Assembly: GCA_963764715.1 (NCBI GenBank)
Contig: CAVXTP010000006.1
Coordinates: forward strand, 384,001-448,000
Reading direction: 5' to 3'
Source of the DNA: an uncultured Acidobacteriota bacterium
GTDB lineage: Bacteria > Acidobacteriota > Thermoanaerobaculia > UBA5066 > Gp7-AA6
DNA length: 64,000 bases
The position numbers and the translations under genes were made by a program. The notes under the pieces were generated by a model. The model did no database searches, had not been told where the DNA came from, and saw only the letters and a list, made by a program, of their open reading frames with translations. Below are positions 1-64,000 of this stretch, piece after piece (the first letter of the stretch is position 1; each line of letters starts with the position of its first letter).

Positions 1-393
1 GACGGCCGCCGTGCCGAACGCGTCGAGCGCCAGGGCGCGCGGCAGGTCCCGCGCGGACATCGCGTCGACCGCCTTCTCGAGCCGGCCGCCGATCGTCGCG
101 ACGATCGCCACGACGTCCCGCGCCTCCGAAAGCCGCCGGGCGACGAGCGGCCCCGACAGCTCCGCGCCGCCCTCGAGGAGGAGGCGCTCGCCGTCCCGGG
201 AGCCCACGCGCAGGCGCCGCCAGTCGACGCGCGGCGAGAGAAGGGCCGGGCCCTCGCGGGCGGCGCTCTCGGCGAGGTCGACGAGCCGCGGGCTCCGCCT
301 CCGGATGCGATCCGGATCGGCGCCCTGGCCGCGCAGGACGGCGTCGGCGTCGACGCCGCGGGCCCAGTCCGGCGAGGCGAGCGCGGTGCTCAC
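1..393 (-). CDS. Methionine synthase activation-domain-like protein (runs off window edge)
   Basis: Manual translation from GTG at 393 overlapping the MttB stop (GTGA): MSTALASPDW...VVAIVATIGGRLEKAVDAM...ALALDAFGTAAV, resembling stand-alone B12-dependent MetH reactivation domains; context fits. Not in ORF track. Confidence 0.65.
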   Translation of the reverse strand, partial: MSTALASPDWARGVDADAVLRGQGADPDRIRRRSPRLVDLAESAAREGPALLSPRVDWRRLRVGSRDGERLLLEGGAELSGPLVARRLSEARDVVAIVATIGGRLEKAVDAMSARDLPRALALDAFGTAAV

Positions 394-1839
394 AGGCCCG
401 GCAACCCCTGCAGCCCGGCCGCCGCGGCGAGAGGCTCCACGACCGCCCGGAGGCCGCGCTCCCGTTCGACCCCGAGCGCGGGGCGCCGCCAGGACGCGAC
501 GAGCTCCGCCGCGCGGGAGCGGGCCCGCGCGAAGGCGTCGTGCGATCCGGCCTCCTGCCAGGAGCGAAGCGACGCGCGGTCGATCGCCGCCGACGGCAGG
601 TGCTGCTCGAGCCGGAAGAGCTTGCGCGTCTCGGGAAGCTTCAGGAACTCGCCGGCGAGGCCGGCCCGGGCGAACATGTCGACCGCGAGCGACCCGGTGC
701 GCGCCTCGATTCCCTCGAGAAGGCGCCGCGCCGAGGCGATCGCCTCCGCGTCGAGCACGAGCTTCTCGACGCTCTGGACCCCGAGGAAGTCGAGCATCCC
801 GGCCCCGGAGATCATGTTGATCCCGCCGAGCGCGCCGAGGAGCAGCCCGATGGCGCCCTCCATGCCCGCCTGGGCGTCCACGACCTTGGCGTCGCTTCCC
901 CCGAGGTAGGCGTGGGTCGGCAGGCCGAGGTGCTTGCCGGTCTCGGCGCACGCGAGGTCCATCATCGCCGTCTCGATCGCGCCCATCGGGGTCGTCCCCG
1001 TGCGCATGTCGAAGATCGACGGGGCGCCTCCCCACACGACCGGCGCGCCCGGCTGCGCGAGCTGGTGGATCACGATTCCGCTGAGGCACTCGGCGGCGTG
1101 CTGCACGACGGAGCCCGCGAGGGTCACCGGGGCGGCCGCTCCGGCGAGCGGGACCGGCACGATCTCCGCCGGCACGCCCGCGCGAGCGAGCTCGACCAGG
1201 CTTTCGGCGGCGAAGTCGGACCAGTGGAGGGGCGGCGACGGGCAGACGTCGAACACGGCGCGGGGCTTCGACCGGAGGGCGTCGCGGCCCCCGGCGTCGG
1301 CCGCGAGGAGGTCGATCATCGAGGAGACCGCGCGCGCCGTGAACGCGCCGGTCACGACCGGCTTGTCCGAGTGCCAGAGGACGAGGAAGAGGCGATACAG
1401 GTCGCCGATGTCCTTCGGAACGTCGTCGCAGACGAGCGCGGTCGACTGCGCCGCGTACTCCGGAAGCATCTCCGCGACCTGGACGAGGCGCACGAGGTCG
1501 TCCGGTCCGGGAGAGCCGGCAGGCGCCCGTCTCGGCGTCGAGGACCTGGACGCACGATGAGCCCGGATCGAACTGGACGGCGTCGCCGCCGTAGCGGACG
1601 CCGGCGCGGCCGCCGCGATCGTGCAGCACGAACTCGCGCGGCGCCGACGCGAGTGCCCGCTCGACCAGCTCCCGCGGGATGCGCGCGACGCCGTCCTCGA
1701 CTCTCGCCCCTCCTCCGGCGAGGAGCGCGGCGACGTCGGGAGCCGAGACGCGCACGCCCGGCGATGCGAGGAGACAGTGCGCCTCGTCGAGGATGCGCTC
1801 GATGAAGGCGCGGTCGAGGAGCGAGATTTTCGGCCGCAT
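390..1839 (-). CDS. Trimethylamine methyltransferase (MttB) family protein, non-pyrrolysine; apparent frameshift near 1503
   Basis: N-terminus MRPKISLLDRAFIERILDEAH...FDPGSS from ATG 1839 joins ORF 390..1493 (SPPL, PVTLAG, SDAKVVDAQAGME, GAGML) by removing one base. Confidence 0.85.
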
Positions 1840-1849
1840 CGCCGGAGGG

Positions 1850-2497
1850 CTACCCGCGCACCAGGGCCTTCGCGATCGCCACCGCCGCCACCGCGTCCTC
1901 GCCGTAACCGTCGGCGCCGATCTCCTCCGCCCAGGCCCGCGTCACGGGCGCCCCGCCGACGATCACCTTGACCCGGGGGCGCAGGCCGTGGCGGTCGAGC
2001 GCCTCGACCACCTGGCGCTGGCCGGTCATCGTCGTGGTCAGGAGCGCCGAGACTCCGACGATGTCGGCGCCGATCTCGCGCGCGCGGGTGGCGAACCGCT
2101 CGTACGGCACGTCGACGCCGAGGTCGTCCACCTCGAAGCCGCTCGCCGCGAGCATCGTCGAGACGAGGGTCTTGCCGATCTCGTGGATGTCGCCCTGGAC
2201 GGTTCCCAGGACGATCCGGCCGAGGACATCCCGGCGGGCCCCGCCCTTCTGGAGCTCCGGCTCGAGCACGCCGGTCGCCGCCTTCATCGCCTCGCCCGCC
2301 ATCACGAGGTCGGGAAGGAACATCTCGCCCTTGCCGAAAGTCTCGCCGACGAAGTCGAGCCCCGGGACGTAACCGCGGTTGATCGCGTCGAGCGGCGCCA
2401 TCCCGACGTCGATGGCGCGGCGCGCCAGCTCGGCGGCGCGGTCGGGATCGCCGTCGACGATGCTCTGCCGCATGGCCGGAAGCAGGTCGTCATGCAT
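1850..2497 (-). CDS. Methyltransferase cognate corrinoid (B12-binding) protein
   Basis: MHDDLLPAM start; cap motif FLPDLV; B12 motif GTVQGDIHEIGK, SALLTTT, GGAP, GADGY. Confidence 0.93.
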   Translation of the reverse strand: MHDDLLPAMRQSIVDGDPDRAAELARRAIDVGMAPLDAINRGYVPGLDFVGETFGKGEMFLPDLVMAGEAMKAATGVLEPELQKGGARRDVLGRIVLGTVQGDIHEIGKTLVSTMLAASGFEVDDLGVDVPYERFATRAREIGADIVGVSALLTTTMTGQRQVVEALDRHGLRPRVKVIVGGAPVTRAWAEEIGADGYGEDAVAAVAIAKALVRG

Positions 2498-3981
2498 CGG
2501 GAGTCTCCGGCTCCGGCCGGCGCCGGCGCGGCGCTCGCCGCCGCGCGCTCGACGACGCGGTGCACCGCCTCGGCGGCGGCGGGATCGAGCGGCTCCGGCA
2601 CGTGCGTCGCGAGGAGCTGCGTCACCCGGTCCGCCGCGCGCTCCACGAGCGACTTCCCGCCGCGGGCGAGCCAGCCCGAGTGGAGGTCGCGGTCGAAGAG
2701 GGTCGGGTACCAGCGCTCCCGCATGTGCCGGCGCGTGTGCGGAAACTTCAGGAACTGGCCGTCCGGGCCCGCCTGGTCGATGAGGTCGAGCGCCAGCGTC
2801 TCCTCGCTGATCTCGACGGGCTGCAGGAAGCTCGCGATCCAGCCCGCGATCTCGTCGCAGATGGCGAGCTGGGCGAGCGAGCCCGACAGGCCCGACTCGA
2901 GGTAACCGAGGTCGTGGAAGAGGTGGCCTCCCGACATCGCGCCGATCAGCATGCTCAGGGCGGCCTCGATCCCGGCCTGGGCGTCGACGATCTTCGATTC
3001 GCTGCTGCCCCCGAGCGTGAAGAGCGGCAGGTCGTAGAAGTGGCCGAGCGCCTCGGCCATGCCCCGCGGTTCCGGCGCCGCGTAGGGGTCGACCATCGTG
3101 CGCATGTCGAGCGCGTCGCCGCCGAAGCCGGGCATGACGTAGGGCGCGCCCTCGCGCTTCGCCTGCGAGATGACGAGGCCCGCGAGCGCTCCCGCGTTGG
3201 ACGAGGCCAGGCCGCCCGCCATCGTCATCGGGCCGCTCGTCCCGCCGGAGACGACCGGGATGTAAAGGGCCGGGAGGCCCTTCTCCGCCAGGAAGAGGAG
3301 CTTCTGCAGCGCGTCGGCGTTGTGCAGCAGGCCGGTCGTGACGTTGATGTAGCAGGCGACGAAGGGCCGCTCGCGCAGGGCCTCGGCGCCGCCGGCGACG
3401 GCCTCGGCCATCTCGACCACCTGGGCGCAGCCGGCCATCTCGTAGGTCACGAAGACGATCGGCTTGACGGTGTTCCGGAGCATGGCCTCGAACTGCAGCC
3501 GGTCGGCGAGATCCGGCGGCACGTCGGACGGCAGGAACATCGACATGAGGAAATGGATGTTCGGCAGCGCATCGCCGAGGCGCGCCGCGTCCGCGACGTC
3601 CTGGAGCACGGCGCGGCGCCGCTCCCCCGTCCGGTGGTCGACGATGTTGAGGCAGTCGGATCCCGGCCCGAAGTACGTCCGGGCGCCCTCGAGGGGCATC
3701 ACCGGATTCCCGCGGCGATCGTGGAGCACGACCCTCCGCGGGGCGCTCGAAAGCGCGCGCTCGACCATGCGGGCCGGAATCCGGACCCGGTTTCCGTCGG
3801 AGACGGATGCGCCGGCCTTCCGGGCGAGCTCCACGGCCTCGGGCTCGAAGAGGCGCACGCCCGTGCGCTCCAGGATCTCGAGGCTCGCGTCGTGGAGGCG
3901 TCGGCACTCCTCCGACGTCAGCCGCGAAAACGCAGCCCTTTCCCGACTCGCGCCCCCGGCTCGGCCGCTCATCTCGGACAC
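2302..3981 (-). CDS. Trimethylamine methyltransferase (MttB) family protein, non-pyrrolysine; true 3' end probably near 2490
   Basis: LHDASLEILERTGV, FGPGSD, PMTMAG, SESKIVDAQAGIE, DLGYLE; ORF runs about 195 nt into the corrinoid gene, suggesting an indel before the TGA at 2490-2492. Confidence 0.9.
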   Translation of the reverse strand: MSEMSGRAGGASRERAAFSRLTSEECRRLHDASLEILERTGVRLFEPEAVELARKAGASVSDGNRVRIPARMVERALSSAPRRVVLHDRRGNPVMPLEGARTYFGPGSDCLNIVDHRTGERRRAVLQDVADAARLGDALPNIHFLMSMFLPSDVPPDLADRLQFEAMLRNTVKPIVFVTYEMAGCAQVVEMAEAVAGGAEALRERPFVACYINVTTGLLHNADALQKLLFLAEKGLPALYIPVVSGGTSGPMTMAGGLASSNAGALAGLVISQAKREGAPYVMPGFGGDALDMRTMVDPYAAPEPRGMAEALGHFYDLPLFTLGGSSESKIVDAQAGIEAALSMLIGAMSGGHLFHDLGYLESGLSGSLAQLAICDEIAGWIASFLQPVEISEETLALDLIDQAGPDGQFLKFPHTRRHMRERWYPTLFDRDLHSGWLARGGKSLVERAADRVTQLLATHVPEPLDPAAAEAVHRVVERAAASAAPAPAGAGDSRCMTTCFRPCGRASSTAIPTAPPSWRAAPSTSGWRRSTRSTAVTSRGSTSSARLSARARCSFPTS

Positions 3982-4135
3982 CTCGAGGCAGTGTGCGTCA
4001 GGCGTTCCCGCGCGAAGTGATGCGATTGAATCAGCCGTCCGGGGACTTCACGCCGGAGGCGCGCAACCCGGACCGGGTCCGGCGCGTAAGCACGGTGAGC
4101 CGCCTCGATCGACCTTGGCGGCCCATGGGAGGCCT

Positions 4136-5245
4136 ATGAGAGCGATCTTGGCGGCGGCCGGGCTGGCCGCGACGATCACCGCGCGGGCGGCCGAGCCCGC
4201 GACGCCCATTCCCCTGGATCCCGCCCGCTGGCAGCTCGGAGGCGACGCGAAGATCGAGAGCTACCTGGGCCGGCCGGCGCTCCGCATGTGCAGCGCCGAG
4301 GTCGTCGCGAAGGACGTGCAGTTTCTCGACGGCACGCTCGACTTCGATCTCGCCGTCTCGACGCGGCGCAACTTCCCGATGGTCGGGCTGCGGCGGCAGG
4401 GCGAGGGCGAGTACGAGGAGTTCTATCTCCGCACGCACAAGTCGGAGCTGCCCGACGCGATCCAGTACGTTCCCGCGTACCAGGGCGTCGGCGGCTGGCA
4501 GCTCTACCACGGCCCCGGATTCACGGCGAAGGCGGCGTTCCCCCGGAACCAGTGGTTCCGGGTGCGGATCGTGATGTCGGGCACGCGCGCCGCCGTCTTC
4601 GTCGGCGACGTCGCCGAGCCGCAGCTCGTCGTCGCGCGCCTGCGCCGCGAGCCCCGGTCGGGCGGCCTGGAGTTCTCCGACGCCTGCCCGGGGGCGCCCG
4701 AGGGCGAGCGCGTCGCGGCGATCTCGAACATCGTCCTGCGTCCCGGCTGCGTCCCGTACGACTTCGCGAAGTCCACGACGCGCGAGAACGAGCCGCCGAA
4801 GGGCGTCATCCCGGAGTGGGAGATCTCCGAGTCCTTCGTTCCCGACAAGGGGCCGGTCCGGGCGCTTCCGGAGAAGGTCCTGCGCGGCGCGTGGCGGAAG
4901 GTCGCCGCCGAGCCCTCCGGCCTCGTCGTGTTCGAGAAGTCCGTGCCCCTTCCGAAGGACGTCGAGCGGCCGGGGGTCCTGGCCCGCGTCGCCGTGGACG
5001 CCGCCGCCGACGGCGTGCGCCGCTTCGACTTCGGCTTCAGCGACGAGGTCACCGTCTTCCTGAACGGCCGGCCGCTCTTTTCGGGAGACGCGCGCTACAG
5101 CCACGACAACCCGCGCCAGGAGGGCCTCATCGGCTACTGGCAGGGAACGCTCTACCTGCCGCTCAAAAAGGGCCGCAACGAGCTCATCCTCGCCGTCTCG
5201 GAAGTCTTCGGCGGCTGGGGCGTAATGGGGCGGTTCGAGCCCTAG
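4136..5245 (+). CDS. Secreted hypothetical protein, probable beta-sandwich/glycoside-hydrolase-like domains
   Basis: ATG 4136 after GGAGG; signal peptide MRAILAAAGLAATITARA; non-shadow composition (3' part of ORF 3464..5245). Confidence 0.7.
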   Translation: MRAILAAAGLAATITARAAEPATPIPLDPARWQLGGDAKIESYLGRPALRMCSAEVVAKDVQFLDGTLDFDLAVSTRRNFPMVGLRRQGEGEYEEFYLRTHKSELPDAIQYVPAYQGVGGWQLYHGPGFTAKAAFPRNQWFRVRIVMSGTRAAVFVGDVAEPQLVVARLRREPRSGGLEFSDACPGAPEGERVAAISNIVLRPGCVPYDFAKSTTRENEPPKGVIPEWEISESFVPDKGPVRALPEKVLRGAWRKVAAEPSGLVVFEKSVPLPKDVERPGVLARVAVDAAADGVRRFDFGFSDEVTVFLNGRPLFSGDARYSHDNPRQEGLIGYWQGTLYLPLKKGRNELILAVSEVFGGWGVMGRFEP

Positions 5246-5259
5246 CGCCGGGGGATCGG

Positions 5260-6034
5260 CTACTTCGGCTTCGGTCCCTCGAGCGCGACGAGCTTGCGCG
5301 AGGGCCTCCTCGTTCCCCGGATCGACCTCGAGGGCCTTGCGGTAATAGATCGCCGCGAGCTCCTTCCGGCCGGCGCCGTCGAAGGCCGCCGCGAGGCTGC
5401 TCCACGCGTTGCCCGACTGCGGAAACTGGGCGGCGTTGAGCCGGAGGATCTCGATCGCCGCGTCCCGGTTTCCGAGCTCGAGGAGCTCGTCTCCGAAATC
5501 GTCGAGCGAGCGCTCGCCGAAGTCGTAGCCGCCGCGGCCGTAGAACCGCTCGCGAAGCTCGCGATACCGGACGAGGGTTGCGTCGATCCCGGCGCGACGG
5601 TAAGTCTGGCCGAGCTCCTCGACGAGCGTCATCGGGCGTGGCCGTCCCTGGTGGCACGTTCCGCACCACATGTTGACGCGCTTGTCCCCGCTCGGCGCGA
5701 TCTTCTTCAGGTGGCCGTTGATGTCGCCGAGCATCCGGTACATCTCGCGCGCCCGGTCCTTGTTGGGGTTCTGGTCCGAGACGAAGTCGTACGTCGACAG
5801 CGGCTGCCCCTCGGTCCCGACGTGGCAGTGGGTGCAGCGGACCCCGAGCGAGCGGGTGAAGCCCTTCATGATGGCCTGGAGCTTCTCGGCATCGGAGTCC
5901 TTCGGGAGGACCTGGAGGTTCTTCGCCTTCTCCGGCCAGTGCCAGGACGGCTGCTGGGGCATTGCCGCGGCCGCGGCGAAGAGGCCGGCCGACGCGAGCG
6001 CGAGCGCCCGGGCGCGAACGAACGAGCCTGTCAT
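5260..6034 (-). CDS. Diheme c-type cytochrome (reaction-centre cytochrome-like) with C-terminal TPR; frameshift near 5300
   Basis: Signal peptide; MKGFTRSLGVRCTHCH and CGTCH; TPR-like YYRKALEVDPGN; alternative frame gives RKLVALEGPKPK-TAG at 5260. Confidence 0.8.
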
Positions 6035-6117
6035 GGGACCTCCCTCCGGCGATCCTATGGCGAAACCCCCCGCCCCGCCCGGCGTCTCTTGTGAGAACGT
6101 CGACGACGGAGGCGGCC

Positions 6118-8553
6118 ATGGGACAGCTTCTCCGGGACCTGCGCTTCGGCTCGCGATCGCTCGCGCGGAGCCCCGGATTTGCCGCGGTGGCGCTGACAAC
6201 GATCGCTCTCGGGATCGGCGCCAACACCGCGATCTTCAGCGTCGTCGACGCCGTTCTGCTCAGACCGCTCCCCTTCCCCGGCGCCAACCGCCTCGTGGCG
6301 GTCTCCCAGAATCAGCCGAGCCTGGGCGTCACCGGCAACGGCGTCTCCTATCCGAACTTCGACGACTGGCGCACACGGTCGAAATCCTTCGAGGAGCTCG
6401 CGGCGATCCGGATGCACGACTACACGCTGACCGGACACGGGGACCCGCTCCTCGTCACGGCCGGGACCGTCACGTCGAACCTCTTCCGGATGCTCGAGGA
6501 CACGCCCCTCCTCGGCCGCACGCTCGCGGCGGTCGACGACGACCCGGCCGCCCCGGCGGTCGCCGTGCTCGGCGAGCGGCTCTGGCGCGCTCGCTTTGCG
6601 GCCGATCCCGCGATCGTCGGAAAGTCGATCCTTCTCGACCAGAAACCGGTCGTCGTGGTGGGCGTCATGCCGGCGCGGTTCAAGACGCCGCCCGAGTCGC
6701 CGCGCGCCGACCTCTGGCTGACGCTGACGCACGACCCCGTCTTCGGCGACCTGCGCGAGCGCCGCGGGGGCCACTACCTCCGGATCGTCGGACGCCTGAA
6801 GAGCGGGACGACGCCGGCCGGGGCCCGGGCCGAGCTCGCGTCGGTGCAGGCGGCCCTCGCGCGCGAGTACCCGAAAGAGAACGAGGGCTGGGGAATCGAG
6901 ATCGTCCCGCTCGCGGAGAGCCTCGTTTCGGGCGTTCGGACCGCCCTTCTCGTCCTGCTCGGCGCGGTGGGTCTCGTCTTCGCGATCGCCTGCGCCAACG
7001 TGGCGAACCTCCTGCTCGCGCGGGCGAGCGGCCGCGCGCGCGAGGTCGCCATCCGGACGGCCCTCGGCGCGAGCCGCGCTCGGCTTCTGCGGCAATTCCT
7101 GGCGGAAGGCATCCTTCTCGCCGGCACGGGCGGCGCTCTCGGCGTCGGCCTCGCCTTCGCGGGATTGAAGGGGCTCGAGGCCTGGCTTCCCGCGGATCTT
7201 CCGCGGGTGTCGGAGATCCGCCTCGACACGACGGTCCTGCTCTTCGCCCTCGGCGCCTGTCTCGTCGCCGCCGTCGCGTTCGGCCTCGCCCCGGCGTTCC
7301 AGTCTTCGGGAGCGAATCCCTCGTCGGCCCTGAAGGAAGGGTCGTCGGGCGCCGGCGAGGGCGGCGGCCGGAGGCGCCTGCGGCGCGCGCTCGTCGTGGC
7401 GGAGACGGCCCTCTCGTTCGTGCTCCTGATCGGCGCGGGACTGCTCACGAAGAGCTTCCTGCGCCTGCAGGAGGCCCCGCTCGGATTCCAGCCGACGGGC
7501 GTGCTGACCGCCGGCATATCGCTCCCCCGCAACCAGTACACGAAACCCGAACAGTGGCTCGGATTCTACGAGCGCCTCGTCGAACGGCTCGAGGCCGAGC
7601 CCGGGGTCGAATCCGCCGCTGCGGTCCTGCCGCTTCCGCTCACGGGAAGCGGGCTCAACTTCGCCTTCACGGTCGAGGGCCGCCCCGCTCCGGCCGCGGG
7701 CGCGGACCTCAGCGCCAACTACACGGCGCTGACACCCGGCTACTTCCAGGCCCTCCGCATCCCGCTCCTGCGGGGACGCCTCTTCACGGCGAGCGACGCG
7801 GCCTCCGCGCCGAAGGTTTGCGTGATCTCGGACGCGCTGGCGCGGCGCCATTTCCCGGGCGAGGACCCGATCGGCCGGCGCATCGCCTTCGGCTTCACCG
7901 AAAGCGTCCCGCGGACGATCGTGGGTATCGTCGGCGACGTTAAACGCGACGGTATCGCCGCCGACTCGAAGCCCGAGATGTACGTTCCCTTCGAGCAGGA
8001 GCCGTGGTGGGCCTCCTATCTCGCGATCCGGACAAAGCGTATGGGCGACCCCGGCGCTCTCGCCGCCGCCATTCGCCGCGAGGTCGCCGCGCTCGACCCG
8101 TCGCTCCCGGTCGCCGACATCCAGCCGATGACGGCGATCGTCAATGACTCCGTCGCGCAGCCGCGCTTCCGCACGACGCTGCTCTCCCTTTTCGGCGCCA
8201 CGGCCCTGCTGCTGGCGGTCATCGGTCTCTATGGCCTCATCGCCTACGACGTCGGCCGCCGCGCGCGGGAGATCGCCATCCGTCTTGCCCTCGGCGCGAG
8301 CCGGCGCGACGTGCTCGGACTCGTGTTCCGCCAGGGCCTCGCACTGACCGCCACCGGCCTCGCCGTTGGCGCGGCGGGGGCCGCGGTGCTGACACGTTTC
8401 CTCTCGAGCCTCCTCTTCGAAACGCGTCCGATCGACCCGGCGACCTATGCCGCCGTTGCCGCGCTACTCCTCGCGGCGGGCCTTCTGGCCTGCTGGGTTC
8501 CGGCGCGCCGGGCACTTTCCGTCGACCCGAACCGGGTCCTGAGAAGCGAGTAG
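6118..8553 (+). CDS. Duplicated MacB/FtsX ABC permease (ADOP family)
   Basis: LLRDLRFGSRSL, ALGIGANTAIFS, IACANVANLLL, REVAIRTALGA, VDPNRVLRSE. Confidence 0.92.
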   Translation: MGQLLRDLRFGSRSLARSPGFAAVALTTIALGIGANTAIFSVVDAVLLRPLPFPGANRLVAVSQNQPSLGVTGNGVSYPNFDDWRTRSKSFEELAAIRMHDYTLTGHGDPLLVTAGTVTSNLFRMLEDTPLLGRTLAAVDDDPAAPAVAVLGERLWRARFAADPAIVGKSILLDQKPVVVVGVMPARFKTPPESPRADLWLTLTHDPVFGDLRERRGGHYLRIVGRLKSGTTPAGARAELASVQAALAREYPKENEGWGIEIVPLAESLVSGVRTALLVLLGAVGLVFAIACANVANLLLARASGRAREVAIRTALGASRARLLRQFLAEGILLAGTGGALGVGLAFAGLKGLEAWLPADLPRVSEIRLDTTVLLFALGACLVAAVAFGLAPAFQSSGANPSSALKEGSSGAGEGGGRRRLRRALVVAETALSFVLLIGAGLLTKSFLRLQEAPLGFQPTGVLTAGISLPRNQYTKPEQWLGFYERLVERLEAEPGVESAAAVLPLPLTGSGLNFAFTVEGRPAPAAGADLSANYTALTPGYFQALRIPLLRGRLFTASDAASAPKVCVISDALARRHFPGEDPIGRRIAFGFTESVPRTIVGIVGDVKRDGIAADSKPEMYVPFEQEPWWASYLAIRTKRMGDPGALAAAIRREVAALDPSLPVADIQPMTAIVNDSVAQPRFRTTLLSLFGATALLLAVIGLYGLIAYDVGRRAREIAIRLALGASRRDVLGLVFRQGLALTATGLAVGAAGAAVLTRFLSSLLFETRPIDPATYAAVAALLLAAGLLACWVPARRALSVDPNRVLRSE

Positions 8554-8578
8554 CCGCGCCCGGGACCCGATCGCTTCG

Positions 8579-9487
8579 TCATCGCCGTTCGCCTCCGGCG
8601 CTCGCGCCGAGCGCCCGGCGGAGCGAGGCGACGAGGAGGGCCAGGGCGGGCGGGGCGGGGGCCGCCTCGGGCCGGGTGGCGAACCCGACGGGGAGCGCGA
8701 TGACGAGGTCCGCCAGGCTCCGGACGATCGTCCCCGGCGGCGCCGGCGAAACGGCCGCACGCGGCAGGATGGCGATGCCCATCTTCTGGTGCACGGCCGC
8801 CTTGAGCGTCTCAGTGCCCCCGCTCTCGACGCTCCACTGAGGCCGCACGCCGTGCTCCTGCAGGGCCGTCTCGATCGCTCGCCGGTAGGAGCAGCCCTGC
8901 TCGGTCAGGAGGAGCGGCTCGCCCTCGAGGTCCCGAGCGCGGAGAGGCTTTCGCCCGGAGAGCCGGTGCCCGCGCGGAACGAGCAGGGCCATCTCCTCGG
9001 CGAAGAGCGGCTCGAAGTCGAGGCCCAGCTCGGCCGGGGGCGCGGAGCAGAGGCCGAGGTCGAGCTCTCCATCGGCCACGCCGCGACTGACGCCGTTGGT
9101 TCCCGAGACGTCGAGGCGCACGCGCAGCGCGGGCCGCTCGCGCTGGAGCTTGCCGAGGAGGGGCATGACTCGCTGGCTCGCGGCGGGCTCGATCGAGCCG
9201 ACGCGGATCAGGCCGCTGCGTCCGTCTCTCAGCTCCGACATGCTCCGCGCGAGCCGGTCGAAGGAGTCGAGGATCGGCCCGGCGCGCTCGGCGAGGAGCT
9301 CGCCGGCGGGAGTCAGCGGTCGCCGGCGCCCGCGACGGTCGAAGAGCTCGAGGCCGAACTGCGCTTCGAGCTCCTGGATGTGCAGCGTCACGGTGGGCTG
9401 GGCGAGGCCGAGGGCGCGGGCGGCCTTGAGGAAGCTGCCCTCGCGGAGGACCGCCTGGAAAGTGGCGAGGTGGCGGCCGTCCATCAC
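8579..9487 (-). CDS. LysR family transcriptional regulator
   Basis: HTH GSFLKAARALGLAQPTVTLHIQELE, substrate-binding domain GELDLG; about 300 aa. Confidence 0.93.
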   Translation of the reverse strand: MMDGRHLATFQAVLREGSFLKAARALGLAQPTVTLHIQELEAQFGLELFDRRGRRRPLTPAGELLAERAGPILDSFDRLARSMSELRDGRSGLIRVGSIEPAASQRVMPLLGKLQRERPALRVRLDVSGTNGVSRGVADGELDLGLCSAPPAELGLDFEPLFAEEMALLVPRGHRLSGRKPLRARDLEGEPLLLTEQGCSYRRAIETALQEHGVRPQWSVESGGTETLKAAVHQKMGIAILPRAAVSPAPPGTIVRSLADLVIALPVGFATRPEAAPAPPALALLVASLRRALGASAGGERR

Positions 9488-9490
9488 GTC

Positions 9491-9546
9491 AAATCACCAT
9501 TTCTGATTCTATAGTCACATAAAATCATCATTGATAATAGCATATG
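9491..9546. promoter_or_regulatory. AT-rich divergent promoter with LysR-type operator
   Basis: ATCA-N7-TGAT (9493-9507) matches the T-N11-A LysR box; second ATCA-N4-TGAT at 9524-9535; between divergent lysR and permease. Confidence 0.6.
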
Positions 9547-9580
9547 CGACGCCTAGGCTCGCCGGCGTGGAGTTGTCGCC

Positions 9581-12019
9581 ATGATGCCGAGCCTGCTGCG
9601 CGACCTGCGACTCGCCTTCCGCAACGTCCGCCGCCGCCCGGGCTTCGCCGCCGCCGTCGTCGCGACACTCGCCCTGGCGATCGGGGCCAACACGGCGATC
9701 TTCACCGTCGTCCGCGCGGTGCTGCTGCGCCGGCTCCCCTTCGCGCACGCCGACCGGCTCTTCGCGGTCCACTCCCTCGAGCCCGGGAGCGACCGCCAGC
9801 CCTTCGCCATCGCCGACTTTCTCGAGCTGCGCGAGAACACGCGGAGCTTCGACGCCCTCCTCGCCTACGGCGGCTGGAGCGCCAACCTGACCGGCGTCGA
9901 CGAGCCGGTGACGCTGCCGGCGCAGTGGGTCTCGCGCGACTTCTTCCGCGTCCTCGGCGCGCGCGCGTCGCTCGGCCGGACGCCGCTGCCGGAGGAAGAA
10001 CGGCCGGGAGGCGCCCGCGTCGTGCTGCTCGGCGACGGCCTCTGGAAATCCCGCTTCGGCGCAGACCCCGCGATCCTCGGCCGCGCCCTGACGCTCAACG
10101 GCGAGCCCTACACCGTCATCGGAGTCCTGCCGCCCGAGTACCCGTTCCTCGCTTCGAGCGCGCAGCTCGTCACACCCCTCGTCCTGGAGACCGATCCCCG
10201 ACGGGCCCGGCGCCGCTCGACTTTCCTGCGCGTGCTCGGCGTCCTCAAGCCCGGGATCGAGCCGGGGGCCGCCGGGAAGGACCTCGACACGATCGTCGCG
10301 GGCCTGCGCGCCGCCTATCCCGACACCAACGCGGGCCGCTCGGGCGTACGGCTGCAGCCCCTCGCGGAGCTCGTCGTCGGGAACTTCCGCAAGACGCTCC
10401 TGCTGCTGCAGGCCGCCGTGGCGCTCGTGCTCCTGATCGCCTGCACCAACCTGACCAACCTGCTGCTCGCGCGGGTGGCCGGCCGGCGGCCGGAGCTCGC
10501 TCTGCGCGCGGCCCTCGGGGCGCGGCGGCGGGACCTCCTCCGCCAGCTCCTCGTCGAGACGGGAGTGCTGGCCCTGCTCGGCGGCGTCCTCGGCCTCCTC
10601 GTGGCGGTTGGCGGGGTGCGCGCCCTGCTCGCCCTCGGTCCCGCCCGGATGCCCCGCGCCTCCGAGATCGGGATCGACCTGCCGATCCTGGCCTTCAATC
10701 TCGCCCTCTCGATCGCCGCCGGCCTCGCCCTGGGTCTCGCCCCCGCGATCCAGGGAAGCCGGGGAATCGCCCGGACGCTCTCGGGGATGGGCCGCGGGAA
10801 CACCGGCGGCCGCCGCAGCACCCGGGCCCGGGCCGCCCTCGTCGCGGCCGAGGTCGGGCTCTCGCTCGTGCTCCTCGTCGGCGCCGGCCTGCTACTCCGC
10901 ACGCTTCAAAGACTGCAGGCGACCGACCCCGGCTTCCGGGCCGACCACCTGCTGAGCGTGCAGCTCTCGCTGCCGAAGTCGCGCTATGGCCGCCCGGAGG
11001 CGATCTCCCTCTTCGCCGAGCAGGTCACGGCGCGGCTCTCGGGCCTTCCCGGCGTCGAAGAGGTTTCGGCCGCTTCGCTCAACCCGCTGACGCAGTGGCG
11101 GGCAAACATCTCCTTCCTGATCGAAGGCCGGCCGGACCAGGATCGTGCGAAGGCGCCGCTCGCCAACTATCGCGCCGTCTCTCCCGGCTACTTCCACACG
11201 CTCGGGGTCCCGCTGCGGGAAGGCCGCGACGTCGGCCCCCACGACACGGCCGACTCGGTCCCGGTCGTGCTCGTGAGCGAAACGTTCGCACGGCGCCACT
11301 TCCCGGACTCGAGTCCCCTCGGCGCCCGGCTGCAGATCGACGACCGCGATCCGTGGCGGACGGTCGAGATCGTCGGCGTCGTCGGCGACGTCAAGTTCAC
11401 CGGACTCGACGCCGACGGCGCGGCGGACGTTTACGTCCCCTACCCGCAGACGCCGCCGGACGTCTCGGTGTGGCTGGCGAACATCTTCTGCATCGCGCTG
11501 CGGACGCGCGGCGAGCCCGCGACGCTCGCCCCCGCCGTCCGACGGGAGATCCGCGCGCTCGATGCCGACGTCGCGGCGTCGGCCGTCCGGCCCATGGAGG
11601 AGGCGCTCGACGAGTCGCTGGCCGAGCGCCGGTTCCAGACGGTCCTCCTCGAGGTCTTCGGGGCGGCGGCCCTGGCGCTCGCCCTCGCCGGGATCTACGC
11701 GGTGACGGCCTTCGCCGTCGTCGAGCGCACGCGCGAGATCGGCGTGCGGCTTTCGCTCGGGTCCTCCCGCGGGCGCATCCTGGGCCTCATCGCGCAGCAG
11801 TCGCTGCGGCCGGTCGCCGCCGGCCTCGTTTGCGGGGCGGCCGCCGCGCTCGCGTTGGGGAGGCTCGTCTCGGGCCTGCTCTACGGCATCGCAGCCAACG
11901 ACGCCTCGACGCTCCTCGGCTCGGCCGCCGTCCTCGGGCTCGCCGCCGGAACGGCGAGCATCCTGCCGGCCCTGCGGGCGACCCGCATCGACCCGGTCCG
12001 CGCCCTGCGGGCCGAGTGA
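9581..12019 (+). CDS. Duplicated MacB/FtsX ABC permease (ADOP family)
   Basis: LRDLRLAFRNV, IGANTAIF, IACTNLTNLLL, REIGVRLSLG, IDPVRALRAE. Confidence 0.92.
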   Translation: MMPSLLRDLRLAFRNVRRRPGFAAAVVATLALAIGANTAIFTVVRAVLLRRLPFAHADRLFAVHSLEPGSDRQPFAIADFLELRENTRSFDALLAYGGWSANLTGVDEPVTLPAQWVSRDFFRVLGARASLGRTPLPEEERPGGARVVLLGDGLWKSRFGADPAILGRALTLNGEPYTVIGVLPPEYPFLASSAQLVTPLVLETDPRRARRRSTFLRVLGVLKPGIEPGAAGKDLDTIVAGLRAAYPDTNAGRSGVRLQPLAELVVGNFRKTLLLLQAAVALVLLIACTNLTNLLLARVAGRRPELALRAALGARRRDLLRQLLVETGVLALLGGVLGLLVAVGGVRALLALGPARMPRASEIGIDLPILAFNLALSIAAGLALGLAPAIQGSRGIARTLSGMGRGNTGGRRSTRARAALVAAEVGLSLVLLVGAGLLLRTLQRLQATDPGFRADHLLSVQLSLPKSRYGRPEAISLFAEQVTARLSGLPGVEEVSAASLNPLTQWRANISFLIEGRPDQDRAKAPLANYRAVSPGYFHTLGVPLREGRDVGPHDTADSVPVVLVSETFARRHFPDSSPLGARLQIDDRDPWRTVEIVGVVGDVKFTGLDADGAADVYVPYPQTPPDVSVWLANIFCIALRTRGEPATLAPAVRREIRALDADVAASAVRPMEEALDESLAERRFQTVLLEVFGAAALALALAGIYAVTAFAVVERTREIGVRLSLGSSRGRILGLIAQQSLRPVAAGLVCGAAAALALGRLVSGLLYGIAANDASTLLGSAAVLGLAAGTASILPALRATRIDPVRALRAE

Positions 12020-12026
12020 GGCGGAG

Positions 12027-12413
12027 TCAGAGGTTCGGAGAAGCCGAGGCGGCCCAATTCGGCAGCCGCGCGAGCAGGCGATTGGCCCGCCGAACCAGCG
12101 CGGCGATCTTCTCGCGGCACCGCGTCTGCTCGCCGATCGGGATCTCCCAGGACACCAGGGACGACGAGAACACCGCTTCCGCCAGGGCCGGCTCGCCCTC
12201 TTCGAGGCCGCGGGTCCACTCCTCCCGGATCATGGCCCGCCGCGCCTCGCGGAGCGCCTCGAGCTTTTCCGGACGGCCGGAGGTCGGACGAAAGCGCAGG
12301 GTCATCCGGCCCGACGGCGGGTCGGTCGTCGCCGCGACCTCATCGAGTCCGAGGGGGGCTTCCGGCAGGATAAACCGCTCGTGCCGCCGCGTCCGCCAGG
12401 CCACCACGTTCAT
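12027..12413 (-). CDS. Hypothetical protein
   Basis: ATG 12413 preceded by GAGGAGG; plausible globular composition. Confidence 0.55.
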   Translation of the reverse strand: MNVVAWRTRRHERFILPEAPLGLDEVAATTDPPSGRMTLRFRPTSGRPEKLEALREARRAMIREEWTRGLEEGEPALAEAVFSSSLVSWEIPIGEQTRCREKIAALVRRANRLLARLPNWAASASPNL

Positions 12414-12476
12414 CGTTCCTCCTCGCGCCGGAACCAAAATGACCGATTTGCGCGGGACGGAACTGATGCAAAAGCA

Positions 12477-12932
12477 TCATTCGGGGGAACCCTCGCCCTC
12501 GCTCCGACGCGCCGGAGCGGCGTCGAGCGACCACGGCCCCGGCCCGACCAGGAGGAGAAACACCAACCCGAGCACCATGGAGAAGTCCGTTCGGGCCTCG
12601 TGAAGCATCGGCCAGAAGCCCTGCGCCGACAACATCGGGAGCTTCGTCGAGAGGATCGCCACCGCCATGTCGATCAGGAGCGGGATCGTCGCGAGCCGCG
12701 TCAGGAGCCCGAGCAGAAGGAGAAGGCCGCAAACGATCTCGACCGCGCCCACGAAGGGGGCCGTGAGCTGCGGGCCCGGGATCCCGATCCTGGCGAACCG
12801 GCCCGCGCCCAGAGCGTCGGGGAACAGGAACTTCTGAACGCCCTCCGAGACGAAAACCCAGCCCACGAGAACGCGAATCAAGACCGCCGCGCCGGGCGCC
12901 GTCGTGCGGCCCGCGCCTGGATGAGGACTCAT
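12477..12932 (-). CDS. DoxX family membrane protein
   Basis: LIRVLVGWVFVSEGVQKF, EIVCGLLLLLGLLTRLA, GPGPWSLD. Confidence 0.88.
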   Translation of the reverse strand: MSPHPGAGRTTAPGAAVLIRVLVGWVFVSEGVQKFLFPDALGAGRFARIGIPGPQLTAPFVGAVEIVCGLLLLLGLLTRLATIPLLIDMAVAILSTKLPMLSAQGFWPMLHEARTDFSMVLGLVFLLLVGPGPWSLDAAPARRSEGEGSPE

Positions 12933-12945
12933 TCGAACCTCCGGG

Positions 12946-13656
12946 TCAGGCCTTTGGCGTGAACTGCGCCAGGTCGTAGATTCCGAGCGACTTCTCGATC
13001 GAAGCGACCTTGTCGACCATCTTCTCGAAGCCGTCTTCCCCGAAGAGCTCGTGCTCCTTCTTCTCGAACGCTTCGCCGAGGGAGTCGTACTCGTGGGGCG
13101 AGACGATGCCGCGAAACGCCGGGAAGAGCACCGTGTCCTCCCGCGCCTCGTGCGGGCGGTACATCCGGACGAAGCCGCGGAGAGAGTCCGCGAGCTGTGC
13201 GCGGCCATCGGGGCTCTTGAGGGCGGGAGCCGTCGAGAGCCGGAGGGTCGTTTCCGTCAGCCGGCGTCCCGCCTCGTGTTGCTGGAGGAGCACCGAGACC
13301 AGGTCCGTCAGCTTGTTCGCCTTCCTGAACCGCGGGAAGAGGAAGTCCTCCTCCAGCTTCTCGTGGTAGTCCTCGATGAAGTTCCGGATGATCCGGGCGG
13401 AATCGGCCAGGGGCTCCGGCGGCAGGTCTTCCTTCGCGTCGAGCCTCCGCAGGGCTTCCCCGTAGATCAGCAGGATCCGGTTGAGGACGCCGTGCTCGCG
13501 CATCAGGTCTTCGGCCGGTGAGACATCCTCCTCCGTCGACTCCCCCTCGCCTCGGGCGCGGGCCGTCCCCGAGACACCGGAGATCAGGACGGCCGCTCCT
13601 CCGGCAGCCGCAACGCCGAGAAAGCCGCGACGCGTCGGGGCGGATGTCTCACCCAT
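12946..13656 (-). CDS. Tat-exported hemerythrin/HHE cation-binding protein
   Basis: TRRGFL twin-arginine signal; LMREH, YHEKLEEDFLFP, QQHEAGR, HEAREDTVLFP. Confidence 0.85.
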   Translation of the reverse strand: MGETSAPTRRGFLGVAAAGGAAVLISGVSGTARARGEGESTEEDVSPAEDLMREHGVLNRILLIYGEALRRLDAKEDLPPEPLADSARIIRNFIEDYHEKLEEDFLFPRFRKANKLTDLVSVLLQQHEAGRRLTETTLRLSTAPALKSPDGRAQLADSLRGFVRMYRPHEAREDTVLFPAFRGIVSPHEYDSLGEAFEKKEHELFGEDGFEKMVDKVASIEKSLGIYDLAQFTPKA

Positions 13657-13674
13657 GGTTCCCTCCGTCGAGCG

Positions 13675-13749
13675 TGGTGGGAGGTGAGGGGATCGAACCC
13701 CCGACCACCTGCGTGTAAAACAGGCGCTCTACCTCTGAGCTAACCTCCC
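13675..13749 (-). tRNA. tRNA-Val(TAC)
   Basis: GGGAGGTTAGCTCAGAGGTAGAGC...CCTGT-TTTACAC-GCAGG...GGTTCGATCCCCTCACCTCCCACCA; cloverleaf with encoded CCA. Confidence 0.96.
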
Positions 13750-13820
13750 GGCGCCGGCGAAATTCCGAACCCGCGGCGATTCTACGTCGCGCGCGGCGTG
13801 GCTCGGGGAGGCGCGGCGGC

Positions 13821-15809
13821 CTAGGGCCTCGGCGTGAGGGACCGCGGCGCCGGCGGCGGGACGACGGGCAGGATGTCTTGCCGTGCGGCGGGTGTCGGCG
13901 TGGGGGTCGGCGCGAGCGACTCGGCGACGTCGATCGCCGCCGTGCCGAGGTTCGAGTCCGTCGACCCGTCCCAGGCGGCGAAGCTGAAGGCGTCCCGCCC
14001 GGCGAATCCGGGCTCGGGGATGTAGGTGACCGTGCGGCCCGAGAGGCCCGCCGTGCCGTGCGCCGGTTGCCGCACGATGCGCAGCGCCAGCGCATCGCCG
14101 TTGGCGTCGCTCGCCGCGAGGGACAGGACGAGCGGCGTGCCGTACGGCGTCGCCGCCAGCGCGTCGGTGACGACCGGCGCCGCGTTGGGATTGGCGTTCT
14201 CGCTCGACGGGCCGGAGTGGCAGGTGTAGCAGCCGACCTGGAATCCCTTCCAGAAGGTCTTCGTCCCGAAGCGGGTGTCGAGCGTCCGATCCCCGAAGGC
14301 GCGCGAGAGCACGGTCCCGCGATAGTCGACCCCGTGGCAGGCCTGGCAGCGCGAGGCGTTGTTCTCCGCGGCGTTCGAGTGAGCGGAGACCCAGTCCTGG
14401 CCGACCGGGTGCATGCCGTGGGGCCCGCCGTCGATCGTCGAGGGGGTCGCCGCATGGCAGGTCGCGCAGTCGGCGATCGTCCCGACGTGGCCCTCGAGCG
14501 CCAGCGACTGCATGTTGTCGTTGCGGTGCGAGCTCGGGTACTCGGCATGCGTCGAGCCGTGGCACGCCTCGCAGGCGAGATTGCCGTGGCCGTGCGACAG
14601 CCGGTAGAGAGAGAAGCCCGCCGCGGGAACGTCCGGCGTGGTCGCGAACGTCGGGTCGGCCGGGACGCGGACTCCTCCCGTGCCGTCGAACACCGTCGTG
14701 TACCGGATCTGGCCGCTGTTGTGCGCCGCCGTCCCGGTGTGGCAGCTCTGGCAGGCCGGCACGTCGAGCCAGCCCTGCCGCGCCGCCGACGCGACGTCGC
14801 CCATCGATCCATGACAGCTCTGGCACTGGATGGCGAGGCTGGCGTCGGAGGCCACCGCGCTTCCCATCGCGCCGCGCAGGCAGCGGGTCCGGGAGCCGGG
14901 ATGGCAGCGGTAGCACGCGTCGCGATTGTCGGAGGAGCCGAGCGGCACGCCGGTGTCGGGGTCCGGGGACGTCGCGTGGAAGCCGTGCATGGCCTGCGTC
15001 AGCGGAGTCACCCCGGCGAGTCCGGTGCCCGGCAGCGCGTTCGACCCGTGGCAGCGCGCGCACAGGATCGGCGTGCCGTCCTGCGCCACCGTCGCCTCGA
15101 GGCCGGCGGCGTTGTAGCCGGCCTGAGCGAGCGCGGCCCGGTACGCCGCGCTCGCCCCCTGGCGGGAGTCGTGGAGAGCGAGGATGGCGCGTTTCATGTC
15201 CCCCAGCGGGTCGAGGCTCGCCGCGGGCGGGACGTGGCACGAGCGGCAGCTCATCTCGTCGGAGACCGGCACGACGATGTCCGTCGAGGCGAGCTCGCCG
15301 CCCGCGGCATCGCGCGCAACCAGGCGCAGCATCGGGTACGGGTTGCCGCGCCTCGCGTCGTCGTAGGGAGTGATCGGGATTCCGTCGGCGTGAAACCAGC
15401 CGTGCGCGGGATCGAAGGCCATCGGCTGCGGAACGTTGCCCGGGCCCGGCATCGCGTACCCGGCCAGCCCCATGTCCGGCGGCGGCGAGGCCCCGAACAG
15501 CTCGCCGACGTGCCGCCAGAAGTTGGTTTTCCCCCGGGAAGTCCGGTTGATGGAGCCGTCCGGGTCCGCGACCGCCTCGTAGGTCACCCTGACCGCCGAC
15601 GGATCGGTCGCGAGGCGTCCCGAGGGGTCGACGAGCTGCGCGCGAACGTTGTTGAACGGCGGAAGAAGCGAGAAGACCGCGTAGTCGACCCCGTCGGTGC
15701 AGTGCATCCCGAGGTCGTTCCAGCCGACGAGCCTCCAGCCCGCAGGCGCGGCGTCTCCCCTCGCCGCCGCCGCGAGAATCGCCAGAACCATCAGGAACAC
15801 GCGCCGCAC
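13821..15809 (-). CDS. Exported multiheme c-type cytochrome (9 CxxCH) with C-terminal Ig-like domain and Pro/Thr tail
   Basis: Signal peptide; WNDLGMHC; CRSCH, CARCH, CYRCH, CQSCH x2, CEACH, CATCH, CQACH, CYTCH; NAAPV...DANGDAL...YIPEPGFAGRDAFSF. Confidence 0.9.
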   Translation of the reverse strand: MRRVFLMVLAILAAAARGDAAPAGWRLVGWNDLGMHCTDGVDYAVFSLLPPFNNVRAQLVDPSGRLATDPSAVRVTYEAVADPDGSINRTSRGKTNFWRHVGELFGASPPPDMGLAGYAMPGPGNVPQPMAFDPAHGWFHADGIPITPYDDARRGNPYPMLRLVARDAAGGELASTDIVVPVSDEMSCRSCHVPPAASLDPLGDMKRAILALHDSRQGASAAYRAALAQAGYNAAGLEATVAQDGTPILCARCHGSNALPGTGLAGVTPLTQAMHGFHATSPDPDTGVPLGSSDNRDACYRCHPGSRTRCLRGAMGSAVASDASLAIQCQSCHGSMGDVASAARQGWLDVPACQSCHTGTAAHNSGQIRYTTVFDGTGGVRVPADPTFATTPDVPAAGFSLYRLSHGHGNLACEACHGSTHAEYPSSHRNDNMQSLALEGHVGTIADCATCHAATPSTIDGGPHGMHPVGQDWVSAHSNAAENNASRCQACHGVDYRGTVLSRAFGDRTLDTRFGTKTFWKGFQVGCYTCHSGPSSENANPNAAPVVTDALAATPYGTPLVLSLAASDANGDALALRIVRQPAHGTAGLSGRTVTYIPEPGFAGRDAFSFAAWDGSTDSNLGTAAIDVAESLAPTPTPTPAARQDILPVVPPPAPRSLTPRP

Positions 15810-15988
15810 GAGAGCGATGCTGGCCCGAAAGGCCCGCGGCCGAAAGATGCAGACGCACCAGCGGCAGGACCGGAAGGGCGGCCGGGCGGACCTGCGGTAG
15901 AATCACCGGCAACCACAAAGCATGAACAATCACCAGGCCGGAACCGCCTCCGGCGGGATTTCCGCAGCCCATCCCGGCGCGCGCTGAG

Positions 15989-16909
15989 ATGGACTCCGTC
16001 TTCTTCGATCCGCCGTTCACCGACGACGAGCGCCGCGAGCGGCTCTACGGCGGGCAGCTCCTGGTGTTCTCGCCGCGCCCCTCGGTCAATGCGCTGCGCG
16101 ACTTCGCGCGCGCGATGGTGACGGAGGCCTTCGGCTCACTCGATCCGGTCAAGGCCCAGTTCCACCTTCCGGTCGAGGAGTACGTCGCGATCCTCGCGAA
16201 GCTGAAGCCCGCGTTCATCAATCACCCCGAGTGCAAGAGCCTGCTGCGCGCGATCCTGGCCGACTTCGGCTGCGATCTCACGAAGACGTACTTCGACGTG
16301 CCCCGGATGCGGACGTCGACTTCGGATTCCTACCTGACCTCCGGAATCGCCTACGCCTTCCACCCCCATCGCGACACGTGGTACTCCGCGCCTCAATGTC
16401 AGCTCAACTGGTGGTTCCCGATTTACGAGGTCGAACCGTCCAACGGAATGGCCTTCCACCCGCGCTACTGGTCGAAGGGCGTCGCCAACAGCTCGCGGAT
16501 CTACAACTATGCCGAGTGGAACGCGCGCAGCCGTCAGGAAGCCGCCAAACACATCCATTCCGACACGCGGCCGCAGCCCCGCGCCGAGGAGCCTCTCGAG
16601 CTCGATCCGCAGATCCGCCTGGTGCCGCCGCCCGGCGGGCTCATCATGTTCTCCGGGGCCCAGTTGCACTCGACGGTGCCGAACACGTCGGGAAGGACGC
16701 GCTTCTCGATCGACTTCCGGCTCGTGAACATCGACGACGTCGCCAACCGCCGGGGCGCTCCGAACGTGGACTCGGAGTGCACGGGCACCACGCTGCGCGA
16801 CTACCTGCGCGGGACCGATCTCGAGCACATCCCGGACGACCTGGTCGCGGCGTACGACACGCCGCCGAGGGCGGAAGAGGCCGGGCACGGAGCCTCCAAC
16901 CCGCACTGA
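15989..16909 (+). CDS. Putative Fe(II)/2-oxoglutarate-dependent dioxygenase (PhyH-like)
   Basis: HRD (PHRDTWY), distal His (QLHST), RFSIDFR. Confidence 0.7.
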   Translation: MDSVFFDPPFTDDERRERLYGGQLLVFSPRPSVNALRDFARAMVTEAFGSLDPVKAQFHLPVEEYVAILAKLKPAFINHPECKSLLRAILADFGCDLTKTYFDVPRMRTSTSDSYLTSGIAYAFHPHRDTWYSAPQCQLNWWFPIYEVEPSNGMAFHPRYWSKGVANSSRIYNYAEWNARSRQEAAKHIHSDTRPQPRAEEPLELDPQIRLVPPPGGLIMFSGAQLHSTVPNTSGRTRFSIDFRLVNIDDVANRRGAPNVDSECTGTTLRDYLRGTDLEHIPDDLVAAYDTPPRAEEAGHGASNPH

Positions 16910-16939
16910 CTCCGCTTCGGCCGCGCCGGCCCGCGCCCG

Positions 16940-18274
16940 TCAGATCGCGATCGAGGCGAAGCGCTCGATCTCGCCGACGGGCATCGGCCGCGCGAGAAGG
17001 AAGCCCTGGCCGTAGGGCACCCCCAGGGACTGGAGGACGCGGAGCTCCTCGCGCGTCTCGATGCCCTCGGCGATGACCTTGGTGTGCATCTTGCGCGCGA
17101 AGCTCATGAGGGCCTCGAGGAGGTCCTGCTTGACCTGGCGCCGGTCGATGCCCCGCACGAAGACGTTGTCGAACTTGAGGTAGTCGGGCTCGATGTCGGC
17201 GAGCGAGGAGAGGTTGGAGTACCCCGTGCCCACGTCGTCGACCGCGATCCGGAAGTTCTGCGAGCGGAACTTCGACAGGACCTCGCGAAAGAGGCCCTCG
17301 TAGACGGCGTAGGTCCGCTCCGTGATCTCGAGGACGATGCGGTCGGGCTCGAGGCCCAGCGCGGTGACCTGGTCGCGGAAGAGCGGCCCGAGGAACTCCG
17401 GGTCCGACGCCGCCGCCGGGGACAGGTTGAGGAAAATCTGCCGGCGGTTATGACCGTTGGCGGCCGCCTCGAGCGACCGCTGGCGACAGACCCGCTCGAG
17501 CGGGACCAGGAGCTCCGTGCGCTCGGCGAGCGAGAAGAGCGTCTCGCCGCTCTCGAACTCGCTGCCGCGGGGCCCGCGCGAGAGCGCCTCCATCCCAATC
17601 ATGTTTCCCGTCGCCAGATCGAAGACCGGCTGGAACACGGGCTGGATGTCGCGCCGCGAGATGACGTCCTGGAGCAGCTCGCCGCCCCGGATTTCCTGCC
17701 GCACGGTCTGCCGGGTGACCTGGTCCCGCGCCTCCTGGACGCCGCGGTAGACCAGCCGCTCCACGCGGTGCTTGGGGTCCTTCATGATACGCGCCGCGCC
17801 CACGAACGAGCGAAAGCGCGCCGAGACGTCGGCCCGCTCGGCGAGGTATCCGCGGATGAGCTGGTCGAGCTCCGCGGCCTTCTGGCCGAGCGCCGTCGGG
17901 CCCTCCATCGCCGCGCTGCCCTCGGGGCTGACGAAGAGGATGATCTCGTCCGAGCGGACGTTCGGGAGGCAGAAGGTCCCCTGCGGCACGATCCCGTCGG
18001 TCTGGAACGCCTTGAGCCGCCGCACGAAATCGAGGAGCAGGTCGTCGTAGGCTTCCCAGCCCCAGACCTCCTCGACGTGGCCTTCCGAGCTCGGGCGGAA
18101 GACGAGAACCGAGATGGAGCCCCGCTCCGCGAGCCAGTTTTTGAGGTCGTCCACGAGCACCGCCACCGTCGGGAGCCCCGTCTCGCGGTCGTAGAGACGC
18201 GTGCGCTCCTTGAACCACTTGCCGCGGAGCGCGACAAGCTCGCTCTGCTTGCTCGGAGGCGTCTTCGTCGTCAC
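16940..18274 (-). CDS. EAL-domain c-di-GMP phosphodiesterase with degenerate GGDEF-like N-terminus
   Basis: VFQP, EALSR, EITER, DDVGTGYS, AEGIE, QGFLL; N-terminal DRETGLP and RSDEI. Confidence 0.88.
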   Translation of the reverse strand: MTTKTPPSKQSELVALRGKWFKERTRLYDRETGLPTVAVLVDDLKNWLAERGSISVLVFRPSSEGHVEEVWGWEAYDDLLLDFVRRLKAFQTDGIVPQGTFCLPNVRSDEIILFVSPEGSAAMEGPTALGQKAAELDQLIRGYLAERADVSARFRSFVGAARIMKDPKHRVERLVYRGVQEARDQVTRQTVRQEIRGGELLQDVISRRDIQPVFQPVFDLATGNMIGMEALSRGPRGSEFESGETLFSLAERTELLVPLERVCRQRSLEAAANGHNRRQIFLNLSPAAASDPEFLGPLFRDQVTALGLEPDRIVLEITERTYAVYEGLFREVLSKFRSQNFRIAVDDVGTGYSNLSSLADIEPDYLKFDNVFVRGIDRRQVKQDLLEALMSFARKMHTKVIAEGIETREELRVLQSLGVPYGQGFLLARPMPVGEIERFASIAI

Positions 18275-18314
18275 AGTCCTGCCCGGTGTCCCGTCAGGAT
18301 AGCACCCAAACCCC

Positions 18315-20387
18315 TCAGGCCTCCGACGGAACGGGCAGCGCGCGGTCGTCCTGGAGGCGCGCGATCGCGTCGTCGTTGCCCAGAACCACGATGACGTCGC
18401 CGTGCTGGAACCGCTCCGGCGGCCCCGGAACGAAACGGCGCTCGAGGCCGTCCCGTCCCATGCGCTTCACGGCGATCACCGAGACGCCGTAGCGCGAGCG
18501 CAGCCGGAGCTCCGCCATCGTGCGCCCCGCGAGGGCCGCCGGGATCTCGAGCTCGACGAGGTGGTGCTTCTCCGGCAGCTCGAGAAAGTCGACCTCGCCG
18601 CCCTCGTCGCCGAAGGTGCGCACGGGCGTGACGAGGCGGTTGCGGCGCAGCACCTCGCTGTCGAAGGCGGCGAGCAGGTCGCGCTGGGTGACGACGCCGA
18701 GGAACTTCCGGCTGGCGGCGGAGTCGACCACCGGCAGCTGGCCGACGTCGCGGAACCAGAGCTTCTCGTTGACGGAGGTCAGCGGCTCCTCGGGCGTCGC
18801 GAACGGGATCTCGGTCAGGAGGTCCGCGGCGATCACCAGGTTCGAGAGCTCCCGCTCGGGGAAGGACTCCTTGATGTCGTGGATGTCGACGACCCCGAGG
18901 AGCCTCCCCTCCTCGTCGCCGATGTAGAGGAAGAGGCTCCGGGAGGACAGGAAACGCGACACGATCTCGGGCAGGGGCGTCGTCCGGGGCACCAGCGCGA
19001 CGTCGCGCCGCATGATGTCGGAGACCTTGAGGCTCGCGAGGGCCGTGGCCTCGGGCGTCGATTCCCAGACGATGCCGGCCGAGCGCAGGCTCGCGACGTA
19101 CATCGAGTCCTTCTGGAAGATGCGCGCGCTCGCGACGGCCAGCACCGAAACGACCATCATCGGGAGGAGCACGGCCGTGTTCTGGGTCAGCTCGAAGATC
19201 ATGATCACCGCCAGCAGCGGCGCCCGCGTCATGCCGGCGAGCATTCCGCCCATGCCGAGCAGGGCGTAGCTGCCGACCGAGGCGGAGAGATGCGGCGCCG
19301 CCGCATGCAGGAGGTTCGCGACGATCCCTCCGAGCGCGGCGCCGAGCATGAGCGAAGGAGTAAAGACGCCGCCCACGCCGCCCGAGCCGATGGTCGCGGT
19401 CGTGGCGACCATCTTGCCGACGAAGAGGATGGCCAGGAAGAGCAGCGTGGGATTGCCGTGCAGGATCCCGTCGGTCGCCTCGAACCCGTTGCCGTAGACC
19501 TGCGGCAGGCCGATCGCGATCAGCCCGACGACCGTGCCGCCGGTCGCCATGGCGGCCCAGACGGGCAGTTTCGACCGGGCGAAAGCCTTCTTGCCGAGCG
19601 AGAGGACCCGGACGAAACCGGCCGAGCCGAGGCCGCCGAGGATCCCGATCAGCATGAACGGGACGTACTCGACGACCGACTCGACCTTGAACGGGGCGAT
19701 CTTGTAGACCGGGTCGTCGCCGAGCACCCAGCGGACGACGAGCGTCGAGACGACGGCCGAGACGACCGCCGGCCCGAAGAGCGTCATGGCGAAGGAGCCC
19801 ACGACGACCTCGAGCACGAAGAGAGTCGCCGCGATCGGCGTGTTGTACGCGCCCGCCACGCCCGCCGCCATGCCGCAGGCTGTCAGGATTCGGATGCGCT
19901 CGGGCGAGACCTTCCACGCCCGGGCGAGGGCCGACGCGCAGGCCGCGCCGATCTGGATGATCGGGCCCTCGCGTCCCTCCGAGCCTCCCGTGGCGATGAC
20001 GACGACCGACGCCGCGCCGCGAGCGAGGGACGGCCGCAGGCGCACCGTCCGGCGGCCCAGGGACACGACCTCGATCATGTGCGAGATCCCGGACAGGGTG
20101 ACCTCCCCGAAGAAGAAGCGCGCGATGAGCCCCCCGACGAGGCCGCCCGCGGCGGGCAGGAGCACGCGCAACCACGGCTCCAGGCCCTCGGCTCCCCCGA
20201 GGATGTCGCTCGTTCCCATGAGCAGGTGCGTCAGCGTCCGTGTCAGCCAGCGGAACGCGATCGCGCCGAGGCCTCCGGCGAGGCCGGCGACGGCCGCGAG
20301 GATCAGGAACTGGGTGTTGGGATCGCGCCAGAAGAAGCGTCCGAACTTCGCGGGGCGGGTCGGGGCCTCGCCGAGCTCACTCTCCAT
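18315..20387 (-). CDS. ClC family chloride channel/antiporter with CBS pair and TrkA-C domain
   Basis: GREGP, GGVFTPSL, GNGFE; CBS (VSDIMRRDV) and RCK-C (LRSRYGVSVIAVKR); start MESELGE at 20387. Confidence 0.9.
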   Translation of the reverse strand: MESELGEAPTRPAKFGRFFWRDPNTQFLILAAVAGLAGGLGAIAFRWLTRTLTHLLMGTSDILGGAEGLEPWLRVLLPAAGGLVGGLIARFFFGEVTLSGISHMIEVVSLGRRTVRLRPSLARGAASVVVIATGGSEGREGPIIQIGAACASALARAWKVSPERIRILTACGMAAGVAGAYNTPIAATLFVLEVVVGSFAMTLFGPAVVSAVVSTLVVRWVLGDDPVYKIAPFKVESVVEYVPFMLIGILGGLGSAGFVRVLSLGKKAFARSKLPVWAAMATGGTVVGLIAIGLPQVYGNGFEATDGILHGNPTLLFLAILFVGKMVATTATIGSGGVGGVFTPSLMLGAALGGIVANLLHAAAPHLSASVGSYALLGMGGMLAGMTRAPLLAVIMIFELTQNTAVLLPMMVVSVLAVASARIFQKDSMYVASLRSAGIVWESTPEATALASLKVSDIMRRDVALVPRTTPLPEIVSRFLSSRSLFLYIGDEEGRLLGVVDIHDIKESFPERELSNLVIAADLLTEIPFATPEEPLTSVNEKLWFRDVGQLPVVDSAASRKFLGVVTQRDLLAAFDSEVLRRNRLVTPVRTFGDEGGEVDFLELPEKHHLVELEIPAALAGRTMAELRLRSRYGVSVIAVKRMGRDGLERRFVPGPPERFQHGDVIVVLGNDDAIARLQDDRALPVPSEA

Positions 20388-20592
20388 CTTCGAAACGGTC
20401 GGCCTCCGCTTCCGAGATCTCGTCGTCCCCGCCGAAGAAGAAAGCGTGGGCGCACTCGGTCCCGCAGAAGGTGCTGCCCCCCATGCGCTTGGCGCAGCCG
20501 TCGCACACCGACTTGTGGCAGATCGGGCAGCGCGGAAGGGCGAAGAGAAACTCGAGGCCGCAGATGCCGCAGTGATCCGATAGACCGGGCAC
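20377..20592 (-). CDS. Small Cys-rich zinc-finger-like protein with acidic tail
   Basis: CGIC-CPIC-CDGC-CGTEC then FFFGGDDEISEAEADRFEDGE; stop overlaps ClC start; start uncertain. Confidence 0.7.
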   Translation of the reverse strand: MPGLSDHCGICGLEFLFALPRCPICHKSVCDGCAKRMGGSTFCGTECAHAFFFGGDDEISEAEADRFEDGE

Positions 20593-20705
20593 GAGAAGAG
20601 TATACGGCGGGGCCCCCCGGCGACCTGTCCTCGCCCGCCGGAACCCCCTGTCCACACGACCAACTTTCCCGCCTGTCCCCGTGCCTGTACCATGGACTCA
20701 CATCC

Positions 20706-21320
20706 ATGAATCTCTTGCGGAGCCGTCGGAGGGGTTCGCCCCTGGTGGCCGTTGCCCTTCTCGCCGCGGCGGCGCTCGCGCGGCCTGCGACGGCGCGCGC
20801 GCAGCCGTATCCGGGGTTCTGGAAGGTCGGCAACCTCATCTACGCGCCCTGCAACTACGAGCCGTACACGAGCTACACCGACCCCTCGACGGGCTACGAG
20901 CGCTACATGCGCTACGACTTCTCGTCGATGCGGCCCGATCCCGCCCATGCCGGCCAGTTCGCGGGCTACGGAGGCCCCAACCACACGGCCCAGTGGTACG
21001 GCGCCGAGGGAAAGATCTACCCGATCCTTCCGCAGGGCGTCCCGAACCCGATCGGTTTCTACCCCGGGCCGCCGGCCGAGGCCGACCTCTGCGACGAGTA
21101 CATCTCGATGAACCCCGGGAAGCCCTGCCCGACGTCGCTTTCGAGCTACAAGACGAAGATCTCGAACAACTCCGTCTGGAAGGCGGGCCTCAACGCCTTC
21201 ATCGACCGGATCACGGAGGAGTGCAGCGCGCCGCCGCCGCCCACACCCACCCCGACGCCGGCGCCGCCCGGCTGCCGCGGCCGGTCGACCGGCTGCGTCA
21301 CCCCCGGTCCGGGCCAGTAG
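20706..21320 (+). CDS. Secreted Tyr/Pro/Cys-rich hypothetical protein
   Basis: Signal peptide ending ATARA; six Cys; PTPTPTP linker; 3' part of ORF 18402..21320. Confidence 0.75.
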   Translation: MNLLRSRRRGSPLVAVALLAAAALARPATARAQPYPGFWKVGNLIYAPCNYEPYTSYTDPSTGYERYMRYDFSSMRPDPAHAGQFAGYGGPNHTAQWYGAEGKIYPILPQGVPNPIGFYPGPPAEADLCDEYISMNPGKPCPTSLSSYKTKISNNSVWKAGLNAFIDRITEECSAPPPPTPTPTPAPPGCRGRSTGCVTPGPGQ

Positions 21321-21369
21321 TCCCCGCTTCGGCTCGCTTCCCCGGTTTTTGCTATCATCCGCCGCCCTT

Positions 21370-21446
21370 GGCGGTGTAGCTCAGCTGGTCAGAGCACGCG
21401 GCTCATATCCGCTAGGTCCGGGGTTCAAATCCCTGCACCGCCACCA
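21370..21446 (+). tRNA. tRNA-Met(CAT), probably elongator
   Basis: GGCGGTGTAGCTCAGCTGG...GCGG-CTCATAT-CCGC...GGTTCAAATCCCTGCACCGCCACCA; paired G1-C72 argues against initiator; TGcTATCAT extended -10 at 21350-21358. Confidence 0.93.
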
Positions 21447-21547
21447 ACTTTGCTCACGCCAATTCGGCACACTGGCCGCGGGCGCTCGGTCGGCGGCACG
21501 ATACGTCCAATGACGGGATTGAAGTCGAGCCGGGGTCGATCGCGGTA

Positions 21548-22312
21548 TCAGACGCCGCGGCGTCCGGTCTTCGCGGTTCCCAGGGTGCCGAGGACCAGGT
21601 CCCACAGCGGCGAGCTGACGCCGAAGTCGTGGCTCGAGTCCCCGTAGTGATGCCGGAAGTGGCGGCGCTTCAGCGCCCGGACGAGCGCCCAGGATCCGCT
21701 CGCGTGGTGCACGACGAAATGGATCGTGTCGTACACCAGGTATCCCGCGATGAAGCCGGCGAAGACCGCGGGCGCCGCGACCCCGAAGAGTCCCTTGAAG
21801 GCCAGGAAGAAGAGAGCCGCCAGCGGAATGCTCACGGACGGCGGCATCACGAGACGGGTCGAGTCGTTGGGATAGTCGTGGTGCACGCCGTGCACCACGA
21901 AGTAGAACTTGTGGCGCAGGGTCGGGAGGGCCGGCAAAACCGCCTGGCCTGGCGCGAGCGAGCCGACGACGCGCCGCGTGTCGTCTTCGATCCACTGCGG
22001 CGGATGAAAGATCGAGCGGTGAATGAGGTACTCGAGGAGCGTCCAGAGGAAGAGCCCTCCGAGAGCGAGGGCTCCCACTCTCGCGGGGCCCGTCGTCCGG
22101 AAGGCGGCCGCGAGCGCAAAGGCGATGACCGGCAGAAAAATGGCGTGCGGAGCCCAGGGGGGCACGTGGCTCAAGGCCTCCTGGACGCGGCCCCCGAACA
22201 TCCGACAGGAAGCGTCGTCGTTGTTGACGAACCGCACCTCACGGGGCGCTGCCTTCGCGTTCCCGTCCGGGGCGCCTCCCGACGTGCTCATCGTGGTTTT
22301 CGCTGCTGACAT
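21548..22312 (-). CDS. Fatty acid hydroxylase / sterol desaturase family protein (FA2H-like)
   Basis: His boxes EYLIHRSIFH, HGVHHDYP, YDTIHFVVHH, HFRHH; FGVSSPLWD. Confidence 0.88.
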   Translation of the reverse strand: MSAAKTTMSTSGGAPDGNAKAAPREVRFVNNDDASCRMFGGRVQEALSHVPPWAPHAIFLPVIAFALAAAFRTTGPARVGALALGGLFLWTLLEYLIHRSIFHPPQWIEDDTRRVVGSLAPGQAVLPALPTLRHKFYFVVHGVHHDYPNDSTRLVMPPSVSIPLAALFFLAFKGLFGVAAPAVFAGFIAGYLVYDTIHFVVHHASGSWALVRALKRRHFRHHYGDSSHDFGVSSPLWDLVLGTLGTAKTGRRGV

Positions 22313-22335
22313 GTGACGACCTGACTCTCCTGCAT

Positions 22336-23712
22336 TCAACAATACCGGTCCCCGAATGATATGCGACTCGGGGCCCGGCCGCGAAGGCCCCGTGGGAATC
22401 GAATCTTTCGGCCGGCTTGCTCAGCGAAATGGGCGCATTCCGCTCTTTCGAGCCGCCCGACCGCGGGATTCGTCCTCGGACCCGGCGGAGTCCAGGTCGC
22501 CCGGAAGGCGAGCACCGCGTTGAGACCCCCGAAAGCGAAGGAGTTGGAGAGGGCCGCCTCGGGACGGGCGGCCCGAGCTCGGTTGGGCACGACGTCGAGG
22601 TCGCATTCGGGATCCGGGGCCGTGAAGTTCGCTGTCGGTGGAAGGATCCCCTTTTCGAGGGCGAGCACGGTGGCGACTGCCTCCAGGGCACCGGCTGCGC
22701 CCAGGGCGTGTCCGTGCATCGACTTGGTCGAGCTGACGGCGAGGCGATCCGCTCGAGCGCCGAAGACCTCCCGGATCGCGCGTACTTCGGCCAGATCGTT
22801 GCCGCGCGTTCCCGTGCCGTGGGCGTTGATGTAGCCGATCTGCTCTGGTGAGAGCTCAGCGTCGGCGAGCGCCGCCCGCATCGCGCGGGCGGGCCCTTCG
22901 ACGGTCGGCTGCGTCACGTGGTGGGCGTCCGAAGACATGCCGAAGCCCGAGATCTCGGCGTAGATCCGGGCTCCCCGGGCTCTGGCCGCCTCGAGCGGCT
23001 CGAGGACGAGCATCGCGCCGCCCTCCCCGAGGATCAGCCCCCGGCGATCGAGAGAAAATGGCCGGCACGTGTCCGGAGCGACGACGCGCATCGCCTCCCA
23101 GGCTTTCAGGTGACCCGGGGAAAAGGGAGCCTCGCTGCCCCCGGCAATCGCCAGGTCCACGGCGCCGCCGCGCACCATCCAGAAGGCCTGGCCGATCGCG
23201 TGATTGGCGGACGAGCAGGCGGTGGAAATCGTGCAGCAGGGACCGGTCAGACCGAACTCCATCGAGATCTGGCTCGCTCCGGCGTTGGCCATGGTTCGGG
23301 GAATCGAGAGGGGATGGACGCGGCCGGATTTCCGCTGATAGAGCTCGACGAAGGCCGCGTCCTGCGTGGTCTGGCCGCCCAGGCTCGATCCCGTGTAGAC
23401 GGCAGCGCGCTCGCGCAGTTCCGGCGTGAGCTCCACGCCGGAGTCACGCACGGCCTCTCGGGCCGTGATGACGGCGAATTGGGCGAAGCGATCCAGCAGA
23501 TCCATGCGGCCGGGATCGAAGTGCTCGGCGGGATCGAGACCCTTCACTTCGGCGCCGTTCTGAAACCGGAGGCCCGACACGTCGACGGACTCGATGCGGG
23601 CAATCCCCGAACGGCCGTCGCACAGCGCCGCCCACATCCGCGGGACATCGTGGCCGAGCGCCGAGATCGCTCCGACGCCGGTCACGGCGACGCGCCGGGG
23701 CGGCGAGGTCAT
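22336..23712 (-). CDS. Beta-ketoacyl-ACP synthase, NodE-like
   Basis: TACSS, HGTGT, HGH, SNSFAFGG; KAWEAMRVVAPDTCRPFS recalls NodE; conserved part ends near 22495, tail may be read-through. Confidence 0.88.
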   Translation of the reverse strand: MTSPPRRVAVTGVGAISALGHDVPRMWAALCDGRSGIARIESVDVSGLRFQNGAEVKGLDPAEHFDPGRMDLLDRFAQFAVITAREAVRDSGVELTPELRERAAVYTGSSLGGQTTQDAAFVELYQRKSGRVHPLSIPRTMANAGASQISMEFGLTGPCCTISTACSSANHAIGQAFWMVRGGAVDLAIAGGSEAPFSPGHLKAWEAMRVVAPDTCRPFSLDRRGLILGEGGAMLVLEPLEAARARGARIYAEISGFGMSSDAHHVTQPTVEGPARAMRAALADAELSPEQIGYINAHGTGTRGNDLAEVRAIREVFGARADRLAVSSTKSMHGHALGAAGALEAVATVLALEKGILPPTANFTAPDPECDLDVVPNRARAARPEAALSNSFAFGGLNAVLAFRATWTPPGPRTNPAVGRLERAECAHFAEQAGRKIRFPRGLRGRAPSRISFGDRYC

Positions 23713-23990
23713 TGGCTCGCGGGCGCGGACGGGGGCGCGGATTCGGCAGGACCGCGGGCGATCAGCGCCCTCAGTCCTTCGACGACGTCGCGGACGCTGC
23801 GGGCCGATTTCGCCGCCTCGTCGGGAATGACGATGTCGAGCCGGGCCTCGAGCTCGAAGAGCAGCGTGATGGCGTCCAGGGAATCGACGCCGAGCTCCGC
23901 GAACGTGCTGTCGATCGAGATCCGCTCCGGGGCAACGTGCTTGACCCCCGCCAGGGCGGCGATGACTGTGTCGGCGAGTGGATCGGGCAT
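23709..23990 (-). CDS. Acyl carrier protein
   Basis: LGVDSLD phosphopantetheine motif; stop overlaps KS start. Confidence 0.92.
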   Translation of the reverse strand: MPDPLADTVIAALAGVKHVAPERISIDSTFAELGVDSLDAITLLFELEARLDIVIPDEAAKSARSVRDVVEGLRALIARGPAESAPPSAPASQ

Positions 23991-24146
23991 GAAGGCGAGT
24001 CTCGACGCGTCGGAACGTATCGGGCGCCGGTCGAAAAAGCAATAAGGATAGGGTTAAGGGAACGAGGGTCCGGTTCCTGCCGCGACTACGATCGAGGTGG
24101 CCGCACGGTGGAGACGAGTCGTTCCGCCGTGGCAAGCCGCGAGATC

Positions 24147-25010
24147 ATGAACGGGCGCTGCCGCAACCCGGGGATACGAAGCCTGCCGCTGCTCGTCTGG
24201 GCCATCCTGGCGTTGCCTCCGCGCGCGCTTGCGGCCGGACTGCCTCCTCCGGATTCCCTCGACCTCGGTTACCGGCGGATGTACGAGCTCGACTTCGAGG
24301 ACGCGCTGAGCGCGTTCTCGGCATGGCAACGGGCGCATCCGGAGGATCCGCTCGGGCCGGCTTCGGAGGCCGCGGGCACTCTGTTCTCGGATTTGAATCG
24401 ACTCGGAATTCTCGAGGCCCAGTTCTTCGTCCAGGACGAGAGCTTCCTCGGGCGGAAAGGCCTGCGTCCGGACCCCGATGCCCGCGCCCGGTTCGACGCC
24501 GCCCTGCGGCGCTCGGACGTTCTCGCGCGGACCAGGATCGCGACCGAGCCTCGGGACACGGACGCCCTCTTCGCGCTGACCCTCGTATCCGGGCTCCAGG
24601 CGGACTACCTGTCCCTCATCGAGAACCGGAACCTCGCGGCCCTCGGGCCGACGCGGCGGGCCACGGAGTGGGCGCAAAAGCTTCTGGCCGTGGCGCCCGA
24701 CTATGGCGATGCCTACCTCGCGACGGGGCTCTCGAAGTACCTCATCGGGAGCAGCCCGGCCCCCGTCCGGTGGCTCCTGAGCCTCGGAGGGTTTTCGGCA
24801 GACAAGCGCCAGGGAATCCGGGAGCTCGAGTGGACGGCGGAAAGAGGGCGCTACCTCGCTCCGTTCGCCCGGCTGCTCCTGGCCATCGCCTACCTGCGCG
24901 AGAACGACGGCCCGCGCGCGCGGAGTATGCTCGAGGAGCTGCGCGACGCGTTTCCCGAAAACCCGTTGTACTCCCGCGAGATCGCGCGAATCGACGCAGG
25001 CCGGAACTGA
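24147..25010 (+). CDS. Secreted helical (TPR-like) hypothetical protein
   Basis: Signal peptide; helical segments such as APDYGDAYLATG; stop 3 bp before PKS. Confidence 0.7.
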   Translation: MNGRCRNPGIRSLPLLVWAILALPPRALAAGLPPPDSLDLGYRRMYELDFEDALSAFSAWQRAHPEDPLGPASEAAGTLFSDLNRLGILEAQFFVQDESFLGRKGLRPDPDARARFDAALRRSDVLARTRIATEPRDTDALFALTLVSGLQADYLSLIENRNLAALGPTRRATEWAQKLLAVAPDYGDAYLATGLSKYLIGSSPAPVRWLLSLGGFSADKRQGIRELEWTAERGRYLAPFARLLLAIAYLRENDGPRARSMLEELRDAFPENPLYSREIARIDAGRN

Positions 25011-25013
25011 CGC

Positions 25014-26069
25014 ATGGCCGAACCCGTCATCGCCGCCACCGCGACCGCGGTTCCCGATTTCGTGGTCACGCGCGAGGTGGTCAAAACCTACTTCGGGCAG
25101 GTGTTCCCCCTCGAGGGCTCACGACTCGACGCCATGATGGGGGTCGTGGACAACTCCGGGATCCGGCAGCGCTTCTGCGTCCTGCCCGTGGACGAGCTCA
25201 TCCGTCCGAGATCCCTCGAGAGAATCAGCCAGCAGTATCAGGAGCACGCGATCCGCCTCGGCCGCGCGGTCGCGACCGAGTGCCTCGAGCGCGCGCAGTT
25301 GCGCCCCGAGGAAATCGACCTGATCATCACCGTTTCGTGCACCGGCGTGATGATCCCGTCGCTCGACGCGCATCTGGTCAACGCCATGGGCTTTCGGTCG
25401 AATGTTCGCCGCCTGCCGATCACGGAGCTCGGGTGCGCCGCGGGCGCCTCGGCGATCGCGCGAGGGCGCGATTTCCTGCTGGCGTTCCCGCGGGGCAAGG
25501 TCCTGATCGTCGCCGTCGAGCTCGCGAGCCTCACGTTTCAGCGCGGCAGCCTCTCTCAAGCCAACCTGATTTCGAGCATCCTCTTCGGCGACGGCGCCGC
25601 TGCGGCCGTCATGAGCGGGCAAGAGGTGCCCGGGCCGCGGGTGCTCGACGCCGAGAGTTACCTGTTCCCCGACTCGATCGACGCGATGGGCTTCGCGCTG
25701 AAGGAGACGGGGCTCCACATCGTGCTCTCCCGCGACGTCCCGGACATGATCCGGGCCCGGATCCGGGGCCTCGTGCAGTGCTTTCTCGAGCGCCACGGTC
25801 TTGCTCCCGAGGGAATCGACGCCTTCGTGCTCCATCCGGGCGGCCGAAAGCTCCTCGCCGCCATCGAAGAAGAGCTCGCTCTGCCTCGCCAGCGTACACA
25901 ACCCTCGTGGGACGTCCTCGCCGAGTATGGGAATCTGTCGAGCGCGTCGGTGCTCTTCGTGCTCCACGAATGGCTGACGAAGAGGCGGCCCACGCCTGGC
26001 AGCCTCGGCCTCATGGCGGCCTTCGGGCCCGGCTTCACGGCGGAGCAGCTCCTGCTGCAATGGGCATGA
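25014..26069 (+). CDS. Type III polyketide synthase
   Basis: Cys-His-Asn triad: LGCAAG, HPGG, GNLSS; LFGDGA; FGPG. Confidence 0.93.
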   Translation: MAEPVIAATATAVPDFVVTREVVKTYFGQVFPLEGSRLDAMMGVVDNSGIRQRFCVLPVDELIRPRSLERISQQYQEHAIRLGRAVATECLERAQLRPEEIDLIITVSCTGVMIPSLDAHLVNAMGFRSNVRRLPITELGCAAGASAIARGRDFLLAFPRGKVLIVAVELASLTFQRGSLSQANLISSILFGDGAAAAVMSGQEVPGPRVLDAESYLFPDSIDAMGFALKETGLHIVLSRDVPDMIRARIRGLVQCFLERHGLAPEGIDAFVLHPGGRKLLAAIEEELALPRQRTQPSWDVLAEYGNLSSASVLFVLHEWLTKRRPTPGSLGLMAAFGPGFTAEQLLLQWA

Positions 26070-26185
26070 GGGTTTAGCGAAGCCGTCGGCCGGTCGACCC
26101 GGCGCTCACCTGGTCCCCAGGGCCGTATGACTGCGCCCAGGCCGGGCGAGTCAGAGAAACGCGCCCCCGCTCCGACCGAGCGCGG

Positions 26186-26539
26186 TCACTGAGCGCCCCG
26201 CTCGAGAATGTCCTTCAGGATGATTGCACTGTTTCGCTCCTCGTCACTGGCGGCGTAGACGAAGGTGACCCGCTTTTCCCGAGTAGTGACGTGCCTCAGA
26301 AGGGCCAGAATGCCCGGTCGGGCCTTCAACTCAGCCCGATATCGCTGGCGAAACCGCGGCCAGCGGGCCGGATCGTGGCGGTACCACTCCCGCAATTCCG
26401 GGCTGGGGGCCAGCTCCTTCAGCCAGAGGTCGACCTTCGCCCTCCGTTTGGTCACTCCGCGCGGCCAGAGGCGTTCCACCAGGATCCGCATCCCGTCGTT
26501 CCTCGATGCCGGCTCGTAGGCACGCTTCAGCTTGATCAT
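26186..26539 (-). CDS. DUF488 / YeaO family protein
   Basis: MIKLKRAYE, RILVERLWPRG, WLKELAPSPELREWY. Confidence 0.88.
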   Translation of the reverse strand: MIKLKRAYEPASRNDGMRILVERLWPRGVTKRRAKVDLWLKELAPSPELREWYRHDPARWPRFRQRYRAELKARPGILALLRHVTTREKRVTFVYAASDEERNSAIILKDILERGAQ

Positions 26540-26640
26540 TCTCGGCCTCTCCTCCGATGTTCGCCAACGGGCGACGTTCGATGAACCCCCGGCGCGACCG
26601 GCAATTTCGTCAACGGGCGGGAGGCGCGTATCCTTCTCGC

Positions 26641-26889
26641 ATGACGAAGAAACAGCGCCCGATTCTCCAGGCTCTCGTGATCGCCTGTGCGCTCGCCTCG
26701 CCCGCTTTCGCGGCGGCCCCGACTCCGACCCCGACGCCGAGGCCTGTCGGAGCAACCACGGTGAAGAGCTCGAAATCGAACTCCTCCGATCGCGTGGCTG
26801 CGACCCCGACATCCAGACCGGTGGAGGGGAAACCCTCGAAAGAACAGCGGGTCGCCCCGACACCCAAGGCCGGCGGCGCAACGCCGTAG
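26641..26889 (+). CDS. Small secreted low-complexity protein
   Basis: Signal peptide ending PAFA, then APTPTPTPRP...VKSSKSNSSDR. Confidence 0.55.
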   Translation: MTKKQRPILQALVIACALASPAFAAAPTPTPTPRPVGATTVKSSKSNSSDRVAATPTSRPVEGKPSKEQRVAPTPKAGGATP

Positions 26890-26971
26890 CGACGCCCGAC
26901 GAACGGATCCGCCCGTCCTGTGCGCGGGGCTCGACAGAGCGCCGAACCCCGCGCCGCGCATGCGACGGCCT

Positions 26972-28453
26972 CTACTTTGCCGCCACGACGACGCCCGGCG
27001 GGTTCCAGGTCCCTTCGCCCGGCGGCAGGATCGACGGCGGGGTGTCCCTGGGCCAGTACAGGCGCATCACGAGGTAGATGGTGTCGTTCGGCGCCGGCAG
27101 CCAGTTGGATTCCTTCGCCTTTCCGGGCGAGTCCTTCTGGATGTGCAGAGTCAGCGATCCGTCCGCGTTCTTCTTCATGCCGGACAACATCGGCGAGTTG
27201 ATGAGGTACCGGTCGATCGGGTTCTTGATCAGGAGCTGACTCTTTCCGTCGTACATCGTCACCGACCAGAAGGCATTCACCGGCGGGAGCTGGCCGGCCG
27301 GGAAAGTCAGCGTGTAGTCGTGCTTGCTGCCGTCGAGCGTTTCGCCCGTGGCGTCCGTGCGGGTATAGGGGTACATCGCTTCCACGGCATCGTTCCCGTA
27401 GATGCCCCCCTTGGCGGCGGCGGCTCGCTTGAGCCAATCGCCCTTGTAGAAGGCCTGGTCGCCGAAGAAGGCGCCGATGCGCCAGCCGTTGACGCTTTTC
27501 ATGCCGCCGGCCAGCCACTTCTCGACCTTGTCGTCGCCCTGCTTCATGCCCAGCAGGACGGCCGCCTTGTGTTCCGCGGAGAGGTCCTTGAAGTCGAAGG
27601 TCTTCCCCGGACCGACTCCGATGCTCGCCAGCTTCGCGCGGACGTCCTTGTCCTCGGCCGACGGGGGCACGAACTGGAGGGCGGCGTCCAGATACTCGTA
27701 GAAGTTCGCCTTGATTCCCTCGGTGGTGGCAGGAACGAAGTCGATCTTCGGCGCGGGAGGCGGGGCGGGCTGTTTGAGGAATGCCGACAGCGGCCGCGCC
27801 TTGTATCCCGCCTGGATCTTTTCGACGTTCCCCATGTCGGCGGGATTGAAGAGCTGGGTCCGGAAGAGCGTCAGCGCGAAGGGTGTCGTCGAGGAGAAGA
27901 CCTTCTCGATCCCTTTCGGAGTCTCGCCCTTCCAGCCGGGGCCCACCACCAGGTAGTCGCCCGCCTTGTTCCCCGTCGCGCGGCTCCCGATGTAGCCGAA
28001 GTTGTAGGTGTTTCCGTCGATCAGCTGCACCGAGTAGTAGCGGTTCTTCGGGACGGCCGGAACCGAGACGACCATCGGCTCGGCCCGGAGATCCATCCAG
28101 GCCACGGAGTAGGGCGTGTCGCTGTTCGGAGTGATGACCGCCGTGTCTTCCGGGGTGGCGACGCGATGCGCGTTGTTGATCTCGTTGAAGGGCGCCTTGA
28201 ACTGGCTGGACCTGGTGTCGACGGCGAATTCGTTCATGACCGCGTAGTTCATGACGAGCGGGAGGCCGTAGACGAAGCCCTCCTCGGCGATCGCCTTCGC
28301 CTCCTCGATGCTCGGAGCCGGGACGCCCTTCGTCACGTCCCGCTTCTCGGCCTGGGAGATCACGTCGTTCTTCTTCTGGCAGCCCGTGAGCAGGGTCGTC
28401 GAGGCGGCGAGAACGCCCAGCCATTTCATGGATGTCGAGAGTCCAAGGTTCAT
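26972..28453 (-). CDS. DUF1254/DUF1214 lipoprotein
   Basis: Lipobox LTGC; TPNSDTPYS, FWSVTMYD, NWLPAP, MRLYWP. Confidence 0.9.
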   Translation of the reverse strand: MNLGLSTSMKWLGVLAASTTLLTGCQKKNDVISQAEKRDVTKGVPAPSIEEAKAIAEEGFVYGLPLVMNYAVMNEFAVDTRSSQFKAPFNEINNAHRVATPEDTAVITPNSDTPYSVAWMDLRAEPMVVSVPAVPKNRYYSVQLIDGNTYNFGYIGSRATGNKAGDYLVVGPGWKGETPKGIEKVFSSTTPFALTLFRTQLFNPADMGNVEKIQAGYKARPLSAFLKQPAPPPAPKIDFVPATTEGIKANFYEYLDAALQFVPPSAEDKDVRAKLASIGVGPGKTFDFKDLSAEHKAAVLLGMKQGDDKVEKWLAGGMKSVNGWRIGAFFGDQAFYKGDWLKRAAAAKGGIYGNDAVEAMYPYTRTDATGETLDGSKHDYTLTFPAGQLPPVNAFWSVTMYDGKSQLLIKNPIDRYLINSPMLSGMKKNADGSLTLHIQKDSPGKAKESNWLPAPNDTIYLVMRLYWPRDTPPSILPPGEGTWNPPGVVVAAK

Positions 28454-28640
28454 GCTCGTCCTTTTTCAGATCGCCGTTCTTGTTTTTTTCCGTTCCCATT
28501 CGTCGCGGGCGCACGGATGGCCCGTGTTCGGTTCGCCATCATGTCACCGGCGGACGAAGTGCCGCAATCGCCGCGCGGACGGCGCCCCGCACTGCGATAC
28601 GCTCGCTCTTCCAGCGCACTCGAAACGAGGAGATCTGCCA

Positions 28641-30542
28641 ATGCCATCCCGCGCCCTCGACGGACTCAGCGCATCGGCCGGCCGAGTCGCCGGGATGCTC
28701 CTCGCCGCGGTCGGAGTCGCCGCGACGGCGCCCGCCCAGTCGATCACGGACTTTCCGGTGACGACGTCGAACAGCCAGCCCGCCGGAATCACGGCCGGGC
28801 CCGACGGCAACCTGTGGTTTACGGAGTTCGGCGTCGGCAAGGTCGGACGAATCACGACGGCCGGCACGGTCACCGAGTTCCCCGCGGCGGGCAACCCCCA
28901 GCTCATCACGGTCGGCGCCGACGGAAAGCTCTGGTTTCCGGAGGTCACGGTCGACAAGATCGGGCGGATGACGACCGCCGGAGGTTACGACGACTTTCCG
29001 GTCCTGACCGCCTCGCCCGGTCTCGTCGGCGTCGCCACGGGCTCCGACGGCAACGTCTGGTTCGTCGAGGGCGGCGCCGGCAAGGTCGGGCGCATCACGA
29101 CGGCCGGCGTCGTGACCGAGTTTCCGGCCCCGAGCGGCCCCGTGCTGCTTCAGATCGCGAGCGGCCCGGACGGCAACCTCTGGTTCACCGAGTTCAGCGC
29201 CGGCAAGGTCGGACGGATCACGACGGTCGGGGCCATCACGGAGTTTCCGGTGCCCTTCGTCGGCAGCCAGCCCCAGGGAATCACCGCCGGACCCGACGGC
29301 AACCTCTGGTTCACGGACACCGGAACGAACAGCATCGGCCGCATGACCACCACGGGAGCCGTGACCGAGTTCCCGATCCCGACCGGCTCGGCCAATCTGC
29401 TCGGCATCACGACCGGGCCGGACGGCAACCTCTGGTTCGCCGAGGCCGCGACGAACAAGATCGGCCGCATCACGACGGCCGGAGTCGTCACCGAGTTCCC
29501 GATCCCGACCGCCGGCTCCGCTCCGGTCGCGCTTGTGAGCGGACCCGACGGCAACGTGTGGTTCACCGAGACCAGCGGCAACAAGATCGGGCGGGTGACG
29601 CTCGGATCCCTGACGCCTCAGCCGGCGTCGGTCGACGCGCACTCGGCGACGGGGACGACCTCCAACGTCAACGGCGTTCTCGAGCCCGGCGAAAGCGTCG
29701 AGGTCTCTCCGGCGTGGCACAACACGCTCGGGGGGGCGCAGAGCGCCACCGGAACCGCGGTCAGCCTCACCGGCCCTCCAGGACCGACCTACACGATCAA
29801 CGACGCCGCCGCCGACTACGGGTCGGTCGCGGGCGGCGCTACGGTCGAGTGTCACGACGCCACCGGCGACTGCTATCGCATTACGGTCTCGGGGGTCCGT
29901 CCCGCGCAGCACTGGGACGTGGTGCTGACGGAGAACCTGAGCGCCGACCAGATCAAATGGGCCCGGCTCGTGCACGTCGGCAACAGCTTTGCCGACGTGC
30001 CGACCACCAACCAGTTCTACCGTTTCATCGAAGATCTCTTCCACAGCGGCGTTTCGGCAGGTTGCAGCGGCGGTAACTATTGTCCGAGCGGCACGGTTTC
30101 CCGGGCGCAGATGGCGGTGTTCCTTCTCAAGGGCAAGCTCGGACCGAGCCACGTCCCGCCGCCCGCCACCGGGACCGTCTTCGCCGACGTTCCGGCGGGA
30201 AGCTTCGCGGCCGACTGGATCGAGGAGCTCGCCGCGCTCCAGATCACCGGAGGCTGCGGAGGAGGGAACTACTGCCCCGGCCAGCCCGTGACCCGCGCCC
30301 AGATGGCCGTGTTCCTTCTGAAGTCCGAGCATGGACCGGCGTATTCGCCGCCGGCCTGCGCGGGGATCTTCGCCGACGTCGCGTGTCCTTCGACGTTCGC
30401 CGACTGGGTGGAGCGGCTCCAGGCCGAGGGAATCACGGCGGGCTGCGGGGGCGGCAACTACTGCCCGACCGATCCGAACATCCGCGGGCAGATGGCCGTA
30501 TTCCTCGTCAAGATCTTCGGGCTGCCGCTGTACCCGCCCTGA
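28641..30542 (+). CDS. Secreted Vgb-like beta-propeller protein with C-terminal SLH-like repeats
   Basis: Seven GPDGNLWFTE-type repeats; three FADV...GCGGGNYCP...RAQMAVFL repeats. Confidence 0.88.
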   Translation: MPSRALDGLSASAGRVAGMLLAAVGVAATAPAQSITDFPVTTSNSQPAGITAGPDGNLWFTEFGVGKVGRITTAGTVTEFPAAGNPQLITVGADGKLWFPEVTVDKIGRMTTAGGYDDFPVLTASPGLVGVATGSDGNVWFVEGGAGKVGRITTAGVVTEFPAPSGPVLLQIASGPDGNLWFTEFSAGKVGRITTVGAITEFPVPFVGSQPQGITAGPDGNLWFTDTGTNSIGRMTTTGAVTEFPIPTGSANLLGITTGPDGNLWFAEAATNKIGRITTAGVVTEFPIPTAGSAPVALVSGPDGNVWFTETSGNKIGRVTLGSLTPQPASVDAHSATGTTSNVNGVLEPGESVEVSPAWHNTLGGAQSATGTAVSLTGPPGPTYTINDAAADYGSVAGGATVECHDATGDCYRITVSGVRPAQHWDVVLTENLSADQIKWARLVHVGNSFADVPTTNQFYRFIEDLFHSGVSAGCSGGNYCPSGTVSRAQMAVFLLKGKLGPSHVPPPATGTVFADVPAGSFAADWIEELAALQITGGCGGGNYCPGQPVTRAQMAVFLLKSEHGPAYSPPACAGIFADVACPSTFADWVERLQAEGITAGCGGGNYCPTDPNIRGQMAVFLVKIFGLPLYPP

Positions 30543-30642
30543 TCGGCGCGGGCGACCGACCTGCGCCGGGAGTAGAGTTGGGCGCACGGTCACGGAATGA
30601 AAGTTCCGAAAGAGCCACGCTGACACCCCCTGATCCGCCGAC

Positions 30643-33291
30643 ATGAGTCTGAGTGCGGGAACACGGCTGGGCTCCTACGAGATCCTCGCGCCGATCGGCG
30701 CGGGAGGCATGGGCGAGGTCTACAGGGCGCGGGACGCGAAGCTCGAACGCGACGTTGCCATCAAGGTGCTCCCGGCCCACCTGACCTCGAACACCGACGC
30801 GCTCGGCCGCTTCGAACGCGAGGCCAAGTCGGTCGCGTCGCTGTCCCACCCGAACATTCTCGCCATTCACGACTTCGGGACCGAGGGCGGCGTCACCTAC
30901 GCCGTCATGGAGCTGCTCGAAGGCGAAACGCTACGCTCGAAGCTCGAAGCGGGGGCCCTCTCTCCGAAGCAGGCGGTCGACTTCGCGCAGCAGATCGCCC
31001 GGGGCCTCTCCGCCGCGCATGAGAAAGGCGTGATCCACCGCGACCTGAAGCCTGAAAACGTCTTCGTCGGCCGGGACGGGCACGTGAAGATCCTCGACTT
31101 CGGCCTGGCCAAGCGGATCGAGGCGGCCGCGACGGACGAACAGACGAGCGCCCCGACGGCCACCGGCCTGACGGAGCCCGGCACGGTGATGGGAACCGTC
31201 GGCTACATGTCGCCCGAACAGGTGCGCGGACTTCCGCTCGATCACCGCTCGGACATCTTTTCGTTCGGAGCGATCCTCTACGAGCTCCTGTCGGGCAAGA
31301 AGGCGTTCGCAAGGCCCACGGCCGCCGACACGATGTCGGCGATCCTGAAGGAGGACCCTCCGCAGCTCTCGGGCTCCAGCGCGAACGTCCCGCCCGCCCT
31401 CGAACGGGTGATGCGGCGCTGCCTCGAAAAGGAGCGCGGGAACCGCTTCCACTCGGCCAAAGACCTCGGCTTTGCGCTGGCGGAAGCCTCGGGACCGGCG
31501 CCGAGCTTCGCGGGTCCATCGGTCGCGCCTTCCCGAACGACGCTTCGGAAGGTCCTGGTCGCCGCGGCCGTCGCCGGGCTGGCGCTCGTCGGATTCCTCT
31601 ACTTGCAACGTTCACGGCGGCCCGCCGATGACGCCGTCAAACGGGTGGCCGTCCTTCCTTTCGAGAACCTGGGCGCACCGGACGACGAGTACCTCGCCGA
31701 CGGGATCTCCGACGAGATCCGGGGGAAGCTGACTTCGTTGCCAGGCGTCGCGGTCATCGCACGCGGCAGCTCCAAACCCTACAGGAAGACGACGAAGTCC
31801 CCCGACCAGATCGCGCGCGAGCTCGGCGTGCGCTACCTCCTGACCGCGACCGTCCGCTGGGAGAAGGGCGACGGCGGACAGCGCGTCCACGTCAGCCCCG
31901 AGCTGACCGAGATCTCGGGAACCGGCGCGCCGACGTCCCGCTGGCAGCAATCGTTCGACGCCGTCTGGACCGACATTTTCCAGGTGCAGTCGGAGATCGC
32001 GGCGCGGGTGGCACACGCCCTGGGCCTGGAGCTCGGCTCGGGCGAGGCGAAGCGCCTCTCGGAGAAACCCACGCAGAACCTCGCCGCCTACGATGCATTC
32101 CTCAAGGGCGAGGGCCAGTTCAACATCGGCCTCCAAGCGTCCAATATGCGGCAGGCGCTCGGCTATTACGAGCAGGCCGTCGCTCTGGACCCGGGCTTCG
32201 CCCTGGCGTGGGCGAGGGTCGCGCGGACGGGAGCGTTCCTCTATTCCTGGGCGAGAACGCCCGAGCTCGCGCAACGAACCCGCGAGGCGGCGGAAAAGGC
32301 CATCGCGCTGGCTCCGAACCTGCCGGAGGGACACAGCGCGCTCGGCTCCTACCAGGGGCTCGTCCTCGGCGACATCCGCCAGGCGCTGGAGCAGCACAAC
32401 AAGGCCCGGAGCATGGCGCCCGGAAACGCCGACGCTCTCTTCGCCACCGGGGCCGCCGAGTACGGCCTGGGCCTCTTCGAGGCGTCCATCGGCCACCTTC
32501 GCGAAGCCGAGCGGCTCGATCCCCAAAGCGTGCTCGTCAAGGAACGGCTGGCAGCCTCGCTCGTGGCGCTGCGGCGATATTCCGAGGCGCGCGACATCTA
32601 CGGACGCGGACTCACCGTCTCGCCCAGGAACCTCCGAATGCTGCTCGGCAAGATCAGCACGTACGTCGAGGAGGGAGACCTGGCCGGCGCGCGCGAGGCA
32701 ATCCGAAGGGCTCCGCCGCAGCTCGAGCCCACGTCGATCGTCGCCGCCGTCGCCGTGTCCGGAGACATGGTCTGGATCCTCGAGAAAGACCAGCGCCAGC
32801 TCCTCGAACGGCTGACGCCGAGCGCCTTCGACGACGACCGTGCGGTTTGGGCGCTCACCCTCATGCAGGCCTACGCGCTCGACGGGAACGCCGAGGCCAC
32901 GCGGGCCCACGCGGAGGAAGCCCGAAAGGCGCTCGAGGAGCAGATCGCCACGAGGCTCTCCGAACCACTCCGCCACGTCAGTCTGGGTCTCGCGCTCGCG
33001 CATCTCGGCCGGAAAGAGGAGGCCGTCCGGGAAGGACAGCGCGCCTCGGATCTCGTCTCGGGAGCGGGCACGATCATGGAAGCGTACGTCCGCCATCTGC
33101 GCGCCCGGATCTATCTCCTCGCGGGCGAGCCGGAGAAGGCGCTCGACCAGCTCCAGCCGCTGTCCGCGAACCAGTTCGTCGTCTCCCCCGGGCGCCTGAA
33201 GATCGATCCCGACTTCGATTCTCTGCGCGGCAATCCGCGCTTTCAGAAGCTCGTCGCGTTAAAGCCCGCGCCGGTGGGGACGGGAACCTAG
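30643..33291 (+). CDS. Ser/Thr protein kinase with TM segment, TolB-N-like domain and TPRs
   Basis: GAGGMGEVY, VAIK, HRDLKPEN, DFG, YMSPEQ; VAVLPFENL; TPR helices. Confidence 0.93.
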   Translation: MSLSAGTRLGSYEILAPIGAGGMGEVYRARDAKLERDVAIKVLPAHLTSNTDALGRFEREAKSVASLSHPNILAIHDFGTEGGVTYAVMELLEGETLRSKLEAGALSPKQAVDFAQQIARGLSAAHEKGVIHRDLKPENVFVGRDGHVKILDFGLAKRIEAAATDEQTSAPTATGLTEPGTVMGTVGYMSPEQVRGLPLDHRSDIFSFGAILYELLSGKKAFARPTAADTMSAILKEDPPQLSGSSANVPPALERVMRRCLEKERGNRFHSAKDLGFALAEASGPAPSFAGPSVAPSRTTLRKVLVAAAVAGLALVGFLYLQRSRRPADDAVKRVAVLPFENLGAPDDEYLADGISDEIRGKLTSLPGVAVIARGSSKPYRKTTKSPDQIARELGVRYLLTATVRWEKGDGGQRVHVSPELTEISGTGAPTSRWQQSFDAVWTDIFQVQSEIAARVAHALGLELGSGEAKRLSEKPTQNLAAYDAFLKGEGQFNIGLQASNMRQALGYYEQAVALDPGFALAWARVARTGAFLYSWARTPELAQRTREAAEKAIALAPNLPEGHSALGSYQGLVLGDIRQALEQHNKARSMAPGNADALFATGAAEYGLGLFEASIGHLREAERLDPQSVLVKERLAASLVALRRYSEARDIYGRGLTVSPRNLRMLLGKISTYVEEGDLAGAREAIRRAPPQLEPTSIVAAVAVSGDMVWILEKDQRQLLERLTPSAFDDDRAVWALTLMQAYALDGNAEATRAHAEEARKALEEQIATRLSEPLRHVSLGLALAHLGRKEEAVREGQRASDLVSGAGTIMEAYVRHLRARIYLLAGEPEKALDQLQPLSANQFVVSPGRLKIDPDFDSLRGNPRFQKLVALKPAPVGTGT

Positions 33292-36200
33292 AGACCGAAC
33301 GTCTTGACGAGGAACACCGCCATCTGCCCGCGGGTGTTCGGGTTCCCGGGACAGTAATCGCCGCCTCCGCAGCCCCCGGTGATCTTCTCGGCCGCGAGCT
33401 GCTCGATCCAGTTCGCGAAGAGGCTCGGACAGGCGACATCGCCGAAGACTCCGGTGCACTCGGGAGGCTGGTACGCCGCGCCGTGCCTGGCCTTCAGCAG
33501 GAAGACCGCCATCTGAGCGCGCGTGACCGGGCTCGCCGGACAGTAGTCGCCGCCACCGCATCCGGCCGTGATGCCCTCGGCCGCGAGCTGTTCGATCCAG
33601 TCGGCGAAGAGGCTCGGACAGGGAACGTCTCCGAACACACCTGAACACGGTGGCGGAACGTAGGTCGATCCATGCTCCGACTTCAGGAGAAAGACCGCCA
33701 TCTGCGCGCGCGTAACGGAGGCCTCGGCGCAGTAGCTGCCCCCACCGCATCCGGCCGTGATGCCCCGCCGGAAGATCTCTTCGACGAAGTCGTGGAAAGG
33801 GTCGAGCTGCGGAACATCGAGGAAGTCAGCGAAGTAGGCATCAGGACGTGTCGCCGTCGCGGCACTGAGACCCGGGTTCGTAACCGCTACGTCGTTCAGG
33901 GTGCCGGGTGACAGCGAGGGCGTAAGGAGATAGATGAACGTCGGATCCATAACTATCGGATCCGTTCCGACGGTTCCTCCAACGGCCACCGTCGCGTCCG
34001 ATCCGAAGCCGCCTCCGACGATGTCGATCGCTGCGCCGCCGGAGGCAGGCCCGGAGGTCGGCGTCACTTCATTGACCGCCAGGCCTGCATCGGTCAGCCG
34101 GAAGATCACACCGTCTCCGAAAGGGCCGCCTCCCGCCGTTCCGTACAGAAAACCGTCGTGCGCCTGGATGAGCGCGCGATCGGATGCATTCCGTCGACGC
34201 CGTTGAAGGTGTGAAGAAGGTGGAAGTCGCCCGAGGAATCCAGCCGAAAGCAATCGTACCCCGCGACGTGCTCCCCACCATCGCTCCGTCGTCCCGTATA
34301 GGGCATAGCCGTCTGGAAGGTGGACTCCGAGCAGAGGAGCGGAAGCGCTTTGGCCGTCGGTGCCGTCGAAGCTGTGCAGCGTTTCGAGGTCGTCGCTATC
34401 GACTGGGATCTTGAAGATCGTCCCAAACCCCTCGCTGCCGCCGTACTGCGTCGTGCCGAACAAGATTCCATCCAGGTTGAGGAGGCCTGCCGCGGGACGA
34501 CCGCCGTCAATCTCATCGCCGGGGAAGCTGTATTGCCGCACGATTCCGTCCTCGACGCTCATGCTGAAGACGATCCCCCAACCGGCGTTACCGCCATCGG
34601 AGGTCGTGCCATAGAACTTGCCGTTGACTTCGACGAGATCGCCGTTCGGGTCGGCTCCATTGACCCACGGATCGAAAGGCCACAGCGTGGCGAAATTCCC
34701 CGACGCGTCGATTCGCAATGTACTGTTAGCCATAGGTATAATTTATAAGGGATGGAATGCTCCACGCGCCGTTCAGGCCATAACTGGTCGTGCCGTAGAA
34801 CCAACCGTCGGACGCCTGGATGAGTCCTGAAAGAGTCCAGCCTTCCGTCGCGCTCATGACATGTAGCGTCGTCACACTTGCGTCATCTTCCATCCGAAAG
34901 ATCGTTCCGTATCGGGTGTCACCGACGCCGCTCGTCGTTCCATAGAAGTGCCCGTCCGCGGCCTGCATGAGCGATGGGCTCGTGCCGTCTGCCCCGTTGA
35001 AGCTATGAATCAGACGCACGCCTAAGACATTCGATCAGCCAAAATCAATACGTACGCATTAAGCCGTCGAGTTCGCTCCCCGCTCCCGTCCGGGTCCCGT
35101 CGAAATCGAAGCCGAAAATCGTGCCAAAGTCGTTCGTCCCTCCAAACGCCGTGGTTCCATAGAGGTGACCGTCCGTAGATTGGATAAGCGAACCTGGCAG
35201 CACACCATTCGTCCACGTGAGCTCGTGGAGAGTGGTGACATCGCCAGAGAGGCTCATTTTGAAGACGGCTCCCGCGATGTACGTATAGTCGGCGCCGATC
35301 CGGTCGGCGTCGGTCGTACCGAACAGGTTGCCGTCGGACGCCTCGACGAGGGCGCTCCGAGGGTGAGCGCCGTCGCTTCCCGTGAAGCTGTGCACCGTGG
35401 TCAGGTCTCCAGAGGTCTCGACTTTGAAAACAGTGCCCCAACCGCCCGACCAAGTGTCTCCGCGTGAGGTCGTGCCGTAAAGGCCGCCGTCTGAGGCCTG
35501 GATGAGGGCGGCTTCGGGGTACGCGCCGTCTGCGAGGTTGAAGCTGTGGAGGGAGCTGAATCCTCCTGAGGGATCCACCCGAAACACCGTTCCCAGCTGG
35601 CTGGTCCCGCCCCCAACGGTCGTGCCGTAGAAATTGCCATCGGCGGCCTCCACGAGGGCAGCGACCGGACGGGCTCCGTCCCCGAACTTGAAGCTGTGGA
35701 GCGTGACGACGTGGCTTGCGGAATCCATGGAGAAGACCGAGCCCTCGTCGTACGACCCGCCCCAACTCGTGGTGCCGTAGATCAGGCCGTCAGTGGCCTG
35801 GATGAGTTCGCCCGCAGGCCGCGCGCCGTTCACATACCGATTGAAGTGGTGGAGCGTCGTGAGATCTCCGGAGGTGTCGATCTGGAAGATCGTTCCCACC
35901 TCGTGTGCTCCGCCAGAATTGGTCGTGCCGTAGAACATGCCGTCGGAGGCCTGCATGAGACCGGCGTACGGGTTCTCGCCGTCCGTGCCTGTGAAGCTGT
36001 GGAGCCTGGTGACGTTTCCGAGGAAGTCCATCTTGAAGACCACGCCCAGGTTGTTCGTCCCACCCTTGGATGTCGTCCCATACAAGGTGCCATCGGACCC
36101 TTGGACTAGCCCGGCAATGGGGTTGGCCCCATCGGCGTAGCCGAAGCTATGGACGGAAATCAGGTTCCCCTGGGAATCGACCCTAAAGATCGTGCCGACT

Positions 36201-36460
36201 CCGTTCTTCCCGCCCCCGCACGTCGTGCCGTAGAAGTACCCGTCGTCAGCGTGAATTAGGCTGCTGTTCTGCTTCTCTCCAAGCGGACACGAGTTTCCTG
36301 GGTTTCGAAAGGCGTAGACCAGCTCGTACGTCTCCTGCCCGCGCAACACGGGTGCGACGACTGAGATCGCCAGCGCGATCAAGACAACAGCCCACCCTGT
36401 GAACCCCTTCGCGAGTCCAGGTTCCCGATGAATTGTTCCCATAATGGCCCACCACCGCAT
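33288..36460 (-). CDS. Large beta-propeller repeat (choice-of-anchor GloVer-like) surface protein with IPT/TIG and SLH-like domains; interrupted in this sequence
   Basis: Repeats LIQASDG.LYGTT..GG...GTIF...LHSF across ORFs 35045..36460, 34726..35019, 33288..34733; VTPTSGPASGG; three SLH-like repeats; breaks near 35020-35090, 34725-34760, 34285, 34175. Confidence 0.8.
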
Positions 36461-36576
36461 CGATCCTTACGCCGCACGGCGGGCGGCGTCGTGATGCAAA
36501 CGGATCTTTGTCGAGACTTCGAACGGTCTCAACATCGACTGCTGCGCCTCCGAGGGCGCGGCCGACGTCCGGCCGG

Positions 36577-36939
36577 CTACTTCCCGAGAAGCTTGTTCAG
36601 CTCCTTACGCATGTCATCCACGCTGACGTCGTGGTCCGGCTGTTTCCAGAGGACCTTGCCGTCGGCCGAGCGGATCACCATTCCGTGGTTCTCGAACCCG
36701 AGGGAGCGGACGATCTTCTTGTTCTCTTCGGTGGTGGCGTCGAGGTTCTGTCCGCGGACCCGTCCCTTGTACTCCTGCTCCAACCCGCTCACGGCGGGCT
36801 TGATCCTGGCGCAGATCGGTCAGCCGGGAAGGAAGTAGAAGGTCACCTGCAGGGGCGCCGTCGTCTCCGGCAGACCCGGGGCCCACGCGGCCACGAGAGC
36901 GAAGAGGGCGGCGAAGAAAAACGAGCGTCGAGTCGTCAT
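36577..36939 (-). CDS. Exported thioredoxin-like selenoprotein candidate (UxxC), 120 aa
   Basis: AGGAG RBS, ATG 36939, signal peptide, VTFYFLPG-TGA(36820-36822)-PIC-ARIKPAVSGLEQEYKGRV in frame with ORF 36577..36792; downstream hairpin. Confidence 0.85.
36781..36802 (-). promoter_or_regulatory. Putative bacterial SECIS hairpin
   Basis: mRNA CAAGCCCGC-CGUGA-GCGGGUUG; loop starts 26 nt after the UGA with G at loop position 2. Confidence 0.65.
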
Positions 36940-36978
36940 GCTCAATCTCCTGATTCGGCGGCTGTCCGTGGGTAAAGC

Positions 36979-37875
36979 CTACAGCACGCCGGCGTGCGAA
37001 AGGAACGCCGCGAGGATCCCGGCGGAAACGCCCAGGCAGACGACCCCGCCGATCGCGTAGCGCACGGTGCGGGCGCGAAGCTGGCGCAGGATCGAGTCCG
37101 GATCGCCCTTCATGATCCGCGTGACGTTCGCCCAGTTCGGGTGCGGGACGATGCCGCCGCGGGACTCGGAGTACAGGCCGACCGCGTAGACCCGATCGGC
37201 CTTCCGGATCAGGTCCTCGTGATACTTGCATTCCTCGAGCGGCACTTCGCCTTCCGTGGGATGCCGCTTCTCGCTGCGATAGGCGCCGTCGTCGTCGGTC
37301 CACTGCTTCGCGAGCGTCTTTCGCGCCGCGTCCGGCGTCTCGAAGGACGCCGTCTTCACGTGCTCGGACCAGTGGAAGAGGGCCCGCTTCGCTTCGATGT
37401 CTTCCCTTCCGAAGTCGAACTCGGGGACCGCGAGCAGGCGAAAGCTCCCCGCGGGGGTCGAGATCGTGGACGGCACCAGCGCCACGCCCTCGAAGTACAC
37501 CGCCCGCGTCCGGCGCCGGCCCTGGCCGACGTACAGATAGATCTCGTAGCGGTACGCGAGGCACTCGGTGCCGGTGAGAGGAGAGCGCAGGAGATCGCCG
37601 GCCGCCTCGATCGTTCCGGCGATGCCGGTCCACGTCCCGTCGACCGGCCGCCGCCCGGCGAGACAGCCGGCGAGCGCCGCGCGCTCGCGGACCGGTTTCC
37701 GGATGCTGACCAGGAATCCCAGGCCGATCCAGCCGAAGACCGCGGCGAAGAGCGCCGCGCCGAAGACCTTGCCCGGAGCGAGGCCATGCCGAAGCTGGAG
37801 GAACGCCAGCACTCCACCCAGGATCGCGAGAAATCCCGCGAGCTGGAGAACCAGGCTCCGCGCACACCCCTTCAT
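36979..37875 (-). CDS. Membrane protein with central soluble domain (GIDE-like, tentative)
   Basis: Two N-terminal and one C-terminal TM helices; LRSPLTGTECLAYRYEI; EDLIRKADRVYAVG. Confidence 0.65.
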   Translation of the reverse strand: MKGCARSLVLQLAGFLAILGGVLAFLQLRHGLAPGKVFGAALFAAVFGWIGLGFLVSIRKPVRERAALAGCLAGRRPVDGTWTGIAGTIEAAGDLLRSPLTGTECLAYRYEIYLYVGQGRRRTRAVYFEGVALVPSTISTPAGSFRLLAVPEFDFGREDIEAKRALFHWSEHVKTASFETPDAARKTLAKQWTDDDGAYRSEKRHPTEGEVPLEECKYHEDLIRKADRVYAVGLYSESRGGIVPHPNWANVTRIMKGDPDSILRQLRARTVRYAIGGVVCLGVSAGILAAFLSHAGVL

Positions 37876-37918
37876 CCTGTCGGCCTTTCGTTGAGCGGAG
37901 TATAGAGTCTCGCCACTC

Positions 37919-39313
37919 GTGCCCCACCGCTCGTTCTGGCTCGAAGAAGTCGCGGGCGACGCGCCGGACGCGGCAGCGCTCGAGGGAGACGCCCGCGCGG
38001 ACGTCGCGATCCTCGGCGGCGGTTACGTCGGGCTCTGGACCGCGCTCCAGATCAAGCGGCAGGAACCGTCGCGCGACGTCGCCGTGCTCGAGCAGGACAT
38101 CTGCGGGGGCGGCGCCTCCGGCCGCAACGGCGGCTTCGTCCTGTCGTGGTGGTCGAAGCTGTCGTCTCTCGTCTTGCTCTGCGGCGCGGCCGATGCGCTT
38201 CGCGTGGCGCGCGGGTCGGAGGCGGCGATCGGAGAAATCCGGGACTTTTGTGAGACCCATTCGATCGACGCGCACTTCCGGCAGCGCGGCTGGCTCTGGA
38301 CCGCGACGTCGACGGCCCAGCTCGGCGCCTGGGACGGCGTCCTCTCCGCGGCGGAGAAGCTGGGCGTCGAGCCCTTTCGGCGGCTGCGGACCGAGGAGGT
38401 CGCGCGGCGTTCCGGGTCCGCGGCCCACCGGGCCGGCGTGTTCGACCCGGGCGCCGCCACCGTGCAGCCGGCGGCGCTGGTCCGCGGCTTGAGGAAAGCG
38501 GCTCTCGGGGCCGGCGTTCGGATCTACGAGAAAACGCGCGTGCGCTCGTTCTCCCGCGCCCGGCCCGTCGTGATCCGCGCCGCGAATGGCCGTCTCACGG
38601 CGGAGAAGCTCGTCATCGCCGCCAACGCGTGGGCCGCCGGGATCCCGGAGCTCGCGCGCGCGATCGTCGCGATCACGAGCGACATGGTGATGACCGCCCC
38701 CTCGCCCGACAGGCTCGCGGCGATCGGCTGGACCGGCGGCGAGTGCATCACCGACTCCCAGATGATGGTCGACTACTACCACGCGACGCGCGAGGGGCGC
38801 GTCGCCTTCGGCAAGGGCGGCTGGGGGATCGCCTGCGGCGGCCGGATCGGCCCGGACTTCGACCGCAACGCGCGCCGCGCGCGGACCGTCGTCGCGGACC
38901 TGCGCCGTTACTACCCTGCCCTGCGCGACGTGCCGATCACGCACGACTGGTCCGGCCCGATCGACCGCACACCCAACAGCCTCCCGCTCCTCGGACGGCT
39001 CGGCGGCCGGCCGCACATCCTCTATGGCGTCGGCTGGAGCGGAAACGGCGTCGGGCCGAGCGTCGTCGGCGGGAAGATCCTCGCGAGCCTCGCACTGGAC
39101 AGGGACGACGACTGGAGCCGCCATCCCCTGGTGGAACGCTCCGCCGGCCGCTTCCCGCCCGAGCCGATCCGCTGGATCGGGGCGCACGTCGTGCGCGGCG
39201 CCGTCGCCCGCAAGGAGCGGGCCGAGATCGCGGACCGGAGGCCGTCGCGCTTCGACGTCGCCCTGTCCCGCCTCGCGCCCGCGGGCCTCGAGGACAAGAC
39301 CGCGCATGACTGA
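37919..39313 (+). CDS. FAD-dependent oxidoreductase (DadA/PuuB family)
   Basis: GGGYVG, GASGRNGG, WSGPID, GWSGNGV. Confidence 0.9.
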   Translation: MPHRSFWLEEVAGDAPDAAALEGDARADVAILGGGYVGLWTALQIKRQEPSRDVAVLEQDICGGGASGRNGGFVLSWWSKLSSLVLLCGAADALRVARGSEAAIGEIRDFCETHSIDAHFRQRGWLWTATSTAQLGAWDGVLSAAEKLGVEPFRRLRTEEVARRSGSAAHRAGVFDPGAATVQPAALVRGLRKAALGAGVRIYEKTRVRSFSRARPVVIRAANGRLTAEKLVIAANAWAAGIPELARAIVAITSDMVMTAPSPDRLAAIGWTGGECITDSQMMVDYYHATREGRVAFGKGGWGIACGGRIGPDFDRNARRARTVVADLRRYYPALRDVPITHDWSGPIDRTPNSLPLLGRLGGRPHILYGVGWSGNGVGPSVVGGKILASLALDRDDDWSRHPLVERSAGRFPPEPIRWIGAHVVRGAVARKERAEIADRRPSRFDVALSRLAPAGLEDKTAHD

Positions 39314-40466
39314 AACCGTCGTCCCGCCGTCGGCGGTCGCCGAGCTCTCCCGCCTCGCAGGCTCGCCGGCGCGCGGCGGCGGGGAGGTCCGGCTGCTCCG
39401 GGACGGAAAGGAGGCTTTCCCGGCGATGCTCGAGGCGATCGCCTCGGCGCGCACGCGCGTCATCTTCGAGAACTTCATCTTCGCCGGTGACGCCACGGGA
39501 CGTCGGTTCGCCGAGGCGCTGGCCCAGGCGGCGCGGCGCGGCGTCGACGTGCGCGTGCTCTACGACCCGATCGGAACGATGATGGTCCACGGCGGGTCGA
39601 TCGCGGCGGTGCTCAAGAAGGAGGGCGTGTCGGCGCGTCCGTTCCGACCCCTCTCCCTCTACTCGCCCTGGAGCTGGCTCCGGATGCGCCACCGCGACCA
39701 CCGCAAGAGCCTCGTCGTCGACGGCGGCACGGCGGTCGTCGGCGGCCTCTGCATCAGCGACAACTGGGCGCCGTCGGAAAAGGGCGGCCGCGGCTGGCGC
39801 GACACCGCCCTGCTCGTCCGGGGGGACATCGCCGGAGACGTCGAGCGGGCCTTCGACGCGATGTGGCAGCGCGCGGTGGGCGGCGCGCCTCCGGAGGACC
39901 GGACGCCGGGGGCCGGCGATGCTCCGGCGGTCGCCATCCTCGCCGAAGACCTCCCGTCGACCGAGCGCGTCGCGGCGATCTACGAGTGGCTCGCGAAGAC
40001 GGCCCGGTCGACGCTCGAGATCACCGACGCCTACATGGTCGCTCCTCCGGGTGTGCTCGAAGCGTTCGCCGGCGCGGCCCGGCGCGGCGTCGCGGTCTCG
40101 ATCCTGCTGCCGGGGCGCAACAACCACCCGCTCGCTGGCGCCGCGGCCCGGCGCGTCTACCAGGGGCTTCTCGACGCCGGCGTCCGGATCTACGAGTGGT
40201 CCGGCGTCATGATCCACGCCAAGACCGCCGTCGCCGACGGCGAGATCGCGCTCGTCGGCTCGAGCAACCTCGATCCCCTGTCGATGCGCCGCAACTACGA
40301 GCTGAACGTCCTCGTCATCGATCCCGCCACGGGCGCCGCCATGCGCGCGATGTTCGCCCGGGACCTCGAAGAGGCCTGCCGCGTCGAGCCCGCCGGCTGG
40401 GGCCTGCGGCCGCGCTGGCAGAAGGTGGCCGAGCGGGCGGCGGGACTCTTCGGCGGGGACCTGTAG
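39306..40466 (+). CDS. Phospholipase D / cardiolipin synthase B-like
   Basis: Two HKD motifs HRKSLVVD and HAKTAVAD, GSSNLD. Confidence 0.88.
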   Translation: MTETVVPPSAVAELSRLAGSPARGGGEVRLLRDGKEAFPAMLEAIASARTRVIFENFIFAGDATGRRFAEALAQAARRGVDVRVLYDPIGTMMVHGGSIAAVLKKEGVSARPFRPLSLYSPWSWLRMRHRDHRKSLVVDGGTAVVGGLCISDNWAPSEKGGRGWRDTALLVRGDIAGDVERAFDAMWQRAVGGAPPEDRTPGAGDAPAVAILAEDLPSTERVAAIYEWLAKTARSTLEITDAYMVAPPGVLEAFAGAARRGVAVSILLPGRNNHPLAGAAARRVYQGLLDAGVRIYEWSGVMIHAKTAVADGEIALVGSSNLDPLSMRRNYELNVLVIDPATGAAMRAMFARDLEEACRVEPAGWGLRPRWQKVAERAAGLFGGDL

Positions 40467-40527
40467 CCGGATCCAACGGTCTCGACAACCGTAGCGGCTC
40501 GATCGCGGCGGGCGCTACCATGGAGCG

Positions 40528-41568
40528 GTGCACCGACCGTCGATCTCCCTGCGGGCCGCGGTCTCTTCGGGCCTGATTCCGCCGGAGTCGTCTCTCCTCC
40601 TCGCCGTTTCCGGAGGAGCCGACTCGATGGCCCTGCTCCACGCCGCGGCGGAGGTCGCGGTCGAGGCCGGCTGGTCCCTCTCCGTCGGCCACGTGCACCA
40701 CGGCTGGAGAGGACGGGAGGCGGACCGCGACCTGCAATTCGCCGAGGACCAGGCCCGGCGGCTCGGAGTCCCCTTTCTCTCGCGCCGGCGCGATGCGCGG
40801 GCCGTGTCGCGGGAGCTTCGCCTCTCGCCCGAGGCGGGCGCGCGGCACGTCCGTTACGAGGCGCTCCGCGAGATGGCGGCCGAGGGGGGCGCCGGACTCG
40901 TCGCCACGGCCCACCAGGAAGACGACCTGATCGAGTCGCACCTCCTGGCGAAGGAGCGCCGGGGAGGGCTCGCGCTCCTCGCGGGGCCCCGGGCGTTGCG
41001 CGAGGACGGGATCGTGCGACCGTTCCTTTCGGTTCCCCGCGCGGAGATCCTGCGGTATCTCGGCGAGCACGGAGTGGCCTACCGCCGCGACGCGTCCAAC
41101 GGCGACCTGCGGCTCGCGCGAAATCGCGTCCGGCGCGCAATCGCGGATCTCGCGGCCGACGAGCGTGCGCGGCTGCTCGAGGAGATCACCGGCCTCCGCC
41201 GCGAGCGCGAAAGGCTCGAGCGCGAGCTCGCGGAAACGGTCCTACCGCGGCTGTGCTTCGCCCCCGGCGCGGCGTTCGCGGAAGCCGCCTTCCTCGCGGG
41301 CCTCCCCGCCGAGCTCCTCCGGGTGGCCCTCGAGCGCCTCGCCCTCCCCTTCGCTCGACCCGGCCGGCCGCCGATGACCGGACGCGAACGGGAGCGGGTC
41401 ATGGAGCGTCTCGCCTCGGGCGCGGACTTCCGTTTCGAGGCCGGCCGCCGGATCCGATTCGAGCGACGGGACGCCCTCCTGCGCGTCCGGCCGGCGCCCC
41501 CCGGTCCGGGGGCGGCGGTGTACCATTCGCCGATCGACACCCCGACGGTTCCGGAGTCCGCCTCGTGA
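40528..41568 (+). CDS. tilS: tRNA(Ile)-lysidine synthetase
   Basis: SGGADS PP-loop, HVHHGWR, ATAH, IVRPFL, RNRVR; synteny with hpt-ftsH. Confidence 0.92.
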   Translation: MHRPSISLRAAVSSGLIPPESSLLLAVSGGADSMALLHAAAEVAVEAGWSLSVGHVHHGWRGREADRDLQFAEDQARRLGVPFLSRRRDARAVSRELRLSPEAGARHVRYEALREMAAEGGAGLVATAHQEDDLIESHLLAKERRGGLALLAGPRALREDGIVRPFLSVPRAEILRYLGEHGVAYRRDASNGDLRLARNRVRRAIADLAADERARLLEEITGLRRERERLERELAETVLPRLCFAPGAAFAEAAFLAGLPAELLRVALERLALPFARPGRPPMTGRERERVMERLASGADFRFEAGRRIRFERRDALLRVRPAPPGPGAAVYHSPIDTPTVPESAS

Positions 41569-42080
41569 AGCTCGAGCGCCGCTACGACGCGCGGTTGATC
41601 GCAGAGCGCGTGGAGGCCGTCGCCGGGGCCGTCGACCGGGACGTCCGGGACCGGCCCCTGCTCGTCGTCTCGATCCTCAAGGGGTCGGCCTTCTTCATGG
41701 CCGACCTCGCGCGGCGGATCCGCGGCCCCTTCTCCTGCGAGTACCTCTACGTCCGCCGGAACGAGGGAGCCAACGACACGCTCGCGATCGATTTCACGAC
41801 GGGCTTTCAGGTCCGGGGCAAGCACGTCCTGCTTCTCAAGGACGTCGTCCACACGGGGGTCATCGAGACCTACCTGATGGACCACCTGCGCGGGGCCGGG
41901 GCGGGGTCGCTGCGCCTGGCGGCGATCATCGACAAGCCCCTCGACCGTAAGACCAATGTCTCCGTGGACTTTTCCCTGTTCTCCACCGAGGGGGAAGCCC
42001 TTTACGCGGGCTACGGCATGGAGCACGAGGGGCTACATGCCCACCTGCCCGACATTTACGCGGTGGTCTCGGAGGCATAA
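41565..42080 (+). CDS. hpt: Hypoxanthine phosphoribosyltransferase-like protein with degenerate catalytic motif
   Basis: ILKGSAFFMADL, IIDKP, AGYGM; PRPP motif reads LLKDVVHTG; GTG overlaps tilS stop. Confidence 0.75.
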   Translation: MKLERRYDARLIAERVEAVAGAVDRDVRDRPLLVVSILKGSAFFMADLARRIRGPFSCEYLYVRRNEGANDTLAIDFTTGFQVRGKHVLLLKDVVHTGVIETYLMDHLRGAGAGSLRLAAIIDKPLDRKTNVSVDFSLFSTEGEALYAGYGMEHEGLHAHLPDIYAVVSEA

Positions 42081-42137
42081 AAGCCGGTCGGAGTCCGTTA
42101 TGCTCAACCCGGGCTGTCCGCTCTCAAGGAGATTTCG

Positions 42138-44051
<1,914 letters not shown>

Positions 44052-44070
44052 ACGGGGGCGTAAGCTGGAC

Positions 44071-44120
44071 GTAGGGGCGGGGCTCGTCCCCGCCCGGGCG
44101 GCCGCAAGGGCCGCCCCGAC
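44071..44120. repeat. GTAG-type REP-like palindromic element
   Basis: GTAGGGGCGGGGCTCGTCCCCGCCC followed by GGGCGGCCGCAAGGGCCGCCCCGAC: two hairpins, ends GTAGGGGCG/CGCCCCGAC nearly complementary. Confidence 0.65.
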
Positions 44121-44138
44121 TTCTCCGAGGGCTCAACG

Positions 44139-44630
44139 ATGACTGTCGCCGAAAAGCTTCTCCCCGAATTCGACGGCGAGATGGCGTCGACGCGGCGCCT
44201 GCTCGAGCGGATCCCCGCCGACCGGCTCGACTGGAAGCCGCACGCGAAGTCGAAGAGCCTCGGCGAGCTCGCGACGCACCTGACCGAGCTGCCGCGCTTC
44301 GGCGTCCGCTTCGAGAAGGACGTCTTCCAGATCGGCAGCGAGAAGCCGCCGAGCATGCGGAGCGCCGCCGAGTACCTCGCGCGGTTCGACGAGAACGTCG
44401 CCGCCGCCCGCGCCGGGATCGCCCGGATGCCGGACGCGCGCATGGAGCAGGAGTTCGCCGTGACGAAACCGGACGGCTCGATCTTCTTCTCGCTCAAGCG
44501 GCGCTCGCTGCTGCGCCGGGTGCTCCTGAGCCACTCGATCCACCACCGCGGCCAGCTCACGGTCTACCTGCGCCTGCTCGACGTCCCGCTGCCCCCGATC
44601 TACGGCCCCACCGCCGACGAATCCGGTTAG
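44139..44630 (+). CDS. DinB family protein
   Basis: WKPHAKSKSLGELATHL; HSIHHRGQLTVYLR; IYGPTAD. Confidence 0.9.
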   Translation: MTVAEKLLPEFDGEMASTRRLLERIPADRLDWKPHAKSKSLGELATHLTELPRFGVRFEKDVFQIGSEKPPSMRSAAEYLARFDENVAAARAGIARMPDARMEQEFAVTKPDGSIFFSLKRRSLLRRVLLSHSIHHRGQLTVYLRLLDVPLPPIYGPTADESG

Positions 44631-44656
44631 CCGGGCCGGCGAGCGCCGGCACGCCG

Positions 44657-45401
44657 TCACCGGGCGAGCTTTCGCAGCTCCTCCGACGCCGCGCGGCTGG
44701 CGACGACGACGGTCCCGTCCTTCAGCGTGATCGCGAGGCGCCTCTCGTCGTAAGGCTTCAGGTGCGCGACCGCGTCGAGGTTGACGATGTGCGAGCGGTG
44801 CACCTGGCGGAAGCGCGCGGGATCGAGGCGCTCGGCGAGCTCCGAGAGCGTCAGGTGCAGGAGAAACGTTCCCTCCCCGGCGTGCACCTCGGCGTAGTCG
44901 CCCTGCGCCTGGATGCGGCGGATGCCGTCGACGGCGATCGGGCACGATGCGGTCCCCGTGCCGGGCGAAGAGCCTCGACAGCGGCCCGGGCTCGAGCGAG
45001 CTCCGCACGCGGTCGCTCGCCGCGACCGGCGTGTCGCCGAGCCTCTCCCGCACGCGGGCCACGGCCGCGGCGAGCCGCTCCCGGCCGAAGGGCTTGACGA
45101 GGTAGTCGACCGCGCCGATCTCGAAGGCCGCCACGGCGAACCGGTCGTAGGCGGTCGTGAAGACGATCTCGGCGGGATGGCGGATCTGCCGGGCGACCTC
45201 GAGCCCGGAGAGCTCGGGAAGGCGGACATCCAGGAAGATCAGGTCCGGGCGGTGCTCGTCGGCGAGCGCGAGGGCGGTCCGGCCGTCGACGGCCTCCGCC
45301 ACGACCTCGATCCAGGGAGTCTCCGCCAGGTACTCGCGCAGGCTGTCGCGGGCCGGGGCCTCGTCCTCGGCGATCAGGGCGCGGACGCGCGGGCCGTTCA
45401 C
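44657..45401 (-). CDS. LytTR family response regulator; frameshift near 44940
   Basis: Receiver (AEDE, FLDVRLP, YLVKPF) in one frame, LytTR (AQGDY, FRQVHRSHIVN) in the next. Confidence 0.88.
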
Positions 45402-46504
45402 GCGGTCTCCGGGACGGCGTCGATGGGAAGCTCCAGGCGGGCACGGAAGCCGCCTCCCGCCGGTCTCTCGAAGACGAGCTGCGCGCGGCCCGCGTAGAGG
45501 GCCGCCAGCCGCTCCTGCAGCAGGCGCAGGCCCATCCGCGGGCTCGCGGCGATCCCGTCCGGCGAGGCGCCCGGCCCGTCGTCCTCGACCGAGAGGCAGA
45601 GCCTGTCGCCCGCGCGGCGCGCCGAGAGGCGCACGCGGCCGCCGGCCGCGCGCGGGGCCACGGCATGGACGATCGCGTTCTCGACCAGAGGCTGCAGGGC
45701 GAACGGAGGGACGGACACCCCGAGCGCGTCGGGGTCCGCGTCGATCTCGAGGCAGAGCCGGTCGCCCAGGCGCACGCGCTCGAGCTCCAGGTAGCTCCGG
45801 ACGAAGTCCCACTCGCGCGCGAGCGGCACCCAGTCGCTGCCGGTCTGGTGCACCCACTGGCCGAACCGCAGCAGCTCGCCGAGGCGCTCGAGGGCGCCCT
45901 CGGCGCGCGCCGGATCACGGCGGACGAGGCCGAGGAGCGCGTGGAGGACGTTGAGCATGAAGTGGGGATGGAGCTGCGAGCGCAGCAGCTCGAGCTCGGC
46001 GCGGGCCCGCAGCACGTCGGCCCGGACGGCGCGCTCGCGGGCCTCGCGCAGGGCCTCGGCCGTGTGCCACGCGTAGCCCACGCCGGCGAGGGCGAGGTGG
46101 ATCAGCCCGTTGATGACGGTCTGCCAGGCCACGATGCCGACGGGGGGCCAGCGGATCTCGCCCCGGAACGCGAAGCCCTCGAGGACGATCAGGACGAACC
46201 AGCCCGCCGTCGATGCCAGGGCGAGCCCCGCCAGGGCCGGGGCGAGGCGCAGCGCGAGCCGCCAGCGCGCGTCGAGGTCGAGCGGCCACGGCCAGCGCCG
46301 AGCCAGGCCGAGCGACACGAACCCGAGAAGGGCGCTCGGGAGCACCGCGGCGATCGCGCCGCGCAGGGCCATCCCGAACGAGATGCCGCTCGCGCTCGTC
46401 GTGTAGAGCGCGGCGTAGACCGCCGCGAGCGCCGCCCATGCCCCCGCGTACGCCGCCAGGGGCGGGCGCAGGGTCGGCGGCGCCTCGGAGCGGGTCGTCG
46501 TCAT
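45398..46504 (-). CDS. LytS/YehU-type sensor histidine kinase
   Basis: N-terminal TMs; LRSQLHPHFMLNVL, QPLVENAIVH, DDGPG. Confidence 0.9.
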   Translation of the reverse strand: MTTTRSEAPPTLRPPLAAYAGAWAALAAVYAALYTTSASGISFGMALRGAIAAVLPSALLGFVSLGLARRWPWPLDLDARWRLALRLAPALAGLALASTAGWFVLIVLEGFAFRGEIRWPPVGIVAWQTVINGLIHLALAGVGYAWHTAEALREARERAVRADVLRARAELELLRSQLHPHFMLNVLHALLGLVRRDPARAEGALERLGELLRFGQWVHQTGSDWVPLAREWDFVRSYLELERVRLGDRLCLEIDADPDALGVSVPPFALQPLVENAIVHAVAPRAAGGRVRLSARRAGDRLCLSVEDDGPGASPDGIAASPRMGLRLLQERLAALYAGRAQLVFERPAGGGFRARLELPIDAVPETA

Positions 46505-46562
46505 GGGTTCCGGCACCCGATTGTCGCGGCGGGACCGACCCGGCCGCAAGCCCCGCGGACGC

Positions 46563-47372
46563 TCAGCGGGCCGCCACGTCGACCGGGAGAGCCTCGATCT
46601 GCGGCAGGAGGACGTCGCGGACGTAGTGCCACTCGGGCACCGACGTCAGAGCGCCTTCCGCGTAAGCCAGGGCGAGGGCGCGATCGGGCTTCGGTCCGTG
46701 CGCGTAGACGTACGCCAGGTTCATCAGGTTCTCCGGGCCTCCCCACCGCGGCACCCAGGAGGGCGGCGCCGGCTCCGCGAGCGATTCGCGCCAGGCGGCG
46801 GCGACGCCCTGCCGCATCGTCGCGACCGCCTTCGCCACGTCCCCGCCGCGGGGAGGCGGTGCCCACATCTCCATCCCGCCCCGGATCCAAAGGGCCCGCG
46901 GATTGTCACCGGCGTTTTCGAGAATCCAGTGGAACCCCGGGATGGCTTCCTCCACGATGGCCTTGCGGCGCGCCTCGTCGTTGCCGGCGAGGTAGACGAG
47001 GTTCCCCAGACAGCCGACCATGGCGAGCTTCGCTTCGATCCACTCCGGACGGACCTGCTGGGCCGCCTTGAAGCGCGCCACCGCCTTCTCGAGGTCCGCG
47101 ACGAGGTCGTCCGGACGCGGCGTTTCGTTGAATCCGTTGATCCCGCGGCGCCAGAGAGCGAACCCCCGCCAGTACTCCCGGTACTCGGCCCGCGACGGGA
47201 CGTCGAGGCGGCCGAGCTCCGCCTCGAGCCTCGCGAGCTCGGCGCGATCGCCCCGGTAGTCGGCGTTGAGGACCGCGGCGGCGAGCTCGGCCAGCCGGGC
47301 CTCGGACTTCTGGGCCGCCGGGGCGGGCGCCGCGAGCGCGGCGAGGGCGACGATCCAGGCTATGAGCTTCAT
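46563..47372 (-). CDS. Secreted helical hypothetical protein
   Basis: Signal peptide MKLIAWIVALAALAAPAPA; helical composition; upstream of the two-component pair. Confidence 0.7.
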   Translation of the reverse strand: MKLIAWIVALAALAAPAPAAQKSEARLAELAAAVLNADYRGDRAELARLEAELGRLDVPSRAEYREYWRGFALWRRGINGFNETPRPDDLVADLEKAVARFKAAQQVRPEWIEAKLAMVGCLGNLVYLAGNDEARRKAIVEEAIPGFHWILENAGDNPRALWIRGGMEMWAPPPRGGDVAKAVATMRQGVAAAWRESLAEPAPPSWVPRWGGPENLMNLAYVYAHGPKPDRALALAYAEGALTSVPEWHYVRDVLLPQIEALPVDVAAR

Positions 47373-47526
47373 GACGTTGACCTCCATGGCGGCTTGTACG
47401 GCACGGCTGCTTCCGGACAGACGGCGCGCGTCGCCGGACGAGCCGACGGCGAGGTCGGAAGGGCGTCGCCGCGGTCGAACGGCGACGAAGTTTTCGGCCC
47501 GAGACTCGATCCACTAGACTCCGGCC

Positions 47527-48681
47527 ATGTCCTTTTCGGCCGATCTCGTTCTCGCCGCCGGCGACGCCGCGGCGTTGCGGGAGATCTGCGCCTGGGACGG
47601 GTTTCGCCCGGCGACCTTCCCGTCCGCGGACTTCCCGGTCGACGTCGTCCGCTTCGCCGGCTCGGCCTCGCGGCCGGTCGTCATCGCGCGGTCCCGCCGC
47701 GCCGAGACGCTCAAGGCGATGCCCGGAAGCCTGCGCCAGCGGGCGGAATCCGCCTTCGAGCGGGTCGCGCGGAGGCCGCCGCGACTCGGCCTCGCCCGCG
47801 GACGGTCGCTCGAGCTCGGGACGGTCCCCGCGGTGATGGGGGTCCTGAACGTGACCCCCGATTCCTTCTCGGACGGCGGCCTCTACTTCGACCGCGAGCG
47901 GGCCGTGTCCCGCGCGCTCGCGATGTTCGAGGAGGGGGCGGCGATCGTCGACGTCGGCGGCGAGTCGACGCGCCCCGCCAACTACGGCGAGGCCCGGCCG
48001 CCGGACGTCGAGGAGGAGATCGCGCGCGTCGTCCCGGTCATCGCCGCGATCCGGGCGAAGACGGACGCGCCGCTCTCCGTCGACACGCGGCGGGCCGCCG
48101 TGGCCCGTGCGGCGCTCGAGGCCGGCGCCGACCTCGTCAACGACGTTTCGGCGGGACGCTTCGACGACGCCATGCTCGAGACGATCGCGGCCGCGGGCGC
48201 GGGCGCTATCCTCATGCACATGAAGGGCACCGACCCGCGCACGATGCAGGACGACCTGCACTACGACCACCTGCTCGGCGAGATCGCCGCGTTTCTGGCC
48301 GAGGCGGCGGACCGCGCCGTCGCGGCCGGGGTCGCGCCCGGCGCGATCGCGGTCGACCCGGGCCTGGGATTCGGGAAGTCCCCGGAGGACAACCTCGTCC
48401 TGCTCCGGCACCTCGCGGCGCTCGGCACGCTCGGCCTGCCCGTCGCGGCGGGCGCCTCGCGCAAGGGGTTCGTCCGGCGCTTCTCCGGGGTCCCCGAGAC
48501 GGCCTCGGCGGCCGAGCGCCTCCCGGGCTCGCTCGCCGCGCTCGGCGCCGCCGCCGCGGGCGGCGCCTCCATCCTCCGCGTCCACGACGTGGCGGATTCG
48601 GTCCGCTTCCTCCGGATGTCCGGCGCCATCGCGCACGCCGCGCCGGCGACGGCCGCCGTTCCCGGGGCCGCGGCCCGCTGA
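47527..48681 (+). CDS. folP: Dihydropteroate synthase with N-terminal extension
   Basis: MGVLNVTPDSFSDGG, GGESTRP, DPGLGFGK, SRKGF, RVHDV. Confidence 0.95.
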   Translation: MSFSADLVLAAGDAAALREICAWDGFRPATFPSADFPVDVVRFAGSASRPVVIARSRRAETLKAMPGSLRQRAESAFERVARRPPRLGLARGRSLELGTVPAVMGVLNVTPDSFSDGGLYFDRERAVSRALAMFEEGAAIVDVGGESTRPANYGEARPPDVEEEIARVVPVIAAIRAKTDAPLSVDTRRAAVARAALEAGADLVNDVSAGRFDDAMLETIAAAGAGAILMHMKGTDPRTMQDDLHYDHLLGEIAAFLAEAADRAVAAGVAPGAIAVDPGLGFGKSPEDNLVLLRHLAALGTLGLPVAAGASRKGFVRRFSGVPETASAAERLPGSLAALGAAAAGGASILRVHDVADSVRFLRMSGAIAHAAPATAAVPGAAAR

Positions 48682-49462
48682 TGGATTCGCTCGCCTCCCG
48701 GCTCGCCCAGCTGACGCACCTGAATTTCGGCTGGCGCGACGCCCTCGACATCGCGATCGTCGCGGTCATCACCTACGGGCTGCTGCGGCTGATCCGGGGA
48801 ACGCGCGCCGTCCAGATGGTCCTGGGCCTCTTCGCCGTCTTCGCCGTCTACGCGATCGCGGTCTTCCTCAAGCTCGCGGCGCTGACGACGGTGCTCAAGG
48901 CGCTCATCTTCTACGTCCCGTTCGCGATCATCGTGCTCTTCTCGCACGAGCTGCGCCGCGCCCTGGCCGCGTTCGGACGGACGCCCTTCTTCGCGCTCTT
49001 CTCCGGGTATCACGCCGAGGAGGCGATCTCCGAGATCGTCCTCGCCGTGACCTCGCTCGCGGCCCGGCGGGTCGGCGCCCTGATCGTGCTCGAGCGCCGG
49101 GAGGGGCTCAAGACCTACATCGAAAACGGCTCGGCGATCGACTCGGCGGTGTCCTACGAGCTGCTCGTGACGCTCTTCGCCCCGGAACGCCCCTCCACGA
49201 CGGGGCCGTGATCGTCTCGGGCGACCGGATCGCCGCGGCCGCGAGCTTCCTGCCCCTGTCGCTCAAGGAGAGCCTGCCGAAGCGGTTCGGCACGCGGCAC
49301 CGCGCGGCGGTCGGCATCACGGAGGAGACCGACGCCCTGGCGATCCTGGTGTCGGAGGAGCGGGGAACGATCTCGGTCGCCCGCGACGGCGAGCTCCAGG
49401 AGGACCTCGACGGCAAGTCGCTGCGGGACCTTCTCTTCCGCGAATTCGCGGTGCACCGATGA
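48681..49462 (+). CDS. cdaA: Diadenylate cyclase CdaA; frameshift near 49185
   Basis: Three TMs (IRGTRAVQM), GALIV; restoring one base gives TPLHDGAVI; GTRHRAA, VSEE. Confidence 0.9.
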
Positions 49463-50164
49463 GCTTTCCCGGAAACCTCTTCCGCAATCCCGGCACGAAG
49501 CTGCTGGCGCTCGCGATCGCGTGCGTCACCTGGTACGTCCTGACGGGCGAGCGGCGGGAGCGCATCTCCGAGCGCAGCTACCGCATTCCCCTGTCCATCG
49601 TGAACATCCCGGCGGGGACGCTCATCGTCTCGCCGCTGCCGGACGCGGTCGACGTGCGGCTGCGGGGCGCGTTCACGCCGCTCCGGCAGCTCGAGCCCTC
49701 CAAGCTCGAGGCGGTCGTCGACCTCGCCGACGCGGAGCCGGGCGAGAAGCGATACACGCTCGAGCCCGGCGACATCAACGTGCCCCGGGACGTCGAGGTC
49801 ATCGCGATCTCTCCGGCCGGAGATCCGGGTCGTCCTCGACGCCGTCGCCGACAAGACCGTCCCGATCGTCCCGGACGTCACCGGCCAGCCGGCCGCCGAC
49901 TCGCGCGTCGAAGAGGTGTCGGTCGAGCCGCGCCAGGCGCGGCTGCTCGGCCCGGCCCGAACGCTCGCCCGGCTGGTCCAGATCAAGACGGACCCCGTCT
50001 CGGTCGAGGGCCGGGACGCCCCGTTCTCGATTTCGACGACCCTGTCGTCCCAGGCCCCCGGGGTCCGGGTGCGGGAGGGTCAGCTCGTGACGGTCCGCGT
50101 CCGGATCCGCGCGGTCCCCGCACCGACGCCCTCGCCGACGGCGATCCACCCGAGGCGAAAATGA
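49459..50164 (+). CDS. cdaR: CdaR / YbbR-domain protein; frameshift near 49818
   Basis: KLLALAIACVTW anchor; YbbR-like segments VDVRLRG and VEPRQARLLGP in adjacent frames; synteny. Confidence 0.82.
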
Positions 50165-50186
50165 CGCGCACTCCAGGAGGCCAGGC

Positions 50187-51523
50187 TTGAAGCTCTTCGG
50201 GACCGACGGACTGCGCGGACGGGCGGGCGAATATCCCCTCGATCCGGCTTCGGTGAGGCTGCTCGGCCAGGAGCTCGGCGGACGGCTGGCCGATCCGGCT
50301 CCGGCGCGGCGCGCGTCGTCGTCGGCGGCGACACGCGCGAGTCGACGCCGGCGATCGTCGCCGACCTCGCCGCGGGGCTGCGCGACGCGGGCTGCGGCGT
50401 CGCCTCCGCGGGGGTCATCACCACGCCCGGGATCGCCGAGCTCGTGCTCGAGATCGGCGCCGCGGCCGGCGTGGCCGTCTCCGCCTCGCACAATCCCTAC
50501 GAGGACAACGGCATCAAGATCTTCGGCCCCGACGGCCGCAAGTGGCCCGACGCGGAGGAAGAGTTCCTCGAGAAGAAGCTGATCGAGGGGATGGGCAAGG
50601 GCGCGCCGCGCCCGACGCCGGCGCCGCCCGACCCGGACCCGGGCCTCGTCGCAACGTACATCTCGCGGCTGAAGGCCGGGGCGCCCGAGGACCTCGAGGG
50701 CCTCCCGGTGCTTCTCGACGCCGGCAACGGCGCGGCGTTCCAGATCGGGCCGCGCGCCCTTCACCGCGCCGGGGCCCGGGTGACCGCCATTCACGACGCG
50801 CCCGACGGGCGCAACATCAACGAGGGCTGCGGAGCCCTCCACCCCGAGGGGATGGCGGTCATGACGCGCGAGGAGGGCGCCGCGCTCGGCGTGGCGTTCG
50901 ACGGCGATGCCGACCGCGCGATCTTCGCGGACGAGACGGGCCGGATCCTCGACGGCGACGACGTGCTCTGGATCGTGGCCTGCGACTGGAAGGCCCGCGG
51001 CAAGCTGCCGCCCGGAGGCGTCGTCGGCACGGTCATGTCGAACTACGGTCTCGAGGCGGCCCTTCTCCGGGAGGGGATCGCGTTCTCGCGCGCGGCCGTG
51101 GGCGACCGCAACGTCGCGCGCCGGATGGACGAGACCGGGGCGGCGCTCGGCGGCGAGACGTCCGGCCACACGCTGCTCGCTCCCCTGTCGCCGGCCGGCG
51201 ACGGGATCCTGACCGCCCTCGTCGTCGCGTCGATCGTCCAGGCGAGCGGCCGCAAGCTCTCACAGCTCGCGACGCTCACGAAGATGCCGCAGACGCTGCG
51301 CAACATCCGCGTGGCGCGCCGCGTCCCGATCGAGGAATCCCGCGGCATCACGGGGGCGGTCGCCCGCGCCGAGGAGGCCCTGCGGGCCCGGGGGCGGGTC
51401 TTCCTGCGCTACTCGGGCACCGAGCCCCTCCTGCGCATCCTCGTTGAAGGGCCGGACCATGCCGAGGTCCACGCCCTCGCCGACGAGCTCGAGATCGTGG
51501 TCCGGGCCGAGCTCGGCGCATGA
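50187..51523 (+). CDS. glmM: Phosphoglucosamine mutase; frameshift near 50310
   Basis: LFGTDGLRG, GDTRES, SASHNP, FDGDADR, GGETSGH, RYSGTEP. Confidence 0.93.
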
Positions 51524-52200
51524 AGGACGTCCGGGCGGTTCTCTTCGACGCGGGCGGAACGCTCATCCACGTCGACGGCGAGCGGGTCTGCCGCGCGGCC
51601 GCCGTCGCCTTCGAGGATGTGGCGTTCCGGCGCGCGGAGGCCGACGCCGTGGCCGCCGTCCGCGTCCTCGTGCTCGAGCGGCCCGAGTCGCGGGACGCCG
51701 AGCGGATCCCGCTCTACTTCGACACCCTGCTCTCGGGCCTCGGCCTCCGGGAGCCGGCCGACCGCCGGCGCGCCGCGGGCGAGGTCGCCGCCGAGCACCG
51801 TCGGCTGAATCTCTGGTCGAGGCGCGCGGAGGGCGCGCGGGAGACGCTCGGATCCCTGCGCCAGCGGGGCTACCGCATCGCGGTCGTCTCCAACGCCGAC
51901 GGCCGCGTGCGGGGACTCCTCGAGGCGGCGGGACTCGGCCCGCACCTGGAGTTCGTGGTCGACTCGGCCGAGGTCGGGGTGGAGAAACCGGACCCCCGGA
52001 TCTTTCACGCGGCCACCGGCCGGATGGGCCTGCCTCCCGGCGCCTGCGCCTACGTCGGCGACATCTACGAGATCGACGTCGTCGGGGCGGAGCGGGCGGG
52101 CCTGACGCCGATCCTCATCGGGGACGGGCCGGCGCCCGAAGGCACGCGGCGGGTGACGGACCTTTCGACGCTTCTCTCCCTCTTTCCCGGTTTCGCATAG
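51520..52200 (+). CDS. HAD superfamily hydrolase
   Basis: FDAGGTL, VSN, KPDPRIF, VGDIYEID. Confidence 0.9.
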   Translation: MKDVRAVLFDAGGTLIHVDGERVCRAAAVAFEDVAFRRAEADAVAAVRVLVLERPESRDAERIPLYFDTLLSGLGLREPADRRRAAGEVAAEHRRLNLWSRRAEGARETLGSLRQRGYRIAVVSNADGRVRGLLEAAGLGPHLEFVVDSAEVGVEKPDPRIFHAATGRMGLPPGACAYVGDIYEIDVVGAERAGLTPILIGDGPAPEGTRRVTDLSTLLSLFPGFA

Positions 52201-52248
52201 ACTCCGGCCGATTGGCCGGCCACCCGTCGCCGGCCGGAGGAGGTCACG

Positions 52249-52413
52249 ATGGCCACCCGCACGACTCACCGCAGCGTCGCCGGCAAGAAGCTCTACGCGG
52301 TCCGCGACGCGTCCGGGCGCTTCAAGGACATCCAGACCTACGAGCGCGCCCATCGCGCCGACCTCAAGAGGAAGAGCAAGAGCGAAAAGGCCAGGGCCGC
52401 CAAGAAGAAGTAG
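52249..52413 (+). CDS. Small basic protein (54 aa)
   Basis: GGAGGAGG RBS; MATRTTHRSVAGKKLYAVRDASGRFKDIQTYERAHRADLKRKSKSEKARAAKKK; absent from ORF track. Confidence 0.75.
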   Translation: MATRTTHRSVAGKKLYAVRDASGRFKDIQTYERAHRADLKRKSKSEKARAAKKK

Positions 52414-52474
52414 CGGCGCCGCCCGCGATCGCCCCGACCCGTTTCGAGTCGTCGAAACCGCAAAGGAGGGCACC

Positions 52475-53032
52475 ATGGCCGTCGTTTCGGCTGTCCGCAC
52501 CATGGCCGAGCACTGGTGGGTCGTCCTGCTCCGGGGCCTTCTGGCGATCCTGTTCGGCGTTCTCGCCTACACCTGGCCGGGCCTGACCATCCTGTTCCTC
52601 GTGACGCTCTGGGGCGCCTACGCGCTGTTCGACGGCGTCCTCGGCGTCATCGCGGGCATCCGCGGCAAGTGGGGCTCCCTCGTCGTCATCGGCGTGCTCG
52701 GCATCGCGGCCGGCGTCATCGCGTTCCTGTGGCCGGGCCTGACGGCGGTGACGCTGCTCTGGATCCTCGCGTTCTGGGCGATCGTCGCGGGCGTGCTCCA
52801 GATCTCGGCGGCGATTCGCCTCCGCAAGGAGGTCCAGGGCGAGTGGCTCTGGGTCCTGTCGGGGATCCTGACGATCGGACTCGGCGCCCTCTTCTTCCTC
52901 TACCCGGGCGCAGGAATTCTCTCGGTCACCTGGCTGATCGCCGCGCTCGCGATCGTCTGGGGGATTCTGCTGGTGATGCTGTCGTTCAAGCTCAAGGGAC
53001 TGAAGGGAAGGATGGCGGCGCAGCCCGCGTAG
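52475..53032 (+). CDS. HdeD / DUF308 membrane protein
   Basis: WWVVLLRGLLAILFG, six hydrophobic segments, AAIRLRKE. Confidence 0.88.
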   Translation: MAVVSAVRTMAEHWWVVLLRGLLAILFGVLAYTWPGLTILFLVTLWGAYALFDGVLGVIAGIRGKWGSLVVIGVLGIAAGVIAFLWPGLTAVTLLWILAFWAIVAGVLQISAAIRLRKEVQGEWLWVLSGILTIGLGALFFLYPGAGILSVTWLIAALAIVWGILLVMLSFKLKGLKGRMAAQPA

Positions 53033-53035
53033 CTT

Positions 53036-53109
53036 CAGGAGGCAGGAGGCAGACGTCGGGAGGCAGGAAGAGGTCAGCGATTTCCTGCCTCCTGCTTCCT
53101 GCCTCCTGC
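53036..53109. repeat. Heptamer tandem repeats (CAGGAGG) in inverted orientation
   Basis: Five degenerate CAGGAGG units, spacer, four reverse-complement units; between convergent genes. Confidence 0.8.
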
Positions 53110-53116
53110 GGCCTGA

Positions 53117-53332
53117 TCAACCGTACCGCTCCACGTCCGGCGGAACCTTACCGATCACGTTCGGCTCCTGGAAGACCATCGCCGTGCCGGCGATCGGCAC
53201 GTAGATGGTGTGGTTGCCGGCGGCCAGGTCGACGCGGCACTCGTAGTAGCCGTGGGGCGAGATTGTCATCAGCATCGCGGGCTTGTTCTTGAAGTCGAGC
53301 ATCGGGCAGAACAGGATGACTTTGGCGGGCAT
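53117..53332 (-). CDS. Small hypothetical protein downstream of ligA
   Basis: AAGGAG RBS in the ligA tail; 71 aa beta-rich, GC3-biased. Confidence 0.7.
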   Translation of the reverse strand: MPAKVILFCPMLDFKNKPAMLMTISPHGYYECRVDLAAGNHTIYVPIAGTAMVFQEPNVIGKVPPDVERYG

Positions 53333-53335
53333 CGG

Positions 53336-58428
<5,093 letters not shown>

Positions 58429-59469
58429 CGTCCGGTCGAAGCGGACCCGGTAGACGAAGGGCTGACGCCGGAGCCCCCGCTCCTGGTCCGGCTCCCAGGG
58501 CCCCGTGAAGAACGGCAGGAAGCGCAGGTCCTGGATGATGACCGTCGCCCCCCCGCCCGGCTCCGGGTACACCGTCTCGAGCGGGAACCGCGCGAACGCC
58601 AGGTAGATCTGCCAGTCCGTCAGCTTCCGCGCGGCCTCGAGCACGGGCGAGTCCTCGGGCTTCGGGTAGCTCGCCACCTTCGCCCGGGAGGGCGGCGGGT
58701 AGAAATCCGACAGGCTCTGGAGAACGTCGCGCCACCGCTTCGGAGGCTGGGGGTTCTCGATGCCCTTCGCGAACGGGCCGATGTCGAAGAAGGCGACGCG
58801 GATCTCTCCGCCGCTCTCCGAGAGGCCGAGCCAGCGGAACGGCGACAGGAACTGCGGCAGCACGGCGATCCGGGCGTCCGCCGCGGGACGGTCGATGGCC
58901 TTCCAGACCGCCAGCGCGCGGGCGTGGAGCACGGCGCAGGCCGCGATGTACGCCAGGAGCAGACCGGAGCCGACGAGCGCGATGCGCCGCGCCCGGTCCC
59001 GGAAGACGAGCGTGAGGACGAGCGTACCGAGCGAGATGGAAGTGAAGAACGGGTCGAGGATGAAGAGCCAGTCGAGGAAGTAGCGGTGCCGGGTCGCCGG
59101 CGTCCAGAACATGATCCCGAAGGACGTCGCCCAGTCGAAGAGGATGTGGGAGAGGATCCCGATCGATGCGAACACCCAGAGCGTCGCAATCCGCGTCCGG
59201 CGCGCGAAGACCCTCGAGACGAGCGCGAGCCCCAGCGCGAGAAACGGCAGCACCAGGAAAGAGTGGGTCCAGCTGCGGTGGTCGCGCAGGTAGTCCATCC
59301 GGTTGGAGAAGAAGAGAAAGTCGAGGTCCGGCACCATGGCCGAAAACGCGCCGAGGATGAGGGCCGACCAGACCGCGGGGCGCTCGGCGGCCGAGCGGGT
59401 CAGGATCGAGCCCGCGAGGCTGTGGGAGATCGTGTCCATGCGGCAGCGGATGATAACCGGGGGCAACGA

Positions 59470-59511
59470 CAGGATGCAGGAGGCGGGAGGCAGGAGGCAG
59501 GACACGGGATT
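59470..59511. repeat. Heptamer tandem repeat (CAGGAGG-like) x6
   Basis: CAGGATG CAGGAGG CGGGAGG CAGGAGG CAGGACA CGGGATT in a divergent intergenic region. Confidence 0.75.
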
Positions 59512-59529
59512 ACCTGATAACTTGATCGC

Positions 59530-60252
59530 ATGAGCGGGCAGTCGCTCGAGGGCAAGGTCGCGCTGATCACGGGGGGATCCTCGGGTCTCGGCCGGGCCTT
59601 CGCCCGGGCCCTCGCCTCCGCCGGCGTCAAGGTCTTCCTCGTCGCCCGGCGCGAGGAGAAGCTGCGCGAGGTCGCGCGGGAGATCGCTGACGCGGGCGGC
59701 GAGGCCGCGTACCACGTCCTCGACGTGCGCAGCGTGCCGGCCCTCTACGACGCCGTCGACGTGCTGCTCGCGCGCTTCCGCCGGCTCGACATCCTGATCA
59801 ACAACGCCGGCCTCGGGTATCGCGCGCCGCTGCTCGAGGCCAAGCGCTCCGAGATCGCGGCCATGCTCGAGACGGACCTCGCCGCCGCGATCTACCTGTC
59901 GCAGGCCTCTCTGCACGCCCTGCTGCGGAGCGCCCCTTCGGACATCGTGAACATCTCGTCGATCGCGGGCCTCGAGGGCTTCGCCGAAGGCACGGTCTAC
60001 TGCGCCGCGAAGGCGGGGCTCGTCGGCTTCAGCCGGGCGCTCGCCGCCGAGCTGAAGCCGGCCAACATCCGCGTCACGGCGATCTGCCCGGGCTCGGTCG
60101 ACACCGATTTCTTCGAGGACCGGTACCGGCCGACGCTCGACCGCCCCCAGATGCTCACCGTCGACGACGTCGTGGGCGCGCTCCTTTTCGTTCTGACTTC
60201 CCCGCCCAACGTGCTGCACGGCGAAATCGTCCTGCGGCCCCGCCGGGTCTGA
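59530..60252 (+). CDS. Short-chain dehydrogenase/reductase
   Basis: TGGSSGLG, NNAG, YCAAK. Confidence 0.92.
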   Translation: MSGQSLEGKVALITGGSSGLGRAFARALASAGVKVFLVARREEKLREVAREIADAGGEAAYHVLDVRSVPALYDAVDVLLARFRRLDILINNAGLGYRAPLLEAKRSEIAAMLETDLAAAIYLSQASLHALLRSAPSDIVNISSIAGLEGFAEGTVYCAAKAGLVGFSRALAAELKPANIRVTAICPGSVDTDFFEDRYRPTLDRPQMLTVDDVVGALLFVLTSPPNVLHGEIVLRPRRV

Positions 60253-60260
60253 GGGAGCCG

Positions 60261-60944
60261 ATGCCCTCGATTCTCCTGGTCGACGACGCCGGGCTTTTCC
60301 GCGGGGCATCCGAAGAGATCCTGAGACGCACCGGCTGCCAGACGCTCGAGGCCGCCGGCGGGACCGAGGCGCTCGACGTCGCCCGCCGCGAGCGGCCGGC
60401 CCTGATCGTCGTGAGCGCCGGGATGCACGGGATGACCGGCGTCGATCTCGCGCGGGTGCTCAAGGCGGATCCGGCCTTCTCGCGCACTCCCATCGTGCTC
60501 GTCGGCCCTCCCGGGACCGAGCCGGCGGAGGCGGGCGCCGACGCCACGCTTCCGCTCCCGCTCGACCCCGAAGCCTTCTTCGCCGCGCTGCGGAGGTTTC
60601 TCGAGGTCCTGCCCCGCGACGAGGCCCGGTCGGCCGTCGAGTGGTCGATCACTTTCTGGCGCGACGGCGCCCAGCACACCGGCACGATCCGCGACCTCTC
60701 GCGCGGAGGGTTCTTCGTGCGGACCGCCGCCCGCCAGCCGCTCGGGGCCCGGCTCGAAGTCTCGTTCGACGTTCCCGTCGAGCACGGCGTGCGGACGATC
60801 GTGGCCGAAGCGCTCGTCGTCCGCGTCGGCAAGGAGCCGGATCGCGGCCTCGGCTGCCGCTTTTTCCAGCTCTCCGCGGCCTCCAAGGGCCACCTCGAGG
60901 AGTGCCTGCGGATCCTCGCGCTCGGCGATGCGGCCGGGGTCTGA
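60261..60944 (+). CDS. Pseudo-receiver + PilZ domain protein
   Basis: ILLVDD receiver start; PilZ motifs RDEAR and DLSRGG. Confidence 0.8.
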   Translation: MPSILLVDDAGLFRGASEEILRRTGCQTLEAAGGTEALDVARRERPALIVVSAGMHGMTGVDLARVLKADPAFSRTPIVLVGPPGTEPAEAGADATLPLPLDPEAFFAALRRFLEVLPRDEARSAVEWSITFWRDGAQHTGTIRDLSRGGFFVRTAARQPLGARLEVSFDVPVEHGVRTIVAEALVVRVGKEPDRGLGCRFFQLSAASKGHLEECLRILALGDAAGV

Positions 60945-60997
60945 CGTGAATTTCCGGAGCTCCCGAAGACCGACTTCGAAGCCCGGAAATTCAGGTC
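60943..60997. terminator. Inverted repeat between convergent genes, possible bidirectional terminator
   Basis: TGAATTTCCGG ... CCGGAAATTCA arms. Confidence 0.5.
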
Positions 60998-61030
60998 TGA
61001 CCCCAATCCGAACGACGACCGCGCTGGCCG

Positions 61031-61465
61031 CTACGCCTTGCCCGACAGGTCCGTGAGCTCGATGCCCGCGTTCCGGGCGACCTGGAGCGACCGCTCGTCC
61101 CGGTAGAACTCGCCGTAGTACACGCGCGAGAGGCCGGAGTTGGCGATGAGCTTGAAGCAGGGCCAGCACGGGCTCGCCGTCGTGTAGATCTCGGCGCCGT
61201 CGATCGAGACGCCGTTCTTGGCGGCCTGGATGATCGCGTTGGCCTCGGCGTGCACGGTCGCGACGCAGTGCCCGTCCTCCATCGTGCATCCGACGTCCGA
61301 GCAGTGCGGCAGGCCCCGGATGGAGCCGTTGTAGCCGGTCGAGAGGATGGTCTTCGCGCGCACGATGACGGCGCCGACGTGCTTGCGAGGACAGGTCGAG
61401 CGGGTCGCGACCTGCCGCGCGATGTTCATGAAATACGTGTGCCAGTCGACGCGGGTATCCGTCAC
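61031..61465 (-). CDS. dCMP deaminase (ComEB-like)
   Basis: RSTC, TGYNG, HAEANAI, PCWPC. Confidence 0.92.
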   Translation of the reverse strand: MTDTRVDWHTYFMNIARQVATRSTCPRKHVGAVIVRAKTILSTGYNGSIRGLPHCSDVGCTMEDGHCVATVHAEANAIIQAAKNGVSIDGAEIYTTASPCWPCFKLIANSGLSRVYYGEFYRDERSLQVARNAGIELTDLSGKA

Positions 61466-61566
61466 GGGGGGCGATTATGGCAGAGGGGTCAAGGGGATCC
61501 CCGCCGTTGCCGAACGCACCCCGACAGGTCACGGCGGACGGACGGGCCCTGTGCCACAATCGCCGC

Positions 61567-62787
61567 GTGGACCAGCGCCGCGTCGTCATCACCGGATTGG
61601 GGGCCGTCACGTCGATCGGCGGGACGCTCGCGGACTTCTGGAAGAACCTCCTCTCGGGCGCCTGCGGCATCCGCCCGTTTTCCCTGTTCGACGCCGCGTC
61701 CTACCGGACCCAGACGGCGGCGCAGGTCGACGAGATCCCGGACGGGTTCCTGACGCCGGCCGAGCGCCGGCGCATGTCGCGGGCGGACCGGATGGGCGTG
61801 GCCGCGGCGCGCGAGGCGATCGCGGCTTCGGGCCTCGACCTGGGGTCCGAGGACCCGTCGCGCATCGGCGTGATCCTCGGCGGCGGGACCTCGGGGCTCA
61901 TCGACTCGGAGGCCTTCTTCGAGCTCTACCTGCGCGGGCGCAAAGCGCGTCCCTCGAAGGTCCTCAACCACCTGCCGGATTCGATCACCGACCGCGTCGC
62001 GCAGCGCTTCGGCCTCGAGGGCATCAAGTCGACGATCACGACGGCCTGCTCCTCCTCGGCCAACGCCCTGGGATACGCCTTCGACGCGATCTCGGCCGGC
62101 CTCGCCGACGTCGTCGTGACGGGAGGCTCGGACGTGCTGGCGCGGCTGACCTACGGCGGCTTCAACTCGCTGCGCTCGGTGGACCCGGACCCGTGCCGGC
62201 CCTTCGACCGCGAGCGCAGGGGCCTCTCGATCGGAGAGTCCGCCGGCATCCTCGTCTTCGAGGAGGAAGGCCGCGCGCGCCGGCGGGGCGCGCCGGTCGT
62301 CGCGGAGTTCCGCGGCTACGGCGTGACCTCGGACGCGTACCACATGACGGCGCCGGATCCGTCGGGCACGGCCGGCGGGCGCACGATCCGGGCCGCGCTC
62401 AGGAACGCGGGCCTCAACGCCGAGGACGTCGACTACGTCAACGCGCACGGCACGGCGACGCCCCAGAACGACTCGGCCGAGACCTCCGCGCTGAAGGCCG
62501 CCCTCGGGGACCGCGCCCGGAGGATCCCCGTCTCGTCGATCAAATCGATGATCGGGCACTGCCTCTGCGCCTCGGGCGCGATCGAGGCCGTCGCCACCGC
62601 GCTGACCGTGCGCGACGGGCGGGTCCCTCCCACGATCCACTACGAGAACCCGGACCCGGCCTGCGACCTCGACTACGTTCCCAACGCCGCCCGCGAGGTC
62701 GACGTCGAGGTCGCCCTGTCGAACTCCTTCGCGTTCGGCGGCAACAGCTCGGTCGTGGTTCTCTCGCGCTACACCGGCGCGCGGTGA
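61567..62787 (+). CDS. Beta-ketoacyl-ACP synthase (FabF-like, active)
   Basis: RVVITGLG, TACSS, HGTAT, IGH, SNSFAFGG. Confidence 0.92.
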   Translation: MDQRRVVITGLGAVTSIGGTLADFWKNLLSGACGIRPFSLFDAASYRTQTAAQVDEIPDGFLTPAERRRMSRADRMGVAAAREAIAASGLDLGSEDPSRIGVILGGGTSGLIDSEAFFELYLRGRKARPSKVLNHLPDSITDRVAQRFGLEGIKSTITTACSSSANALGYAFDAISAGLADVVVTGGSDVLARLTYGGFNSLRSVDPDPCRPFDRERRGLSIGESAGILVFEEEGRARRRGAPVVAEFRGYGVTSDAYHMTAPDPSGTAGGRTIRAALRNAGLNAEDVDYVNAHGTATPQNDSAETSALKAALGDRARRIPVSSIKSMIGHCLCASGAIEAVATALTVRDGRVPPTIHYENPDPACDLDYVPNAAREVDVEVALSNSFAFGGNSSVVVLSRYTGAR

Positions 62788-63893
62788 TGGGGGGCCGGGG
62801 CCTCGTCACCGGGACCGGCGCGGTCTCGCCGCTCGGGCGCAGCGCACCCGACTTCTATCGCCGGCTGACGGCCGGGGACAGCGCGATCCGCCCGCTGGAC
62901 GCGGCGAGCCGGGGCGACATGCAGGCGACCCACGCCGCGCGCTACGAGGGCTTCTCGCCCCAGCCCGAGATCCCCGCGATGAAGGCCCGGCGCCTCGACC
63001 GCGGGAGCCAGTTCGCGCTCATCGCCTGCGCCCAGGCGATCGCCGAGGCCGGCTGGGCGGTCGCGGAGGATCCGGAAGGAATCGGGATCGCCATGGGAAC
63101 GGGCTCCGCGGGCGCCGGCGCGTTGACCGAGTTCCTCCGGGTGCTGATCCTGGAGTCGCCCGAGGCGGCCCCGCCGTTTCATTTCCCCAACACGGTCGCC
63201 AACGCGCCGGCCTCCCAGGTCTCGATCGAGCTCAAGATCTTCGGCCCGAACGTGACGATCACCCAGAAGGACCCGTCCGCGCTCAACGCCCTGCTCTTCT
63301 CGACCCTGGCCCTGGCGTCGGGACGGGCGCGCGCCATGCTCGCCGGCGCCGTCGACGAGTGGAACGCCTTCTACGCGATGGGATTCGACCGGGTCGGGGC
63401 GCTCCGCGGGGAGAAGCGAGTTTCCGGCATCGTCCAGGGGGAGGGGGCGTTCGTGCTCCTTCTCGAGGAGGAGGCCGCCGCGCGGGCCCGAGGCGCGAAG
63501 GGCCTGGCGCGGCTGGCGGGCATCGCGACCGCCGGGGTGGCCTCCGAGCCGTACCGCTTCGCGCCGGACCCCGCGGCGATGGAGCGCGCCATCCGCGGCG
63601 CGCTCGGCGACGCGGGCGCCGCGCCGGAAAGCGTCGACCTCTGGCTCTCCTCGCGCGACGGCATCGCCGAGATGGACCGCGCCGAGGCGCAGGCGATGGG
63701 CACGGTCTTCGGCGGGCGCCCGCCGCGGGAGCTCTCCGTCAAGGACGCGATCGGCGAGATGGCCGCGGCCGGAGGGGCGCAGCTCGTGGCCGCCGCGCGG
63801 GCCGTCGCCGCGGGGGACGCGAGGCGCGCCGTGATCAACTCCTTCGGCGCCGGAGGCAACTTCCTCGCCGCCGTGATGGAATCCGCGGCATGA
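62787..63893 (+). CDS. Ketosynthase-like chain-length-factor partner (catalytic residues absent)
   Basis: KS fold (FPNTVANAPA, GEGA, NSFGAGG) but TQKDPS in place of TACSS and no His motifs; coupled to the KS. Confidence 0.8.
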   Translation: MGGRGLVTGTGAVSPLGRSAPDFYRRLTAGDSAIRPLDAASRGDMQATHAARYEGFSPQPEIPAMKARRLDRGSQFALIACAQAIAEAGWAVAEDPEGIGIAMGTGSAGAGALTEFLRVLILESPEAAPPFHFPNTVANAPASQVSIELKIFGPNVTITQKDPSALNALLFSTLALASGRARAMLAGAVDEWNAFYAMGFDRVGALRGEKRVSGIVQGEGAFVLLLEEEAAARARGAKGLARLAGIATAGVASEPYRFAPDPAAMERAIRGALGDAGAAPESVDLWLSSRDGIAEMDRAEAQAMGTVFGGRPPRELSVKDAIGEMAAAGGAQLVAAARAVAAGDARRAVINSFGAGGNFLAAVMESAA

Positions 63894-64000
63894 CGGCCTC
63901 CGGACGCAACGCCGAGCCCCTGCGCGGCCTGACGATCGACCTCCCCGTGCGCTTCGCCGAGTGCGACCCCTACGGGGTCGTGTGGCACGGCCACTACGTC
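63890..64000 (+). CDS. Hotdog-fold acyl-CoA thioesterase (partial)
   Basis: MTASG...PVRFAECDPYGVVWHGHYV matches the 4HBT-type motif; ATGA overlap. Confidence 0.8.
   Translation, partial: MTASGRNAEPLRGLTIDLPVRFAECDPYGVVWHGHYV

What the first reader, a model, noticed from the sequence alone, without database searches (positions are those of the whole stretch)
36577..36939. Hidden exported thioredoxin-like selenoprotein (U-P-I-C) with SECIS-like hairpin
Seen: AGGAG RBS, ATG at 36939, hydrophobic signal peptide, then VTFYFLPG-TGA-PIC-ARIKPAVSGLEQEYKGRV, in frame with the 71-aa fragment the ORF track calls. The TGA is codon 40, exactly at the first Cys of a thioredoxin CxxC (strand, motif, helix). 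A hairpin AGCCCGC-CGUGA-GCGGGUU has its loop 26 nt downstream with G at position 2. Established: this spacing and loop G fit bacterial SECIS consensus, and UxxC is a common selenoprotein motif. Inference: a 120-aa periplasmic selenol redox protein that standard annotation truncates; whether the family is already described cannot be determined here.
Basis: partly seen in the sequence, partly recalled or inferred. Interest (0 to 1): 0.85.

Follow-up and report, generated by a model that had tools for sequence, protein, structure and literature searches.

The report
Unannotated exported thioredoxin-like selenoprotein
A small secreted thioredoxin-like protein whose gene contains a UGA read as selenocysteine, not stop, so annotation pipelines cut it to a 71-residue fragment here and in hundreds of related database entries.

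Summary
Window 36939..36577 (minus strand) is one 120-codon gene with TGA at codon 40 in a U-P-I-C motif.

- **Conserved TGA:** it sits in a conserved block in 21 of 22 related genome loci. It is also in all 21 strong matches among 401 genomes of the phylum and in 9 of 9 loci of a low-GC sister clade.
- **Cys pairing:** 22 homologs carry CxxC at the same columns.
- **SECIS hairpin:** a 7-bp hairpin with a CGUGA loop starts 26 nt after the UGA and fits the published bacterial SECIS model. Its codons show no synonymous variation. Over 47 sequences, 5 of 7 pairs change on both sides, with 34 double-change cells against 9.6 in shuffles (0 of 500). Cys forms lack the hairpin peptide.
- **Sec machinery:** the genome has selA, selB, selD, tRNA-Sec and a UGA-containing FdhA.
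- **Fold:** thioredoxin-like by profile and by the Atlas model of a Cys homolog.

No Pfam or NCBIfam model reaches its cut-off. I read it as a new subfamily of a well-known kind, the exported UxxC thioredoxin-fold selenoproteins. Its substrate is unknown.

The parts
36947..36951 (-). Shine-Dalgarno-like AGGAG, 7 nt upstream of the ATG
   Evidence: Read directly from the sequence.
36577..36939 (-). Complete selenoprotein gene: 120 codons plus the TAG stop, with ATG at 36939..36937 and TAG at 36579..36577
   Evidence: Translation with TGA=U. Full-length tblastn matches to residues 1-120 in other genomes.
36874..36939 (-). N-terminal export leader, about residues 1-22, with a T-R-R-S-F-F twin-arginine-like motif and an A-P-G/L candidate cleavage site
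   Evidence: Leaders printed. By my reading, 18 of 36 U-forms have [T/N]-R-R-x-hydrophobic-hydrophobic. The Tat HMMs gave no hit, so the export route is inferred.
36820..36822 (-). In-frame TGA, codon 40, read as selenocysteine
   Evidence: No difference at these bases in the contigs of runs X1, X3 and X4.
36811..36822 (-). U-P-I-C redox motif, codons 40-43. U40 and C43 are invariant in 36 of 36 U-forms.
   Evidence: The motif aligns with the CxxC of thioredoxins in the profile-to-PDB alignment and with the CxxC of 22 Cys homologs.
36782..36800 (-). SECIS-like hairpin: 7-bp stem at 36800..36794 and 36788..36782, with the CGUGA loop at 36793..36789. It lies inside codons K47-L53.
   Evidence: Fold. 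No synonymous variation in the hairpin codons. Covariation over 47 sequences. Fits the published bSECIS constraints.
36580..36855 (-). Thioredoxin-fold domain, about residues 29-120
   Evidence: The family profile matches thioredoxin chains over positions 27-118 with E from 8.8e-9 to 1e-5. The Atlas model of Cys homolog P0123 has only thioredoxin neighbours, TM 0.58-0.71.
36682..36687 (-). Invariant H85-G86 at the position where thioredoxins carry the cis-proline loop
   Evidence: 36 of 36 U-forms and 19 of 22 Cys forms. G86 aligns with the Pro of 'SVP' in chain 8xyw_A.
36631..36636 (-). Invariant D102-H103 between the last strand and the C-terminal helix
   Evidence: 36 of 36 U-forms and 12 of 22 Cys forms.

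Best explanation
Window 36939..36577 (minus strand) encodes a single 120-residue precursor of an exported thioredoxin-fold selenoprotein.

**Decoding.** The UGA at codon 40 is decoded as selenocysteine by SelB carrying Sec-tRNA(Sec). SelB is recruited by a SECIS hairpin inside the coding sequence: a 7-bp stem with a CGUGA loop that begins 26 nt after the UGA.

**Export and chemistry (inferred).** An N-terminal leader, twin-arginine-like in this lineage and a lipoprotein leader in others, sends the protein out of the cytoplasm. There Sec40, at the start of the first helix, acts as the attacking nucleophile and Cys43 as its resolving partner, forming a selenenylsulfide. This makes the protein a thiol/selenol-disulfide oxidoreductase of the cell envelope.

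**What is shown and what is inferred.** Shown by comparison: the single gene, the conserved UGA, the Sec/Cys pairing, the hairpin under RNA-level selection, the Sec machinery and the thioredoxin relationship. Inferred: actual selenium incorporation, export and its route, the direction of the redox reaction, and the substrate.
For: **One gene with a conserved UGA**
- TGA sits at the aligned site in 21 of 22 genome loci, with strong conservation on both sides.
- All 21 strong matches (E <= 1e-35) among 401 genomes of the phylum contain the in-frame TGA, and none is a Cys form.
- In a low-GC sister clade, 9 of 9 metagenome loci have TGA.
- Of the 120 database proteins listed, 118 are 68-81 aa pieces that begin just after the TGA.
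- Separate 38-40 aa N-terminal pieces ending in ...LPG also exist as database entries.

**Sec/Cys pairing**
- 22 full-length homologs carry CxxC in the same columns.

**SECIS**
- The hairpin meets the published model: loop 3-9 nt, stem 4-16 bp, G in the first two loop positions, 16-37 nt spacing, MFE <= -7.5 (passages of PMC13188914). Here the loop is 5 nt, the stem 7 bp, G is at position 2 followed by U, the spacing is 26 nt, and the MFE is -12.3 kcal/mol for the 34-nt stretch.
- Codons P48-G52 are CCC in 19 of 20 sequences, and GCC, GTG, AGC and GGG in 20 of 20. Other 4- and 6-fold codons with a conserved residue vary freely.
- Over 47 sequences in four clades, 94.9% of cells pair, against 19-43% when the partner is slid. 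Five of 7 pairs change on both sides. There are 34 double-change cells against 9.6 +/- 2.3 in shuffles (0 of 500), and the covariation score is 0.430 against 0.234 (0 of 500).
- The loop start CGUG and the 26-nt spacing are kept in all four clades.
- Negative control: 0 of 22 Cys forms keep the hairpin peptide PAVSGL, against 36 of 36 U-forms. The Cys-form locus L083 has no equivalent hairpin.

**Machinery**
- selA 460 bits, selB 311 bits, selD 378 bits, and tRNA-Sec (tca) are all present.
- The genome's FdhA and a second molybdopterin enzyme each carry one in-frame TGA followed by a 7-bp hairpin with a GGUCU loop.
- TGA is the ordinary stop of 20 of 30 long ORFs in the window, so the codon is not reassigned genome-wide.

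**Fold**
- The profile matches thioredoxin chains end to end, with the motif on the Trx CxxC.
- PF00085 is hit by 8 of 32 family members.
- The structural neighbours of the Atlas model of homolog P0123 are all thioredoxins.

**Export**
- Every one of the 36 U-forms has an N-terminal hydrophobic leader.
Against: - No direct evidence of selenium incorporation or of expression was obtained.
- The hairpin is not thermodynamically exceptional for this G+C content: z = 0.18, and 114 of 200 shuffles fold as well.
- Rfam has no matching family.
- The window protein itself stays below the Pfam thioredoxin cut-off, 16.7 against 23.5 bits.
- The thioredoxin cis-proline is missing.
- Sec machinery gaps in two other U-form genomes: G001 shows neither selA nor selB, although it has selD and tRNA-Sec. 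G090, 99% complete, shows no selA, although it has tRNA-Sec at 76.2 bits.
- selA is so common in the phylum (301 of 401 genomes) that its presence in 20 of 21 U-form genomes is only weak support.
- Much of the covariation signal comes from differences between a few clades, so the cells are not independent events.
- The Tat-signal HMMs do not recognise the leader.
- No conserved operon partner points to a substrate.
- One database homolog, P0002, has Ser at the Sec position.
Confidence: 0.88

Rival explanations
1. The TGA is a true stop. The locus would then be two small ORFs, a 39-aa leader peptide and a 71-aa protein, or a nonsense-mutated pseudogene of a Cys-type thioredoxin.
For: Gene callers annotate it this way everywhere: 118 of the 120 proteins listed are short pieces, and one NCBI entry (P0086) is named 'hypothetical protein' at 71 aa. 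TGA is the commonest stop in the window. Two U-form genomes show no selA.
Against: A nonsense mutation would not persist at one codon across 36 distinct genes from separate species while the frame and sequence stay conserved on both sides. The TGA aligns with the first Cys of CxxC in 22 homologs. A covarying hairpin follows at a fixed distance. The 71-aa piece would lack the active site and the first strand of the fold.
Confidence: 0.02
2. The UGA is read through, but not as selenocysteine. It might be read as Cys or Trp by near-cognate decoding, with the hairpin acting only as a read-through stimulator.
For: Nothing computed here tells apart which residue is inserted. Some database entries of the sister clade show W at the site (P0154, P0165).
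Against: The genome has the complete Sec machinery and benchmark selenoproteins. The hairpin fits the SelB-type model, with a G-U in a small apical loop at a permitted distance. The site is the catalytic Cys position of a redox motif, the classic place for Sec. The W entries correspond to TGA in 9 of 9 related loci, so they are most simply calling artefacts.
Confidence: 0.03
3. It is a selenoprotein, but not a disulfide oxidoreductase. Sec40 and Cys43, together with the invariant His85 and Asp102-His103 on the two loops that flank the active site in a thioredoxin fold, would form a metal- or metalloid-binding site. The protein would act as an envelope chaperone, sensor or detoxifier for a soft metal or metalloid, as Sco-type thioredoxin-fold copper proteins do (that comparison is recalled, not tested).
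For: H85-G86 and D102-H103 are invariant in 36 of 36 U-forms. HG replaces the cis-Pro loop, and DH aligns with the second active-site loop in the Trx alignment. All strong members in the phylum sample are Sec forms, which suits a site where selenium chemistry is essential.
Against: No metal-handling genes recur next to the gene. DH is kept in only 12 of 22 Cys forms. UxxC in a Trx fold is the standard redox arrangement.
Confidence: 0.15

Closest known systems
Thioredoxin-like UxxC selenoproteins of bacteria: Trx (PF00085), thiol:disulfide interchange protein (PF13098), thiol-disulfide isomerase-like (cd02966), and 'Trx-like 1/2/3' of the GOS survey
   Same: The fold is thioredoxin-like. Sec is at the first position of a UxxC motif, with abundant Cys homologs. 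The SECIS lies directly downstream in the coding region. The role is presumed to be redox. Sources: table in PMC13188914, section 7 part 1, and passages of PMC2398784.
   Different: The window protein is below every Pfam cut-off. The cis-Pro is replaced by an invariant His-Gly, and there is an extra invariant Asp-His. It has an export leader. I could not test identity with the CDD-defined groups such as 'Trx-like 3' because no CDD tool is available and the supplements are closed.
Curated NCBIfam thioredoxin-like selenoprotein models: SaoT (NF040730), HUIPC-motif family (NF047660), VPGUxxT family (NF041383), GOS_C (NF045500)
   Same: These are small thioredoxin-like proteins with Sec in or beside a CxxC-type motif, typically truncated in databases.
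   Different: None appears for the window protein at E <= 1. Only 2 of 24 natural homologs touch SaoT, at E = 7e-4, far below any cut-off. The motif here is G-U-P-I-C, not H-U-I-P-C or V-P-G-U-x-x-T.
Periplasmic thioredoxin-fold reductases and isomerases (DsbA-like and DsbG-like selenoproteins; the TlpA/ResA/CcmG class, recalled)
   Same: They are thioredoxin-fold proteins with a CxxC or UxxC motif, exported or lipid-anchored, acting on envelope substrates.
   Different: This protein is much smaller, about 98 mature residues, with no inserted helical domain. It has no cis-Pro. There is no linkage to cytochrome-maturation or Dsb genes in the loci examined.
The SECIS of this genome's own formate dehydrogenase genes
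   Same: A 7-bp G+C-rich stem and a 5-nt apical loop containing G-U, located immediately downstream of the UGA in the coding region.
   Different: The FDH loop is GGUCU and begins 18 nt after the UGA. Here the loop is CGUGA and begins 26 nt after it. Both are inside the published 16-37 nt range.

Membership tests
Bacterial selenoprotein (SelB/SECIS-decoded UGA) | In-frame UGA with sequence conservation on both sides across species | tested here: met
   21 of 22 loci. 21 of 21 strong matches in 401 genomes. 36 distinct U-form genes aligned. 9 of 9 loci in the sister clade.
Bacterial selenoprotein (SelB/SECIS-decoded UGA) | Homologs with Cys at the position of the UGA | tested here: met
   22 Cys-form homologs with CxxC in the same columns.
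Bacterial selenoprotein (SelB/SECIS-decoded UGA) | Downstream hairpin fitting the bSECIS model (loop 3-9 nt, stem 4-16 bp, G in the first two loop positions, 16-37 nt from the UGA, MFE <= -7.5 kcal/mol) | tested here: met
   Model read in PMC13188914. Here the loop is 5 nt (CGUGA), the stem 7 bp, the spacing 26 nt and the MFE -12.3 kcal/mol. Covariation is shown. Stability alone is not above shuffles.
Bacterial selenoprotein (SelB/SECIS-decoded UGA) | selA, selB, selD and tRNA-Sec in the same genome | tested here: met
   all above their curated cut-offs. ARAGORN gives anticodon tca. FdhA with one in-frame TGA serves as a positive control.
Bacterial selenoprotein (SelB/SECIS-decoded UGA) | Selenium actually incorporated at the UGA | not testable with these tools
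   Needs 75Se labelling or mass spectrometry.
Thioredoxin family (Pfam PF00085 and the thioredoxin-like clan) | Score above the Pfam gathering threshold | tested here: not met
   The window protein scores 16.7 bits against 23.5 (PF00085) and 17.6 against 23.2 (PF13462). Eight of 32 family members match PF00085 at E <= 0.01, the best at 8.9e-13.
Thioredoxin family (Pfam PF00085 and the thioredoxin-like clan) | Thioredoxin fold with the CxxC at the start of helix 1 | tested here: met
   The family profile aligns positions 27-118 to thioredoxin chains with the motif on the Trx CxxC, E from 8.8e-9 to 1e-5. The Atlas model of Cys homolog P0123 (47% identical) has only thioredoxin neighbours, TM 0.58-0.71. 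No model of the window protein itself could be made.
Thioredoxin family (Pfam PF00085 and the thioredoxin-like clan) | Conserved cis-proline loop facing the active site (feature recalled) | tested here: not met
   The aligned position holds Gly86, preceded by His85. HG is present in 36 of 36 U-forms and 19 of 22 Cys forms.
Curated thioredoxin-like selenoprotein families of NCBIfam (SaoT NF040730, NF047660, NF041383, NF045500) | Score above the model's curated cut-off | tested here: not met
   None is listed for the window protein at E <= 1. For 24 natural homologs, SaoT is touched by 2 at E = 7e-4 and the others not at all.
Tat (twin-arginine) exported proteins | Twin-arginine leader recognised by TIGR01409 or PF10518 | tested here: inconclusive
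   The motif T-R-R-x-F-F is visible, and by my reading is present in 18 of 36 U-form leaders. Neither HMM reports a hit at E <= 10 on the window leader or on three natural N-terminal fragments.

The most novel reading that the evidence does not exclude
This is a distinct family and not just another thioredoxin. It would be an envelope-located thioredoxin-fold protein that has given up the cis-proline for an invariant His-Gly and gained an invariant Asp-His. Sec40, Cys43 and two histidines would then form a selenium-containing site for binding or transforming a soft metal or metalloid, or for another non-disulfide substrate. In Acidobacteriota the family would be obligately selenium-dependent, since all 21 strong members in the 401-genome sample are Sec forms. 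In one lineage it would be exported already folded through Tat.
Probability: 0.15. Interest if true: 0.75.

Novelty: new member of a known kind. Interest (0 to 1): 0.55.

Why it matters
Thioredoxin-fold UxxC selenoproteins are the commonest kind of bacterial selenoprotein, so the class is not new. This family, however, is missed systematically.

- **Scale of the mis-annotation:** the search found 539 database proteins, and 118 of the 120 listed are truncated pieces. No Pfam or NCBIfam model covers the family.
- **Spread:** it is present in about 5% of sampled Acidobacteriota genomes, always in the Sec form. A low-GC lipoprotein clade also has it, and there some entries read the TGA as Trp.
- **Practical gain:** a curated model would correct hundreds of annotations and add an exported selenoprotein to the selenoproteome of soil Acidobacteriota.
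- **Teaching value:** the family shows how a coding-region SECIS dictates protein sequence. The peptide P-A-V-S-G-L is fixed in U-forms and free in Cys forms.
- **Mechanistic question:** the missing cis-proline, together with the invariant His-Gly and Asp-His, is open and testable.

Tried and rejected
- **Rfam:** a scan of 36500..37000 at E <= 10 gave only two chance hits to eukaryotic RNAs and no SECIS family.
- **Fold energy:** the region folds no better than shuffles, so I did not use energy as evidence.
- **Structure and earlier findings:** This includes P0002, which has Ser at the Sec site.
- **Gene neighbourhood:** the window's neighbours are a 298-aa membrane protein, a DAO-type oxidoreductase, a PLD-like gene and repeat proteins. 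They are shared only with the four closest relatives. All-against-all clustering of flanking ORFs found no other cluster in more than 5 loci (noisy because of shadow ORFs in high-G+C DNA). I dropped operon-based inference of function.
- **Tat HMMs:** no hit.
- **Promoter and terminator scan:** nothing useful.
- **selA co-occurrence:** selA is found in 301 of 401 genomes, too common to discriminate.
- **Expression:** the one RNA run laid (X18) gave no contig on the stretch. This says nothing either way.
- **Chloroflexota scan:** 5 of 401 genomes matched. Only L084 was useful, with L083 as its Cys partner.
- **Rows dropped before counts:**
  - L044: frame broken upstream of the site.
  - L045: frameshift downstream.
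  - L055 and L068: duplicates of L028 and L037.
  - L058: the window itself.
  - L053 and L065: from the unpublished genomes G161 and G033, not read at sequence level.
- **Unpublished genomes:** the counts do include G161 and G033 (both U-form and selA-positive) and G058. Without them the U-form count is 19.
- **Literature:** no paper in the library pairs Thermoanaerobaculia with selenocysteine (0 papers). Searches found no description of this family.
- **What I read of each paper:**
  - PMC13188914: passages and section 7, part 1 of 3.
  - PMC12013277, PMC13326102 and PMC2398784: passages only.
  - The other papers: the search listings only.
- **Limits on the novelty claim:** supplementary tables are closed and the content of BSepDB could not be seen. 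They may already list this family under a generic 'Trx-like' label.
Full report
**Observation.** On the minus strand, an AGGAG at 36951..36947 precedes an ATG at 36939. Reading from there to the TAG at 36579..36577 gives 120 codons with one in-frame TGA, codon 40, at 36822..36820. The context is ...L-Q-V-T-F-Y-F-L-P-G-U-P-I-C-A-R-I-K-P-A-V-S-G-L-E-Q-E-Y-K-G.... A mechanical ORF list sees only a 41-aa piece ending at the TGA and a 71-aa piece starting at a GTG after it. The hairpin AGCCCGC/CGUGA/GCGGGUU is there, and its loop starts 26 nt after the UGA. In this 70% G+C DNA the local fold is no more stable than shuffled sequence: z = 0.18, and 114 of 200 shuffles fold as well. Energy is therefore not evidence.

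**Is the TGA conserved, and is there conservation across it?** A word-indexed search found 539 relatives. Of the 120 listed, 118 are 68-81 aa fragments beginning just after the TGA. They start M-S-G-L-E-Q..., or M-I-C-A-K... where a start codon happens to sit inside the U-x-x-C motif. Separate 38-40 aa entries ending in ...Y-Y-L-P-G are the orphaned N-termini. A scan of one genome per species returned 22 loci, whose record titles name them as Acidobacteriota or Thermoanaerobaculia MAGs plus one Chloroflexota MAG. Translating them shows TGA at the aligned site in 21 of 22, inside the block L-x-V-T-[YF]-Y-[YF]-L-P-G-U-P-I-C-A-[KR]-I-K-P-A-V-S-G-L-E; L044 has a broken frame.

I then built a profile from natural full-length homologs only (A2) and scanned 401 genomes spread over the phylum. 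It gave 21 strong matches (E <= 1e-35), all with the in-frame TGA. A further 14 weak matches (E about 1e-6) had no TGA inside and look like generic thioredoxins. Two of the 21 (G161, G033) are unpublished genomes; I counted them but did not read their sequences. After removing duplicates, 36 distinct U-form genes were aligned.

Independent assemblies laid on the window keep the TGA. These are a 467-nt contig of run X3 with 29 differences, spanning 36570..36918, and contigs of X4 and X1. None shows a difference at 36820..36822. A sequencing error or a private nonsense mutation is excluded.

**Sec/Cys pairing.** An exhaustive HMMER search of 1.84 billion representatives found 143 relatives. These include full-length proteins of 117-141 aa at 30-53% identity. 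In the alignment, 22 of them carry C-x-x-C exactly where the window has U-x-x-C. A few are redox-dead (A, D, S or I at the site), and two read P-G-W-P-x-C. I fetched DNA for that 'W' clade from metagenome contigs, and 9 of 9 loci have TGA at the codon. These organisms have 37-47% G+C, and their leaders are lipoprotein-like in the 8 loci whose N-terminus is present. The W is therefore most simply a gene-calling artefact, and the Sec form extends well beyond Acidobacteriota.

**The hairpin as a SECIS.** The 2026 review gives the consensus bacterial SECIS as an apical loop of 3-9 nt, an upper stem of 4-16 bp, a G in the first two loop positions (usually followed by G or U), 16-37 nt between the UGA and the loop, and MFE <= -7.5 kcal/mol (PMC13188914, passages read). 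This element has a 5-nt loop C-G-U-G-A, a 7-bp stem, 26-nt spacing and -12.3 kcal/mol for the 34-nt stretch around it.

Three comparative tests show selection on the RNA.

1. **Synonymous sites.** In 20 genes, the hairpin codons for P-A-V-S-G are CCC (19 of 20), GCC, GTG, AGC and GGG (20 of 20 each). Other four- and six-fold degenerate codons with a conserved residue use two to five different codons each. GGG and AGC are minority or unused choices elsewhere in the gene.
2. **Covariation.** Four clades have different stems:
   - the main clade has GCCCGC/GCGGGY
   - a Chloroflexota relative (L046) has GCCCAU/AUGGGC
   - a Chloroflexota W-U-G-S-C thioredoxin (L084) has GCCUGU/ACAGGC
   - the low-GC clade has GACCAU/AUGGUC, GGCCAU/AUGGCC and AACCAU/AUGGUU

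   All keep a loop beginning C-G-U-G, and all keep the 26-nt spacing. On the ungapped 47-sequence alignment, 94.9% of cells pair, against 19-43% in slid registers. Five of 7 pairs change on both sides. There are 34 double-change cells against 9.6 +/- 2.3 in shuffles (0 of 500), and the covariation score is 0.430 against 0.234 (0 of 500). With the 38 sequences lacking the low-GC clade the signal was weaker: 4 pairs, reached by 4 of 500 shuffles. Most double changes separate clades, so they represent few events.
3. **Negative control.** The peptide encoded by the hairpin, P-A-V-S-G-L, is invariant in 36 of 36 U-forms. It is identical in 0 of 22 Cys forms, with mean identity 0.29. The Cys-form locus L083, partner of L084, has no such hairpin.

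The genome's own FdhA and a second molybdopterin enzyme have 7-bp stems with a G-G-U-C-U loop 18 nt after their UGA. The same SelB therefore already reads elements of this build. Rfam has no model that matches.

**Sec machinery.** The window's genome is 4.36 Mb and 96.8% complete. It holds selA (460 bits), selB (311 bits) and selD (378 bits), all above curated cut-offs, and a tRNA-Sec with anticodon tca. FdhA carries one in-frame TGA. TGA ends 20 of 30 long ORFs in the window, so the codon is not reassigned.

In nine other U-form genomes reached through loci, selA was found in eight (one of them split) and selB in four of five. G001 showed neither, but it has selD and tRNA-Sec. In the phylum sample, 20 of 21 U-form genomes have selA. 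The background rate is 301 of 401, so this is weak support. The exception, G090, has tRNA-Sec at 76.2 bits. I read both exceptions as assembly gaps, but they are reported as found.

**What the protein is.** The window protein scores below all Pfam cut-offs, with Thioredoxin_4 at 17.6 and Thioredoxin at 16.7 bits, and below all NCBIfam cut-offs. Eight of 32 family members reach PF00085 at E <= 0.01. The family profile aligns end to end with thioredoxin chains of the PDB, E from 8.8e-9 to 1e-5, placing U/C-x-x-C on the Trx C-x-x-C. The ESM Atlas model of the natural Cys homolog P0123 (47% identical to the window protein) has pTM 0.72, and its structural neighbours are all thioredoxins, TM 0.58-0.71. 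I could not model the window protein itself because the tool is off.

The residues invariant in all 36 U-forms are U40, C43, N65, D67, L80-G81-F82, H85-G86, R90, G94, D102-H103 and V105, besides the hairpin peptide. G86 aligns with the proline that in thioredoxins forms the cis-Pro loop, and D-H aligns with the second loop lining the active site (the roles of those loops are recalled). This is a real departure from canonical thioredoxins, and it is the basis of the rival metal-site reading.

**Export.** All 36 U-forms have an N-terminal hydrophobic leader. By my reading of the leaders printed, 18 have [T/N]-R-R-x-hydrophobic-hydrophobic close to the start, including the window's M-T-T-R-R-S-F-F-F. 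The script's regex flagged 15. It missed 4 where an upstream in-frame Met was taken as the start, and it flagged one ambiguous case, L059. Eight have a lipobox, and the rest have plain signal-like leaders. The curated Tat models do not fire on these short leaders, so the Tat route is only a motif-level inference. Export itself is an inference from the leaders.

**Context and function.** The gene follows a 298-aa membrane protein with no Pfam match, and precedes large repeat and SLH proteins. These neighbours are shared only with the four closest relatives, and no partner recurs across the family. Function must therefore be inferred from the protein. The most likely role is an envelope thiol/selenol-disulfide oxidoreductase, in which Sec40 attacks and Cys43 resolves. 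I put about 0.9 on the selenoprotein identity and about 0.6 on the plain oxidoreductase function. The metal or metalloid-site alternative gets about 0.15.

**Comparison with what is known.** The review's inventory of 119 prokaryotic selenoprotein families (section 7, part 1 of 3, read) lists many Trx-fold UxxC families, among them Trx, thiol:disulfide interchange protein, thiol-disulfide isomerase-like, DsbA- and DsbG-like, redoxin, SaoT, and the HUIPC and VPGUxxT families. The GOS survey already grouped distant 'Trx-like 1/2/3' subfamilies. So the kind is well known. None of the curated models fits this family. The literature searches found no description of it or of selenoproteins in this lineage. 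One NCBI record of a member is a 71-aa 'hypothetical protein' (P0086). I cannot exclude that the family is already counted under a generic Trx-like label in BSepDB or in supplementary tables, which I could not see.

**Verdict.** This is a new member, in effect a new subfamily, of a known kind. It is robustly supported as a selenoprotein and is systematically mis-annotated.

Noticed in passing
L048 (G000:C11:66003-69566) and L047 (G000:C18:35907-41918): Besides FdhA (L047), a second molybdopterin-oxidoreductase-like gene on contig 11 carries an in-frame TGA (...C-N-R-T-U-H-A-P-S...). It is followed by a 7-bp hairpin with the same GGUCU loop 18 nt downstream. The genome therefore has at least three selenoprotein genes.
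   Followed up: partly
Database proteins P0154, P0165; loci L085-L093: Two database proteins read P-G-W-P-x-C where relatives have TGA. All 9 related metagenome loci have TGA. The W entries are probably TGA translated as Trp by a gene caller using another code. They mask a low-GC lipoprotein clade of the same selenoprotein family.
   Followed up: yes
Database protein P0002 (125 aa): This full-length homolog, 60% identical, has Ser at the Sec position (L-P-P-S-P-I-C) but keeps the hairpin peptide K-P-A-V-S-G-L. It could be a TCA variant or an error of TGA. Its DNA could not be fetched.
   Followed up: no
L084 and L083 (Chloroflexota genomes G755, G530): This is a separate, more canonical lipoprotein thioredoxin with A-P-W-U-G-S-C (L084) and its Cys twin A-P-W-C-G-S-C (L083). 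The Sec form has a hairpin with the same CGUGA loop and the same 26-nt spacing as the window gene. The Cys form has none.
   Followed up: partly
window 36979..37875 (-): The 298-aa upstream gene has N-terminal hydrophobic segments and no Pfam match. It ends 37 nt before the selenoprotein ATG. It is conserved (79-85% identity) next to the gene only in the four closest relatives.
   Followed up: partly
window 33288..36460 (-): Two large genes lie downstream. A 471-aa protein, full of repeats ending in ...Y-G-T-T, has no Pfam hit. A 481-aa protein has the same repeats plus TIG and three SLH-like C-terminal repeats. They are probably cell-surface proteins.
   Followed up: no
L044, L045; G006:C2:2723844-2724991: Two relatives' copies of the selenoprotein gene are frame-broken (L044 upstream of the site, L045 downstream). 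selA of G006 is split into two pieces. Whether these are assembly errors in long-read MAGs or real pseudogenes was not determined.
   Followed up: no
G001 (genome of L025) and G090 (genome of L050): These two genomes have an intact U-form gene, yet no selA was found, and no selB in G001 either. tRNA-Sec is present in both, and selD in G001. Probably these are assembly gaps, but this was not proven.
   Followed up: partly
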